This document shows positions 1 through 64,000 of a stretch of 64,000 nucleotides of DNA, piece after piece. A program made the position numbers and the translations under genes. The stretch lies in contig CBDBZU010000004.1 of assembly GCA_965213625.1 (NCBI GenBank), positions 3,904,001 to 3,968,000 on the forward strand. Direction: 5' to 3'. The stretch's first letter is position 1. Each line of letters begins with the position of its first letter. The DNA is from a bacterium (GTDB lineage: Bacteria; UBA8248). The notes under the pieces were generated by a model. It was not told where the DNA came from, searched no databases, and saw only the letters and a list, made by a program, of their open reading frames with translations.

Positions 1-266
1 CGCCTGAAACGGACTATCGAGCGGACCTCCTTGAGTTCGGGGTCGTTGTTACGCTCGCCCCACACCTCTTTGGAGTTCTGGATCCAGAGCTGGTGGAAGG
101 CCTGGTAATTCGGCACGAGGAATCCCCCGTCGTAAAGCGCGTCATAAGCCGCCTTCGAGGTGGTCTTCTCCTCCTTGCCGTCTATTTCCACCACCGGAAA
201 AAGGGAGATGTCGAAATCAACGAGCGTGTCGAACAGATCGAACGCAACCGCGCGATACGAAGCCAA
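1..266 (-). CDS. HAD-superfamily hydrolase, N-terminal part (runs off window start)
   Basis: Hand translation from TTG at 266 (AAGGAG upstream): MASYRAVAFDLFDTLVDF..., HAD motif I (FDxxxTL). Not in the ORF track because it is truncated. Confidence 0.75.
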   Translation of the reverse strand, partial: MASYRAVAFDLFDTLVDFDISLFPVVEIDGKEEKTTSKAAYDALYDGGFLVPNYQAFHQLWIQNSKEVWGERNNDPELKEVRSIVRFR

Positions 267-302
267 GGGAACTCCTTGCGAAATGAGGGCCGGGTTCGGG
301 GA

Positions 303-806
303 TCAGTCGTAGGAACCGTCCATGTCCATTTTCCGGTACCCGCTGCCGTAGAAAAGAAGCGGGGCGCGCACCTCGTCTTCGAGCAGGACGCGCGTCACGC
401 GCCCGATGACGATGGTGTGGTCTCCCCCCGGAAGCTCCTCGTGCAGGTCGCACTCCAGCACGCCCACGTTCCCCGTGAGCACGGGCGATCCGTTTTCCCC
501 GGTTTCATACGGGATGTCCGCGAACTGATCCTCCGCGTCCCTGCCCTTGCCCGCAAACCAGTCCGAAGTTTCCTTCTGCTCCTCGGACAGGAAATTGATG
601 GCGAACTTCTTCGCATCCTGCACCATCTTCAGGCTCGAGGCCTTGTTGTCGTAACACACCAGGACGAGCGGCGGGTCGAGCGAGAGGGAGGAAAACGCGT
701 TCGCCGTCATGCCGCGCGCTTCGGTTTCGGTTTTCGCGGTGACGACCGTGACGCCCGTCGCGAACCTGCCGAGGGCCGTTCTGAATTCTTTTCCGTCAAT
801 GCTCAT
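303..806 (-). CDS. Flavin reductase family protein (HpaC/RutF-like)
   Basis: FRTALGRFATGVTVVT, SLSLDPPLV and GGDHTIVIG motifs. Confidence 0.9.
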   Translation of the reverse strand: MSIDGKEFRTALGRFATGVTVVTAKTETEARGMTANAFSSLSLDPPLVLVCYDNKASSLKMVQDAKKFAINFLSEEQKETSDWFAGKGRDAEDQFADIPYETGENGSPVLTGNVGVLECDLHEELPGGDHTIVIGRVTRVLLEDEVRAPLLFYGSGYRKMDMDGSYD

Positions 807-933
807 GTGAAAAATCCCCTAAAGTGAACGCTTCGGTTTAGTCCGAATATCTCTCATTTTTGAACAGGTCCGCGTCGTTGAGGTACCCACGCGTCTCCCG
901 GAAAAGCGCCGTCATTCCCAGACCCTCGTCTAT

Positions 934-1125
934 GGGTTTGTTGGAAAAGCCTTTGTTAAGGGAATAACCCCCCAACCCCCCTTGTCAGGGGGGCTTTTCT
1001 TCCACCTCCTCGTCGAGGTTTTTTTTTTCTTACCCCCCTGTCAAGGGGGGGTAGGGGGGGTTGCTTTTCCAGTCGAGAGGGGCGTCCCCTATACCCCCAT
1101 AAAAGAGGCCTTTCCCAGCAACCCC
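934..1125. repeat. MITE-like palindromic intergenic element
   Basis: Imperfect terminal IR (GGGTTTGTTGGAAAAGCC / GGCCTTTCCCAGCAACCCC). Internal IR CCCCCCAACCCCCCTTGTCAGGGGGG ... CCCCCCTGTCAAGGGGGGGTAGGGGGGG. Confidence 0.6.
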
Positions 1126-2159
1126 TACCCTATGGGCGCGAGGAGCACTTTCAGCCCGGCCCCGCGCGCCATGATGTCGAATCCTCTCTCCCACTCATCG
1201 AGCGGTAGCATATCGGATACCATCGCCTCGGCGTCGACCCTGCCCTCTTCCAGCAACTTGAGCGCCAGCAGCCACGCGGAGCGCTTCTGCCCAAAGGTGC
1301 CGACCAGGCGAATCTCCTTGAACGCCAGCCGGTCCATATCAACGGGAACGGGTGCTCCGGGCAGGCCCACCTGGAGGATTTCGCCTCCCTTCTTCACCGC
1401 CTCGACGCAGACCCCGAGAGCGCCGGGAGCCCCCGCCGCCTCTACGCCCAAGTCGACCCCCCAGCCGTTCGTGACCGCGAGAGCACGCTCCAGGACGTTT
1501 TCGGTCTCCACGTTCACCGTCCATTCCGCGCCGAGCGAGCGGGCGAGGGCGAGCCTGTGCGCGTCCTTCCCGGTCCCGGCCACCATCACCCGCGCGCCGT
1601 GGGCGATTGCCGCCTGCGCGCAGCCCAGGCCGATTGCGCCCGGCCCCATGATGAGCACGAAATCTCCCTCGCGCACGCTGCACTGCTCACACACGCCGTG
1701 CACGCAGACCGCGAGGGGTTCGGAGAGTGCTGCCGCCTTGAGGCTCACGCTATCGGGCAGGCGGTGAATCGACTCCGCCCGCGTGACCACGTAATCGGTG
1801 AACGCGCCGTTGCTCACCACGCCCGCGATGTCGCGCTCCTCGCACCGGTTGTAGCGGCCCGAGATGCAGTGCGGGCATGCGCGGCACGTGGACTTCGTGG
1901 GCTCGGCCGTCACCCTTGCGCCGAGCGGAATTCCCTCGACGCCCGCGCCCGTTTCCACCACCTCGCCCGAGAACTCATGCCCCAGCACCAGGGGCGGGAA
2001 ATAGTGAAAAAACTCGCCCGAGGCGATGTGCACGTCCGTGCCGCAGATGCCGGCGTGGGCGATTTTGACCTTCACCTGCCCGGGTCCGGCGTGAGGCTCC
2101 GCAACGTCCAGGAGCGCCATATTGCCGGTCCCTTTCGCCTGTTTCACCAGGGCTTTCAT
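1125..2159 (-). CDS. Zn-dependent (MDR) alcohol/sugar dehydrogenase
   Basis: GICGTD, LGHEFSG, structural Zn site CRACPHC...C, Rossmann GPGAIG. Confidence 0.9.
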   Translation of the reverse strand: MKALVKQAKGTGNMALLDVAEPHAGPGQVKVKIAHAGICGTDVHIASGEFFHYFPPLVLGHEFSGEVVETGAGVEGIPLGARVTAEPTKSTCRACPHCISGRYNRCEERDIAGVVSNGAFTDYVVTRAESIHRLPDSVSLKAAALSEPLAVCVHGVCEQCSVREGDFVLIMGPGAIGLGCAQAAIAHGARVMVAGTGKDAHRLALARSLGAEWTVNVETENVLERALAVTNGWGVDLGVEAAGAPGALGVCVEAVKKGGEILQVGLPGAPVPVDMDRLAFKEIRLVGTFGQKRSAWLLALKLLEEGRVDAEAMVSDMLPLDEWERGFDIMARGAGLKVLLAPIG

Positions 2160-2180
2160 GTCTGCCTCGCGTGAACCGAA

Positions 2181-2894
2181 TCAGGCGTTCAGCACGGCGA
2201 TCGCCCGGATCGGCGAGCCCGACCCGCCCGTAATCTTGAGCGGAAGCCCAATGTAGAGAAACTCCTTGCCCACCACCAGCTCGATGTTGCACAGGTTCTC
2301 CGTGTTCGTGCGGCCCAGTTCGCGGCAAACGAGGTGGCAGGGATAGTCCGGGCTGGTCGCCATGTCCATACTCGGGGCGTCGGTGCCCACGTTGATGGCC
2401 CCGCACTCGCCGTAGACGTACTCGGCCGCTTCGCGCGTCCAGCCTGCGTAGGCCGTCGTGTACTTCGGCGTCGGGTGGTGGCGCTTGAAGTGTCCATACG
2501 TGTAGAGGAGCGTATCGCCAGGCTTCAGCTCGTAATTGTAATGGTCGAGCCTGCGCTTCACGTCGTCCGCGTCGATGTAGCTGTTGTCTTCGACGTTTTC
2601 GAAATCAATCGCGATGCCCCGGCTGTAGAAGGAATCGAAATTCATCTCGTCGATGTGCGGCGCATCGGGCGAGGGGTCGAGATGGCTGATGGAATCCACG
2701 TGCGTAGGGCCATGCTCGCAGAACTGGATGATGCCCGAGTAATAGCTCATCTCGCTCTTGAAGCGGCCGCTGGCGGCGCTTTCCTCGTGCGTCATGTTCG
2801 TCCAGCGCCAGGTCTCGGGGTGCCCCACGAACACGGGCTGTCCCTGGTAGATGTCTTGCGAGAGATCAACGATTTCGTGATTCTTGTACGCCAT
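2181..2894 (-). CDS. Cyclase family metal hydrolase (KynB-like)
   Basis: HGPTHVDSISH metal motif, ENLCN, PLKITGGSGSPIRAIA. Confidence 0.85.
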   Translation of the reverse strand: MAYKNHEIVDLSQDIYQGQPVFVGHPETWRWTNMTHEESAASGRFKSEMSYYSGIIQFCEHGPTHVDSISHLDPSPDAPHIDEMNFDSFYSRGIAIDFENVEDNSYIDADDVKRRLDHYNYELKPGDTLLYTYGHFKRHHPTPKYTTAYAGWTREAAEYVYGECGAINVGTDAPSMDMATSPDYPCHLVCRELGRTNTENLCNIELVVGKEFLYIGLPLKITGGSGSPIRAIAVLNA

Positions 2895-3052
2895 GGTGAT
2901 TCTCCTCCGGCATGTACCGCTATAGGTGAACTGTTCGAATCCTTGCGATTCGCTGCTTGAAGCACGTCTTTTGATTCAGGCCAAAACCGGCGAAACGACT
3001 TGCCCGTTTCCGGGTTTCATCTGGGAAAATTCGTGGGTTTTGAGCGCTTTTG

Positions 3053-3081
3053 ATATTAGAGTCGGGGTGAATCCTTGTCAA
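3053..3081 (-). promoter_or_regulatory. sigma70-type promoter for the cyclase operon
   Basis: TTGACA-17 nt-TAATAT on the minus strand. Confidence 0.6.
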
Positions 3082-3228
3082 CGGAATGGCTTGGGGGCGC
3101 GCCCGCCCGCCTTTCGCCGGAATGGCAAGGGCGAACCCGCGCGTCCGCCCCGATAGGGGCTTGTCGAAAAACACCTTAAAGGTTGGGTTTAATCTCTCGA
3201 GGGCCTTGAAGTTCACTCCCCCCTTGAG

Positions 3229-4748
3229 GGGGCTGTTGAAAAACCCCCGGCATTGTGATTGGGTGTAATGACACTATCTCGCCCGAGATGGGAGTTCCCT
3301 CGATGATAGGCAGCAAGAGGCGCGAGCAGATGGATTTGTTCGTGGCCGGTTCGCTGGATCGGCTGATCCCCGAGGATCACGTCCTGATGCGCGTGGACCG
3401 CGTACTGGATTTGAGTTGGCTTCGTGAGGAGGTGGCGGATTGCTATTGCGCGGACAATGGTCGACCGGGGATCGACCCGGAGGTGGCGCTCCGCTTGATG
3501 CTTGCGGGTATGTTGCTGGGCTACGTACACGACCGGCGTCTGCTTCGCGAGGCGCGTGCGCACCTGGCGATCCGGTGGTTCATCGGGTACGGGCTGCACG
3601 AGGATTTGCCGCATCATTCGAGCCTGACGCGGATTCGTCAGCGGTGGGGGGAGGCTCGGTTCAAGGAGATATTCCGTCGCACGGTGCAGGCTTGCCTGGA
3701 GGCGAATGTGGCGAAGGGGGAAGTGGTACACGTGGACGCCTCGTTGATACGCGCGGACGTGAGCTGGGAGAGTCTGGCGGCGCACCACGCGGAGAAGGTG
3801 ATTCGGGAGAATCCCGTCGATGATGAGGGGGAGAAGAAGGGAGGAGGCCGCGGTGGCGGGGGTCGGGTGAGCCGGACGGACCCGGACGCGCGGCTTGCGC
3901 GCAAGAGCGCGCGGGCGGGGTTCGAGCCGAGCTACAAGCAGCACGCGGCGGTGGACGATGAGCGGGGTGTTGTTCTCGACGTGTCGGTGACGGAGGGGAC
4001 GCGGAACGAGCGTGAGATGATGGCGTCCCATATAGAGGCGGTAAGCGAGTTGTCGGGCCGCGCGCCGGAGATGGTGACGGCGGATTCGGGCTACGCGTAC
4101 TCGAAGGTTTATGGCGAATTGGAGCGGCGGGGCGTGGAAGCGCTGATACCAGCGAAGAAGGAACCCAGCCAGAGCCGTGTTCCGCTGCAGTTGTTCCACT
4201 ACGACGCGCGCAACGAGGTGGTGAAGTGTCCGGGAGGCAAGACGCTGCGCCCCCGGCAGGCGACGGAGCGGGGGCGCTCCTATGTATCGAAGACGCGGGA
4301 TTGCGCGGGCTGCGCGCTCCGTGCGGATTGTCTGTCGAAGTCGCGCACGAGCAGGACGGTGTTGATTCCGCACGCGTATCCGGCGCTGTTGCGCGCGCGT
4401 CGGCGGCATGCGCGCTGGGGGGAGGAGGAGAAGCGTCTCTATGGCCGCCACCGTTGGCGCTCGGAGGGCTACCACGGCGAGGCGAAGAGCCGGCACGGAC
4501 TGGGGCGGGCGGTGCGCCGGGGCCTTGCGAACATGCGGATCCAGTCCTACCTGACGGCGATAGCGGTGAACCTCAAGCGGCTGGCCGCCGCTTTTGCGGC
4601 GCGTATATTCGCCCTCTGGACGGCCTGTGCCGCCCGGAGACGCCGGCTGCGCGCACATGGCGCCCTCACGCGCCAATTGGGCTGCCTCCCCGCCGCCGCG
4701 TGAGCCGCCAAAACGCCCGCTTCCAACACCGGGTTTTTCAACAGACCC
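3229..4748 (+). mobile_element. IS1182-family insertion sequence
   Basis: 18-bp IRs: GGGGCTGTTGAAAAACCC (3229-3246) and reverse complement GGGTCTGTTGAAAAACCC (4731-4748). Flanking direct repeat TTGAG (3224-3228, 4749-4753). Single transposase ORF. Confidence 0.85.
3303..4703 (+). CDS. IS1182-family DDE transposase
   Basis: SLDRLIPEDH, GRPGIDP, LPHHSSL, VDAS, ADSGY, Cys cluster CAGCALRADC, RWRSEGYHGEAK; ATG at 3303. Confidence 0.9.
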   Translation: MIGSKRREQMDLFVAGSLDRLIPEDHVLMRVDRVLDLSWLREEVADCYCADNGRPGIDPEVALRLMLAGMLLGYVHDRRLLREARAHLAIRWFIGYGLHEDLPHHSSLTRIRQRWGEARFKEIFRRTVQACLEANVAKGEVVHVDASLIRADVSWESLAAHHAEKVIRENPVDDEGEKKGGGRGGGGRVSRTDPDARLARKSARAGFEPSYKQHAAVDDERGVVLDVSVTEGTRNEREMMASHIEAVSELSGRAPEMVTADSGYAYSKVYGELERRGVEALIPAKKEPSQSRVPLQLFHYDARNEVVKCPGGKTLRPRQATERGRSYVSKTRDCAGCALRADCLSKSRTSRTVLIPHAYPALLRARRRHARWGEEEKRLYGRHRWRSEGYHGEAKSRHGLGRAVRRGLANMRIQSYLTAIAVNLKRLAAAFAARIFALWTACAARRRRLRAHGALTRQLGCLPAAA

Positions 4749-5083
4749 TTGAGGGGGAGTCGCAGAAGCCGAGCTTTTTTTGCGAAGGCTGATGCGGTGG
4801 GGGGTGAATCGCGTTTTATCGCCACTCCGAATCATACCCCCCACCAGTTCACTTTCGGGCTTACACCCTCAGTTCACTGTCTGGCTTTCCCCTCGGGAAG
4901 CCAGACCCTCAAGGGGGAATGAACTTCAAAGGCGTTCGCGCAACCCAAATTCGCTTGCCGAGGGTTTTTCAACAGCCTTGGACAAGGGGGGGGTAGGGGG
5001 GGTGACTCTATGGAGTTTCCCTTTCAAGGGGGTTGCCTTTACCCACTCACAGGACTTTTCTCAACAACCCCGCCCGCCTGGAA

Positions 5084-5113
5084 TTGACATCTAAAAGCCC
5101 GCCTACTTACCAT
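5084..5113 (+). promoter_or_regulatory. Possible sigma70 promoter for mocA-ADH-hpt
   Basis: TTGACA-18 nt-TACCAT. Confidence 0.4.
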
Positions 5114-5156
5114 GCCGACCAGGCTTCAGTCCTTTCTCTCGTTACGGAGAATTTCA

Positions 5157-5777
5157 ATGGCGGACGCGCGCCGCGTCACGGCGATCCTGCTCGCCGCAGG
5201 TCTCTCGAAGCGCCTGGGGCGGAACAAACTCCTCCTGCCCCTCGGGGATGAGACCGTCGTCCGCAAAACGGCGAAAGCGGTGCTCGCGAGCGCTGTTACA
5301 GAAGTCATCCTCGTGACGGGCCATGAGGAGGCGATGGTGAAACAGGCCGTGGCTGGTCTGAACGTGCGCCTCGCGCACAACCCACGCTACGCCGAGGGCC
5401 AGAGCACGAGCATGATCGCAGGAATCGAGGCGGCGAAAGAGGATACCGAAGCCTATCTATTCGTTCTGGGCGATCAGCCCCTGCTGACGCCGGGAATCGT
5501 GAACGAGGTGATTTCCCTTTATAAGAGGTCCCGGCCCGACGCCCTTGTCGCGGCGCCGGCCTACGGGGGCAGGCGCGGGAACCCCACGCTGTTCTCAGCT
5601 GAACTCAAAGACGAATTGCTCCGGACGAGCGGCGATGCGGGCGGCAGGGGAATCATCCGGAGACTGGAAAACGAATCTCCGGGGGCGATCGTATTTCACC
5701 ACCTGCCCAATGATGATATCTTTCTCGACATCGACACGGAAAAAGATTACGAATCCATGCTTCGTAAATTCCAATAA
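5157..5777 (+). CDS. Molybdenum cofactor cytidylyltransferase-like nucleotidyltransferase (MocA/YgfJ)
   Basis: LLAAGLSKRLG, NKLLL, LGDQP, GNP, GDAGGR, DIDT motifs; GGAG SD before ATG 5157. Confidence 0.85.
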   Translation: MADARRVTAILLAAGLSKRLGRNKLLLPLGDETVVRKTAKAVLASAVTEVILVTGHEEAMVKQAVAGLNVRLAHNPRYAEGQSTSMIAGIEAAKEDTEAYLFVLGDQPLLTPGIVNEVISLYKRSRPDALVAAPAYGGRRGNPTLFSAELKDELLRTSGDAGGRGIIRRLENESPGAIVFHHLPNDDIFLDIDTEKDYESMLRKFQ

Positions 5778-5807
5778 TCCTCAGACGAGCAGCGAAGGAG
5801 TGTATTC

Positions 5808-6950
5808 ATGGTGAAAGCGTTTCAGATTGCATCCGGCCCGCGCGTCCGCTTCGGCCGCGGAGAAGCCACCCAAATCGGAGGGGAAGCGAAGGGCCTGGGG
5901 ATGGCGAAACCGATGCTCGTCACCGACCCGGGACTCGCGTCGAGCGGGGCGCTCGATTCGGTCATCAAGGGCCTCGAAGACGGCTCTATCGACTACCAGT
6001 TCTACGATCAGGCCGAGGCGAATCCCTCGGACGCCAGCATCCTCGCGGCGCGTGATTTCTTCAACAGCCAAGGATGCGACGGCTTCATCGCCGCGGGCGG
6101 CGGCAGCACGATGGACACCGCCAAGGCGACTCTCGCCATTGTCGCGAACGGCGGCGTGCCGAGCGACTACTATGGACGCGGCAAGGCCACGAAGCCCGGC
6201 CCGCCGCTCATCACCGTTCCCACCACGGCGGGCACGGGCAGCGAAGTCACCATGAGTTCCATCGTCACGGACATGAAGCTCATGATCAAAACCGTCCTGG
6301 CGGACGACACGCTCTTCGCGAAACTCGCGGTCGTCGACTCCGCGCTCCTGGCCAAGCTTCCCTCCCACATCGCCGCAGGCGCGATGATGGACGCCCTGAC
6401 CCACGCCATCGAATCGGTCGGCTCGCCCGCCTCCAACCCCTGGACGGAGGCGATTGCGTTTCAGTCGATCACCTATATCGGAAAGCACGGGAGAACCTAC
6501 GTGGACGACCCGTCCGACCCGGAAGCCGCCGACGGCATATCGCTTGCGGCCATGTTGGCGGGACGCGCGTTCACCAACACGGGACTCGGCATCGTGCACT
6601 CGCTCGCGCATCCGCTCGGCGCCTACCACGGGCTGCATCACGGCACGGCGAACGGCATCTTCCTGCCGCCCGTCATGGAGTTCAACCTCCCCGTTATGCG
6701 GGAGGCCTACGCGCGCATGGCGCCGCTCTTGAAAGAAGGCGCCCCGAACACGGCCGAGGCGGCGATAGACGCCATCCGCGAACTCAACACGGACATCGGC
6801 ATACCGGGCAGCTTGAGGGAGGCGGACGTCGTGAACGAGAATTTGGACGTCCTGGCGAAGGACGCGGCGGAAAGCCACCAGGTCAACACGAACCCGGTCC
6901 CCTCGACCCAGGAGGACCTGAAGGGCCTTCTACTGGCCGTGCTCGAGTAG
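5808..6950 (+). CDS. Iron-containing alcohol dehydrogenase
   Basis: GGGSTMDTAK, PTTAGTGSE, DALTHAIE, HSLAH, HG motifs. Confidence 0.9.
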   Translation: MVKAFQIASGPRVRFGRGEATQIGGEAKGLGMAKPMLVTDPGLASSGALDSVIKGLEDGSIDYQFYDQAEANPSDASILAARDFFNSQGCDGFIAAGGGSTMDTAKATLAIVANGGVPSDYYGRGKATKPGPPLITVPTTAGTGSEVTMSSIVTDMKLMIKTVLADDTLFAKLAVVDSALLAKLPSHIAAGAMMDALTHAIESVGSPASNPWTEAIAFQSITYIGKHGRTYVDDPSDPEAADGISLAAMLAGRAFTNTGLGIVHSLAHPLGAYHGLHHGTANGIFLPPVMEFNLPVMREAYARMAPLLKEGAPNTAEAAIDAIRELNTDIGIPGSLREADVVNENLDVLAKDAAESHQVNTNPVPSTQEDLKGLLLAVLE

Positions 6951-7475
6951 ATGATGCCTGCAACCGAGATACTGATACCGGAAGCGGACATCCAGAGCCG
7001 CCTTACGGAGCTCGCCGCCGAGATCAACGCGGTGCAGCCCGCCGGGCCGATCCACGTCGTCATGATACTGAAAGGCGCGATTATCTTCGGCGTCGACTTG
7101 GCCCGCGCCCTTGAGCGCAACACCACGCTCGGCTTCCTCACGGCCTCGAGCTACGGGGACGGAACGCAAAGCACGGGCCGGGTGGAGATCGACGCCAGAC
7201 ACCTGGGCGACATCGAGGGGCGGAACGTGCTGCTCATCGACGACATTCTCGATACGGGGCACACGTTCTCGAAAACCCTGGATATTCTTGGAGATAAGCG
7301 CCCCGCAACGCTTAGGACGTGCGTGTTGATGGACAAGCCTGAGAGGCGGGAAGTCGATATCCAGGCGGACCACGTGGGCTTCACCATCGAGAACCATTTT
7401 GTGGTCGGCTACGGGCTGGACTGCGATGAGGCGTACCGCACCCTGCCGGACATCCGCATCTATGCGCCCGAATGA
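6951..7475 (+). CDS. hpt: Hypoxanthine phosphoribosyltransferase
   Basis: ILKGA, SSYG, LLIDDILDTG PRPP loop, FVVGYGLD. Confidence 0.9.
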   Translation: MMPATEILIPEADIQSRLTELAAEINAVQPAGPIHVVMILKGAIIFGVDLARALERNTTLGFLTASSYGDGTQSTGRVEIDARHLGDIEGRNVLLIDDILDTGHTFSKTLDILGDKRPATLRTCVLMDKPERREVDIQADHVGFTIENHFVVGYGLDCDEAYRTLPDIRIYAPE

Positions 7476-7686
7476 GCGTTGCCCGAAGGAGACGAAGGGG
7501 CGGAGTGCGGATGAGGGGGGAGACAATACAATCCCTCCCCCCTTGAGGTGTCGGGCATCCCGAGGGGAATGCCCGATGAAAAAGTCCTCGTTGGGAGTGC
7601 GATGGTTTTGTAGGGACAGGTCGGAATTCATCACCGTCGTCATTTCGGTGTCAGACCCGATTGGGCGGAAATAACGAGAGAGGGAT

Positions 7687-7821
7687 GTAGGGGTCGCATA
7701 TATGCGACCCGTGATTTGATATCCGCCCTTTGGGGGTCATGGACGCGATTCGGGCGGGGGGATATTGCCATGAGCGTGGTTTTTGGTCCGTCCGCATGGG
7801 TCGCATATATGCGACCCCTAC
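7687..7821. repeat. REPIN-like inverted pair of GTAG-type REP palindromes
   Basis: GTAGGGGTCGCATATATGCGACCC (7687-7710) and its exact reverse complement (7798-7821). Confidence 0.8.
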
Positions 7822-7942
7822 AAATCAGAGTCGAACGCCCTACCCGGTCGGCTGCATACCTCGAATCATTAGAGTAAGGGCTTTTTCAAAAACCCCTCAA
7901 TCAACAAGGCCCCGGCCTTCCGTTCACACAGGAGATAGGTTT

Positions 7943-9046
7943 ATGCCAATTCAGGAGATAACGGTCTGGGATACCGCCGTGGAAGTCGATCAGGGATCCA
8001 GGAACCGCTACGGTGGCGCGTCTTTGCTTGAGCGCGTCGTGGTCCGCCTCACGAACGACGCAGGCGAAGAGGGCTGGGGCGAGGCGGCGCCTCTGATGTA
8101 CATCACCAAAGATACCGGTTCGGAGATGGCGGCCGCACTCCGCGAATCCGCCCCACGCGTAAGGGGAATGGAGGCGGATGAGCTGCTCGCCGCGTTCGAT
8201 GAGACGGTGGATTTCAAGGGAATGGGCGCCGCGCGCACCGCTCTCGAAATCGCCGCGGTCGACCTGTCCACCAAAACCAGCCAGGCGCCCTTCTCGCAAG
8301 TCTTCGGCGGGCACAAGAGAAACACCGTCACGCTTGATGCCCCCATCGGCCTCCTCCCTCCCGATGAAGCCGTCAAGAAGGCCGAACCGCTCGTGGCGCA
8401 AGGAGTCAAGACCCTCAAGGTGAAATCGGGCGTCGACATGGAGGCGGACGCCGAGCGCATCGAAAGGCTGCGCCAGCGATTCGGCCCCGACATCAAGCTG
8501 AGGACAGATGCCAACGGCGGTTTCACGCCCGAGGAGGCCCTGCGCTTCACGGACAGGATGATCGCGATCGACCTCGAGCACTTCGAGCAGCCCGTGCTTC
8601 CTTCAGAAGAAAAATGCCTCGACGTTTTCAGGGAAATTCGCGCCCGTGGGATGCAGGTCGCCCTGGATGAGTCGCTGTTCTCCATCGACGACGCGCGCCG
8701 CCTCGTCGACGCGGATGTCGTCGATATCGGCCTCATCAAGATCGCGAAATTCGGCGGCCCCCGGAACGCCTGGGAAGTGGCGCGGGTGTTCGACGCCGCA
8801 GGCAAGCCTGCCCTGCTCAGTTCGCCCTATGAATCCTACATCGCCAAATCGGCGGGCTTCGCCCTCGCGCTGTCTCTCGATGTTGCGGACAGGGCGCACG
8901 AACTCGCCCATCTGCTCGATGAGGAGCCATACGCCGAGTGGAGCCACTCCATTTCGGGCGGTGAGTTCACGCTGGCGGATACGCCCGGGCACGGGGCCAA
9001 AGGCATTCCCGCGCGCGTCGAGAAGATAGCCAGGGCCGCCGTATAA
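7943..9046 (+). CDS. Enolase superfamily enzyme (muconate-lactonizing/dipeptide epimerase subgroup)
   Basis: GWGEA, KVK, DANG, EQP, DES and downstream Lys; AGGAG SD before ATG 7943. Confidence 0.85.
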   Translation: MPIQEITVWDTAVEVDQGSRNRYGGASLLERVVVRLTNDAGEEGWGEAAPLMYITKDTGSEMAAALRESAPRVRGMEADELLAAFDETVDFKGMGAARTALEIAAVDLSTKTSQAPFSQVFGGHKRNTVTLDAPIGLLPPDEAVKKAEPLVAQGVKTLKVKSGVDMEADAERIERLRQRFGPDIKLRTDANGGFTPEEALRFTDRMIAIDLEHFEQPVLPSEEKCLDVFREIRARGMQVALDESLFSIDDARRLVDADVVDIGLIKIAKFGGPRNAWEVARVFDAAGKPALLSSPYESYIAKSAGFALALSLDVADRAHELAHLLDEEPYAEWSHSISGGEFTLADTPGHGAKGIPARVEKIARAAV

Positions 9047-9083
9047 CGAGAACAATCCCTACTTGCGCAGGAGAATGAACCCG

Positions 9084-9998
9084 ATGAGGTTCCCCACGAA
9101 GGTCGATATCGTCGAGGTAGGCACGCGGGACGGCCTCCAGAACGAAAAAACCTACATCACGCCCGAAGACAAGATAAGGCTTCTGGACACCATCACCGAC
9201 GCGGGCGTCCGCCGCATCGAGGTGACGAGTTTCGTGAGTCCCAAACACGTCCCGCAGCTCAGGGACGCGCAGGAGGTGCTGGCGGGTTGTAAGCGCAGCC
9301 CCGACGCCGAGTACGAGGCCCTCGTTCCCAACGTCCGCGGCATGGAGCGCGCCCTCGAATGCGAACTGGACGGCGTCATGCTGTTTGTCGCCGCCAGCGA
9401 GACGTTCAACCTGAAGAACATTCGCGCAAGCCGAAAGGAAATGCTAGGCGTCGCCCGCGAAGTGGCCAGGATGGCGCAGGATGCGGGCCTCAAGCTCAGG
9501 GGCGGCGTGGTCGCCACCTTCGGCTGCCCGTATGAGGGGCGCATCTCCGATGAGGACGTCGAGTGGGTGGTCGGCGAATACGTGGACATGGGCTGTGAGG
9601 AAATCGGCCTGGCCGATACCGTGGGCATGTCGAACCCGGCCGAAATCAAGAGGCTCACCAACCACATCCGCGACAAATTCCCCTCCGTCCGCTACGCGCT
9701 CCACCTCCACAACACGAGGGGAGCCGGCCTCGCCAACCTGCTGGCGGGCCTGGAAGCCGGCGTCGATACGTTCGACGCCTCCATCGGCGGCTTGGGCGGC
9801 TGCCCCTTCGCGCCGCGCGCCACCGGCAACATCTCGAGCGAGGACACGATCAACATGCTCCACGAGATGGGGATCGAGACGGGCGTCGACCTGCCGAAAT
9901 TACTCGAGGCCGTCGCCCACGCGGAGAAAGTCCTCGACCGCCAGCTACCGGGGCAACTCCTCCACGCCGGAATCCCCGAGTGGGAAATGGCGTCTTAG
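9084..9998 (+). CDS. HMG-CoA lyase family (DRE-TIM) enzyme
   Basis: EVGTRDGLQNE, FGCPYEG, LADTVG, LHLHNTRG, GLGGCPFAP, GN. Start chosen by SD spacing. Confidence 0.88.
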   Translation: MRFPTKVDIVEVGTRDGLQNEKTYITPEDKIRLLDTITDAGVRRIEVTSFVSPKHVPQLRDAQEVLAGCKRSPDAEYEALVPNVRGMERALECELDGVMLFVAASETFNLKNIRASRKEMLGVAREVARMAQDAGLKLRGGVVATFGCPYEGRISDEDVEWVVGEYVDMGCEEIGLADTVGMSNPAEIKRLTNHIRDKFPSVRYALHLHNTRGAGLANLLAGLEAGVDTFDASIGGLGGCPFAPRATGNISSEDTINMLHEMGIETGVDLPKLLEAVAHAEKVLDRQLPGQLLHAGIPEWEMAS

Positions 9999-10103
9999 CC
10001 GACTCCGGCGGATGTCGTGTGTAGGGGCCGCATCTGGGGTTGTTGAAAAGCCGGCCTTGGGAGCGAGGGCGTTTAATTCTCGTCTTGTATGGCCACCTTC
10101 TCG

Positions 10104-10268
10104 ACCTCATTCTGAGTAGGCGCGCATGCGCCGTATCGAAGGTTTGACCCGGCCGAGGAGAGAGGGTCAAAAGCGGCGTATCTCTCCGGCGGGCGCGGAT
10201 ATCGCCCTTCGACAGGCTCAGGACAGGCCCCTTCGATACGCCGCCTTCGGCGGCTACTCAAGGTGAGG
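10104..10268. repeat. Multi-hairpin intergenic repeat (CCTCATTCTGAGTAG...CTACTCAAGGTGAGG type)
   Basis: Terminal IR plus internal CGTATCGAAGG / CCTTCGATACG. A degenerate second copy lies at about 10553-10622. Confidence 0.6.
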
Positions 10269-10345
10269 TGAAACCCGACCGGGGAGGGAGGGTTTGCGGG
10301 CTGCGCAGGAACGAGGAGGGGGAGGGAAAATTGACGCGAGGGGGT

Positions 10346-10470
10346 GTAGGGACAGGCCTCCGTGCCTGTCCTGACGAAGGATCACCACGGAAGGCAGGAC
10401 AGGTCACGACCTGTCCCTACGGGATGATAGCAACCAACACGTGAAGACAGCCACAGGGGCCTGTCCCTAC
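10346..10470. repeat. REPIN-like GTAG-REP pair with a nested third REP
   Basis: GTAGGGACAGGCCTCCGTGCCTGTC ... GACAGCCACAGGGGCCTGTCCCTAC, enclosing GGACAGGTCACGACCTGTCCCTAC. Confidence 0.7.
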
Positions 10471-10719
10471 GGTCGCCATTCCAGGGGATGTCTAGGGGTC
10501 GCCTGTTGGGATTGACCCACCAGCCCGACTTCGAGCTTCGCAGAACGCTTGACGCCCTCATCCCGGAACCCCGTACCCCCATCCTTCGATACGACGCATA
10601 CTCGCCTACCCAGGATGAGGGCATCAGTGGTTCCAAGAAGACTCCCCTCCACACCGGTTTTCTCCCGAAAATGCCTCCCGGCGCACTCAGAAACCCTTGA
10701 CTTTGCAATCCAAAGCTGA

Positions 10720-10735
10720 TTGTATGCAATATACA
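10720..10735. promoter_or_regulatory. Candidate GntR/FadR-type operator
   Basis: TTGTATGCAATATACA (TGTAT-N5-ATACA inverted repeat) just upstream of the decarboxylase operon SD. Confidence 0.45.
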
Positions 10736-10751
10736 CTTTAGGAGAAGCGCA

Positions 10752-12314
10752 TTGCCGCCTGATCCGAATCGACCGGACCCGATAGATGAACTGAAGGAGC
10801 TGACCGCCCGGGCGAAGGCGCTGGGCGGCGAGGCGGCGAAAGAGCGCCAGCACAAGCAGGGGAAGCTGACCGCCAGAGAGCGTATCGACCTGCTGCTCGA
10901 GCCTGAGAGTTTTTCCGAGATCAACCTTTTCGTCGAAACGCGCTCGACGGATTTCGGGATGGATGCGCGCCGCTCCCCAGGCGACGGCGTCATCACCGGC
11001 AGCGGATACGTGAACGGCCAGCTCGTCTTCGTGGCCTCGCAGGATTTCGGCGCCCTCGGCGGCTCGCTGGGCGAGATGCACGCCGAAAAAATCGTGAAGA
11101 TGCAGGAACTCGCCATGAAGGCGGGCGCGCCCATCGTCACCATCCTCGATTCGGGCGGCGCGCGCATCCAGGAGGGCGTCCTGGCGCTTCACGGCTACGC
11201 GCAAATCTTCCACAACAACACACAGGCCTCGGGCGTGATCCCCCAGATATCGATCATCGTCGGCCCCTGCGCGGGCGGGGCCGTCTACTCACCCGCCATC
11301 ACGGACTTCGTCTTCATGGTCGACGGGCTGAGCAAGATGTTCATCACCGGGCCGGAAGTCATCAAGGCGGTGACGGGAGAAGACGTGTCCGTCGAGGAAT
11401 TGGGCGGCGGCGCAGTGCATTGCTCGACGAGCGGGAACGCGCATTTTCTCGCCAGTGACGAGCGTGAATGCTTCGAGATGGTGAAAAAGCTGCTTTCCTT
11501 CCTGCCCTCGAACAATCTCGACGATCCTCCCCTGTCCGATACGCCCGCGTGGCCGCCGGATGAAAACCCCGAGCTCGACGGCATCATACCGGCGGAGGCC
11601 ACGACCGCCTACGACGTTCGCGACCTGATAACCAACGTGTTCGATGACGGAGATTTCCTGGAGGTTCATGCGGAATTCGCCAAAAACATCGTCGTCGGGT
11701 TCGCGCGTCTCAAGGGAAGGCCCGTCGGCGTCGTGGGGAACCAGCCCACGCACCTCGCCGGCGTCCTGGACATCGACAGTTCCGACAAGCTCGCGCGTTT
11801 CGTGCGCTTCTGCGACGCCTTCAACCTCCCCCTCGTCAACTTCGTGGACGTGCCCGGCTATCTGCCCGGCACCCAGCAGGAATACGGCGGCGTCATCCGC
11901 CACGGGGCCAAGGTGCTCTTCGCCTACAGCGAGGCGAACGTGCCGAAAATCGCCCTCATCGTCCGCAAGAGCTACGGCGGCGCCTACATCGCGATGAGCG
12001 GGTTCGGCCTCGGCTACGACCGCGTTCTCGCGTATCCGTTCGCCGAGATCGCCGTGATGGGTCCCGAGGGCGCGGCCAACATCATCTTCCGGCGCGAGAT
12101 CGGCGAGGCCGAGGACCCAGAGAAAGTCCGCCAGGAGAAGATAGCGGAATACCGCAGACTTTTCGCCAAGCCCTACACGGCCGCGAAATACGGCCTCGTG
12201 GACGTCATCATTGAGCCGCGCCAGACGAGAAGCGCGCTCATCCGGGCTCTCGAGATGACCGCGCACAAGCGCGAGGAGCGGCCGGAAAAAAAACACGGAA
12301 ACATTCCGCTGTAA
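10752..12314 (+). CDS. Acyl-CoA carboxyltransferase, methylmalonyl-CoA decarboxylase alpha-like subunit
   Basis: GKLTARERI, DSGGARIQEG, GPCAGGAVYSP, DVPGYLPG, KKHGNIPL; TTG start with AGGAG SD. Confidence 0.9.
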   Translation: MPPDPNRPDPIDELKELTARAKALGGEAAKERQHKQGKLTARERIDLLLEPESFSEINLFVETRSTDFGMDARRSPGDGVITGSGYVNGQLVFVASQDFGALGGSLGEMHAEKIVKMQELAMKAGAPIVTILDSGGARIQEGVLALHGYAQIFHNNTQASGVIPQISIIVGPCAGGAVYSPAITDFVFMVDGLSKMFITGPEVIKAVTGEDVSVEELGGGAVHCSTSGNAHFLASDERECFEMVKKLLSFLPSNNLDDPPLSDTPAWPPDENPELDGIIPAEATTAYDVRDLITNVFDDGDFLEVHAEFAKNIVVGFARLKGRPVGVVGNQPTHLAGVLDIDSSDKLARFVRFCDAFNLPLVNFVDVPGYLPGTQQEYGGVIRHGAKVLFAYSEANVPKIALIVRKSYGGAYIAMSGFGLGYDRVLAYPFAEIAVMGPEGAANIIFRREIGEAEDPEKVRQEKIAEYRRLFAKPYTAAKYGLVDVIIEPRQTRSALIRALEMTAHKREERPEKKHGNIPL

Positions 12315-12330
12315 GGAAAAGGATTTCACC

Positions 12331-12651
12331 GTGGAATCATTCATGCCCGCAATTATGCTGACGATCATCGGCATGGGCGTCGTATTCGGCTCCCTGGTCG
12401 TGCTGATGGTGGTCATCCTGCTTCTGGAGAAATTCGTCGGCTCAAAGCGGCGGGAAGCCGGTGCGGACGCGATGAAGCAGGAGACTGCGCCCGATAACGG
12501 CGACCTGGACGTCGTCCTCGCGGCCGCCGCCGGGTATTTTCTGGAAACCGAAGCGCCCGAGGTATACGTTCCCCCGGTGCGCCGGAATGCAAATTCCGTC
12601 TGGGCGCGAACCGCCCGCGCAGGACATCTCCGCCAGCGGAGGCGCCGGTGA
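12331..12651 (+). CDS. Na+-decarboxylase delta/gamma subunit (OadG/MmdD-like)
   Basis: Single N-terminal TM helix GMGVVFGSLVVL, VVLAAAA, C-terminal SVWARTAR; position in the operon. Confidence 0.8.
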   Translation: MESFMPAIMLTIIGMGVVFGSLVVLMVVILLLEKFVGSKRREAGADAMKQETAPDNGDLDVVLAAAAGYFLETEAPEVYVPPVRRNANSVWARTARAGHLRQRRRR

Positions 12652-13055
12652 GAAATTTCCATCTGACCATCAACGGCAAGCGCTACGCGGTGAGCGTAGA
12701 GCGCGACCTCGGCTCGAATGAACTCGAGGTCACGGTAGACGGGCAGACGCATCGCGTCGGGGTGGAGGAAGAGGAGAAGACCGTCCCTTCCGCCCCCCGT
12801 CCATCCGCCGCGCGCAAGCCCTCGCCCACGCCGGTGAACTCCGGCGGGAAGATACTCGCCCCCCTGCCAGGCGTGGTTTTATCCGTCGCGGTCGCCCCGG
12901 GTGATTCGGCAGGCGCAGGCGATACGCTTTTGATCCTCGAGGCCATGAAGATGGAGAACGTGATTCAGGCGGATTCGGACTGCGTCGTTCAGGCGGTTCA
13001 TGTGCACAAAGGCGACAAGGTGGAAGCCTCCCAATTGCTCATGGAGATATCATGA
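12648..13055 (+). CDS. Biotin carrier subunit (MmdC-like)
   Basis: LEAMKMEN biotinylation motif, Pro/Ala linker, APLPG. Confidence 0.9.
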
Positions 13056-14176
13056 GCCAACTGTTCTCTTCGGTCGCCGATTTCATCTCTCTCACCGGGT
13101 TTTCGGCGCTGGGCTTCGGCGACGTCCTCATGCTCGCCATTTCATGCCTCCTGCTCTATCTGGCCATCCAGAAGGGTTTCGAGCCCCTGCTCCTCGTGCC
13201 CATCGGCTTCGGCATGCTGCTCTCGAACCTGCCTGAAACCGGCATATTCGATAAAGGCGGCCTCATCCAATACTTCTACTTCGGGGTGAAGGCGGGCATA
13301 TTCCCGCCCCTGATCTTCATGGGCATCGGGGCGCTCACGGATTTCGGCCCGCTGCTGGCGAACCCCAAGACGCTGCTCCTGGGTGCGGCGGCGCAATTCG
13401 GCATCTTCGCCACCCTGCTCGGAAGCATATTCCTGGGCTTCAACCTCTCGGAAGCGGGCGCCATCGGCATCATCGGCGGGGCGGACGGCCCCACGGCCAT
13501 CTACACTGCGTCCAAGCTGGCTCCCCACCTGCTCGGCCCCATCGCCGTGGCCGCCTATAGCTACATGGCGCTCGTGCCGATGATCCAGCCTCCCATCATG
13601 AAGGCGCTCACCAACAGCGAGGAGCGCTCGCGGGAGATGATGCAGCTAAAAGTTATCGAAAAACCCGTCCGCATCCTGTTTCCCATCATCACGACGCTGC
13701 TCACGGGCCTGCTACTCCCCTCGGCGGCGCCCCTTATCGGGATGCTCATGCTCGGGAACCTCTTTCGTGAGTGCGGGGTCGTCGAGAGGCTCTTGAAGAC
13801 CTCGGAGGATGCCCTGCTCAATATCGTGACGATATTCTTAGGCGTCTCCGTGGGCGCTTCGATGACGGCCGAGACTTTCCTCAAGTGGGAGACCATCGGC
13901 ATTCTCCTGCTCGGCTTCATCGCCTTCGGCATCGGCACGGCCACCGGCGTGATCTTCGGCAAGATCATGGCCGCCTTCAGCAGTACGCCGATCAACCCCC
14001 TCATCGGCGCTGCGGGCGTAAGCGCGGTTCCCATGGCGGCCCGCGTCGTCCAGAAGGTGGGCGCCGACGAGAATCCGGGCAATTTTCTGCTCATGCACGC
14101 GATGGGCCCCAACGTGGCGGGCGTCATCGGCTCGGCGATCGCGGCCGGCGTGCTGATATCACTCATCCGAATTTGA
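13052..14176 (+). CDS. Na+-translocating decarboxylase beta subunit (OadB/MmdB)
   Basis: [58 protein letters not shown]. Confidence 0.93.
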
Positions 14177-14191
14177 TGGAGCGACACTTTC

Positions 14192-15382
14192 ATGGCTGGA
14201 CCACTGGAAGGCATCCGGGTAGTCGACCTGACTCGAATTCTCGCAGGCCCCTATTGCACCATGATGCTGGGCGATATGGGCGCGGAGGTCATCAAGATCG
14301 AACATCCCGACGGCGGGGACGACACCCGAGGCTGGGGGCCCCCTTTTCTGAACGGGGTGAGCGCGTACTTCATCTCGATTAACCGCAACAAGAAAAGCCT
14401 CACGCTCAACTTGAAGGACGAACGCGGCAAGGAGATTCTGCGGGATCTGATTCGCAACAGCGACGTCATCGTGGAGAACTTCCGGCCCGGCACGCTGGAT
14501 AAGCTCGGATTCTCCTGGGAGGAGATCCACCGGCTCAATCCCTCGATGGTATTCGCCTCGCTCTCGGGCTTCGGTCAGACCGGTCCCCGGAAAAGCGAGC
14601 CCGGCTTCGACGTTGTCATCCAGGGCGAGGGCGGGGTGATGAGCCTAACGGGAGAGCCCGACGCACCGCCCAGCAAGGTGGGCGCATCCATCGCGGACAT
14701 CACGGCGGGAATGCTCGCCGCCCAGGGGGTTCTGCTCTCGCTCTACCACCGCGAGAAAACGGGCGTGGGGCAGATGGTCGACGTCGGCATGCTCGACGGG
14801 CAGGTGGCCCTGCTCACCTACCATGCGAACAACTACTTCGCGACCGGAAAGCTTCCGCCGAGGCGGGGGAACAAGCATCCCTCCATCACGCCGTACGAAA
14901 CGTATGAGTGCAAGGACGGATACTTCAACCTGGGCGTGGGCAACGACAGCCTGTGGCGGAGATTCTGCGACGCGATGGGGCTGGGGGAGATCAAGGAAGA
15001 CCCAAAATTCGCCATCAACAAAGACAGGGTGAACAACCGCCTGGAGCTGCAGGAGATTCTCGACGCCTTCTTCGCGGAGAAGACGGTGGGAGAAACGCTC
15101 GATTCCCTGCGGGACGCAGGCATCCCGTGCGGCCCGATAAACAACCTCGAGCAAGTATTGAACGAACCCCAGATTCTCGCGCGCGAGATGGTGGTGGACG
15201 TCGACGTGCCAGTCGCCGGCCCCACGAAGGTGACCGGTGTGCCCATCAAGCTATCCGAAACCCCGGGCGCCGTACGGACGCCCCCGCCCTCGCTCGGCCA
15301 GCACACCGAAGAGGTGCTCGAATCCGTCCTCGGCATGGATGAGGCGCAAAGAAACACCCTTCGGGAAGATGGCGTGGTGTGA
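14192..15382 (+). CDS. Family III CoA-transferase (CaiB/BaiF)
   Basis: DLTRILAGP, NRNKKS, ENFRPG, catalytic ADITAG. Confidence 0.9.
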   Translation: MAGPLEGIRVVDLTRILAGPYCTMMLGDMGAEVIKIEHPDGGDDTRGWGPPFLNGVSAYFISINRNKKSLTLNLKDERGKEILRDLIRNSDVIVENFRPGTLDKLGFSWEEIHRLNPSMVFASLSGFGQTGPRKSEPGFDVVIQGEGGVMSLTGEPDAPPSKVGASIADITAGMLAAQGVLLSLYHREKTGVGQMVDVGMLDGQVALLTYHANNYFATGKLPPRRGNKHPSITPYETYECKDGYFNLGVGNDSLWRRFCDAMGLGEIKEDPKFAINKDRVNNRLELQEILDAFFAEKTVGETLDSLRDAGIPCGPINNLEQVLNEPQILAREMVVDVDVPVAGPTKVTGVPIKLSETPGAVRTPPPSLGQHTEEVLESVLGMDEAQRNTLREDGVV

Positions 15383-15462
15383 GGCGTTGAGCATGGATAC
15401 CTTCAGAAACCTCTCCGGCATCTGGCCGTTGATCCTGTGTAAGGACTCATAGGGGGATTGAG

Positions 15463-16170
15463 GTGCGGATACCGGGCGTTCAGATCGAAAAACCAAAATC
15501 CCTGAGCAAGATGGTGTCGGAGCAGATTAAAGACGCCATCCTGAGCGGCATCTTCCAGCCGGGAGACAAGCTTGTCGAGACGACGCTCACCGAGTCGATG
15601 GGCGTGAGCAGAACGCCGCTCCGCGAAGCCTTCCGGGAACTCGCAGCAGAAGGCTACATCACCGTCGTCCCGCACAAGGGGGCGCACGTGAGTCTCGTGA
15701 GCGAGGATGAGGTTCTGGACATCTACGCCATCACCAGCGTGCTGGAGGGCCTCGCCACACGCCTCGCGACCCCGAACCTCCACGAGGGAAGGGCGAACGA
15801 AAAGCTACATGCGTTTTTCGAGCAGTTGAAGCACCATCATGAGCGCGGCGAGGTGGACGCCTACTGGGCGGCGAACCGTGATTTTCACCGCCACATCACG
15901 AGCGCTTGCGAGAACTCGAGACTCCAGGGACTCATCGGGAACCTCCGGCAGCAGATCATGAAGACCCGCGTGGTGACGCTCCATGCGCCCGGGCGTCTGG
16001 ATAACTCCATGGCCGAGCACGAGGAAATTCTCCAGGCCATACTCGATGGCGACGGGAGAAGCGCCGAGCGCCTGGTGATCAGGCACCTGGAAATCCAGGG
16101 GAATTTCGTGCTGGACCTCATCAAGAAATCATCTGAAAACGCAAGTGTTTCTACCGCAGAAGACGGCTAG
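15463..16170 (+). CDS. GntR-family (FadR/FCD) transcription regulator
   Basis: VSRTPLREA HTH; FCD motifs NRDFH and EHEEIL. Confidence 0.9.
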   Translation: MRIPGVQIEKPKSLSKMVSEQIKDAILSGIFQPGDKLVETTLTESMGVSRTPLREAFRELAAEGYITVVPHKGAHVSLVSEDEVLDIYAITSVLEGLATRLATPNLHEGRANEKLHAFFEQLKHHHERGEVDAYWAANRDFHRHITSACENSRLQGLIGNLRQQIMKTRVVTLHAPGRLDNSMAEHEEILQAILDGDGRSAERLVIRHLEIQGNFVLDLIKKSSENASVSTAEDG

Positions 16171-17282
16171 GCGAGCACCTCCCGGGCGCTTGCGCTCTTC
16201 ATGCCTAAGGCTTGCGCCACGCCCGCGTGGGTGATGTGCCCCTCAGCCACGTTCAGGCCATCGGCGAGGTGCGGATTGCGCGCGACCGCTTCTTTCAAGC
16301 CTGAGTTGGCCAGTTCCAGGGCGTAGGGCAGCACCGCGTTCGAGAGCGCGATGGTGCTCGTGCGAGGGACGACCCCCGGCATGTTCGCTACGCCGTAGTG
16401 AACGACGCCCTCAACGAGGTAGGTGGGATCCGAATGGTAGGTGGGGCGTATCGTCTCCACGCAACCGCCCTGGTCCACCGCCACGTCCACGATGACAGCG
16501 CCTGCGTTCATTTCCCGCAGCATCTCGCGCGACACCAGTACCGGCGTGCGCCCGCCCGGCACCAGAACGGCGCCGATAACCAGATCCGCTTCGCGCAGGG
16601 CTTCGCGTATGGTGAAGCGCGTGGATACCAGCGTCTTGACCCGGCCATCGAAAATATCGTCAATATACTCGAGACGCGCATGATTGATGTCGAACACAGT
16701 GACGCCCGCGTGCATGCCGACCGCTATTTTGGCCGCGTTCTTCCCCACGATACCCGCTCCGAGGATGACCACGTTCCCCCGGGGTACGCCCGGCGCCCCG
16801 GCCAGCAGAACGCCGCGGCCCCCTAGGTTTTTCCCGAGATACTTGGCCCCTTCCTGAACGGCCATCCTGCCCGCTATCTCGCTCATGGGTTGCAGAATCG
16901 GCAAAACGCCGTCTGGCGAAGTCACCGTCTCGAACGCGACGCCATAGGTTCCGCTCTCAGCTATCGCGCGCGCAAGGGGCTGGCAGGCGGCCAGATGTAA
17001 AAAAGCGAACAGAATCTGCCCCTCGCGCATCGACGGAAACTCCGGTTCCAGGGGTTCTTTGACCTTGACGATCATCTCCCCCTCCGCCCAGAGTTCCTCT
17101 GCGGACGGGACGATGCGCGCACCCACCGCCTCGTATTCCGCATCCGCGATACCGGCGTCGAGGCCTGCGCCATTTTCCACCATCACGTCGTGGCCCGCCT
17201 CCACGAGAGCCTCCACGGCTCCGGGCGTCAAGGCGACCCTGTATTCATCCTGTTTGATTTCCCTGAGGAGCCCGATTTTCAT
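16167..17282 (-). CDS. ald: Alanine dehydrogenase
   Basis: [43 protein letters not shown]. Confidence 0.93.
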
Positions 17283-17719
17283 GAATCCTCCGCCTCCTCT
17301 TCCACGACATGGAACGTACTTTCCGCCTCGGCGACGGCCCGGCCGTCTTCCGCCCTGGTCGCTATTCCCTCCAGGACGACGAACCTGCCCTTTTTCTTCT
17401 TCAGCCTTCCCTCGAGCAGCAGGGGAGTACCGACCGGCAGGGGGTCGCGGTAGCGGATTTCGCTTCTCGCCGAGTAGGCGCGCATTCCTTTGAGAAACAG
17501 CCAGTTCGCCATGACGTCATCGAGAACGCTGAAGACGATGCCGCCGTGCGTCACGCCGTCGTATCCCTGGTGGACAGTCTGCGGCGTGAACTCGGCGCGG
17601 CAGACGTCGCCGTCCAGCCGGAAAACAATTTTCAAGCCAATCGGGTTCGCGGGGCCGCATACGAAACAGCCATCCGCATCCGGGCGTCCTCTTGAATCAG
17701 CCAATGGTTCGGTCTCCAC
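17279..17719 (-). CDS. PaaI-family hot-dog thioesterase
   Basis: [28 protein letters not shown]. Confidence 0.85.
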
Positions 17720-17736
17720 TTCATTTCAGGACAAAC

Positions 17737-17766
17737 AAAAAAGGAGAGCCTCGGCGGCTCTCCTTT
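17737..17766 (-). terminator. Intrinsic terminator after rplQ
   Basis: Minus strand AAAGGAGAGCC-GCCGA-GGCTCTCCTTT followed by a T-run. Confidence 0.75.
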
Positions 17767-17790
17767 CTGGAGTCTCTCATATCGGGTTTC

Positions 17791-18213
17791 CTACGATTCC
17801 CCTTGCGCCTCTCTTCTCTTCTGGCGGCGTTCCTGCCTTTCCTGTTCCCTGGTGGTGTCTCTATCGATCAACTCGAGAAGCGCCATGGGCGCGGCGTCTC
17901 CTTGCCGCGGAGGGAGACGCAGTATCCGGGTATAGCCGCCGGGGCGCTCCGCATATCTAGGTGCAATGGTATCCATGAGTTTGGCGACCGCGGCTGGGGT
18001 TTTGAGATAAGAGGCCACCTGCCGCCGCGCATGGAGCGTGCCTTTCTTGCCCTTGGTAATGATGCGTTCGGCGTGGCGGCGAACCTCCTTGGCCTTCGCC
18101 AGCGTTGTCCGCACCCTCTCCTCGTCGATGAGAGAAGTGACCATGTTCCTCGTCATCGCATCGCGATGCTTCGAGGTGCGTCCCAGTTTTCTGCCATGCC
18201 ATCGGTGCCGCAT
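17791..18213 (-). CDS. rplQ: 50S ribosomal protein L17
   Basis: MRHRWHGRKLGR, RPGGYTRI. Confidence 0.97.
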   Translation of the reverse strand: MRHRWHGRKLGRTSKHRDAMTRNMVTSLIDEERVRTTLAKAKEVRRHAERIITKGKKGTLHARRQVASYLKTPAAVAKLMDTIAPRYAERPGGYTRILRLPPRQGDAAPMALLELIDRDTTREQERQERRQKRREAQGES

Positions 18214-18224
18214 CTATCTATGTC

Positions 18225-19244
18225 CTATTCTTGTTCGGAATCGTCCTGCCCGCTGATATCGCGGGGCGTAAGATCCATATAACTTAAATCCATTCCGAGA
18301 GACAAACCCATACCCGTGAGAATATCACGAATTTCATTCAAACTCTTGCGCCCGAAGTTCCTGGTTCTCAGCAACTCGGTTTCGGTCTTTTGCACCAACT
18401 CGCCCAGCGTACGGATCCGCGCGTTCTTCAGGCAGTTATAGCTGCGAACCGAAAGCTCGAGTTCCTCCACGCTTCTGCTCAGGCTCTCCACTATCCGCTG
18501 CTTGCGCTCATCCACCTTCGGCGCCTGGGGCACAATCTCTTCCTCGAAGTTGATGAATATCTGGAGATTGTCCTTCAGAATCTTCGCCGCGTAGGCAACT
18601 GCATCCACGGGGGCGATGGTTCCGTTCGTTTCCACGTCGAGTATCAGCTTGTCGTAATCCGTAATGTCGCCCACCCGGGCCTTCTCCACCTGGAATGTGC
18701 AGCGGCGGATGGGAGAGAAGATGGAATCCATCGGGATGAACTGAGGGCCGAGGGCCAAATCCACGTTTCTCTCTGCGGGAACGTAGCCACGGCCGATGTT
18801 CGCAACGAGTTCCACGTCGAGTTCCGCTTCATCGTTCATGTTGGCGATTTCGATGTCGGGTGTCAGTACCCTTACGCCCGAGGGGGCTGCGATGTCTCCC
18901 GCCTTGAACACGCCGGCGGATCCTGCATGTTGGTAATGCATGTGAACCGGAAAGGTATCCGATTCCACCTCGATGACGACGTCCTTGAGATTCAGGATGA
19001 TTTCCGTCACATCCTCCATGACGCCCGGAATACTCGAAAACTCGTGAAATACGCCTTCGATGCGCACACCCGTGAAAGCGGCTCCCTGAAGTGAAGACAA
19101 AATCACGCGGCGGAGCGCATTGCCCAGCGTAACGCCATACCCGCGTTCCAGGGGCTCGGCGATAAAACGGCCGAAAGTATCGGTCAAACTTTCCGGCTGA
19201 GGCTCCAGGCCGGTGGGTTTGACCAGATCAGCAGTGGCTGTCAT
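18225..19244 (-). CDS. rpoA: RNA polymerase alpha subunit
   Basis: [38 protein letters not shown]. Confidence 0.98.
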
Positions 19245-19311
19245 TTCTATTGGTCCTCCGTTTGGCGGTTGACCACTTTTTGAAACAAGTTGGTCGAAAC
19301 GAGCTCGTTAT

Positions 19312-19944
19312 TTATTTGGAATACAGTTCCACAATCTGCTGCACGTTGATGTCAATCTGGGAGTCAACCAGACTTGGCGGCTCCAGGACGCGCGCCTGAA
19401 AATCAGCATGGTCCACATCGAGCCAGGCGGGAGCGCCGCGTACTTTCCCTTTTTCCGCGCTTTGCACGATAAACCCATTCTTCTTGCTTTTCTCTTTAAT
19501 CTCGACGACGTCGCCCTTGCGAACGACGAACGCCGGGCGATTCACCTTCCTGCCGTTCACCCGAATGTGGTTGTGAATCACCAGTTGACGCGCCTGATTG
19601 CGCGAATCCGCGAAACTGGCCCGGAACACGACGTTGTCGAGCCTGGATTCGAGCAGTGAAAACAGGTTGTCGCCGGTGACGCCCTTGCGCCGTACGGCTT
19701 CTTTGTAATAAAGCCGGAATTGCTTCTCCAGTACGCCGTACACCCGGCGCGCCTTTTGTTTCTCGCGAAGCTGCATCCCGTATTCGCTCAGCTTCCCCCG
19801 CGTACGCGCCGCGCCATGCTGCCCCGGCGGAAAGCTCCGTTTCTCGAAAGAGCATTTATCGCCGATGCAGCGATCACCCTTCAAGAAGAGCTTCATCCCC
19901 TCTCTTCGGCAAAGCCGACAAACCGAATCTTTGTATCGCGCCAA
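19312..19944 (-). CDS. rpsD: 30S ribosomal protein S4 (Cys/Zn form)
   Basis: [29 protein letters not shown]. Confidence 0.97.
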
Positions 19945-19969
19945 AATTCAAACTCCCTCTTGCCTTGAC

Positions 19970-20371
19970 CTATACCCGACGCCGCTTGCGCGGACGACAA
20001 CCATTGTGGGGAATAGGCGTAACGTCACGAATGAGACTCACCTCGAGCCCCGCCGCGGCCAGCGAGCGAATTGCTGCCTCACGACCGGAACCGGGACCAC
20101 TCACGTATACTTCCACCGAAGTCACGCCCAGGTCCAACGCTTTTTTGGCGACATCCGCAGCAGCCATCTGCGCGGCGAAAGGCGTGCTTTTCCGAGAACC
20201 CTTGAAGCCTTGTCCACCGGCCGTCGACCAGCAAACCACGTTCCCGCCCGTGTCGGAAATCGAGATCATGGTGTTATTGAAGGTCGCCAATATGTGAGCC
20301 TGCCCCTTGCCGATGGCTCTTCGCTCACGACGGCGCTTTCCACCGCGTTTTCCTCTGCCCGCTTGCGCCAA
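19970..20371 (-). CDS. rpsK: 30S ribosomal protein S11
   Basis: [20 protein letters not shown]. Confidence 0.97.
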
Positions 20372-20409
20372 TTGAAATCTCCTACCTGATGAGAGACGAA
20401 TTCAAAAAA

Positions 20410-20784
20410 TCAGTTGTCTTTTTTCTTTGCGCCCACCGTCTTGCGCGGTCCTTTGCGGGTTCGCGCGTTCGTGTGGGTTCTTTGCCCGCGTACGGGCAGT
20501 CCGCGACGGTGCCTGAGACCACGGTAGGTGCCGATGTCCATCAATCGCTTGATGTTCATGGTCACCCTGCTCCTCAAGTCGCCCTCCACCGCATAGCCGC
20601 GTTCGATAATCTCGCGCAAGGTCTGCACCTCGGCTTCGGTGAGGTCCTTCACCTTGGAGACGGCATTGATATTCGCTTCTTCCACTATCTTGTTCGCGGA
20701 AGTCCGCCCGATTCCAAAGATATACGTCAGAGCGATGTTGATGTTCTTTTCATTGGGAATATCCACTCCGGCAATACGGGCCAT
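20410..20784 (-). CDS. rpsM: 30S ribosomal protein S13
   Basis: [19 protein letters not shown]. Confidence 0.97.
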
Positions 20785-20815
20785 ACGCGTTCTCCTTTAT
20801 TTCCCTGCCGCCGCT

Positions 20816-20929
20816 TCAGCCTTGTCGCTGCTTGTGCTTGGGGTTCGAGCACATGACGCGCACGACACCCTTGCGGCGGATGACCTTGCACTTGTCACAC
20901 ATCGGCTTGACGGAACTTCTCACTTTCAT
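20816..20929 (-). CDS. rpmJ: 50S ribosomal protein L36 (Zn-ribbon form)
   Basis: Hand translation [37 protein letters not shown]; too short for the ORF track. Confidence 0.95.
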
Positions 20930-20958
20930 TTCCTGACTCCAAATCTCATTTGAGACAT

Positions 20959-21246
20959 CTACTTGTATCGACTCGTTATCCGCCCTCTGGTCAAATCGTA
21001 AGGGGATAGCTCTACCTTGACGTTGTCCCCCGGGAGAATCCGGATAAAGTGCATCCGCATTTTCCCAGAGATGTGGGCCAACACCTTGTGGCCGCCTTCG
21101 AGTTCAACGCGAAACATTGCGTTCGGCAGAGGCTCCACGACAATTCCATCCACCTCTATCACGCCTTCCTTTGGAGCCCTTTCCTCGCGCTCGGCCTGAT
21201 CGCGCTTTCTCTGCTTCCTGCTCCCCTGTCGGCGTGGTCTCCTCAT
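20959..21246 (-). CDS. infA: Translation initiation factor IF-1 with N-terminal extension
   Basis: [30 protein letters not shown]; ATG overlaps the map stop. Confidence 0.93.
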
Positions 21247-21995
21247 GCGGCCAAGCTCAAAATATCCGGGCCATCTTCGGTGATGGCGACGGAATGTTCA
21301 AAATGAGCGGAGAGTTTCTCGTCCGCCGTAACGACTGTCCATTCATCGCTTAAAACCTTCACGTCATGAACACCCATATTCAGCATCGGTTCAATCGCGA
21401 GAACCATTCCCGCCTTAAGCTCCGGCCCCGTGCCGGGTTCGCCGAAATTCGGAACCTGGGGTTCTTCGTGCAGATTCGTTCCGACCCCATGCCCCACATA
21501 GGCGCGCACCACCGAAAACCCGGCGCTTTCCGCGTGCTTTTGCACGGCGTGTGAAATATCAAACAACCGGTTACCCGGCTTTGCCTGCTCGATACCCTTG
21601 AAAAGAGACTCTTCACAGTATTTCAACAACTTTTTCGCTCCGGATTCAACATCGCCCACGGGGAAGGTGACCGCATGATCCCCGTAGTAGCCATATAATT
21701 TCGCCCCGACGTCCACGCTGACGATGTCCCCCTCATTGAGCTTCTTAGCGGAGGGCACTCCATGAACCACCTCTTCGTTGACCGAAGCGCATATCGTATG
21801 TTGATAGCCTCTGTATCCCTTAAAAGCGGGTATTGCACCCTGTTCGCGAATAATCCGTTCCGCCAAAATATCCAGTTCCAGTGTGGTCACGCCTGGCCGT
21901 ATCGCAGCTTTGAGTTCCGACATGACGCTCATCACTACCCGGTTGCTGGCCCGCAAACGCTCTATCTCTTTTCGCGAACGAAGGATGATAGCCAT
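21243..21995 (-). CDS. map: Methionine aminopeptidase type I
   Basis: [30 protein letters not shown]. Confidence 0.96.
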
Positions 21996-22624
21996 TAAGC
22001 AAGCACCTGGGCAATACCTTCCTCCACCCTCTGCGCGATGTCCTCAACGCTCCCCTCACCGTCGATTTCCGCGAGCTTTCCCTTGTCGCGGTAAAAAGCC
22101 ACCAACGGCTCGGTATGTTCCCGATACAGCCTCAGGCGACGTAGCACGGTGCTCGTCATGTCGTCCTCGCGCTGGTAGAGGTCTCCTCCACAAACGGTGC
22201 AAAGCGAGGTATCCATGATGGGAAAGACGGCGCCGCATTTCCTGCACGTGAGTCTACCCGCCAGCCGAGCCACCACGGCTTCGTTCGACACGTTGAAATA
22301 GATAACCACATCCACGCTGTCCGGCAAAACTTTCTCCAGAGCCTCGCCCTGTTCAATCGTTCTGGGAAAACCATCCAGGATAAATCCGCTCCCGCAGTCC
22401 GATCTGGAAATGCGCTCCTCGATCACCGAAATAATGAGGTCATCCGACACGAGACGACCCTGGTTGATGAGTCCCCCCACCTGCTTGCCGAGCGCCGTCT
22501 TCTCCGCCACCGCCTGGCGCAACATGTCTCCCGTCGAGATTTCGGGTATCCCGAGTTCATTCGAGAGTAGAATACCCTGGGTGCCTTTCCCCGACCCCGG
22601 GGGACCTAGAAGAATGATTTTCAC
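21995..22624 (-). CDS. adk: Adenylate kinase (Zn LID)
   Basis: GPPGSGKGTQ, STGDMLR, LDGFPRT; GTG start at 22624. Confidence 0.95.
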   Translation of the reverse strand: MKIILLGPPGSGKGTQGILLSNELGIPEISTGDMLRQAVAEKTALGKQVGGLINQGRLVSDDLIISVIEERISRSDCGSGFILDGFPRTIEQGEALEKVLPDSVDVVIYFNVSNEAVVARLAGRLTCRKCGAVFPIMDTSLCTVCGGDLYQREDDMTSTVLRRLRLYREHTEPLVAFYRDKGKLAEIDGEGSVEDIAQRVEEGIAQVLA

Positions 22625-22625
22625 G

Positions 22626-23944
<1,319 letters not shown>

Positions 23945-23948
<4 letters not shown>

Positions 23949-24457
23949 TCGCTTTTATCCTCCGGCTTCACGGCGAGGGCCACAATCTCCACGCTGCCGC
24001 CTGCGCTCTCGATTTTCTGGCGAGCAGATTCGCTGCATTTTTGAACCTTGAGATGAATCGCGCGATCCACTTCACCCACACCCAGGAGCTTTACGCCGTC
24101 TTTGGCCACGTTTCGGATCAGACCGGCGGCACACAGGGCATCGGCGTCGACGTTCGCGCCCTCCGCCAGTACGCCCAAGCGCCCGACGTTCAACTCAGAG
24201 AACTCTTTTCTAAAACGGTTGTTGAACCCGCGCTTCGGCAAGCGGCGCTGGAGCGGCATTTGTCCGCCCTCGAAACCCACCTTTCGGCTGTAGCCGGAAC
24301 GCGATTTCTGACCCTTGTGCCCGCGCGTCGAAGTCTTGCCCCTTCCGGAGCCCGTACCTCGGCCCACACGCCGCCGGGTCTTCACCGACCCGTCCGGGGA
24401 GGACAAATCGCCCAGGCCCGTAAATGTATTTTCTGGCTTTGCGTCGTTCTCGGACAT
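23945..24457 (-). CDS. rplO: 50S ribosomal protein L15
   Basis: GRGTGSG, GFEGGQMPL, RLPKRGF. Confidence 0.95.
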
Positions 24458-24471
24458 ATGAATCCGGGGAA

Positions 24472-24660
24472 CTAGGCCCCCTCCTCCACTTCTACGAGAT
24501 GCTTGATCTTGAATACCATGCCGCGAATGCACGCGTTGTCCGCCTTCACAACCGTCTGATTGATCCGCCTCAGACCCAACCCATGCAAAACGGCGCGCTG
24601 CTTCACGTTCGATCCGGACGTGCTCTTTCTCAGGGTGATTTTAATCTTATCTTGCGCCAT
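24472..24660 (-). CDS. rpmD: 50S ribosomal protein L30
   Basis: [14 protein letters not shown]; position in the spc operon. Confidence 0.93.
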
Positions 24661-24668
24661 CTTTTCCT

Positions 24669-25337
24669 CTATTCTTCTTTCGCGCCGTCATCTTCGGCAT
24701 CGCCGGCGTCACCGGCTTCGTCGGCTGCGCCATCGCTATCCACGGCAACTTCCGCCACGACCTCGGCTTCCACCGCCACAGCTTCGACATCCTCCGCCTC
24801 TGCGCCACCGGCAGCGTCTTCGGCCAAACCGATTCCCCGCAGCGCGAGAACCTCGTCCCTGTTGCGCAGAGAACTCAGGCCCTGCAGCGTCGCTTTGGCC
24901 GCGTTGTGCGGGTTGTTCGTGCCGATGCACTTCGTCAATATGTCGAGCACCCCGGCGACGTCCAGAACCGCGCGTACGGGGCCACCGGCGATGACGCCCG
25001 TTCCCCGCGCCGCCGGCTTGAGCAGCACACGGCCCGCGCCGTATTTACCCATCGTCTGGTGGGGAATGGTCTCATGTTCGAGGGCGACCTTCACCATCGA
25101 TTTGCGGGCTTTCTCCACACCCTTTCGGATGGCTTCGGGCACCTCGTTCGCCTTGCCCATCCCGATGCCGACCTGTCCCTTCCTGTCGCCGACAGTCACC
25201 AGGGCGCTGAAACTGAAGCGCCTGCCGCCCTTCACAACCTTGGCCACACGGTTCACATAGATGACCCGGTCGATGAATTCACGCTCTTCGGGATTCTCAG
25301 GCTCTCTGTCCCGGCCTCTTCTTCCGTCTCGCGCCAT
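24669..25337 (-). CDS. rpsE: 30S ribosomal protein S5
   Basis: [22 protein letters not shown]; acidic C-terminal tail. Confidence 0.96.
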
Positions 25338-25717
25338 CAGAAACTTACCCCCGTATCTCTCACGCTGTCGGCCAGCGCCTTCACGCGGCCATGATAGAGA
25401 TAGCCGTTGCGATCAAAAACCACTTTTTCCACGCCCTTGGCCTTCACGCGACCGGCCAGCAGTTTGCCGACGATAGTAGCGCCCGCCATGTTGCTCCCGA
25501 CCGCGTTTTCAACATCTTTCGCCTCGGTAGCGAAATCTTCCTCGCGCGAGGAAGCCGCAGCCAGGGTTTGACCCGAAACGTCATCTATCACCTGGGCGTA
25601 GATGTGTCCGCCACTCCTGAAAACCGTCAATCGAGGACGCTCGCTCGTTCCACGGCTCTTCTTGCGGATTCTCGTTTTTCGCTTGAGTCTTGCCTCGAGT
25701 TTACTCAGTCGACCCAC
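25337..25717 (-). CDS. rplR: 50S ribosomal protein L18
   Basis: [23 protein letters not shown]. Confidence 0.96.
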
Positions 25718-25734
25718 TTCTCGAACCTCCTGCG

Positions 25735-26280
25735 CTACACGCCGGCCTTGCCGACCTTGCGGCGAACCGTCTCGCCCGCATAGCGAATGCCTTTACCTTT
25801 ATACGGCTCCGGGGGCTTCACCTTTCTAATTTCGGCGGCCACCCAGCCCACAATCTGCTTGTCGATGCCCTTCACCTTGATCGCCGTCCGGTTGCGGTCA
25901 CTCTGAACCTCGAAGGTAATGCCCTCGACCGGTTCGATGCTCACCGGATGCGAATATCCCACGTTCAGAACAACGCCCTTGCCCCTCTCCTCCACGCGGT
26001 ATCCCAGGCCGATAATCTCGAGTTCCTTCTCGAACCCTTTCGTCACGCCTTCGACCATGTTGGCGATCAGCGTGCGCGTGAGGCCGTGCAGCGATTTGTC
26101 CTGGCGCGATTCGCTGACGCGTGTGACGACGATGTTCCCGTCATCTATCGCCACCTTCGGCCTATGGTGCAACTCGCGCTCAAGTTCACCCAGTGGACCC
26201 TTGACGGAGATGTACCGCCCATCGAGCTTCACTTCCACGCCCGAGGGAATGGGAATCGGCATTTTTCCGATACGTGACAT
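25735..26280 (-). CDS. rplF: 50S ribosomal protein L6
   Basis: MSRIGK, PEPYKGKGIRY. Confidence 0.97.
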   Translation of the reverse strand: MSRIGKMPIPIPSGVEVKLDGRYISVKGPLGELERELHHRPKVAIDDGNIVVTRVSESRQDKSLHGLTRTLIANMVEGVTKGFEKELEIIGLGYRVEERGKGVVLNVGYSHPVSIEPVEGITFEVQSDRNRTAIKVKGIDKQIVGWVAAEIRKVKPPEPYKGKGIRYAGETVRRKVGKAGV

Positions 26281-26290
26281 TCAAACCACC

Positions 26291-26692
26291 TCACCAAATT
26301 TCACAAAGAACTTCACCGCCAACACCCAGATTCCTCGCTTCATCATCCGTCACCACGCCTCTCGACGTCGTGAGAATGGCGATTCCCATGCCGTTGAGCA
26401 CCTTGGGAACCGACTCCTTGTTCACGTACACGCGGAGTCCGGGCTTGCTGACGCGCTTGAGTCCGCTCAACACCAGCTTGCCGTCCTGGGGCGGTTTGAG
26501 TTCCACCTTGATCCGGGTCTGCCCCGTCGGCCCGGGCTCGATATCGTATCCTTTAATGTAGCCCTGGGATTTCAGAATTCCGACGACACTCGCCTTAAGC
26601 GCGCTGCCCGGAATCACGACATCTTCATGACCCGCGCGCACCGCATTGCGAATGCGCGTCAGAAGATCTGCAATGGGATCCGTCATGCTCAT
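26291..26692 (-). CDS. rpsH: 30S ribosomal protein S8
   Basis: DPIADLLTRIRN, SKPGLRVY, GGEVLC. Confidence 0.97.
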   Translation of the reverse strand: MSMTDPIADLLTRIRNAVRAGHEDVVIPGSALKASVVGILKSQGYIKGYDIEPGPTGQTRIKVELKPPQDGKLVLSGLKRVSKPGLRVYVNKESVPKVLNGMGIAILTTSRGVVTDDEARNLGVGGEVLCEIW

Positions 26693-26708
26693 ATTCTTTG
26701 TTCTCCGG

Positions 26709-26894
26709 CTACCAACTCGACTTCGTGACTCCCGGAATCTCGCCCTTGAGCGACAATTCGCGGAAGCAAATTCGACATATCTTGAAACGTCTCAGATAGC
26801 CTCTTGGCCGCCCGCAACGCTGGCAGCGGTTATACGCCCGCACGCCAAACTTGGGCGCCTTCTTCTGTTTTGCAATCAAGCATTTTTTCGCCAC
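26709..26894 (-). CDS. rpsZ: 30S ribosomal protein S14 type Z
   Basis: RCQRCGR..ICRICFR, 61 aa. Confidence 0.95.
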
Positions 26895-26905
26895 TGTATT
26901 TCCTC

Positions 26906-27457
26906 TTAATTCACACGGAAGGGAACGCCCAACTCGCGAAGCAGCGCCATACCCTCCTCGTCCGTGTTCGCCGACGTATTCAGGACCACCCCGATGCCCC
27001 GGGACCTCTCCACCTTGTCGATATCGATTTCGGGGAAAATGACCTGCTCGCGAATTCCGAGGCTGTAGTTCCCGCGCCCGTCAAAGGCCTTTGGACTCAG
27101 ACCCCTGAAATCGCGCACGCGGGGAAGCGCCACGTTCACCAGTCGATCCACGAATTCCCACATCCGAACGCCGCGAAGCGTCACCATCGCCCCGATGGGC
27201 ATTCCCTCGCGCAGTTTGAAATTCGCGATGGACTTCCTCGCGCGGGTGATGACGGGCTTCTGTCCCGCAATGTTCGTCAATTCGGCCACTCCATTTTCAA
27301 GAGTCGCCGCATTCTGAACGGCTTCTCCAAGTCCCATATTCAACGTGACTTTCAGAAGCCGTGGAATCTGCATGACGTTGACGTATTCAAACTCCTTGCG
27401 GAGTTTTTCCGTGATCTCCTCACGATAAAGCTGCAACATTCTGGGTACGTACGCCAT
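26906..27457 (-). CDS. rplE: 50S ribosomal protein L5
   Basis: [23 protein letters not shown]. Confidence 0.97.
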
Positions 27458-27478
27458 TTCGATGAAAATCCTTATCTT

Positions 27479-27817
27479 CTAAACCGTATCGAGCAATTCG
27501 CCGCTGTGGTGCGTCACGCGCACATGCGCGCCGTCTTCAAGCTGTTTTCTACGAATCCGCGATGGCTGGTTGGTCTTCGGGTCTACGGGCATGACGTTGG
27601 AAATATGGATCTTGCCCTCCCGCTCCAGGATGCCTCCTTGCTGCTGCCCTTGGCTGGGCTTCGTGTGACGCTTTACGATGTTCACCTTTTCGACGATCAC
27701 GCGGTTTTCATCCTTGAGTACCTGAAGCACCTTGCCGGTCTTTCCCTTTTCGCGGCCGGCGATCACCTGAACGATGTCGCCTTTTTTTATATGCGTTTTC
27801 CTTGAATTCGAACCCAT
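27479..27817 (-). CDS. rplX: 50S ribosomal protein L24
   Basis: [15 protein letters not shown] motif, IHISNV. Confidence 0.95.
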
Positions 27818-27825
27818 CTCGTTCC

Positions 27826-28194
27826 TCACAAAACCTCAGGCGCGAGCGAAACGATGCGCATGAACCGCTTGCGCCTCAACTCGCGGGCCACGGGACCGAA
27901 AATGCGCGTCCCCATCGGTTCGCGCGCATCATTGATAATGACGATGGCATTGTCGTCGAAACGAATGTAGGTGCCGTCCTCTCGTCCGGTCTCCTTGACG
28001 GTCCGAACGACGACGGCACGCCTGACTTCCCCTTTTTTCACGGGACTGTTCGGCACGGCTTCCTTGATCGCCACGACGATGATGTCGCCGATTCGCGCAT
28101 AACGCCGGCGCGAGCCACCCAACACCTTGATGCACTGGGCGCGCTTCGCCCCCGAATTGTCCGCCACGCTGCACATTGTTTCGACCTGAATCAT
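27826..28194 (-). CDS. rplN: 50S ribosomal protein L14
   Basis: [27 protein letters not shown]. Confidence 0.97.
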
Positions 28195-28206
28195 TTTCCC
28201 CGTTCC

Positions 28207-28467
28207 CTACTTGCTTCGTTCAATAACATCCAGAAGACGCCAGCGCTTCCTCCGGCTGAGCGGCCTGGTTTCGATAATGCGCACCCTGTCTCCCGTATTG
28301 AGTGAGTTCTCCTCGTCATGGACCAGATATTTCTTTCTCCTGCGCACGACGCGCTTGAAGGTCGTATGCTTGAACATACGCACCACCTCGACGGTGGCGG
28401 TCTTGTCCATCACGTCGCTTACGACCCTTCCTTCCCGAACCTTCCGTCTGCCTCGAACCTCACTCAT
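28207..28467 (-). CDS. rpsQ: 30S ribosomal protein S17
   Basis: GRVVSDVMDKT, ETRPLS. Confidence 0.96.
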   Translation of the reverse strand: MSEVRGRRKVREGRVVSDVMDKTATVEVVRMFKHTTFKRVVRRRKKYLVHDEENSLNTGDRVRIIETRPLSRRKRWRLLDVIERSK

Positions 28468-28689
28468 CTACGATCCCTCTCCCTCAGCGCCTGTGGCCTG
28501 TGCGCTTTCACGCTCACGCTTTGAAGTCATTACCCGCGCCAGATCCCGTTTCAACACTCCGATGCGCGCCGTGTTGTCCAACTGGCCCGTCGCCTTGCGA
28601 AATCGCAGGTTGAACAACTCCTGGCGCAATTCCTTCTCCTTGAATCCGAGTTCATCATCGCTCAGTTCGAGGACCTCGCTGTATTTCAC
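28468..28689 (-). CDS. rpmC: 50S ribosomal protein L29
   Basis: ELFNLRF..ATGQL. Confidence 0.94.
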   Translation of the reverse strand: MKYSEVLELSDDELGFKEKELRQELFNLRFRKATGQLDNTARIGVLKRDLARVMTSKRERESAQATGAEGEGS

Positions 28690-28702
28690 GCCATCATCCC
28701 CC

Positions 28703-29110
28703 TCAGGAAGAGGTCACAATCCTGGTTTTACACGGCAGCTTCTGGGCGGCCAGACGAAGCGCCTCGCGAGCGATGTCATCGGCGACGCCGTCCATCTCGT
28801 AGAGAATCTTGCCCGCACGCACGGGCGCCACCCAATATTCGGGCGCCCCCTTTCCCTTGCCCATACGAACCTCGGCCGGCTTTTTGCACATGGGCTTATC
28901 GGGGAAGAGGCGAATCCATATCCGTCCGCCGCGCTTGACGTGACGGGTCATGGCGATACGGGCGGCCTCGATCTGGCGCGCCGTAATGTGCGCCGTCTCC
29001 AGAGTCTGAAGCCCGTAGGAGCCGAACGAGAGCGTCGAGCCGCGCTGGGCCTTGCCGGCCAGACGACCCTTCTGCGTCTTTCTGAACTTCGTTCTTTTCG
29101 GTTGCAGCAT
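28703..29110 (-). CDS. rplP: 50S ribosomal protein L16
   Basis: [18 protein letters not shown]. Confidence 0.97.
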
Positions 29111-29130
29111 GTCTCGCTCCTAAGCGCCTG

Positions 29131-29793
29131 TTACGTACCCAGCGTCTGAGAAGGCGTTCTTCTCGCTTGCCGGATCATCTCGCCTCTGAATATCCAGACC
29201 TTAACCCCGATGATTCCGTATGTCGTCTTACCTTCGGCGAATCCATAGTCGATGTCCGCGCGCAGGGTTTGGAGCGGAACGCGGCCCTCCCGGTACCACT
29301 CGGTTCGCGCAATCTCGGCGCCCCCGAGCCTGCCGGAGCACTGAATCTTCACGCCCTTGGCGCCGAAGCGAAGGGCCGAGGTCACCGCTTTTTTCATCGC
29401 GCGTCGAAAGGCGATCCGGCGCTCGAGCTGCATGGCGATGTTCTCCGCCACGAGTTGGGCGTCCATTTCGGCCTTGCGCACTTCCTTTATGTTCACGTTC
29501 ACCTGGTTGCCGGTAAGCTCCTGAAGGTCCGCCTTCAGTCTGTCGACCTCTGCGCCGCGCTTTCCGATGATAATGCCCGGCCGGGCCGTCCAGATGTTGA
29601 TGCGCGCACGCTCGCTGGCGCGCTCTATCTCCACGTTGCTCACACCTGCGTGTGAGAGGCGTTCCTTCACGTACTTGCGGATGCGCAGATCGTCCAGAAG
29701 CAGGTCGCCGAAATTATGCTTGGCGAACCAGTGCGAGTTCCAGCCTCTGGTGATGCCGACCCGAAAACCGATGGGGTGAACTTTTTGACCCAT
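29131..29793 (-). CDS. rpsC: 30S ribosomal protein S3
   Basis: [33 protein letters not shown]. Confidence 0.97.
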
Positions 29794-29803
29794 TTGTATC
29801 CCC

Positions 29804-30139
29804 CTAATTCGCTTCGCCGATATCCACGCGAATGTGGCAACTTCTGTGTTTGACACGGCCGATGCGCCCACGCGCGCGCGCCCGGAACCGCTTGAGCGTC
29901 GGCCCGTCGTCGACGCGAACGCTTTTCACGATAAGACCTTCGGGATCGTCGTGCTCACCCCTGTCGGTAGCGTTCGCAAGCGCAGAAAGCAACACCTTCT
30001 CCACCACCTTGGCCGATGAGCGTGTGGACAGGCGCAAAAGGTTGAGGGCGTCCGCCACCCGCTTGCCGCGGATCATATCCGCTATCTGGCGCGTCTTGCG
30101 CGGCTTGGCTCGGTAATACTTCAAAATCGCCTTGGACAT
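29804..30139 (-). CDS. rplV: 50S ribosomal protein L22
   Basis: [19 protein letters not shown]. Confidence 0.95.
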
Positions 30140-30176
30140 GTCATTCCCTTACCTGTTTTGCCTTATCCACAAAAAC

Positions 30177-30461
30177 CTATTTCAGCGTAACCTGCCGCTT
30201 CGTCATTCCCGAGTGAGAGCGGAACGTGCGGGTAGGGGAAAAATCCCCTAGTTTGAAGCCCACCATGTTCTCCGTCACATATACGGGTATGAATTTCTTG
30301 CCGTTGTGCACGGCGAACGTATGACCGACAAAATCAGGGATGATGGTGGATCGCCTCGACCAGGTCCTGATCATCCGCTTCTCGCCGCTCTCGTCCATCA
30401 CCTCCACCTTCTTTCGAAGATGAGCGTCTATGAATGGCCCCTTATGAAGAGAACGTGGCAT
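30177..30461 (-). CDS. rpsS: 30S ribosomal protein S19
   Basis: [18 protein letters not shown]. Confidence 0.97.
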
Positions 30462-30487
30462 CGCTATCCAATCTCCCTCGAAACCGG

Positions 30488-31318
30488 CTACCTGGATTTC
30501 CTTCGCCGCACGATAAATTTAGAAGAAGGCTTATCCTTCTTGCGCGTTTTGTATCCTTTGGTCGGCTTGCCCCACGGGGTCACCGGGTGCCTGCCTCCCG
30601 AACTCTTGCCCTCGCCACCGCCCAATGGGTGATCAACCGGGTTCATGGCCACACCGCGGACGTTGGGACGACGGCCCAGCCAGCGCTTGCGACCCGCCTT
30701 GCCGAGGCTCACGTTACTGTGGTCGGAATTCCCCACCTCGCCTATCGTCGCGTAGCACGTCAGGTGAATCATGCGGACCTCGCCGGAGGAGAGTCTGAAC
30801 TGCGCATAATCGCCTTCCTTCGCCATGAGCTGGGCGCTCACGCCCGCGCTTCGGGCGATTTGTCCGCCGCGCCCGGGCTTCATCTCAATGTTGTGGCACG
30901 TCGTACCCAGCGGAATCCGCTCAACTGGCAGCGCGTTGCCGATCCGAATCTCCGCGTCCGGTCCGGAACTGACGGTCGCGCCCACTTCCAGGCCGTCGGG
31001 CGCGATAATATAGCGCTTCTCCCCGTCCAGATAGACGATGAGCGCCAACCGCGCGGAGCGATTCGGGTCATATTCAATCGAGCGTACTTTACCGGGGACG
31101 CCGGTTTTCTCGCGCCGGAAATCCACCACCCGGTAGCGGCGCTTGTGGCCCCCGCCCCTTTGATAGGTGGTGATGCGGCCCCGGTTGTTTCGTCCGCCGG
31201 ATTTCGACATACCCTTTGTCAGGGACTTCTCGGGCCGATCCGTCGTAATTTCATCCCGCAGAAGAACGTCCTGGAATCTCCGCCCCGGGGAAGTCGGCTT
31301 GTATTTTTTTACCGGCAT
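30488..31318 (-). CDS. rplB: 50S ribosomal protein L2
   Basis: [19 protein letters not shown]. Confidence 0.98.
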
Positions 31319-31335
31319 AGCACTCGCCTCAAAAA

Positions 31336-31623
31336 CTATGTTGATTCAAAAAACTCGATCGTGTCGCCTTCGCGCAGCGTCACAATCGCTTTTTTCCAAG
31401 CGGGTTTCGTGCCCTGAAAGCGGCCCATGCGAACCTTCTTTCCGGGCACCCGCATCGTGTTCACGTTAAGCACCGTGACGCCGAACAGCTCTTGTACCGC
31501 CTTTTTTATCTCTATCTTGTTCGCTTCAATGGCAACTTCGAAGACGACCTTGTTCGCCTCCTCGCTGCTCGCGATACTTTTTTCCGTCACGCAGGGTCTG
31601 CGAATGATGAATGTACTCTCCAT
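31336..31623 (-). CDS. rplW: 50S ribosomal protein L23
   Basis: [15 protein letters not shown]. Confidence 0.96.
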
Positions 31624-31626
31624 GAC

Positions 31627-32253
31627 CTAGCCCGCCAATCTTTCCGAGATGCCGTTTAGCGCGCCCTTGGTGCAAACGAGGTGCTCGTGGCCCATGATGT
31701 CGTATACGTTCAGGCCTTCGGGTTTCATCGGCTTGGCGCCCTTGATGTTTCTCGTCGCCAACTCAAAATTCCGCTCACCCCCGTCATCCACAATCAATGC
31801 CTTGCGCCCGAGTTTCAGGTTCTCGATGACTTCCACCATGAGGCGTGTCTTGGGCTCGGGCAGATTGAAATCGCGCACGATGAGCAGTTTTCCCTCTTTC
31901 AATTTCAGGTTAAGAGCGCTCCTGAGCGCGCTGCTTTTCATCTTCTTGTTCATTTTCTGGCTGTAATCGCGCGGCTTGGGGCCGAAAGTGGTCCCACCGC
32001 TGCGCCATATCGGAGACTTGACGTCACCCGCCCGTGCGCGTCCCCCGCCCTTTTGCTTGAAGGGCTTCGCGCCCGTGCCGTGCACTTCCTTGCGCGTCAG
32101 CGTCGAATGCGTGCCCGCGCGCCGCGCCGCGAGTTGCGCTTTCACCATCTGGTGGATCAGGTGCATCTTCACCTGCCCGTCAAAAACGGACTCGGGCAGA
32201 TCCATCTGCTCCACTACCTGTCCTTCGAGGTCATACACATCAATCTGAGGCAT
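31627..32253 (-). CDS. rplD: 50S ribosomal protein L4
   Basis: KPFKQKGGGRARAG, GGTTFGPKPRDY. Confidence 0.96.
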   Translation of the reverse strand: MPQIDVYDLEGQVVEQMDLPESVFDGQVKMHLIHQMVKAQLAARRAGTHSTLTRKEVHGTGAKPFKQKGGGRARAGDVKSPIWRSGGTTFGPKPRDYSQKMNKKMKSSALRSALNLKLKEGKLLIVRDFNLPEPKTRLMVEVIENLKLGRKALIVDDGGERNFELATRNIKGAKPMKPEGLNVYDIMGHEHLVCTKGALNGISERLAG

Positions 32254-32261
32254 CTCGCTCC

Positions 32262-32978
32262 TCAATTCCCTCGTGCAGCCCGTTTCGAAGCCTTGAGAGG
32301 ATTCAGACTCCTGGCCTGCTCTTTCGGTTTTTCAAGTCCGCCCCTGTTGCCCTTGACGCTCTTGCGCAAAATCACAAATCCATTGTTCGCCCCGGGCACG
32401 GCGCCTCTGAGCAGAAGCAAATTTTCCTCGGGGATGATGTCCACCACCAAAAGCCCCTGTGTGGTGACCTTCTCGTTCCCCATTTGTCCCGGCATCTTTT
32501 TGCCCTTGATAATTTTCGAGGGATACGCCGAAGCTCCCATCGCCCCCGGCAGGCGATCGAACATGCCGCCGTGAGAGGCCGGCCCGCCGCCGAATCCATG
32601 ACGCTTCATCACGCCGGCGAAGCCGCGTCCCTTGCTCGTACCCGTCACGTCGAGGCGATCACCGCGATCGAATATCGTCACGTCGATGAGGCTCCCGGCT
32701 TCGAGCTCGGCGTCCTCGTCCTCCAGTGGAACTTCCTTCAGATAGCGAAACGGCTGCGTACCCGCTTTCTGGAAATGGCCAAGGGCTGCTTTTGTGAGGC
32801 CCTTTTCCTTACGGGGCATATACCCGAGTTGAACGGCCGCATAGCCGTCTCTCTCTTCGGTTTTACGCTGCAAGACAGTGCAAGGGCCCGCTTCGACCAC
32901 CGTCACTGAAACCGCACCGCCATCCGGTGAAAACACCTGGGTCATCCCGACTTTTCGGCCAAGTAAAAATTCCATCAC
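32262..32978 (-). CDS. rplC: 50S ribosomal protein L3
   Basis: GRKVGMTQ, SKGRGFAGVMKRH, GAVPG. Confidence 0.97.
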   Translation of the reverse strand: MMEFLLGRKVGMTQVFSPDGGAVSVTVVEAGPCTVLQRKTEERDGYAAVQLGYMPRKEKGLTKAALGHFQKAGTQPFRYLKEVPLEDEDAELEAGSLIDVTIFDRGDRLDVTGTSKGRGFAGVMKRHGFGGGPASHGGMFDRLPGAMGASAYPSKIIKGKKMPGQMGNEKVTTQGLLVVDIIPEENLLLLRGAVPGANNGFVILRKSVKGNRGGLEKPKEQARSLNPLKASKRAARGN

Positions 32979-32988
32979 ATCATCCTGT

Positions 32989-33297
32989 CTAGTTCAGCTT
33001 GATCTCGACGTCCACGCCGGCGGCAAGCTCCAGCTTCATGAGCGCATCCACCGTCTGCTGCGTGGGCTCCATAATGTCCACGAGCCGCTTGTGCGTCCGG
33101 ATCTCGAACTGCTCTCTCGATTTCTTGTCAATGTGCGGGCCGCGCAACACCGTGTACTTGTTGATGGAAGTGGGCAGCGGCACAGGCCCCACCAGCGAAG
33201 CGCCCGTTCGCTTCACCGTATCGACAATCTCGCCCACGGACTGATCCAGCAAGCGATGATCGTATGCCTTCAGTCGAATCCGAATCTTCTGGCTCAT
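32989..33297 (-). CDS. rpsJ: 30S ribosomal protein S10
   Basis: [23 protein letters not shown]. Confidence 0.97.
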
Positions 33298-33322
33298 CTT
33301 CTCGCCCTATCCTTCCGTCGCT

Positions 33323-34501
33323 CTACTCGACGACCTCTGTGACGACGCCGGCCCCTACCGTGCGGCCCCCCTCGCGTATCGCGAAGCGAAGCTCGCGCTC
33401 CATCGCTATCGGCGTTATCAACTCCACGTCCAGCGACACGTTGTCGCCCGGCATCACCATCTCACGACCCTCGGGCAGCGTCACCAGTCCCGTCACGTCC
33501 GTCGTACGGAAATAAAACTGCGGCCTGTAGCCGTTGAAAAACGGCGTGTGACGACCGCCCTCTTCTTTCGTCAGAATGTATACCTCGCCCTTGAACTTCA
33601 GGTGCGGCATGATCGAGGCAGGCTGCGCCAGCACCTGGCCGCGCTCTATCTCGTCTTTCTTCACGCCCCGGAGCAGTACGCCCACGTTGTCGCCCGCCTG
33701 ACCCTGGTCCAGGAGTTTCCGGAACATCTCCACGCCCGTCGCAACCGTCTTGCGCGTGTCCGTGATGCCCACTATCTCCACCTCATCGCCCACGTTCACG
33801 ATCCCCCGCTCCACGCGGCCCGTCGCCACCGTCCCGCGGCCCGATATCGAGAACACGTCCTCCACAGGCATCAGGAACGGCTTGTCCACGTCGCGCACCG
33901 GTTCCGGGATGTAGCCGTCCACCGCCTCCATCAAATCGTCTATCGAGGAGGTATCCGTCCCCTCCAGGGCGCGAAGCGCCGAACCCGGAACCACAGGTAT
34001 GTCGTCGCCCGGGAACTCATACGTCGAGAGCAACTCGCGGACTTCCAGCTCCACCAGCTCCAGAAGCTCCTCGTCGTCCACCATGTCCACCTTGTTCAGG
34101 TACACGCAGATGTAGGGAACACCCACCTGGCGAGCCAGCAATATGTGCTCGCGCGTCTGAGGCATCGGTCCGTCCGCCGCCGATACCACCAGGATCGCGC
34201 CGTCCATCTGCGCAGCGCCCGTTATCATGTTCTTCACGTAGTCCGCATGGCCCGGACAGTCAACGTGCGCGTAGTGGCGGTTGTCCGTCTCGTACTCCAC
34301 GTGCGCCGTCGCTATCGTGATCCCGCGCTCGCGCTCCTCGGGCGCCTTGTCGATCTCGTCGAATCCGATCTCCTCCGCCATCCCCTTCTGTGAGAGGTGC
34401 TTCGTGATCGCGGCCGTCAACGTCGTCTTCCCATGGTCCACGTGTCCTATCGTCCCTACGTTCACGTGCGGCTTCGTGCGCTCAAACTTCGCCTTCGCCA
34501 T
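33323..34501 (-). CDS. tuf: Elongation factor Tu (str operon copy)
   Basis: [21 protein letters not shown]. Confidence 0.98.
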
Positions 34502-34571
34502 GGCTTGCCTTCTCCTTCTGATAGAAAATCAAAGAGGGCGGCTAACTCGCGCCCTCTCCAGAAATACCTTC

Positions 34572-36683
34572 CTAAACCGTTTCGACCGCCGTGCCTGCGT
34601 TTTTCGCCATCAGTTCCTCGGCAAGCTGCCGCGGCATCTCTTCATAGCGACCGAACTGCATCGTATAGGTCGCCCTGCCCTGAGTCATCGACCGTACGTC
34701 CGTCGCGTAACCGAACATTTCCGAGAGCGGAACGGAGGCGTTCACCACCTTGGCGCCCGCCCTGTCTTCCATCTCGCGAATCCGGCCGCGCCGGGAGGTG
34801 AGATCTCCCATTACATCGCCCAGAAAATCCGAGGGAGACACCACTTCCATATCCATGATGGGCTCGAGCAGAACGGGTTTCGCCTTCTTCGCGGCCTCCC
34901 TGAAAGCCATGGAGCCTGCGATTTTGAAGGCCACCTCGGAACTGTCGACCTGGTGGAACGAACCATCGAAAAGCGTCACCTCGATATCGAGCAACGGGTA
35001 TCCGGCCATAACCCCGTTTTCCATTGCTTCCCTGATGCCATTTTCGACCGCCGGTATGTATTCTCTTGGAATTACGCCACCCACGATCTTATTGACGAAC
35101 TGAAAGCCACCGCCCGGAGTGAGCGGCTTGATGGCAATCTCCACGTCCCCGAACTGCCCGCGACCGCCGGATTGGCGCACGAAACGACCGCGCGCGGTGG
35201 CCTCGGCCCGAATCGTCTCCCGATAGGCAACCTGGGGTTTACCCACGCTGGCCTCGAGCGCGAATTCGCGGAAGAGCCTGTCCACTAGAATTTCCAGGTG
35301 CAACTCTCCCATGCCGGAGAGGATGGTCTGCGCCGTTTCCTCGTCCGAACGCACCCGGAAGGTCGGGTCCTCATCCGAGAGCCTCGCCAGAGCATTGCCG
35401 AGCTTGTCCTGGTCGGATTTCGTTTTCGGCTCGATGGCGATGGAAATAACGGGTTCGGGAAAATTGATGCTTTCAAGAAGGATGGGGTGGGAGGGAGCAC
35501 AGAGGGTGTGGCCTGTTTTCGCCTGTTTGATGCCCAAGGCGGCGACGATATCGCCTGCATGGGCCTCCTGTATCTCCTCACGCTTGTTTGCGTGCATTCG
35601 CATGAGACGCCCTACGCGCTCCTGTTTGCCGGTAATCGTGTTCAATACGAAGGAACCCGATTTCAGCACACCGGAATAAATGCGTATAAATACCAATTGG
35701 CCCACATATGGGTCCGTCATTACCTTGAAAGTCAGCGCGCACAGCGGATCTTCGTCCGAGGGCGCTCTCTCTTCGGGCTTTCTGCCCAGTTCCAAATCTT
35801 CATCTGACAAGATTGCCTGAACGGGAGGAATTTCCAGAGGAGAGGGGAGATAGTCGATGATCGCGTCGAGCAGCAGCTGAACGCCCTTGTTCCTAAACGC
35901 GGAGCCGCATACGACAGGAACGAATTTTCCGCTGATCGTTCCCTGTCGAATCGCGGCCCGAATCTCCTCGGGAGAAATCTCCTCACCTTCCAAGTATTTC
36001 TCCATCAACGAATCATCGAACATCGAGAGCGTGTCGAAGAGCTTTTCTCTTAATTCTTCCGCTTCCGCCCTCAGATCCTCGGGCACTTCCGCCTCTCTGT
36101 AGGATGCGCCCATCGGATCGTCAAACACCCTCGCCTTCATCGTCACGATATCCACCATACCGGCGAAGTGCTCTTCCGCCCCGATCGGCAGTTGCAACAC
36201 GAGCGGGTTCGCGGCGAGACGTTCCCTTACTTCATTCACCACTCTTTGGAAATCCGCACCCGTCCTGTCCATCTTGTTGATGAACACGAGGCGTGGGACG
36301 CCGTATTTCTCCGCTTGGCGCCAGACTGTCTCGCTTTGAGGCTCTACGCCGCCTACGGCGCAAAACACCGCCACGGTGCCGTCCAGAACCCGAAGGCTCC
36401 TCTCCACCTCTGCCGTGAAATCCACATGGCCAGGCGTGTCGATGATGTTGATGACGTGATCGTTCCATGCGCAACGCGTTGCCGCGGAAGTGATTGTGAT
36501 GCCGCGCTCTTGTTCTTGCTCCATCCAGTCCATGGTGGCCGCGCCGTCATGAACCTCGCCCATCTTGTGGGTTCTGCCCGTGTAGAACAGGACGCGCTCG
36601 GTCGTCGTCGTCTTGCCGGCATCGATGTGCGCCATGATGCCGATGTTTCTCGTTTTCCTGAGCGCTTCGCCTGACACGGTCAA
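34572..36683 (-). CDS. fusA: Elongation factor G
   Basis: [24 protein letters not shown]. Confidence 0.98.
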
Positions 36684-36696
36684 TCCTTCCCTCAGC

Positions 36697-37164
36697 CTAC
36701 CAACGATAATGGGCGAAGGCTTTGTTCGCCTCCGCCATGCGGTGCGTGTTCTCTCTCAAGCGAACGGCGCCGCCCGTATCGTTTGCGGCGTCCATGATCT
36801 CGGCTGCGAGGCCGTTTGCTATCCTTCTGTCCCGGCTCCTGGCGTTCTGAATTATCCAGCGGATGCTGAGCGCCGTGCGCCTGTCGGGCCGCACTTCCAC
36901 GGGCACCTGATAGGTGGCGCCACCCACGCGCCTGGAGCGAACCTCAAGAGCAGGCTTCACGTTGTCCATGGCGCGCTTGAAGACCTTGATGGGATCTTCT
37001 TTCATCTTCTCTTCCACCACGTCCATCGCCCCGTAGAACACACGCTCGGCCAAACTCTTCTTCCCCTTGAGCATCAAGGAGTTGATGAACTTGGTCACCA
37101 GCCGGTCGTTGAACTTCGGATCCGGCAATACGGTTCTTTTCGTGGCTCTTTTTCTTCTCGCCAT
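36697..37164 (-). CDS. rpsG: 30S ribosomal protein S7
   Basis: [24 protein letters not shown]. Confidence 0.97.
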
Positions 37165-37206
37165 GGAATAAGAATCTCCCTACTGTACCTTAAACGAGAA
37201 CGCCGC

Positions 37207-37578
37207 CTACCTCGGCTTTTTCGCCCCGTACTTGGAACGTCCGTTGCGGCGCGCCTCCACGCCCACGCTGTCCAGAGTTCCCCGGACGACGTGGTAACGA
37301 ATACCGGGCAAATCCTTCACGCGTCCGCCGCGAATCAATACGATGGAGTGTTCCTGAAGGTTGTGGCCCTCGCCCGGAATGTAGGTGGTCACCTCCATTC
37401 CGTTGGTGAGACGTACGCGCGCGACCTTCCGGAGCGCCGAGTTCGGCTTTTTGGGCGTCGTCGTATAGACACGCACGCAAACGCCGCGTTTCTGGGGACA
37501 ATTTCGCAGCGCCGGACTGTCGGTTTTCGTCTGGATCCGCTTGCGTCCCTTGCGTATCAACTGGCTGATCGTCGGCAC
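37207..37578 (-). CDS. rpsL: 30S ribosomal protein S12
   Basis: [19 protein letters not shown]; start GTG 37578 (or ATG 37581). Confidence 0.97.
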
Positions 37579-37780
37579 CATTTACTCCGAATCATGAGAA
37601 AGCCACCCCGAAAAAACCCTGCTCTTTCGAGACCAAAGCGTTCTTTGCCCTCATCTCGGGGCCTTTTATTTCGTCTTCGGCTGAATCCCGAGATGGGGCA
37701 GCCAAATATCTATAATTATTTCAATTACTTGCGAGGCTCTGCGACTTCAATAACCGCCCTCGCCAGACAACGAAGCGGCG

Positions 37781-37808
37781 ATTATAGCCCTACACGCGCT
37801 CATGTCAA
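37781..37808 (-). promoter_or_regulatory. sigma70 promoter of the str operon
   Basis: Consensus TTGACA-16 nt-TATAAT on the minus strand between rpoC and rpsL. Confidence 0.75.
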
Positions 37809-37843
37809 CCTCGCGCGTGGAAAAATTTACATATTTCAAGGGG

Positions 37844-40800
37844 TTATTCCGAGGGCACCCCTTCTTCCGCCGTGGGGGCCGTTTCCTCTTCCTCGTCCAC
37901 GATCGCGGGAATATCATCGCCGATGGGCGCAAGCTCCACCTCGGGGGAGAGAAGCTCCACCTGCTGGTAGCGGCGCGCGCCGGTGCCGGCCGGAATCAGC
38001 CTGCCCATGATGACGTTTTCCTTGAGACCGCGCAGGAAATCCACCTTGCCGGAAACTGCGGCTTGCGTGAGAACGCGGGTGGTCTCCTGGAAGGAAGCCG
38101 CCGAGATGAAGCTGTCCGTCGACAGGGAGGCGCGGGTGATGCCGAGCAAAATAGGCCGGCCCGTAGCTGGGGTTTTCCCCTCTTCCTCAGCCTCCTGGTT
38201 GCGCCGCTGGAAGAGATCGCGCGTCACCTGTTCACCGATGACGAGGTCGGTTTCTCCCGGATCAACGACTTCGAGCCTTCTGAGCATCTGCCGCACGATG
38301 ATCTCGATGTGCTTGTCGTTGATGTTCACGCCCTGGAGGCGATACACCTCCTGCACCTCGTTGACGAGATAGTTCTGTAATTCATTCTCACCGAGCACCG
38401 CCAGGATGTCGTGCGGATTCACGGCGCCGTCCATGAGCGGCTCGCCCGCCCTCACGAAATCGCCTTCCTGCACGTTCACGTGCTTGCCCCGGGGGATGAG
38501 GTACTCGCGCTCATCGCCTTCCTCGGAAACAACCATGAGGCGGCGCATGCCCCGCAGCGTGCCGGCGAACTTAACGTGCCCGTTGATCTCGGAGATCACG
38601 GCGTTCTCCTTGGGCTTGCGCGCTTCAAACAACTCGGCGACGCGCGGCAGGCCGCCCGTGATGTCCTTGGTTTTGGACGTTTCGCGCGTGATCTTGAAAA
38701 TGATGTCGCCGGCGGAGATCGCCTCCCCCTCCTGGACGCTGATGTGCGCGCCGGCAGGCAGGGGGTATACGGAGATTTGCTCGCCCGCGGCATCGAGCAA
38801 TGCGGCGCGCGGCTGTAGTTTCTCATCGGCGTGATCGAGGATCACACGACGCGAGAGACCGGTGATCTCATCGATCTCCTCCTGCATCGTGAGACCTTCA
38901 ATGACGTCGAGCAGGGCGATGCTCCCCTCTTTTTCCGCCATTATCGAGAATGTATAGGGATCCCACTCGAGGAGTATCTCGCCCTCGCTTACCCTGGAAT
39001 TCTCCCGCGAGCGGACATAGGCGCCGTAGACCACGGGGTAGCGCTCGCGTTCGCGGCCCGTCTCGTCGCAGATGGCAATCTGTCCGTTGCGGTTCATGTT
39101 GATGAGATCACCCTTCTTGCTCGTGATGATCCGCAAGTTGATGTATTTAACGAAACCCTCGCGCTTGGCCTCCACCGTACTCTGCTCGCCCGCGCGCGTG
39201 GCCGTTCCGCCAATGTGGAACGTACGCATGGTGAGCTGCGTGCCCGGTTCGCCGATGGACTGGGCGGCAATGACGCCGACCGCCTCTCCAACCTCAACGA
39301 GCTGACCCGTGGCCAGACTCCGGCCATAGCATTTCGAGCAAACGCCCGAGTGGGACTCACACGTGAGCACCGAGCGAATCGTGACTCTCTCCACACCAGC
39401 GTTTTCGATAAGGCGAACCTTCTCCTCGTTGATTTCCTCACTCGCCGCGCAGAGAACCTCGTTGTTGAAGGGGTCCCGGATATCGTTCAGGGCGATCCGG
39501 CCGATGATGCGCTCGCCCAGCGTCTGGATGATCTCGCCTCCCTCGACGAGGGCGCTCATCTCGATGCCGTTGATGGTTCCGCAGTCTTCCTCGTTTATGA
39601 TGATGTCCTGGGCCACGTCGACAAGCCGGCGCGTCAGATATCCGCTGTTCGCCGTCTTGAGCGCGGTGTCCGCCAATCCCTTGCGCGCGCCGTGCGTGGA
39701 TATGAAGTACTGGAGCACCGAGAGACCCTCTCGGAAGTTCGCCGTGATCGGCGTTTCGATGATCTCGCCCGATGGTTTGGCCATCAGACCCCGCATGCCG
39801 CCGAGCTGACGTAACTGGGCCGTGCTGCCGCGCGCGCCCGAGTCGGCCATGATGTAGATGGGGTTGAAGTCAAACGGCTGGCCGTCATCGCCGCCCGGCC
39901 CGCTCATCGCAGATTCATCTTCTTCTTCGAGCACTTTGAACATTTCGCCCGAGACCTCCTCGGTCACGTGCGACCAGATGTCGATGATCTTGTTGTATCG
40001 TTCTCCATCCGTAATCAGGCCGTCGCGGTACTCTTTTTCGACCTCGAGCACCTCGCCCCGGGCATCCTCCGTGAGTCCGCCCTTGCTGAACGGCACCTTC
40101 ATATCGTCGATGGAGATGGAGATGCCCGCCTGGGTGGCGTGCGTGAAGCCGAGGTTCTTTAGCGCATCCAGGAACGTGACTGTCTTCGAGCGGCCCGCTT
40201 TCTCGTAGCAGGTGGCGACGAGGCTCGTGAGCGCGCGCTTGTCCATGACGCAGTTCGCCGCCTCGAAAGGAACACCATCGGGCAAAATCTCGTACAAGAG
40301 AACCCGTCCGACGGTGGTTTCCACCAATTCGTCTCCCAGACGTATCCGGATGCGCGTCTGCAGGCCCACCTCACCCTGGTCGAATGCAACTCTCGCCTCG
40401 TTCACGTTGCCGAACACGTGGCCCTCGCCCTTGGAGCCGCCGCGCGGCTTCGTCAGGTAATAACAGCCCAGAATGATGTCCTGGCTGGGCACAGCCAGAG
40501 GCATACCGTTCGCCGGCGAGAGAATGTTGTTCGCCGAGAGCATCAGCACGCGCGTCTCCTCAACGGCCTCCACCGAAAGGGGCACGTGCACCGCCATCTG
40601 GTCGCCGTCGAAATCCGCGTTGAACGCCGCGCAAACGAGAGGATGCACGCGAATGGCCTTGCCCTCCACCAGAACCGGCATGAAAGCCTGCATGCCGAGG
40701 CGGTGCAGCGTGGGCGCGCGATTGAGTATTACCGGATGGTTGCGAACCACATCTTCGAGCACGTCCCAAACCTCGGGGCGCTCCTCCTCGACCATCTTCT

Positions 40801-41995
40801 TGGCCGCCTTGATGGTGGCGACCAAGCCTTTCTCCTCCAAGCGATTGAAAATGAAAGGTTTGAATAGTTCAAGCGCCATCTTTTTCGGGAGCCCGCACTG
40901 GTTGAACTTGAGTTCCGGGCCGATGACGATGACCGAGCGGCCCGAATAATCCACCCGCTTGCCCAGCAGATTCTGGCGGAAGCGGCCCTGTTTTCCCTTG
41001 AGCATGTCGGAGAGGCTCTTGAGAGGACGCTTGTTCGGACCCCGAAGCAAGCGACCCCTGCGGCCATTGTCGAACAGGGCGTCCACCGCTTCCTGGAGCA
41101 TGCGCTTCTCGTTTCGGATGATGATGTCCGGCGCCCGCAATTCCTGAAGCCTGAGCAACCTGTTGTTGCGGTTGATCACCCGGCGGTAGAGATCATTCAG
41201 ATCGCTCGTGGCAAAGCGCCCGCCGTCGAGCGGCACCAGGGGCCTGAGTTCGGGCGGCAACACCGGAATTACTTCGAGTATCATCCACTCTGCGCGGTTG
41301 CCCGAATTCTTGAATGAATCGACCACCTTCAAGCGCTTGATGAGCTTGCGGCGTTTTTGAAGATTCGAGGTGTCGCGGATATCCGCCTTGAGCTCCGCCG
41401 AGAGCGCTTCCAGCTCCAACTGAGAGAGCAGTTCGCGAATCGCCTCCGCGCCGATGCCGATTTTATATTCGTCCTCGTCGTATTCCTCATCAACCTTACG
41501 GAATTGATCTTCGGTGAGGAGTTCTAATTTCTTCAGTTCCGTCTCGCCCGGATCGATGACGACGTAGTTCTCGAAATAGAGAATCCGCTCGAGCTCGCGA
41601 AGCGTCATGTCGAGCATGTTGCCGATTCGGCTGGGCAGACCCTTGAAGAACCATACGTGAGAGACCGGAGTGGCCAGTTCGATGTGGCCCAGACGCTCTC
41701 GCCGCACTTTCGAGGATATGACCTCTACGCCGCATTTCTCGCAAACCACACCCCTGTACTTCATTCGCTTGTACTTGCCGCAAAGGCATTCGTAATCCTT
41801 CACGGGGCCGAATATGACCGCGCAGAACAGTCCGTCCCGCTCGGGTCGGAACGTCCGGTAGTTGATGGTCTCGGGTTTTTTCACCTCGCCCGAAGACCAG
41901 GCGCGAATGGTATGCGGAGAAGCGATGCGAATGCGTATCGCGTCGAAAGATACCGGATCCTTGGGCTTTTCGAATAGATTCAAGTTGCTGTCCAA
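37844..41995 (-). CDS. rpoC: RNA polymerase beta-prime subunit
   Basis: [26 protein letters not shown]; likely TTG start at 41995 after AAGGAGG. Confidence 0.98.
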
Positions 41996-42079
41996 TTCAA
42001 CCCTCCTTGGGAGTATGCGCCTCATCCCTTGGGCGACGGTCGATGGAACCGCCGAACAAACAGACTCAATAGTTCAAGG

Positions 42080-45000
42080 CTAGCTCGGCGCCTCGCCGCT
42101 CTCTATCAATTCGACATCGAGAGCGAGACTCTGGAGCTCTTTCATCAACACGTTGAAGGACTCGGGCAAACTCGCCTCCAGCGAGTTCTCGCCCTTCACG
42201 ATGGACTCGTAAATCCGCGTGCGTCCGGAGACATCGTCGCTCTTCACCGTCAGTATCTCCTGCAACGTCTTGGCGGCGCCGTAGGCCTCAAGCGCCCAGA
42301 CCTCCATCTCGCCGAGGCGCTGTCCGCCGAATTGCGCCTTGCCGCCGAGAGGCTGCTGCGTCACCAATGAGTAGGGGCCGGTCGAGCGCGCGTGAATCTT
42401 GTCGTCAACAAGATGGTGGAGTTTGAGCATGTAGATCATCCCCACCGTAACCTTTTGCTCGAAGGACTGGCCGGTTTTGCCGTCATAGAGCTGGGTTTTG
42501 CCATAAGGCGGGAGTTCGGCCTCTTCCGTATAGCGGACGATGTCCTGCTCCGTCGCGCCGTCGAACACCGGCGTCGCGAAATGCTTGCCCAGCACCTTCG
42601 CGGCCCACCCCAGGTTCGTCTCCAGAATCTGGCCGACGTTCATGCGCGAGGGTACGCCGAGGGGGTTGAGCACGATTTCGATGGGCGTGCCGTCGTCGAG
42701 ATAGGGCATATCCTCCTCGGGAACGATGATGGACACGACGCCCTTGTTGCCGTGGCGGCCCGCCATTTTGTCGCCCACCTGGAGCTTGCGCTTCATCGCC
42801 ACGTAGACCTTCGCCATCTTGAGAACACCGGGAGGAAGCTCGTCGCCGCGCTGAAGCTTGGCTATCTTCTCCTGCAAAATACTGTCGAGCAACTCCACTT
42901 GCTCGTTCGTGTGCTCGGACATGGTCTTGACCTGTTCGAGCAACTCGTTTTCGACGGGAAGGTTCAGGAGGTAGTCGCCGCTGAAACTCGCGAGACCCTC
43001 CGCGTTGAGTTTTTCACCCTTTTTGAAATAGCTCTCGCCCGATCGGGGGTGAACCACATCTGCGAGAGCGAGCTGCCCGATGAGCAGAGAGCGGATTCTC
43101 GCGTCACCCTCTTCGAGGAGAATGCGGATTTCATCCCCGTAATCTTTCTCCAGCCTGTTGACCTCCGCCTCCTCGATCTGAAGCATGCGGGCATCCTTCT
43201 CGGCGCCCCGCCTGGAGAATACGCGCACCTCCACGACCGTACCCTCGATTCCCGGAGGCACCCTGAGTGAAGAGTCGCGGACGTCGCCCGCCTTCTCACC
43301 GAAGATGGCGCGCAGCAGTTTCTCCTCGGGGCTGAGCTGCGTCTCTCCTTTTGGCGTGATGCGCCCTACGAGCACGTCTCCCGGGTTGACCCGCGCGCCC
43401 ACGCGAACGATTCCGCTCTCATCGAGGTCGCGCAGCGCCTCTTCGCTCTGATTCGGAATGTCGCGCGTTATTTCTTCGGGGCCTTGTTTCGTGTCGCGCG
43501 CCTCGATCTCGAACTCTTCGATGTGCAAGGAGGTATAAATGTCTTCCTTCACCACCTTTTCGGAAATGACGATGGCATCCTCGAAGTTGTAGCCGTTCCA
43601 GGGCATGAAGGCGACGAGCATGTTTCTCCCCAGAGCAAGCTCACCCTGGTCGGTGGAGAATCCATCCGCGATGATGTCGCCCTGCTTCACATCCTGTCCG
43701 ACGTGCACGATGGGTTTTTGGTTGATGCAGGTGTTCTGGTTCGAACGGCGATACTTCACCAGGTTGTGGATGTAGACGCCCTCTTCGGCCAGGTTGCCTG
43801 CCTGCTCTTTCGCGCGAATCACGATTCGGGTCGCATCCACGCTCGCCACCCGGCCGTCGCACTGCGCGATGACGACCGCGCCCGAATCCCTCGCCGCGAT
43901 GCCCTCCATGCCGGTGCCGACGTAGGGCGCCTCGGGCCGCAGCAGGGGAACCGCCTGGCGCTGCATGTTCGAACCCATGAGCGCGCGGTTCGCGTCATCA
44001 TTCTCCAGGAACGGAATCAGGGAGGTGGCCACGCTCACCAACTGCTTGGGCGAGACGTCCATGTAGTCCACCTGCTCACGGGGCACCATGACGAACTCAC
44101 CGCTCGTCCTCGCCGAGACGAACTCGTTGACGAGGTTGCCCTTATCGTCCACGGGCGCGTTCGCCTGGGCGATCTTGTACTTGTCTTCGTCGATCGCCGA
44201 GAGCCATTCGACGGATTCGCCCACGCGCCCGTTCACCACCTTGCGGCAAGGGGTTTCGATGAACCCGTACTGGTTCACGCGCGCATATGTGGAGAGACTC
44301 GCTATCAGCCCGATGTTCGGCCCCTCAGGCGTCTCGATGGGGCAAATGCGTCCGTAGTGAGTGGCATGGACGTCACGCACCTCGAAACCCGCCCGATCGC
44401 GCGTCAAGCCGCCGGGGCCCAAGGCCGAGAGCCTGCGCTTGTGGGTGATCTCCGAGAGGGGATTCGTCTGGTCCATGAACTGGCTCAACTGGCTGGAGCC
44501 GAAAAATTCTTTCACCGCCGCCGTAATCATCTTGGAGTTGACCAGATCGCGCACCATCAGGTTCTCCATGTCCTGGATGCTCAGCCGTTCGCGAATGGCG
44601 CGCTCCATGCGCACGAGACCGACACGGAACTGGCTTTCGAGCAACTCGCCCACGGAGCGTACACGCCGGTTGCCGAGATGATCGATGTCGTCCACCGCGC
44701 CCTGGCCGTGGCGAAGTTCGATGATGTAGCGAACCGTGGCGATGACGTCGTTGAGCGTCAGGGTTCTCTGGTCCAGCGGCAGGTTCAGGCCCAGCTTCGT
44801 GTTCAGTTTCAGCCGCCCGATGCGCGACAAGTCGTATCGTTTCGAATTGAAAAAGAGATTTTCGAAGAGCAGCCGCGCCGTTTCCTTCGTCGGCGGATCG
44901 CCCGGGCGTAGGCGCTTGTAAATTTCGACGAGAGCGTCTTCTTGCGTATCGCATTTATCCGACGTCAGGGTGTCGCGGATGGTCCTGTCCGCGCCGACGC

Positions 45001-46126
45001 CGGAGACGTAGAGAATCGCCAGCTTGGGGATTTTCTTGTCACGCAGGGCTGCGAGAACTTCAGAGGTGATCTCGAGGTTCGTGTCGAAGAGCACCTCGCC
45101 GGTTTCAGGATCGGCCACCGGCTGGGCAAGTATGCCCCCGACGACTTCCTCATCCTTGAGTTCGAGGGTCTCCACACCCGCAGACTGGAGCTTCCGAAGC
45201 GCGGCGCGCGTGAACTTTCGGCCCGCACGCAGAACAAGCTCGCCCGACTCGGGCAGAACGATGTCTTCGTATATCCTCTGGTTCACCATGAGTTCGGAGA
45301 GTTTCTTGTAGTAGATGTCCCTCTTCTCGTCGTAGAAGAGTTCCTCGCTCTGGTAGAAGGAATTGAGGATGTCGTCTTTGTCCAGGCCGAACGCGCGCAG
45401 CAGGATGGTGACGGGAAGCTTGCGCCGCCTGTCAATTCGGACGAAGAGCAATTCCTTGCTGTCGAACTCGAAGTCCAGCCAGCTTCCCCGGTAGGGGATG
45501 AGTCTGGCCGTGAAGGCCGATTTGGCGGTGGGCTTCGCCTTGTCCGCGCTGAAGAAAGCACCGGGAGAGCGGTGCATCTGGCTGACGACGACCCGCTCCG
45601 TGCCGTTGATGATAAAGGTGCCGTTCTCCGTCATCAGGGGGATTTCCCCCAGATACACCTTTTGCTCCTTCACCTCGCGGACGCGGCGCTCCTTGGTCAG
45701 TTCGTCATTCTCATACACAGTGAGGCGCAGCATGACGCGCAGGGGCGCGACGTAGGTCATCCCTCTCTGGCGGCATTCATCCGCCTCGTGTTTTTGCCGG
45801 CAGAATATCTCCACCCCGTCGTCGTCCTTGATACCGGGGCCGCCAAGGTTGGGATATTCGTTGCCCTTCGACTCCCAGATGCCTATTTCATAGCCGAGAT
45901 ATTCGAGCGTAACGTTCTCGGCGGCATCGGAGATGGGGAAGACGCTGCGAAACACGCCTTCGAGCCCCTCGTCCGTACGGCGCTCGGAGGGGTCTGCATC
46001 CCATTGAAGGAACCGCTCGTAGGAGGAAAGTTGAATGTCGATCAAATTCGGAATATCGATAACCGCAGGTATAGAGGCGAAATCCTCACGAACCCGACGG
46101 CCGTTCTTGCCATTTTTTCCATTCAT
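42080..46126 (-). CDS. rpoB: RNA polymerase beta subunit
   Basis: [30 protein letters not shown]. Confidence 0.98.
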
Positions 46127-46220
46127 GTTGGCTCACCTCAAAAAAGTGGGGGCGATACGAGTAAAGCACCGATCCCGCCGCGAAATGCAGGGATCAGGCC
46201 ATCGGCATCCCGGGTGAGCC

Positions 46221-46604
46221 CTATGTGATTTCCACCTCCGCGCCAACCGCTTTGAGCTTATCGGCGGCAGCATCGGCGTCTTCCTTGGGAACCGCCTCTA
46301 CGACGGCTTGGGGTGCGCTTTCAACCAAGTCCTTCGCCTCCTTGAGACCAAGATTGGTCAGTTCGCGGACGGTTTTGATAACCTTGATTTTTTCCGAACC
46401 AAAAGCTTTGAGGGTGACGGTGAAATCAGTTTGCTCCTCCGCCGCTTCGCCCGCGTCGCCGCCCGCCGCCATTCCCGCTCCGGCCATCATCATGGGCGCG
46501 GCTGCGGTTACGCCGAACTTCTCCTCGAGCTCCTTGACGAATTCGCTCAACTCCATCACCGTCATGTTTTCAATGAAATCGATTACATCTTCTTTGGTTG
46601 CCAC
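46221..46604 (-). CDS. rplL: 50S ribosomal protein L7/L12
   Basis: [23 protein letters not shown]. Confidence 0.97.
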
Positions 46605-46714
46605 AATTCGCCCTTTCCTCGCATTCGCAATAAACCACCGGCCAGATCAAGGCCATTATATTTTGGAAAATTTCGCCGTTTGCCCCCTTTTAAGGGCAAA
46701 CAGAAATATTACAC

Positions 46715-47275
46715 TTATTCTTTCTTTTTGGCAATAGCGTCGACAACATTCATGAACTGGGATATGACGCCGCTCAGAACTCTCGGCAGACCCGCCACGG
46801 GGGCCTGCAAGGCGGAGAGCAGCATAGAGAGCAGAACCTCGCGCGAGGGCAGATCCGCGAGCGACTCCACTTCGGCGGTTTCGAGAAACTTGCCGTCCAG
46901 AACCCCGCCCTTGATCTCGCCGACGGATTCTCCCTTCACGAAATCCTTGAGTATCTTAGCGGGCGTCGAGGGATCGCCATCCGTCGTCACGATGGAAATC
47001 GGCCCGACGAGCCTTCCTCGCAACTCCTCGAAACCCGTGCCTTCTACCGCCCGCTCCGCCAGTGAATTCTTGACGACGGAGAGCCGAACGCCCGCCTCGC
47101 GCGTTTGCCGTCTGAGCGTCGTCATCTGCGCGACGCTCAGCCCGCGATAGTCGAACAAAACCAAAGAGGCGCTCTCGTTGAAACGAGTCTGAAGCGTCTC
47201 TATCGCCTCGGTCTTATCGTCGCGGGGCGCCTTACCCGTCGCCAGCCTTCCCTTCTCCACAACTGCTGTCGCCAT
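46715..47275 (-). CDS. rplJ: 50S ribosomal protein L10
   Basis: DYRGLSV, VVKNSL, LADLPSRE; AAGGAGG SD. Confidence 0.95.
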   Translation of the reverse strand: MATAVVEKGRLATGKAPRDDKTEAIETLQTRFNESASLVLFDYRGLSVAQMTTLRRQTREAGVRLSVVKNSLAERAVEGTGFEELRGRLVGPISIVTTDGDPSTPAKILKDFVKGESVGEIKGGVLDGKFLETAEVESLADLPSREVLLSMLLSALQAPVAGLPRVLSGVISQFMNVVDAIAKKKE

Positions 47276-47287
47276 TTCAGGGCCTCC

Positions 47288-47992
47288 TTATTTCAACGCC
47301 GCGAGAAGAGACTGGTGGTCGACTTTCACGCCAGGACCCATCGTGCTGGAAATGATGAGGCCCTTGAAGTACACCCCTTTGCTCGCCGCGGGCTTCGCGC
47401 GCACCAGCGCGTCCACCACCGCCGAGATGTTCTCGGAGAGCGCTTGTTCCTCGAAACTCACTTTCCCGATCGGGGCGTGAATGATGCCCGCCTTGTCTAC
47501 GCGATATTCCACCTTGCCCGCCTTGATCTCCTTGACCATGCGGCCCACGTCGAAGGAGACGGTGCCCGATTTCGGGTTGGGCATCAAACCGCGCGGGCCG
47601 AGCAGCCGCCCGAGCTTGCCCACGACGCTCATGACATCGGGCGTCGCCACCACGCGGTCGAACTCCATCCAGCCGCCCTGAATCTTCTCGGCCAGATCAT
47701 CCGCGCCCACGTATTCGGCGCCCGCCTCTTTGGCCTCGGCCACCTTCTCGCCTTTGGCGAACGCCACGACGCGCTCTTCTTTGCCGATACCGTTGGGCAG
47801 TACGACGCTTCCCCTCACCATTTGCTCCGCATGGCGCGGGTCGACGCCGAGCTTGGCGGTGATCTCGACGGTCTCGTCGAACTTCGCCGTGGATATCTCC
47901 TTCACGAGACCAACGGCTTCAGAGAGCGGAATCTGTTTTTCCCGATCGATTCGCTCCCGGCCTTGGTTGTAATTCTTACCGTGCTTGGGCAT
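47288..47992 (-). CDS. rplA: 50S ribosomal protein L1
   Basis: [28 protein letters not shown]. Confidence 0.97.
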
Positions 47993-48010
47993 TTGCCTGA
48001 CTCCTCCATC

Positions 48011-48046
48011 GTGGTTCGAACGACGCCCGACCAGAGCGCCTCCCAC
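48011..48046 (-). promoter_or_regulatory. Candidate L1-binding mRNA leader before rplA
   Basis: Minus strand GTGGGAG-stem(GGCGCTC/GGGCGTC)-GAACCAC directly 5' of the rplA SD; resembles L1 autoregulatory sites. Confidence 0.55.
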
Positions 48047-48059
48047 CTGGTTCGAAAAA

Positions 48060-48485
48060 CTACCCGCTGACCTCGATTCCCATGCTGCGGGCCGTGCCCT
48101 CTATAATCCGGACGGCCCCTTCGAGGTCGGCGCTGTTCAAGTCCTCTTTCTTGATTTCCGCGATTTCCTCGAGCTGTTTGCGCGTCACGCTGCCCACGCC
48201 TTCGCGCCCGGGTTCGGAGGATCCCTTCGCCAGGGCGGCGGCTTGTTTGAGAAGAGCGGAGGCGGGCGGACTCTTCATAATGAAGGTGAAGCTCTTGTCC
48301 GCATATACCGAGAGCACGACCGGTATGATGGTGCCTTCCTTGCCCTGGGTCTGCGCGTTGAAGGCCTTGCAGAACTCCATGATGTTCACGCCCTGCTGGC
48401 CGAGCGCAGGCCCGACGGGCGGAGCGGGGTTCGCCTGACCGGCCGGTATTTGAAGTTTGATGATGCCAACCGCTTCTTTCGCCAT
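48060..48485 (-). CDS. rplK: 50S ribosomal protein L11
   Basis: [26 protein letters not shown]. Confidence 0.97.
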
Positions 48486-48602
48486 TTTTCCCTCTCAAAC
48501 AGCATAAGCCTGACGTTTCGCCCGGGCTTTGCTTCTCTCTATCTCCAGAAAGCGGCGATTCCGCGCGACTGCGCGAAGCCACGTCCCCGATGAGCCTTCT
48601 CC

Positions 48603-49130
48603 CTATACCTTCTCCACCTGGAGCATCTCGAGTTCCACAGGCGTCGCGCGACCGAAAATGCTGACCATGACCTTGAGTTTGCCCCTGTCGGCGTGAACTT
48701 CGTCGATCTCGCCGGTGAAATTGACGAAAGGCCCGTCTATCACCCGGATGTTCTCGCCTTTTTCGAAATCAATCTTGGGCTTGGGCTTCTCGGCCTCTCC
48801 ACTCATCTGCTTGAGGATGTTTTCCATCTCGGCTTCGGAGAGAGGACTCGGGCTGGTTCCGCCCAGAAAACCCGTCACTTTCGGCGTGTTCTTGACGACA
48901 TACCAGGTGTCTTCGTCGCACTCCATCTTGATCAGGATGTAGCCGGGGAAGAATTTACGGGAACTCGTGCGCCTCTTCCCGCCCTTCACCTTTACTATCT
49001 GCTCGGTGGGAACCACGATTTCACCGAGTTTCTCCTCGTACGCTTCCCCGCGAAACTGCTCTTCGATCGAGCGCTTTACCTTGTTTTCAAAACCCGAATA
49101 GGTGTGCACTACATACCAGTTCATGGACAT
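48603..49130 (-). CDS. nusG: Transcription factor NusG
   Basis: WYVVHTYSG, FFPGYI, IFGRATPVEL. Confidence 0.97.
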   Translation of the reverse strand: MSMNWYVVHTYSGFENKVKRSIEEQFRGEAYEEKLGEIVVPTEQIVKVKGGKRRTSSRKFFPGYILIKMECDEDTWYVVKNTPKVTGFLGGTSPSPLSEAEMENILKQMSGEAEKPKPKIDFEKGENIRVIDGPFVNFTGEIDEVHADRGKLKVMVSIFGRATPVELEMLQVEKV

Positions 49131-49144
49131 GCCGGAATCCTGAC

Positions 49145-49360
49145 CTAGAAGCCGAAATTAAGGAAATAACTGACAGCCCGGGACAACGCCAAGTCGACGA
49201 GCCCCAAATATATCGCAATGATGAAGACGAACACGAGGGCGACGGCGGTTTGCGCCGCCGTCTGGCGCATACCGAGCCACGTCACGCGCTTCGCTTCGCT
49301 CTGCACGTCGCGCAGGAAGGTGCGCCCCAGATGAATCCAGCCCATCACCTTATTCGTCAT
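49145..49360 (-). CDS. secE: Preprotein translocase SecE
   Basis: EAKRVTW plus one TM helix; lies between tRNA-Trp and nusG. Confidence 0.9.
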   Translation of the reverse strand: MTNKVMGWIHLGRTFLRDVQSEAKRVTWLGMRQTAAQTAVALVFVFIIAIYLGLVDLALSRAVSYFLNFGF

Positions 49361-49420
49361 TCATTTATTCTCCGCAGCCGCTTCCGAGGCTTTCGAGCCA
49401 ATGTTCAACCGTCGGGTTGA

Positions 49421-49496
49421 TGGCAGGCCAGGAGGGACTCGAACCCCCAACCGCCGGATTTGGAGTCCGGTGCTCTACCAATTGAGCCACTGGCCT
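49421..49496 (-). tRNA. tRNA-Trp(CCA)
   Basis: Cloverleaf AGGCCAG...CTGGCCT-GCCA, anticodon loop CTCCAAA, GTTCGA T-loop. Confidence 0.96.
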
Positions 49497-49537
49497 GTGC
49501 AAACCTTTATGATTCTGAAACGACCGCTATGCCTATC

Positions 49538-50716
49538 CTACTCGACGACCTCTGTGACGACGCCGGCCCCTACCGTGCGGCCCCCCTCGCGTATCGCGAA
49601 GCGAAGCTCGCGCTCCATCGCTATCGGCGTTATCAACTCCACGTCCAGCGACACGTTGTCGCCCGGCATCACCATCTCACGACCCTCGGGCAGCGTCACC
49701 AGTCCCGTCACGTCCGTCGTACGGAAATAAAACTGCGGCCTGTAGCCGTTGAAAAACGGCGTGTGACGACCGCCCTCTTCTTTCGTCAGAATGTATACCT
49801 CGCCCTTGAACTTCAGGTGCGGCATGATCGAGGCAGGCTGCGCCAGCACCTGGCCGCGCTCTATCTCGTCTTTCTTCACGCCCCGGAGCAGTACGCCCAC
49901 GTTGTCGCCCGCCTGACCCTGGTCCAGGAGTTTCCGGAACATCTCCACGCCCGTCGCAACCGTCTTGCGCGTGTCCGTGATGCCCACTATCTCCACCTCA
50001 TCGCCCACGTTCACGATCCCCCGCTCCACGCGGCCCGTCGCCACCGTCCCGCGGCCCGATATCGAGAACACGTCCTCCACAGGCATCAGGAACGGCTTGT
50101 CCACGTCGCGCACCGGTTCCGGGATGTAGCCGTCCACCGCCTCCATCAAATCGTCTATCGAGGAGGTATCCGTCCCCTCCAGGGCGCGAAGCGCCGAACC
50201 CGGAACCACAGGTATGTCGTCGCCCGGGAACTCATACGTCGAGAGCAACTCGCGGACTTCCAGCTCCACCAGCTCCAGAAGCTCCTCGTCGTCCACCATG
50301 TCCACCTTGTTCAGGTACACGCAGATGTAGGGAACACCCACCTGGCGAGCCAGCAATATGTGCTCGCGCGTCTGAGGCATCGGTCCGTCCGCCGCCGATA
50401 CCACCAGGATCGCGCCGTCCATCTGCGCAGCGCCCGTTATCATGTTCTTCACGTAGTCCGCATGGCCCGGACAGTCAACGTGCGCGTAGTGGCGGTTGTC
50501 CGTCTCGTACTCCACGTGCGCCGTCGCTATCGTGATCCCGCGCTCGCGCTCCTCGGGCGCCTTGTCGATCTCGTCGAATCCGATCTCCTCCGCCATCCCC
50601 TTCTGTGAGAGGTGCTTCGTGATCGCGGCCGTCAACGTCGTCTTCCCATGGTCCACGTGTCCTATCGTCCCTACGTTCACGTGCGGCTTCGTGCGCTCAA
50701 ACTTCGCCTTCGCCAT
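49538..50716 (-). CDS. tuf: Elongation factor Tu (tRNA cluster copy)
   Basis: Same protein as 33323-34501; ATG at 50716. Confidence 0.98.
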
Positions 50717-50945
50717 GGCTTGCCTTCTCCTTCTGATGAATAATCCAAAAGTAACATATTCCAGGAGAGAGGAACCATTTCCCCTCATTCTCGTCATTTC
50801 CGAAAAACGCGCCTTTATACCCGCTCGGGCGAATCTTTGTCCATCGCCAAAGGGAAACTCTACGAACCCGAGGGATTCCAAGGCGTTTCATGCGATTTGC
50901 AGGATAATGCACAAAGTTCAAAATTTCAATGAAATCCGCCTGCCC

Positions 50946-51021
50946 TGGAGCCCACGACCGGACTTGAACCGGTGACCTCTTCCTTACCAAGGAAGTGCTC
51001 TGCCGGCTGAGCTACGTGGGC
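50946..51021 (-). tRNA. tRNA-Thr(GGT)
   Basis: GCCCACG...CGTGGGC-TCCA, anticodon loop TTGGTAA. Confidence 0.96.
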
Positions 51022-51209
51022 CGGCTGCGTCCCGGGCGTGCGTACTTCATGTATTTCAGCTATTTCAGCCGGAACAACTTCAGCGAACGATGACCCCGGC
51101 ATTCGTTCCGGGCGGATAATACAGCTTATTCCGGCCAGAGCAACCCCGGGAGCCGAAATCCGCACGAATAAAATTCATATCAAGAAAAGGCGAGAGCCTC
51201 GAATCATCC

Positions 51210-51285
51210 TGGAGCGGGAAACGGGGCTCGAACCCGCGACCCTCAGCTTGGAAGGCTGATGCTCTACCATCTGAGCTATTCCCGC
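51210..51285 (-). tRNA. tRNA-Gly(TCC)
   Basis: GCGGGAA...TTCCCGC-TCCA, anticodon loop CTTCCAA. Confidence 0.96.
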
Positions 51286-51332
51286 CTCTGAACCTAAAGC
51301 GCGTGTCCTAGTCGTCTCAACAATTCATCTAC

Positions 51333-51417
51333 TGGTGGGGAGGGGAGGATTCGAACCTCCGAAGGCTGAGCCGTCAGATTTACAGTCTGATCCCTTTGGC
51401 CACTCGGGAACCTCCCC
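51333..51417 (-). tRNA. tRNA-Tyr(GTA)
   Basis: GGGGAGG...CCTCCCC-ACCA, loop CTGTAAA, long variable arm. Confidence 0.96.
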
Positions 51418-51580
51418 TGGTAACCGCCGTTCAACAAAACAGCCATAAAGCCTATCAATAAAACCTCGCGGGAACCATCCGTTCCCCGAAGCCGCGATAT
51501 CCATCTTCACCCGATGAGGGAAAACGCGTGCGAACGCCAGCCGGAATTCCTGAGCGAGGTTCGGGAGGCGAGTCCCGCCG

Positions 51581-51656
51581 TGGAGCTGGCGAGAGGACTC
51601 GAACCTCCGACCTGCTGATTACAAATCAGCTGCTCTACCAGCTGAGCTACGCCAGC
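51581..51656 (-). tRNA. tRNA-Thr(TGT)
   Basis: GCTGGCG...CGCCAGC-TCCA, loop TTTGTAA. Confidence 0.96.
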
Positions 51657-51670
51657 CAACAAAGGCGGGT

Positions 51671-51699
51671 AAATTAGGCCCACCGGCGCACCTTGTCAA
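51671..51699 (-). promoter_or_regulatory. sigma70 promoter of the tRNA-tuf cluster
   Basis: TTGACA-17 nt-TAATTT followed by a GC-rich discriminator. Confidence 0.7.
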
Positions 51700-51789
51700 C
51701 CCCTTTATCCTACCAGAGGGAGTGATTAGCAAGAAGTACGCGGTCAGGCGTTCGATTCTCATAAATCAAGATGTTCGCGATGGTTTGTT

Positions 51790-52554
51790 CTAGGCCTGCG
51801 CCGCGCCCTCGTCGACCACGCGATTCTCGCGCACCCCGTGGAGAAGAATCGCCGCGGCGACCGAGGCGTTCAGCGAAGACACCACGCCCTCCTGGATGGG
51901 AATCCGCACGCGCGCGTCGCAATGTTTGAGCACGAGCGGCCGCACGCCCCTGCCCTCCGCCCCGATGACCAGACAACAGGGCCGTGGCAGTTCGTCGACG
52001 CCAAGTGTCTTGTCCCCGTGCGCGTCCGCCGCCAGCGCCCAATAGCCCGCCTCCTTGAGCGTCGTGACGGCGCGGGCCAGATTCGTCACGCGAGAGAGAA
52101 GTACGACCTCAAGCGCGCCTGCGGCCGCCTTCGCAACGACGGGCGTGAGACCCACGGCGTTATCCTTCGGCCAGACGACGCCGCCCGCGCCCAGGGCCGC
52201 AGCACTCCTCAAGATGGCGCCGAAATTCCTCGGGTCCTGCACGCCGTCGAGCAACAGAATCGGCGGAGTTGCCGCGGGCTGCGCCTCAATGAGGTCTTCG
52301 AGCGAAAGAAGCGGCGTGGGATAAACCTCCGCCACCAGGTTTTGATGCTGTGCGGTGGCGACTTTTTGTGTGAGTTGCTTGGGATCGAGCGCCTCGATGG
52401 GGACCCCGCGTGATTCGGCGTGCCGCACCGCCTCGGCGACCCTGCGGCTCCGGCGGCTACCGGCTATAAACAATCGCTTCACACGCTCCGGCCCGCGCTC
52501 CAGGGCCGCCGGCACGCTGTGCGCGCCGCAGACGTATTCGGGTTTGCGTTTCAA
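51790..52554 (-). CDS. rlmB: 23S rRNA Gm2251 methyltransferase RlmB
   Basis: LDGVQDPRNFGAILRSA, IGAEGRG, SLNASVA; start uncertain (TTG 52554 or GTG 52599). Confidence 0.9.
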   Translation of the reverse strand: MKRKPEYVCGAHSVPAALERGPERVKRLFIAGSRRSRRVAEAVRHAESRGVPIEALDPKQLTQKVATAQHQNLVAEVYPTPLLSLEDLIEAQPAATPPILLLDGVQDPRNFGAILRSAAALGAGGVVWPKDNAVGLTPVVAKAAAGALEVVLLSRVTNLARAVTTLKEAGYWALAADAHGDKTLGVDELPRPCCLVIGAEGRGVRPLVLKHCDARVRIPIQEGVVSSLNASVAAAILLHGVRENRVVDEGAAQA

Positions 52555-52624
52555 CCGCCAAGCTCTTCGGCGAGGCGTGAAGACGTGGCGCGCGCGCACC
52601 CCCTGGCCTCGCCCGCCCGGTACG

Positions 52625-54088
52625 TCACGGCACCCTTCGCTTCCAGAGGGTGCCACCGGGGCCGTCTTCCAGGACAATGCCGGCCTCTGCGAGTTCTTCG
52701 CGGATACGGTCGGCCTCGGGGAAATCCCTGCTCGCCCGCGCCTGCGCGCGTCTTTCGAGCAACGCATCTATCTCCTCGTCGCGCAAGGAGCCGTTCTGGT
52801 ACTCATCCCCATCTTCGGGCGAAACGCTCGCAGCGCTTCGGAACCACTCCTCGGGCGAATGGGTGAACAGACCCAGAACCCCGCCCACCTCTTCAAAGAC
52901 GCCGCGCGCAAGAGCGGCCGCGGATTCGGGCAGCGCGCCCGCCTTGTTGATGAAGCCGTTTACCCGGCGTGCGAAGTCGAAGAGATACCCCAGGGCGCGC
53001 GCGGTGTTGAAGTCATCGTCCATTGCTTCCACAAACTGCGTCCGGAAGGCGGCGACCTCCTCCTCCATCCGGTCGCGCCAGCCGCCGGCGTCTTCCCCGC
53101 CGCTTCGCGCGAGCCTGAGACGCACGTTATAGAGCCTGTCCAGCCCTTTTCGCGCCTCGCCCACCACCTGATCCGAATAATCCACCGGATGTCTGTAGTG
53201 AGTCCCCAGCAGGAAATAGCGAATCACCTCGGCGGGATGGTCCTCGAGAATCGCCTTGATGGTGAAGAAGTTGCCCTTCGATTTGCTCATCTTCTCGTGG
53301 TTGATCTGCACGAAGCCGTTGTGCACCCAATAGCGCACCCACTCGTGGCCATAACAACCCTCGCTCTGCGCTATCTCGTTCTCGTGGTGGGGGAACACCA
53401 GATCCTCGCCGCCGCCATGGATGTCGAAGCACTCGCCCAGGTAGCGGCTCGACATGACGGAGCACTCGATGTGCCAGCCGGGCCGGCCTGGCCCCCAGGG
53501 ACTCTCCCATTCGGGCTCGCCGGGTTTCGCCGCCTTCCACAGGGCGAAATCGAGCGGGTTGCGCTTGCCCTCGCCCGGTTCGATGCGGTGGCCCGCCTCG
53601 AGTTCCTCGGTGTTGCGGCCCGAGAGCTTGCCGTAGTCTACGAATTTCTCAATGTCGTAGTAGACGTTGCCCGCCATATCGTAGGCGATTCCCTTCTCGA
53701 TGAGCTTTTCGATCATTTCGATCATGCCGTCGATGTTCTCCGTGGCGCGCGGGGCGGCGTCCGCCCGCTGAACACCGAGCGCGTCCATATCGACGTAATA
53801 CTCGCCAATGAATTTTTCGGTCAGCTCGCCGATGGGAATCTTAAGACGCCGGGCGCGGGCGATGATCTTGTCGTCCACGTCGGTAAAATTGCACACGAAA
53901 AGAACATCGTAGCCCCGGTATTCGAAATAGCGGTGAATCACGTCGAAGACGATGGCGGCGCGCGCGTGCCCGAGATGGCAGTGGTCGTACACCGTCACGC
54001 CGCAGACGTACATCTTCACGCGGCCTTCTTCCATGGGCTCGAAGGGTTCTTTCTTTCTCGTCAACGTGTTGTATAGCTGAAGACCCAA
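52625..54088 (-). CDS. cysS: Cysteinyl-tRNA synthetase
   Basis: CGVTVYD, HLGH, GWHIEC, KMSKS; TTG start at 54088. Confidence 0.96.
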   Translation of the reverse strand: MGLQLYNTLTRKKEPFEPMEEGRVKMYVCGVTVYDHCHLGHARAAIVFDVIHRYFEYRGYDVLFVCNFTDVDDKIIARARRLKIPIGELTEKFIGEYYVDMDALGVQRADAAPRATENIDGMIEMIEKLIEKGIAYDMAGNVYYDIEKFVDYGKLSGRNTEELEAGHRIEPGEGKRNPLDFALWKAAKPGEPEWESPWGPGRPGWHIECSVMSSRYLGECFDIHGGGEDLVFPHHENEIAQSEGCYGHEWVRYWVHNGFVQINHEKMSKSKGNFFTIKAILEDHPAEVIRYFLLGTHYRHPVDYSDQVVGEARKGLDRLYNVRLRLARSGGEDAGGWRDRMEEEVAAFRTQFVEAMDDDFNTARALGYLFDFARRVNGFINKAGALPESAAALARGVFEEVGGVLGLFTHSPEEWFRSAASVSPEDGDEYQNGSLRDEEIDALLERRAQARASRDFPEADRIREELAEAGIVLEDGPGGTLWKRRVP

Positions 54089-54179
54089 ATGACTCTCTCC
54101 AAAAATCGCATGGTCGTGGGGATAAAATGTTTTTCGGGTCACGTCCGGGGGGAAATTTGTCATGCTCCGCCGATGGGCG

Positions 54180-54662
54180 TCAAGGAGACTTCTCGCTTAT
54201 CGTGCAAACCGCATGCGCCGCGACGCCCTCCTCGCGTCCCGCGAAGCCGAGTCCCTCGCCCGTCGTGGCCTTGATACCCACCCGATCAGGGGGAATTCCC
54301 AGAATGGAGGAGATGACCTCTCGCATCCCGGGGATATGGGGGGCGAGTTTCGGTCTTTGCGCCACGACGACGGAATCCACGTTGCCCGGCCTCATGCCTC
54401 TCTCTTCGAGAAGCGCCACCACGCGCGCGAGGAGTTCCCGGCTGTCCGCGCCGCGATAGGCCTCGTCCGTATCGGGGAAATGCGCGCCGATGTCACCAAG
54501 GGCCGCCGCGCCCAGGAGCGCGTCGATGATGGCGTGGATGAGCGCATCGGCGTCGGAGTGCCCGGCGAGTCCGCGCTCGTGGGGAATCTCCACGCCGCCG
54601 AGCGTGAGCTTGCGACCCGTCTCGAAGCGGTGGACATCGTAGCCTACCCCGACGCGAATCAA
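54180..54662 (-). CDS. ispF: MEcDP synthase
   Basis: GYDVH, HSDAD, DIGAHFPD, KATTGE. Confidence 0.95.
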   Translation of the reverse strand: MIRVGVGYDVHRFETGRKLTLGGVEIPHERGLAGHSDADALIHAIIDALLGAAALGDIGAHFPDTDEAYRGADSRELLARVVALLEERGMRPGNVDSVVVAQRPKLAPHIPGMREVISSILGIPPDRVGIKATTGEGLGFAGREEGVAAHAVCTISEKSP

Positions 54663-55423
54663 GCGGACATCTCCTCTTCGGCGTTTTCCTCAAACGCCAT
54701 CAGCCGCGCGGCGCGCTCCATGTCGCCGGGCGTCGTCACCTTGATGTTCTGCGCGCTTCCCTCCACGAGCCTTACCCGAACACCGACCGCCTCGAGCAGG
54801 GACGCCTCGTCGGTTCCTTCGAAATCATTCGCGTCCGCCCACTCCATCGCACGGGCGAGCAGTTCACGCCGCGCCACCTGGGGCGTCTGGGCGAGCCAGA
54901 GGCCCTCTCGCGGGCGCGTATCTTCGATGAATCCCTCGGCGTCGCCCGTCTTCACCGTATCCACCACGCGCAGGGCCGCTATGGCGGCGCCCGTCTCCCC
55001 CGCGCCGAGCAGGCACCTCTCTATGAGTTCGCGCGTCACCAGCGGCCGCGCCCCGTCGTGCACGACCACCCAGGAGACTTCATCTCCGAGAGCGGCGAGC
55101 CCGTTTCGCACCGAATCCTGACGGCGCGCGCCGCCTTCGACAAGGTGAATCTCCGCGTCCAGTCCTTCGGGAAGAACGGGCGGGTCCGAGCCGGGGGGAA
55201 TCGCCACGACGATCCGGCCCACGAGTCTCGTGTGCGCGATTCGTAATATACAATGGTGGAACAGGGGCTTTCCGGCGAGACTTCGGAACTGTTTCGCCAC
55301 CGAGCCGGGCAGGCGCAACCCTTTGCCTGCGGCGGGCACAATGGCCGCCGTCTCATCCGGCTTCGGCAACTCAGGAGAAGAGCAAGCGCTCTCAGGCGCC
55401 GGTTCGCGATTGTACGGTTTCAT
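54659..55423 (-). CDS. ispD: MEP cytidylyltransferase
   Basis: [32 protein letters not shown]; start may lie further downstream. Confidence 0.93.
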
Positions 55424-56471
55424 CTCGTATTTTCGTAAAAATCATCCGGCCTGCGGTGGTCTGCAGAACGCTCGTCACAGAGACGGGGATTTGCTCGCCG
55501 ATGCGATGCTTCGCATGGTCCACCACCACCATGGTCCCATCGTCGAGATAACCGACACCCTGGTTATGTTCCTTGCCTTCCTTGATGATATAGACGCTCA
55601 TGTCCTCGCCGGGCAGAACAACCGGCTTTACCGCGTTGGCCAGTTCGTTGATGTTGAGAACCCGCACCCCCTGAAGCTCGGCCACCTTGTTCAGGTTGAA
55701 ATCGTTGGTCATCACCATACCGCATATCTCCTTGCCCAGGAGCACGAGCTTGGTGTCCACTTCTTTCACGCGGGGGAAATCCGTCTCCAGAATTTGAATA
55801 TCGAGGTCCTGGTTCTGCTGGATCCGCTGGAGGACGTCGAGCCCGCGGCGTCCGCGGTTGCGCTTCAGGGAATCCGAAGAATCGGCTATCTGCTGTAATT
55901 CCTTGAGTACGAACTGGGGCACCACCATGGGACCCTCGACGAAGCCCGCCTCGCAGATGTCGGCGATGCGTCCGTCGATGATGACGCTGGTGTCGAGAAT
56001 CTTGGCGTGATGATTTTTCTTACCGGTTGCATCTTTCCCTTTCTCGGGGGTAGTCGTTGAAAACCTGCTTCCCGCTACGGATCCGAGAATGACGCCCAGT
56101 GCGCCGAGAAACAAACCCATAGCGGCGTCAGCCAAGGGGCGGACGGTTTGCGGAAATATCTCGCCAATGAGAGAACACACCAGCAAGGCAGCCAGAAGAC
56201 CGAAGAGCAGGCCCGATGCCCCGCCGGCCAGAACGCCGACCTCGAGCTTGCCTAATTCCTTCGCGAGCACCAACAACAGAACGCCCGCCAAAACACCCGC
56301 AGCCATACCGACTATGCGGCCCACCAATACCAAGGCTTCTGCAAGCAACCCTCCCATGACGGCGCAAAGGATGATGAAGAGAGCGCTTAGAATCAGGCCC
56401 AAGCGGCTCGGTTTCTCCTCTATCTCCACCGGTATCGTCTCAACCGGCATCTTCTTGGTGGACTCATTCAT
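55392..56471 (-). CDS. Membrane PIN/TRAM-domain protein (YacL-like)
   Basis: N-terminal TM helices, [39 protein letters not shown]. Confidence 0.92.
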
Positions 56472-56668
56472 ATATGCTTCTCCCGCAGTATCTTATGATG
56501 AAAAATAACCTTGCTAGTTTAAAACAACCTTGCTTCGTTATGGTTTCGTGCCAATCAAATTCGCGTTCGACGGCAAAATAACCTGTTCAGGTCACTAAAC
56601 ATACGGCGTCGAGTAATGGGCAGGAGCGGTCCAGGCTGATCGATTCAGGATCAAGACGTAAAAAATGA

Positions 56669-57154
56669 CTACTCCGCTTCCAATATGAAATCTCCGCTTT
56701 TTCCGCCCGTTTTTCTCACCAGCCGAACATCCGAGAGAACCATCCCCTTATCCACCGCCTTGCACATATCGTAGACGGTCAGGCCGGCCACGCTCACGGC
56801 GGTCAGGGCTTCCATCTCCACGCCCGTTCTGTCCTGCGCGCGCACGACGGCCTCAATACGCAGAAGGCCGAGCGGTTCATCTGCAGAAAATTCTATCTCC
56901 ACGCTCGATATGCGCAGGGGATGACACATCGGGATGAGGTTTGCACATTGCTTGGCCGCCATGACTCCCGCAATACGAGCGGTGCCCAGTACGTCGCCTT
57001 TGGGAAGGCCTCCGGCCAGGATGAGACTTAAGGTATCAGGCGCCATCTCCAGGCGGCCGCGCGCCACGGCCTCGCGGCGGGTGACATCCTTGCTCCCGAC
57101 GTCCACCATGCGGGCGCGGCCTTGCTCGTCGATGTGAGAGAGTTCCTGAGGCAC
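56669..57154 (-). CDS. moaC: cPMP synthase MoaC
   Basis: LSH..MVDV, KGDVL, LIPMCHP, TGVEMEAL, YDMCKA, KTGGKSG. Confidence 0.96.
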   Translation of the reverse strand: MPQELSHIDEQGRARMVDVGSKDVTRREAVARGRLEMAPDTLSLILAGGLPKGDVLGTARIAGVMAAKQCANLIPMCHPLRISSVEIEFSADEPLGLLRIEAVVRAQDRTGVEMEALTAVSVAGLTVYDMCKAVDKGMVLSDVRLVRKTGGKSGDFILEAE

Positions 57155-57406
57155 CGAGGACGCCCTCCGTTAATTCCGATGAAGCAGGAGAGTCCGCTTC
57201 ACGGGCGGATTGTATCGGATCATCATACAACAGGAGCGCGAAACACGAAAGTAAAAAAAAACAAGGGGTTCTGGGAGCGGGAAGACAGCAGAAGCCGCTC
57301 CCTCAGTAGCGAAGGCTGATGAGGTTTAGGTCAACTCCGACAGAGGAAGGAGGGGCTGCATGACTTAACAAAGAGCAATCGCTCCATCATCTGTCGCGAT
57401 TGACTC

Positions 57407-57961
57407 CTACAGCTTCGCCAGTGTGAGGCCCTGTTGTTTCTGGTACTTGCCCTTCTTGTCGGCGTAGGAGGTCTCGCACTCCTCGTCGCTCTCGAAGAAC
57501 AGCACCTGGGCGATGCCCTCGTTCGCATATATCTTGGCGGGCAGGGGGGTGGTGTTCGACACCTCGAGGGTGACGAAGCCTTCCCACTCGGGCTCGAAAG
57601 GCGTGACGTTGACGATGATGCCGCAGCGCGCGTAGGTGCTCTTGCCGACGCAGACGGTAAGCACGCTCCTGGGGATGCGGAAATACTCCACCGTCTTGGC
57701 GAGAGCGAAGGAATTGGGCGGGATGATACAGGTATCGGATTTGACGTGGACGAGCGAGCGCTCGTCGAAATTCTTGGGATCCACGATGGTGGAGTTCACG
57801 TTCGTGAAGATCATGAACTCATCGGCGATGCGGATATCGTAGCCATAAGACGAAACGCCGTATGAGATGGCGCCCTCGCGCACCTGCTTGTCCTCGAACG
57901 GCTCTATCATGCCGTGCTCGCGAGACATTTTCGATATCCACCTGTCCGATTTGATCGACAT
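57407..57961 (-). CDS. dcd: dCTP deaminase
   Basis: [36 protein letters not shown]; ATG 57961 after GAGG. Confidence 0.95.
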
Positions 57962-58225
57962 CGCGTGAACCTCAACTCTTCCGGGAGAAGGGCGAATACC
58001 CGGATTCCATCCGAAACTGAAAACCTCGAGCATGCGCAGTGTTTCGGGAGTGAAATTCCCGGAAATAGTATCTGGGGGCGAGAGGAGACCAACTCCCCCC
58101 ACCCCCAGATGACCGCCCCTGTCCGCCCGAAACGGGGGCGATCCGACAAGCGCTTCTTCGTGCCGAAACACGAGAGATGCGCTTGGGATTCGCTTTAATC
58201 ACCATGTTCCGAGAAAACTATATAA

Positions 58226-58282
58226 ACACAACATATAGTGCCGCGTCAACGATATTTTTACCCAAAAACACAATTTCTTGTG
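58226..58282. promoter_or_regulatory. Tandem NrdR-box-like sites upstream of dcd
   Basis: ACACAACATATAGTG (58226-58240) and ACACAATTTCTTGTG (58268-58282), 42 bp apart, flanking a minus-strand TTGACG (58244-58249). Confidence 0.6.
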
Positions 58283-58355
58283 GATAGGCCGTTGATGTCC
58301 AGGGGAAATGCCGGGGAGTACCTGTGGAAAAATTGTGGATAGTGGCGACGCCGGC

Positions 58356-59204
58356 TTATTTGAACCGGTCCGCGTGGACCTTGACTTTCGCGCCCTCGCG
58401 TAAGCGCCTGAGCAGCGCCTCGTACCGCTCGCTTCGCTTGAGTTCAGAATAAACGAGCTTTACGTCGACCTTGACGTCTTCATACTTCGCGTCTGCAGCC
58501 CCTATGCGCTCGAGAACCCGTATCACCTGCCAGCCTACAGACGTTCGTATCGGGTCGCTCGGCTGGCCGATGGGCAACTTGAAAGCCACGTCCTCGAGCG
58601 CCTTGTCCAATGCGCCTCGTTCGGCGGTTCCCATCATGCCGCCCGCATCGCGTGTGCTCTCGAAGATGGAGCGCTCCCTCGCCACCTGCGCGAAGGGCGT
58701 CCCTTTTCTGAGTTCGGCGACGGCGTCCCACGCCTCTTTTTCGGTTTTGAGCACGATGTGGGCGAGGGTGACCGCCTCCCTGCGGCGGAACCGCTCCTTA
58801 TTGGCGAGAAAGAAATCGCGCAACTGCTGCTCGGAAGCGCTCGCGGCCTCCGTATCTTGTTTCAGGAATTCCTCGATGACGAGCCTTCGCTTCAAGCGTT
58901 CTATCCTTTTCCGAATCTGAGCAGACTCATCTATTTTCTGGCGTATTGCTTCCTGATAGAGGAGTTCCCCCTGAACCAGCCCGTCGAGAAACCGATCCTT
59001 GTTCTTGCGGATGCGGATGCGCACGGCGGGAGCGAACCGGTTCAGCCTCTGCTCGATCTCTCCCAGTGTGATTTTCTGCTCGTTCACCTCGATGACGACC
59101 TGATCCAAATCTTTCATGGAGGGGTCTGCCTTCTTGCTCGCTCCTTCAGCATCCAGACCACAGAACAACGCAATCACTACAATCAGCATGAATATCTTTT
59201 TCAT
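58356..59204 (-). CDS. PpiC/parvulin-type peptidyl-prolyl isomerase, exported
   Basis: Signal peptide MKKIFML..., LAHIVL, FAQVARERS, GGMMG, SDPIRTSVGWQVI. Confidence 0.85.
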   Translation of the reverse strand: MKKIFMLIVVIALFCGLDAEGASKKADPSMKDLDQVVIEVNEQKITLGEIEQRLNRFAPAVRIRIRKNKDRFLDGLVQGELLYQEAIRQKIDESAQIRKRIERLKRRLVIEEFLKQDTEAASASEQQLRDFFLANKERFRRREAVTLAHIVLKTEKEAWDAVAELRKGTPFAQVARERSIFESTRDAGGMMGTAERGALDKALEDVAFKLPIGQPSDPIRTSVGWQVIRVLERIGAADAKYEDVKVDVKLVYSELKRSERYEALLRRLREGAKVKVHADRFK

Positions 59205-59314
59205 GTCCGTCTCATACCCCTTCCCTGCGAACCTCGAAAACGAATTAAAAAACCGACCCATAATATACCGGCAAACGGCGCCGAGAGAAAATTATTTTCT
59301 TCTTACAAAGGCAT

Positions 59315-60277
59315 TCAAACGAAATATGAGAACATGAGCGTCAGATAGCATACATATACGGCCAGGCACATGAGCCCCGCCCTGCGCCCCATGCCGCGCT
59401 TCCAAAAGGCGAGGACCAAGAACATCACCATCAGCAAGAGCATGAACGGGAAATCCAGAACGAACGATTGATGCTCCATCCCCAGAGGCGTGATGAAAGA
59501 CGCCCCGCCCAGAACCCAAGCGATGTTCAGGACGTTCGCCCCCAGCACGTTGCCGACGGCCATGTCCCCATGACCGCTCAAGGATGCGGAGACGGCCGTG
59601 ATCAATTCGGGCAGCGAGGTGCCGATAGCCACGAGCGTGAGGCCGATGACCAGTTCGGGAATGCCCATGGCGCGGGCCAGATGCGCCGCATTCTGAACGA
59701 GTACAATGCTGCCGAGAACGACCGCTAACGAGCCGGCGATGAAGCGTAGTCCGATATGCCGCTTTTCCCGGTCCGTCATCGCACTTCCAATATCGAAATC
59801 CGTCCAGGTGGCCCGTTTCATGGTGAACCAAAGATAAACGGGCACCAGGGCGAACAAAACCACGCCTTCCACCCGGGCGATTTTGCCGTCCCAGCCCAGG
59901 GTAAGCAGCAACACGCCCATCATCAGCATGAAGAGCCCTTTTGGCAGAACATCTTCCCGGGCGAGAGACACGGGCTCGAGCAGAAACGCCACCGCCAGGA
60001 TGAGTCCGATGTTGCAGATGGTGGAACCGACCGCATTGCCCACGGACGTGGCCGGATGCTCCAGCCAGGCCGCGATGACAGATACGCTGAATTCGGGAGC
60101 CGTCGTCGCCAGACTCACCAGGGTGGCACCGACGATTACTTTGGGCACCCCGGTAATTTCGGCGACTCCCACCGCCCCGTCGGTGAACCAGTCGGCGCCT
60201 TTCGTGATGATGAGGAGGCCCGCGGCGAAGAAAAGAAAATTCGCCCAGATGGGAAAACTCGCGAAATATGCTTCCAT
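59315..60277 (-). CDS. Ca2+/Na+ antiporter (YrbG family)
   Basis: Two alpha repeats: ATTAPE..GNAVGS and GTSLPE..GNVLGAN. Confidence 0.9.
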   Translation of the reverse strand: MEAYFASFPIWANFLFFAAGLLIITKGADWFTDGAVGVAEITGVPKVIVGATLVSLATTAPEFSVSVIAAWLEHPATSVGNAVGSTICNIGLILAVAFLLEPVSLAREDVLPKGLFMLMMGVLLLTLGWDGKIARVEGVVLFALVPVYLWFTMKRATWTDFDIGSAMTDREKRHIGLRFIAGSLAVVLGSIVLVQNAAHLARAMGIPELVIGLTLVAIGTSLPELITAVSASLSGHGDMAVGNVLGANVLNIAWVLGGASFITPLGMEHQSFVLDFPFMLLLMVMFLVLAFWKRGMGRRAGLMCLAVYVCYLTLMFSYFV

Positions 60278-60328
60278 ACTCGAGAAGCGTCCTTTATATG
60301 GCGCCGGCTCAGAATCGCCGGGGAGCGG

Positions 60329-61114
60329 TTACTTGCCCTGGAATCCGGGTTTCCGTTTCTCCAGAAAAGCGGCGATTCCTTCCTGAAAATCCTGGCTGGC
60401 GACCGTCTCGGCCTGCGCGCCAGCCTCCGCGCGGAGCGCAGTCGCCACGTCCAGGCCGCCTGAGGCGCGAATCAGCTTTTTCGCCGCGCGAAGCGCGACC
60501 GAGGGGCCCTCGGCGAGCCTCCGCCCAAAAGCCATCGCCTCTTCCATGAGCGCGTCGTCACGATGAACCGAGCGGACGAGGCCGATTGCGAGCGCCGACT
60601 CCGCGTCGATGACGTCGCCCGTCAAAATCAACTCCAAGGCTTTCGCGCTGCCCACGACGCGTGGCAGGAAAAACGTACCCCCGCAATCGGGGACGAGTCC
60701 GACTTTTAAGTACACCTGCCCGAACGAAGCGCCCGCGCCCGCCAGGCGGATGTCGCAGGCCAAAGCGATATCACATCCTGCGCCTACGGCGAAACCATGG
60801 ACGGCCGCTATCGTCGGACATCGAACTTCATATAGCTTCGCCAGCGATTTCTGATAATCCGGCCAGAGGAACTCCTCCATCCGCTCGCCCGCCCGAATGC
60901 GTGCCTCGATTTCCTTCAGGTCCCCGCCCGCGGAGAAGGCGCGTCCCGCCCCGCTCAGAACCATCGCGCGGATATCGGGTTCGTTGCATCGCTCGCACAC
61001 CTCGTATAATTCTTGCGCCATCTGCCGGTCGAGCGCATTGAGCGCTTCGGGACGATTGAGTTGCACGAGAGCCAAACCGCCTTCTTCCTCGAATCCGATG
61101 GTATCCCACGCCAT
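60329..61114 (-). CDS. Enoyl-CoA hydratase/isomerase (PaaG-like)
   Basis: LNRPEALNAL, FSAGGDL, AVGAG, GLVPDCGG. Confidence 0.88.
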   Translation of the reverse strand: MAWDTIGFEEEGGLALVQLNRPEALNALDRQMAQELYEVCERCNEPDIRAMVLSGAGRAFSAGGDLKEIEARIRAGERMEEFLWPDYQKSLAKLYEVRCPTIAAVHGFAVGAGCDIALACDIRLAGAGASFGQVYLKVGLVPDCGGTFFLPRVVGSAKALELILTGDVIDAESALAIGLVRSVHRDDALMEEAMAFGRRLAEGPSVALRAAKKLIRASGGLDVATALRAEAGAQAETVASQDFQEGIAAFLEKRKPGFQGK

Positions 61115-61317
61115 GTCCTGTTCTCCCGTAATTATCATTGCCGATTGATCTGGAAAAAAATTTTGTTTTTTCTTACAATATGGCATATCTTCCGAAGTTG
61201 GAAGAAAGAGAATCGCTTCATCCGGGCATTATACCGGACGTTTTAACGCTTTGTGCGGCTTTCGCCCACCGGATTCCGCGCACTTGCGGGCGCGGGTACT
61301 TGATTGAGGGATGCAAA

Positions 61318-61941
61318 TTGGAATCACCGGACGCTGTCATCAAGATATATGATCGCTGGGGAAAGTTCTACGACTTCGTCTTCAAGCACGTGTTCAACGA
61401 AGGCCGAAACGTCGGCGTCGACCTGCTCGACCTCCAGCCTGGCGAGAAACTGCTCGAAGTAGGCGTGGGCACGGGCCTTTCCCTGCCGCTCTACCCGTCG
61501 ACGTCGGAGATCATCGCCATCGACCTCTCCTCGAAGATGCTCGAGAAGGCAAAGGAGAAGGTCGAGAAGCTGGGCCTTCAAAACGTCGAGCTCGGCGTGA
61601 TGGACGCGCAGAACATGACGTATGCGGACAACTCCTTCGACTGCGTCACCGCCTGCTACGTGGTGAGCGCCGCACCGGATCCACACAAGGTCGTCTCGGA
61701 AATCTGCCGCGTGTGCAAGCCGGGCGGGCGCATCGTCTTCATCAACCATTTCAAGAGCCAGAAATACCTGCTGGCCAAGTTCGAGGAACTCATCAACGGG
61801 GTCTGCAAGAAATTCGGATGGGAGACCACACTGGACCTGGAACCCCTGCTCGAGGCGAACAACCTGACCCTCGAACGCCAGGAGCGCGTGAACATATTCG
61901 ACTACTGGCGCGCAGTACTCTGCATCAATTCCGACAAATAG
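61318..61941 (+). CDS. SAM methyltransferase, PmtA-like phospholipid N-methyltransferase
   Basis: YDRW..YD, LEVGVGTGLSL, IDLS, MDAQ, RVCKPGG, NHF; TTG start. Confidence 0.8.
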   Translation: MESPDAVIKIYDRWGKFYDFVFKHVFNEGRNVGVDLLDLQPGEKLLEVGVGTGLSLPLYPSTSEIIAIDLSSKMLEKAKEKVEKLGLQNVELGVMDAQNMTYADNSFDCVTACYVVSAAPDPHKVVSEICRVCKPGGRIVFINHFKSQKYLLAKFEELINGVCKKFGWETTLDLEPLLEANNLTLERQERVNIFDYWRAVLCINSDK

Positions 61942-62004
61942 CGTCGTTGGCCACATCCCGAAGGCCCAGCCGCGCGGCGCATCCGCCTGCGCGCTTATGC
62001 TGAG

Positions 62005-62916
62005 ATGAGCGTCGACTCGAACGCCTACGGCGTATTGCTGGCTTCGATAGCCTCGACCGCCTGGGCGTTCTTTACCTATTTCATCAAGCGTGCGCTCATG
62101 AACGCGCCCGTCCTCAAAGTCACCGCCGCCGTCACGACCGTGAACGCGGCATTCGTGACGCTCATCGCACTCTTCTTCATCACGCCCGAGGACTTTCGGG
62201 GCGTCGCCACGATCACCTTCGTCTTCGCTTTTCTCGGGGGCTTTTTCCACATCGGCATATCGCGCTCGTTCTACTACCGCGCCATCCACCGCATCGGGCC
62301 GAACCGCTCCATTCCCATCGCGCTTACGTATCCCGCCGTAACAGCCGTCGTGGCGTCGTTCACGCTCGGCGAAACGCCGACGCTCTCCATAATCGCAGGC
62401 CTCGCGATTCTTCTCGTCGGCATCAAGCTCATCGTGCAGGCCGAACCCGCCCAGGAGTCGGAAACGAGCGCTCAAGACGCGAAATGGAAACTATTCGGCT
62501 GGATTTCCGCCGCCATCACCTCTCTGCTCTGGGGCGTGGCCGCCGTGTTCTTCAAAAAAGCGTCCCTGAACCTGCATCCGCTCGCCACCGCCGCGTTATC
62601 GCTCTGGGTGGGAGCCGCCACGGCCACGATGCTGATGGCGCTCGACAGGGGCGGCGAGGAATCGGGCGGCCCCATCCCCGCTTCGGCATGGATGTGGATT
62701 ATCGCCGCCGGCGCGTGCCAGACGATCGCCGTGCCGCTCTATAACTTCGCGTTCGTCCACACGCTGGCCGTGCGCGTGACGGCCATCGTCTCCGCCCAGC
62801 CGCTCATCGTCCTGCTGCTCGGCTGGCTCTTTCTCCGCGAGATGGAAAACATTACCCCCAGGCTCGTCCTTGGCGCGCTTTTGACCGTTGCAGGAACCAT
62901 CGTCGTCATCACTTAA
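62005..62916 (+). CDS. EamA/DMT-family transporter
   Basis: About 10 TM helices in two repeats, LGETP, FLREME. Confidence 0.85.
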   Translation: MSVDSNAYGVLLASIASTAWAFFTYFIKRALMNAPVLKVTAAVTTVNAAFVTLIALFFITPEDFRGVATITFVFAFLGGFFHIGISRSFYYRAIHRIGPNRSIPIALTYPAVTAVVASFTLGETPTLSIIAGLAILLVGIKLIVQAEPAQESETSAQDAKWKLFGWISAAITSLLWGVAAVFFKKASLNLHPLATAALSLWVGAATATMLMALDRGGEESGGPIPASAWMWIIAAGACQTIAVPLYNFAFVHTLAVRVTAIVSAQPLIVLLLGWLFLREMENITPRLVLGALLTVAGTIVVIT

Positions 62917-63013
62917 GGCCTGGAGAGTTCCCCTCGCCCCGGCGGGGTGCTACTCTTGTACGTCTAATCATCAAAGGAATATTTCGAAACCTCATCACGA
63001 GAAGGAGAGCAAG

Positions 63014-63490
63014 ATGGGCGAAGTCATTCACGTCACCAAGGCCCGCATCGTCAAGGAACCCGGCAAGGGAATGAAGACGGGCTATCTCGACGCCTTCCCC
63101 GACGAACCGATTCCCTACGGCATCCACGGGGGAATCAAGAACTTCTACAAGGCGGAACCCGAGGAGGAGCGTCCGGCCACGCTGGACCACCTCGCGGCCG
63201 CCGTCGCCGGCTGACTGACGGGCAACATGGGAGGCGCGCTGGATGCGCGCGGGATAAAGAGCAGCCCCGATAACCTCGTGGCGGAAGTCGAAGGCATCAT
63301 CGAGAACGTGGACGGCATGGCCCTGGTCACCAAGATCAAGGTGAACTACAAGTGCCGAATCCCCAAAGGAAAGCGAGAAGACGCCGAACGCGCCCTCGCC
63401 GTGCACGAGAAAGGCTGCCCGGCGAGCCAGAGCGTGCAGCGCGGCATCGAGGTCGAATACACGGCGGAGTTCGAGGAAGTGGACGAGTAG
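63014..63490 (+). CDS. OsmC/Ohr-family protein with in-frame TGA (probable selenocysteine)
   Basis: AAGGAG SD and ATG 63014; ...LDHLAAAVAG-TGA(63212-63214)-LTGNMGGAL... continues in frame to HEKGCPASQSV. Confidence 0.8.
63234..63250 (+). promoter_or_regulatory. Candidate bacterial SECIS hairpin
   Basis: GCGCGC-TGGAT-GCGCGC; loop starts 25 nt after the TGA, with G at loop position 2. Confidence 0.6.
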
Positions 63491-63513
63491 GCGTTTCTTG
63501 GGACAATGTTTCC

Positions 63514-63637
63514 GTAGGGGCGCATTGATGCGTCCGCCCGCATTGAGGATGAAACACGTAGGGACAGGTCGCGACCTGTCCCTACAAAATCTTTGCGCTT
63601 TCGTTATTTTGGGGCGGACACATCGGTCCGCCCCTAC
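63514..63637. repeat. REPIN-like GTAG-REP pair with a nested perfect 28-bp palindrome
   Basis: GTAGGGGCG..GTCCGCCC / GGGCGGAC..CGCCCCTAC enclosing GTAGGGACAGGTCGCGACCTGTCCCTAC (63558-63585). Confidence 0.75.
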
Positions 63638-63706
63638 GCGCCTCGTTCGAAAGAACTCCTCCTTCGTCAGTCGTAAGAATTCCTCGCTCTTCGATCGGAA
63701 TTCACC

Positions 63707-64000
63707 CTACACGAACAGGATTCCGTAGCGATATCTTCTATCGATCCCCCACGCCAGGCAGAGAGAAAACCCCGAAAGTAGCGCGAGCCCGCCCGCCTGC
63801 TCCCACGAACTGAGGAGCAGCGCGCCGACCAGGAACATCAAGGCGAAAACGAATGTGCTCAAACAAATCCACAGGCCTGCAAGAGCCAACACGGGCGCCG
63901 CGCGTCTGTCCACCCCGCGCACCCGCCCCCAGACACCCGGCGGATGCACCTTCGTCCAGAAAGTTCTCAGCACATCCGGGCGCACCGGCCTCGTAATGAA
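63707..64000 (-). CDS. C-terminus of a membrane transporter, probably sodium:solute symporter family (start outside window)
   Basis: TRPVRPDVLRTFWTKVHPPGVW followed by two TM helices, like SSS C-termini. Confidence 0.55.
   Translation of the reverse strand, partial: FITRPVRPDVLRTFWTKVHPPGVWGRVRGVDRRAAPVLALAGLWICLSTFVFALMFLVGALLLSSWEQAGGLALLSGFSLCLAWGIDRRYRYGILFV

Follow-up and report, generated by a model that had tools for sequence, protein, structure and literature searches.

Positions 63014 to 63490 (+ strand) of the window analyzed here, a stretch of 64,000 nucleotides from a bacterium of the GTDB lineage UBA8248 (contig CBDBZU010000004.1), very probably hold a single, intact, stand-alone selenoprotein gene of the OsmC/Ohr fold, in which UGA codon 67 is decoded as selenocysteine (Sec). 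OsmC-like selenoproteins are a kind already known, and the U-[L/M]-T-G branch represented by this gene lies outside the curated family NF041052. Under translation table 11, the locus is split into two open reading frames (ORFs; 62888 to 63214 and 63227 to 63490), which, as the initial annotation had pointed out, share one frame and are joined by only TGA CTG ACG GGC AAC. Translation from the ATG at 63014 with TGA read as Sec gave 158 codons followed by a TAG stop at 63488 to 63490, in agreement with the 158-residue read-through product that had been proposed. A Shine-Dalgarno-like AAGGAG, read directly from the sequence, is present 6 nt 5' of this ATG (63002 to 63007). The UGA codon itself (63212 to 63214) stands where OsmC and Ohr proteins have their first, peroxidatic catalytic Cys, in the context LDHLAAAVAG-U-LTGNMGG, and the TGC codon 135 (63416 to 63418) encodes the Cys of the CP(A/V)S motif (HEKGCPASQSV), which is the presumed resolving partner of Sec67.

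Fold, catalytic residues, and predicted function

Compared with Pfam family PF02566, as the initial annotation had proposed, the read-through protein matched with 48.7 bits against a gathering cutoff of 27.5, and since the alignment covered residues 53 to 149, the match spans the UGA. An AlphaFold2 model built from a 22-sequence alignment (A2) had a mean pLDDT of 91.0 and a pTM of 0.82. A Foldseek search of the PDB returned 63 matches at an E value of ≤0.001, headed by Escherichia coli OsmC (1qwi), Thermoplasma Ta0195 (2onf), and Thermus thermophilus OsmC (1ukk), with TM scores of 0.70 to 0.85; many Ohr structures (e.g., 6ebg, 1n2f, and 1zb9) ranked below these, and all of the matches listed were OsmC, Ohr, OsmC-like, or unnamed structural-genomics proteins. 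The nearest solved protein by sequence was 1ukk, with E values of 7.7e-5 for the single protein and 1.6e-5 for the profile.

Alignment to solved OsmC proteins placed U67 on the first catalytic Cys of the T. thermophilus and E. coli enzymes (1ukk: AAAHAGC) and C135 on the second (GCPVS), which, together with the Cys-containing homologues, bears out the earlier placement of the UGA at the first catalytic Cys position. Both residues are invariant in alignment A2 and lie 68 residues apart; the two catalytic Cys residues of the OsmC/Ohr superfamily are described as being ∼60 residues apart (PMC5384416). In OsmC and Ohr, the peroxidatic Cys is borne by a long helix, and Sec67 lies at the N-terminal end of this helix. 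This occupancy of both catalytic columns supports the Sec/Cys redox pair suggested in the initial annotation, which at the level of sequence would comprise U67 and C135. An invariant Asp58 (A2) is found where T. thermophilus OsmC has its catalytic Glu. The alignment in the PDB profile search began only at residue 59, and the catalytic Arg was not placed, since sequence alignment to solved OsmC proteins fails over the N-terminal 55 residues; no Arg is invariant within residues 36 to 55 of alignment A2, a stretch in which the Arg-bearing N-terminal region is unaligned to the solved structures.

Given a selenoprotein, its function is probably that of a peroxidase, considering the fold, the Sec/Cys pair, and homology with Ohr/OsmC proteins, for which a peroxidase cycle, a dimeric active site, and reduction by lipoyl groups have been described (PMC5384416). 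In such a cycle, the selenolate of Sec67 would attack the hydroperoxide to yield a selenenic acid (-SeOH), which would condense with Cys135 to form an intramolecular selenenylsulfide. The latter would be reduced by a dithiol reductant; lipoyl groups serve in Ohr/OsmC, and a thioredoxin-type reductant would also be possible.

A selenoprotein that is not a hydroperoxide reductase, with Sec67 and Cys135 in another redox or chalcogen-handling role, is a tentative alternative that we regard as rather unlikely; the protein might be, for example, an oxidoreductase of protein disulfides/selenenylsulfides or, like the uncharacterized third group of the OsmC superfamily, a carrier of sulfur/selenium. 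Besides the Asp at the Glu position and the lack of a placed conserved Arg, this alternative is favored by scores far below the cutoffs of the models for the OsmC subfamily (TIGR03562, 28.6 versus 85.8 bits) and the Ohr subfamily (TIGR03561, 21 versus 88.85 bits). In addition, homologues without the Arg and Glu residues ("Ohr-like") are described as poorly characterized, with one giving conflicting activity results (PMC5384416), and one Sec-containing paralogue in the same genome (L008) adjoins a selD-like ORF, hinting that some of the OsmC-fold selenoproteins encoded there may be tied to selenium metabolism. Against it, true OsmC peroxidases (1ukk and 1qwi) are the closest solved structures whether sequence or fold is compared, both catalytic columns and the 68-residue spacing are kept, and the replacement of Glu by Asp is conservative. 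A peroxidase is thus the function that we prefer.

The genomic neighborhood is conserved only among close relatives and therefore names no reductant for such a peroxidase. The upstream neighbor is a 303-amino-acid membrane-protein ORF (62005 to 62916, + strand), whose positional counterpart in the related locus L077 is an EamA protein, and the downstream neighbor is a convergent sodium:solute symporter starting from 63707 on the − strand (L026:2197-3453, 73.5 bits). Among 38 flanking ORFs from nine loci, a set that included spurious antisense frames in GC-rich loci and 14 ORFs without a family, this arrangement of an EamA-type ORF and a sodium:solute symporter occurred only in close relatives, while distant loci had unrelated neighbors, such as TetR, ferrochelatase, and an AMP-binding enzyme. 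A scan for promoters and terminators revealed no promoter, and the lone terminator-like site was a palindromic repeat.

Conservation of the UGA and the adjoining hairpin

The gene was present in 33 of the 41 related genomes searched, and each of the 34 matches contained exactly one TGA; the eight genomes without a match comprised two from the same class and six from other phyla. TGA was found at the same column in all 64 loci fetched, corresponding to 44 of 44 distinct coding sequences with protein identities of 52 to 99%; the 64 included 30 loci from the related-locus search and 14 fetched regions, and 20 loci from genomes fetched twice (L046 to L064 and L075) were dropped to arrive at the 44. 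The same codon also occupied this column in seven more distant Sec loci labeled Acidobacteriota (L099 to L105). The column was TGC or TGT in nine Cys-form loci (L090 to L098), with a single Cys-form protein (P0023) being used as the genome search query. Two full-length homologues, P0023 and P0030 (48 to 49% identical), read AVAGCLTG at this site. The Sec column was spanned by 73 of the best 150 cluster representatives (404 in total), and 56 of these 73 had Cys; the others had Arg (4), Ser (4), Gly (3), Trp (2), or Phe, Asp, Ala, or a gap (1 each). The remainder of these 150 consisted of 29 pieces that start at residues 68 to 73, 27 that end no later than residue 67, and 21 other fragments. The expectation that homologues would carry Cys or TGA at this position was thus upheld, and gene calls made under other codes, or errors, are the simplest explanation for the entries with Trp, Gly, or Arg.

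The hairpin described in the initial annotation was found in the sequence as claimed, with a 6-bp GC stem formed by GCGCGC (63234 to 63239) and GCGCGC (63245 to 63250) and the loop UGGAU (63240 to 63244) starting 25 nt after the A of the UGA. According to a recent description of the bacterial SECIS consensus (PMC13188914, Fig. 2A), the apical loop has 3 to 9 nt and the upper stem 4 to 16 bp, a G is present among the first two nucleotides of the loop (pattern N1-G-[G/U]-N-N2), the distance from UGA to loop is 16 to 37 nt, and the minimum free energy is at most −7.5 kcal/mol. With a 5-nt loop, 6 bp, a distance of 25 nt, and −11.4 kcal/mol, the hairpin in the window falls within all of these limits. 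The 64-nt stretch folded no better than its shuffles (z = −0.37, with 64 of 200 shuffles being at least as stable), and the SECIS constraints were satisfied by 130 of 2,000 mononucleotide shuffles (6.5%), 26 of the 2,000 being equally stable. Fold stability is therefore uninformative here, and the weight of the SECIS case comes from comparison. An Rfam scan of positions 62950 to 63700 at E values of up to 10 returned four chance-level matches, with nothing SECIS-like among them.

Across the 44 orthologues, the synonymous sites of the stem codons were nearly frozen, with entropies of 0.18 (G74), 0 (A75), 0.16 (L76), 0 (A78), and 0.66 (R79), compared with a mean of 1.12 over 51 other conserved codons of at least 4-fold degeneracy; the only other codon with comparably low entropy was G73, which adjoins the stem. 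Since the stem is nearly invariant, covariation rests on a small number of changes. The locus L102 has GCGUGC/GCACGC, a compensatory C-G to U-A double change of which the 5' change also replaces Ala with Val in the protein, and L105 has the U.G intermediate of this pair change. At R79, the codons are CGC in 38, CGT in 5, and CGG in 1 of the 44 orthologues, with CGT keeping the closing pair as G.U. In two loci, the usual hairpin is replaced by another one located a few bases upstream, namely, CGCUAGCG-GGGG-CGCUAGCG in L083 and CUCUAGC-CGGGAU-GCUAGAG in L103; these replacement hairpins have 7 to 8 bp and G-rich loops and lie 17 to 18 nt from the UGA.

All 27 Sec forms examined, namely, 20 of the 44 orthologues, hand-picked for distinct hairpin variants, and the seven Acidobacteriota loci, satisfied the consensus constraints; 25 of them had a spacing of 25 to 26 nt, and the 24 orthologues outside this set had the same stem. 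None of the nine Cys forms had a hairpin at 25 to 26 nt, and two had one elsewhere, at 16 or 36 nt; these nine are close kin, and so the control that they provide is narrow. Considering its match to the published consensus, its conservation, and the constraint at synonymous sites, the SECIS-like hairpin of the initial annotation held up, and positions 63234 to 63250 form a SECIS-type element under RNA-level constraint.

All four components of the Sec machinery whose presence elsewhere in the genome had been predicted were found. They include selA (505 bits), the wing domain of SelB (78 bits), and selD (333 bits), which itself has an in-frame TGA and is Sec containing. The tRNA-Sec was detected by ARAGORN at C4:1431748-1431843 and scored 75.9 bits in Rfam (gathering score, 47). 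No other tRNA has the anticodon UCA, and the tRNA-Trp has CCA. TGA closes 711 of the 1,505 open frames with 400 codons or more and is the commonest stop there; being a normal stop in this genome, it indicates that the code has not been reassigned. The hairpin would act as a bacterial SECIS element that recruits SelB with Sec-tRNA(Sec), UGA67 then being read as Sec instead of as a stop. Such SelB-dependent insertion is suggested by how the gene is built, by its conservation, and by the machinery found in the genome.

Reading of the UGA as Trp, Cys, or Gly through near-cognate decoding or a reassigned code is very unlikely. The database proteins with Trp, Gly, or Arg at this column, which might be taken to speak for it, are to be expected from gene callers using other codes, and such a reading is contradicted by the role of TGA as the commonest stop of long frames, by the many orthologues in which TGA also terminates the gene itself, and by a tRNA-Sec that is the sole UCA tRNA in a genome with complete Sec machinery. 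Moreover, the SECIS-type hairpin accompanies TGA and is absent at the usual spacing from the TGC/TGT forms.

Selection and transcript contigs

Comparison of the window gene with its orthologues revealed dN/dS values of 0.036 to 0.188 for codons 1 to 66 and of 0.058 to 0.176 for codons 68 to 156 in the same 11 pairs (dS, 0.3 to 1.1); these low values on both sides of the UGA argue that both halves are translated. In a 12th pair (L081), the N-terminal dS was saturated, and the C-terminal dN/dS was 0.40. At codon 72, the internal ATG (63227), Met is found in only 36 of the 44 orthologues, and inspection of the sequence ahead of it revealed no AAGGAG-like motif. The possibility raised in the initial annotation that reads might have TGC or TGT here, making the TGA a sequencing error, found no support. 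Logan contigs from runs X1 and X4 (depths of 50.8 and 187.2) had 0 differences over positions 62900 to 63586, which is mainly a sign of consistency because these runs may include the source sample, and TGA is present in the loci of 43 other genomes. A pseudogene left by a nonsense mutation in an ordinary OsmC gene of the Cys type, a sequencing error, or a pair of small genes independent of each other would agree with the split of the frame under table 11 and with public gene calls that list the halves separately, but these explanations are extremely improbable in view of the TGA shared by all 44 distinct loci at 52 to 99% identity, the purifying selection on both halves, the poorly conserved internal ATG without a Shine-Dalgarno motif, an OsmC fold that requires both halves, and the agreement of the two read assemblies (with the stated caveat about the source sample).

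Two metatranscriptome contigs from two studies, both being sequences of relatives, bridge the UGA and the hairpin. One (X19, record 9) covers positions 63014 to 63357 with 16 differences, and the other (X20, record 16) covers positions 63107 to 63352 with 17 differences; neither differs at 63212 to 63214 or anywhere in 63209 to 63270. The cover of X19 ends at 63357, and neither X19 nor X20 has cover outside the gene. These contigs give a weak hint that the gene is transcribed as one unit, weak because DNA carry-over is possible in RNA libraries.

Relationship to known OsmC-fold proteins

The statement in the initial annotation that OsmC-like selenoproteins had been reported before is correct, such proteins having been known since 2005 by the motif UxxT. 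Three were described in the Sargasso Sea data (COG1765, UxxT; PMC1088965) and five in the GOS data (UxxT; PMC2398784), and a 2026 catalogue of 119 families and subfamilies has a single OsmC entry (PF02566, UxxT; PMC13188914, Table 1). The motif in the window is U-L-T-G, and all orthologues have U-[L/M]-T-G, which departs from the UxxT definition. The protein scored 18.8 bits against the model NF041052, "OsmC-related (seleno)protein" (cutoff, 95), and is not a member. In this genome, Sec occupies the same column in five OsmC-fold genes, and three further ones are Cys forms, which is an unusual investment in selenium-based redox defense for one organism. Three of the paralogues (L005, L007, and L008) are true NF041052 members (164 to 182 bits; motif GFULLTQ), and BLASTP of the protein against its seven paralogues found no similarity below an E value of 0.07. 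Sec forms of the U-[L/M]-T-G branch were found in MAGs titled Nitrospinota, Rokuibacteriota/Methylomirabilota, Tectomicrobia, and Acidobacteriota. Sequence comparison places the protein in what appears to be an OsmC branch of its own, recognizable by the motif A-x-U-[L/M]-T-G and containing both Sec and Cys forms. A separate description of this branch was not found in the literature searched or in Table 1 of PMC13188914, and it may be listed in the surveys' supplements.

Among the best 120 of 345 database homologues, nearly all of the branch entries were C-terminal pieces of 86 to 90 amino acids, just as the initial annotation had foreseen in suggesting that annotation pipelines would split the gene. 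Their names in this set were "OsmC family protein," "organic hydroperoxide reductase OsmC/OhrA," "uncharacterized OsmC-like protein," and "hypothetical protein." Public proteomes consequently lack both the catalytic residue and the N-terminal 67 residues. With a selenoprotein model dedicated to the branch, hundreds of records would be mended, and selenoproteome counts would rise in lineages labeled Nitrospinota, Methylomirabilota, and Acidobacteriota.

We consider it an evenly balanced matter whether the branch is a separate, uncatalogued subfamily of OsmC-fold selenoproteins, characterized by A-x-U-[L/M]-T-G, Asp in place of Glu, an N-terminal region of its own, and a near-invariant 40-nt UGA-plus-SECIS cassette that occurs in MAGs titled with at least four phyla and is lost in the Acidobacteriota Cys forms. 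If so, the branch would deserve its own family model and would offer a clean natural system for Sec-to-Cys switching, possibly together with the horizontal spread of a ready-made UGA/SECIS module. A selenoprotein specialist would not find the result surprising.

With the OsmC-like selenoprotein family defined by UxxT and NF041052, the protein shares the superfamily, the fold, Sec at the first catalytic Cys column, a bacterial SECIS hairpin just past the UGA, and the existence of Cys homologues. It differs in its N-terminal region, in its motif (U-[L/M]-T-G rather than U-x-x-T), and in the SECIS loop, which is UGGAN in this branch and GUA in the NF041052-type paralogues. Its resemblance to solved OsmC peroxidases is close, T. 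thermophilus 1UKK and E. coli 1QWI/1NYE being the best PDB matches by sequence and top fold matches (TM scores, 0.70 to 0.78), with both catalytic Cys columns aligned and the second motif GCP(A/V)S held in common. In contrast to these enzymes, it has Sec for the first Cys, Asp58 for Glu, and an Arg-bearing N-terminal region that cannot be aligned by sequence. With the lipoyl-dependent Ohr peroxidases, it shares the fold and a two-residue redox center with members ∼60 residues apart, while the low TIGR03561 score (21 versus 88.85 bits) and the first-loop Arg of Ohr, which was not identified here, set it apart from them.

Conservation around the UGA codon, and a repeat downstream of the gene

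Comparison of the window with assembled contigs of one metatranscriptome run (X20) revealed that three contigs (depth, 9 to 104) matched the OsmC/Ohr-fold selenoprotein gene (window positions 63014 to 63490, plus strand) only in the segment carrying the UGA codon and the hairpin (positions 63208 to 63255) and diverged on either side. Because the match was confined to this segment, the nucleotide sequence of the UGA-plus-hairpin region is more strongly conserved among distant relatives than that of any other part of the gene. In addition, genome G025 carried two copies of the gene (L081 and L083), which were 70% and 61% identical to it, respectively, and the SECIS hairpin of the second copy differed. 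Downstream of the gene, a perfect palindrome, GGGACAGGTCGCGACCTGTCCC, occupied intergenic positions 63557 to 63586, which were also marked by the terminator scan. Its 22-nt core (positions 63561 to 63582) occurred 56 times in the genome, and contig depth rose from about 50 to 190 to between 2,200 and 9,650 at the palindrome, which looks like a REP-like dispersed repeat.

Other OsmC-fold genes and selenium machinery in the genome

Four further OsmC-fold genes of the source genome, all located outside the window on the same contig (C4), each had a single in-frame TGA, which fell in the catalytic column that holds the UGA of the gene at 63014 to 63490; these were L003 (positions 1639838 to 1640161), L005 (315694 to 316002), L007 (3821974 to 3822282), and L008 (1340360 to 1340665), and Cys occupied this column in three other paralogues. 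L005, L007, and L008 fitted the NCBIfam model for OsmC-related (seleno)proteins (NF041052), and L003 scored 60 bits, below the cutoff of 95. Each of the four genes had a hairpin ∼20 nt 3' of the UGA, its loop being either GUA or GGA, and a compensatory pair separated the stem of L007 (UGCGCG/CGCGCA) from that of L008 (UGGGCG/CGCCCA). Adjoining L008, at ∼370 nt and on the same strand, was a selD-like or AIR-synthase-like open reading frame (L014; C4 positions 1339240 to 1339992, minus strand) that scored 92.9 bits against TIGR00476 (cutoff, 125); the two may form a selenium-related pair.

Elsewhere on C4, the selD gene (L013; positions 1518852 to 1519814) itself contained an in-frame TGA, and its predicted product is therefore a Sec-containing selenophosphate synthetase. 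Moreover, the SelB wing-3 domain was matched twice with identical scores (78.3 bits), in a 140-amino-acid frame at the extreme start of C4 (positions 265 to 405) and in the 652-amino-acid selB frame (positions 185022 to 185162); either segmental duplication or overlap in the assembly may account for this.

Residues at the Sec column in database proteins

Some predicted full-length database homologues (P0003, P0028, P0126, P0168, and others) had Gly, Arg, or Trp in the column of the Sec residue. These entries probably represent contigs called under genetic code 4 or 25, or errors, and they matter for anyone mining such databases for Sec/Cys pairs.
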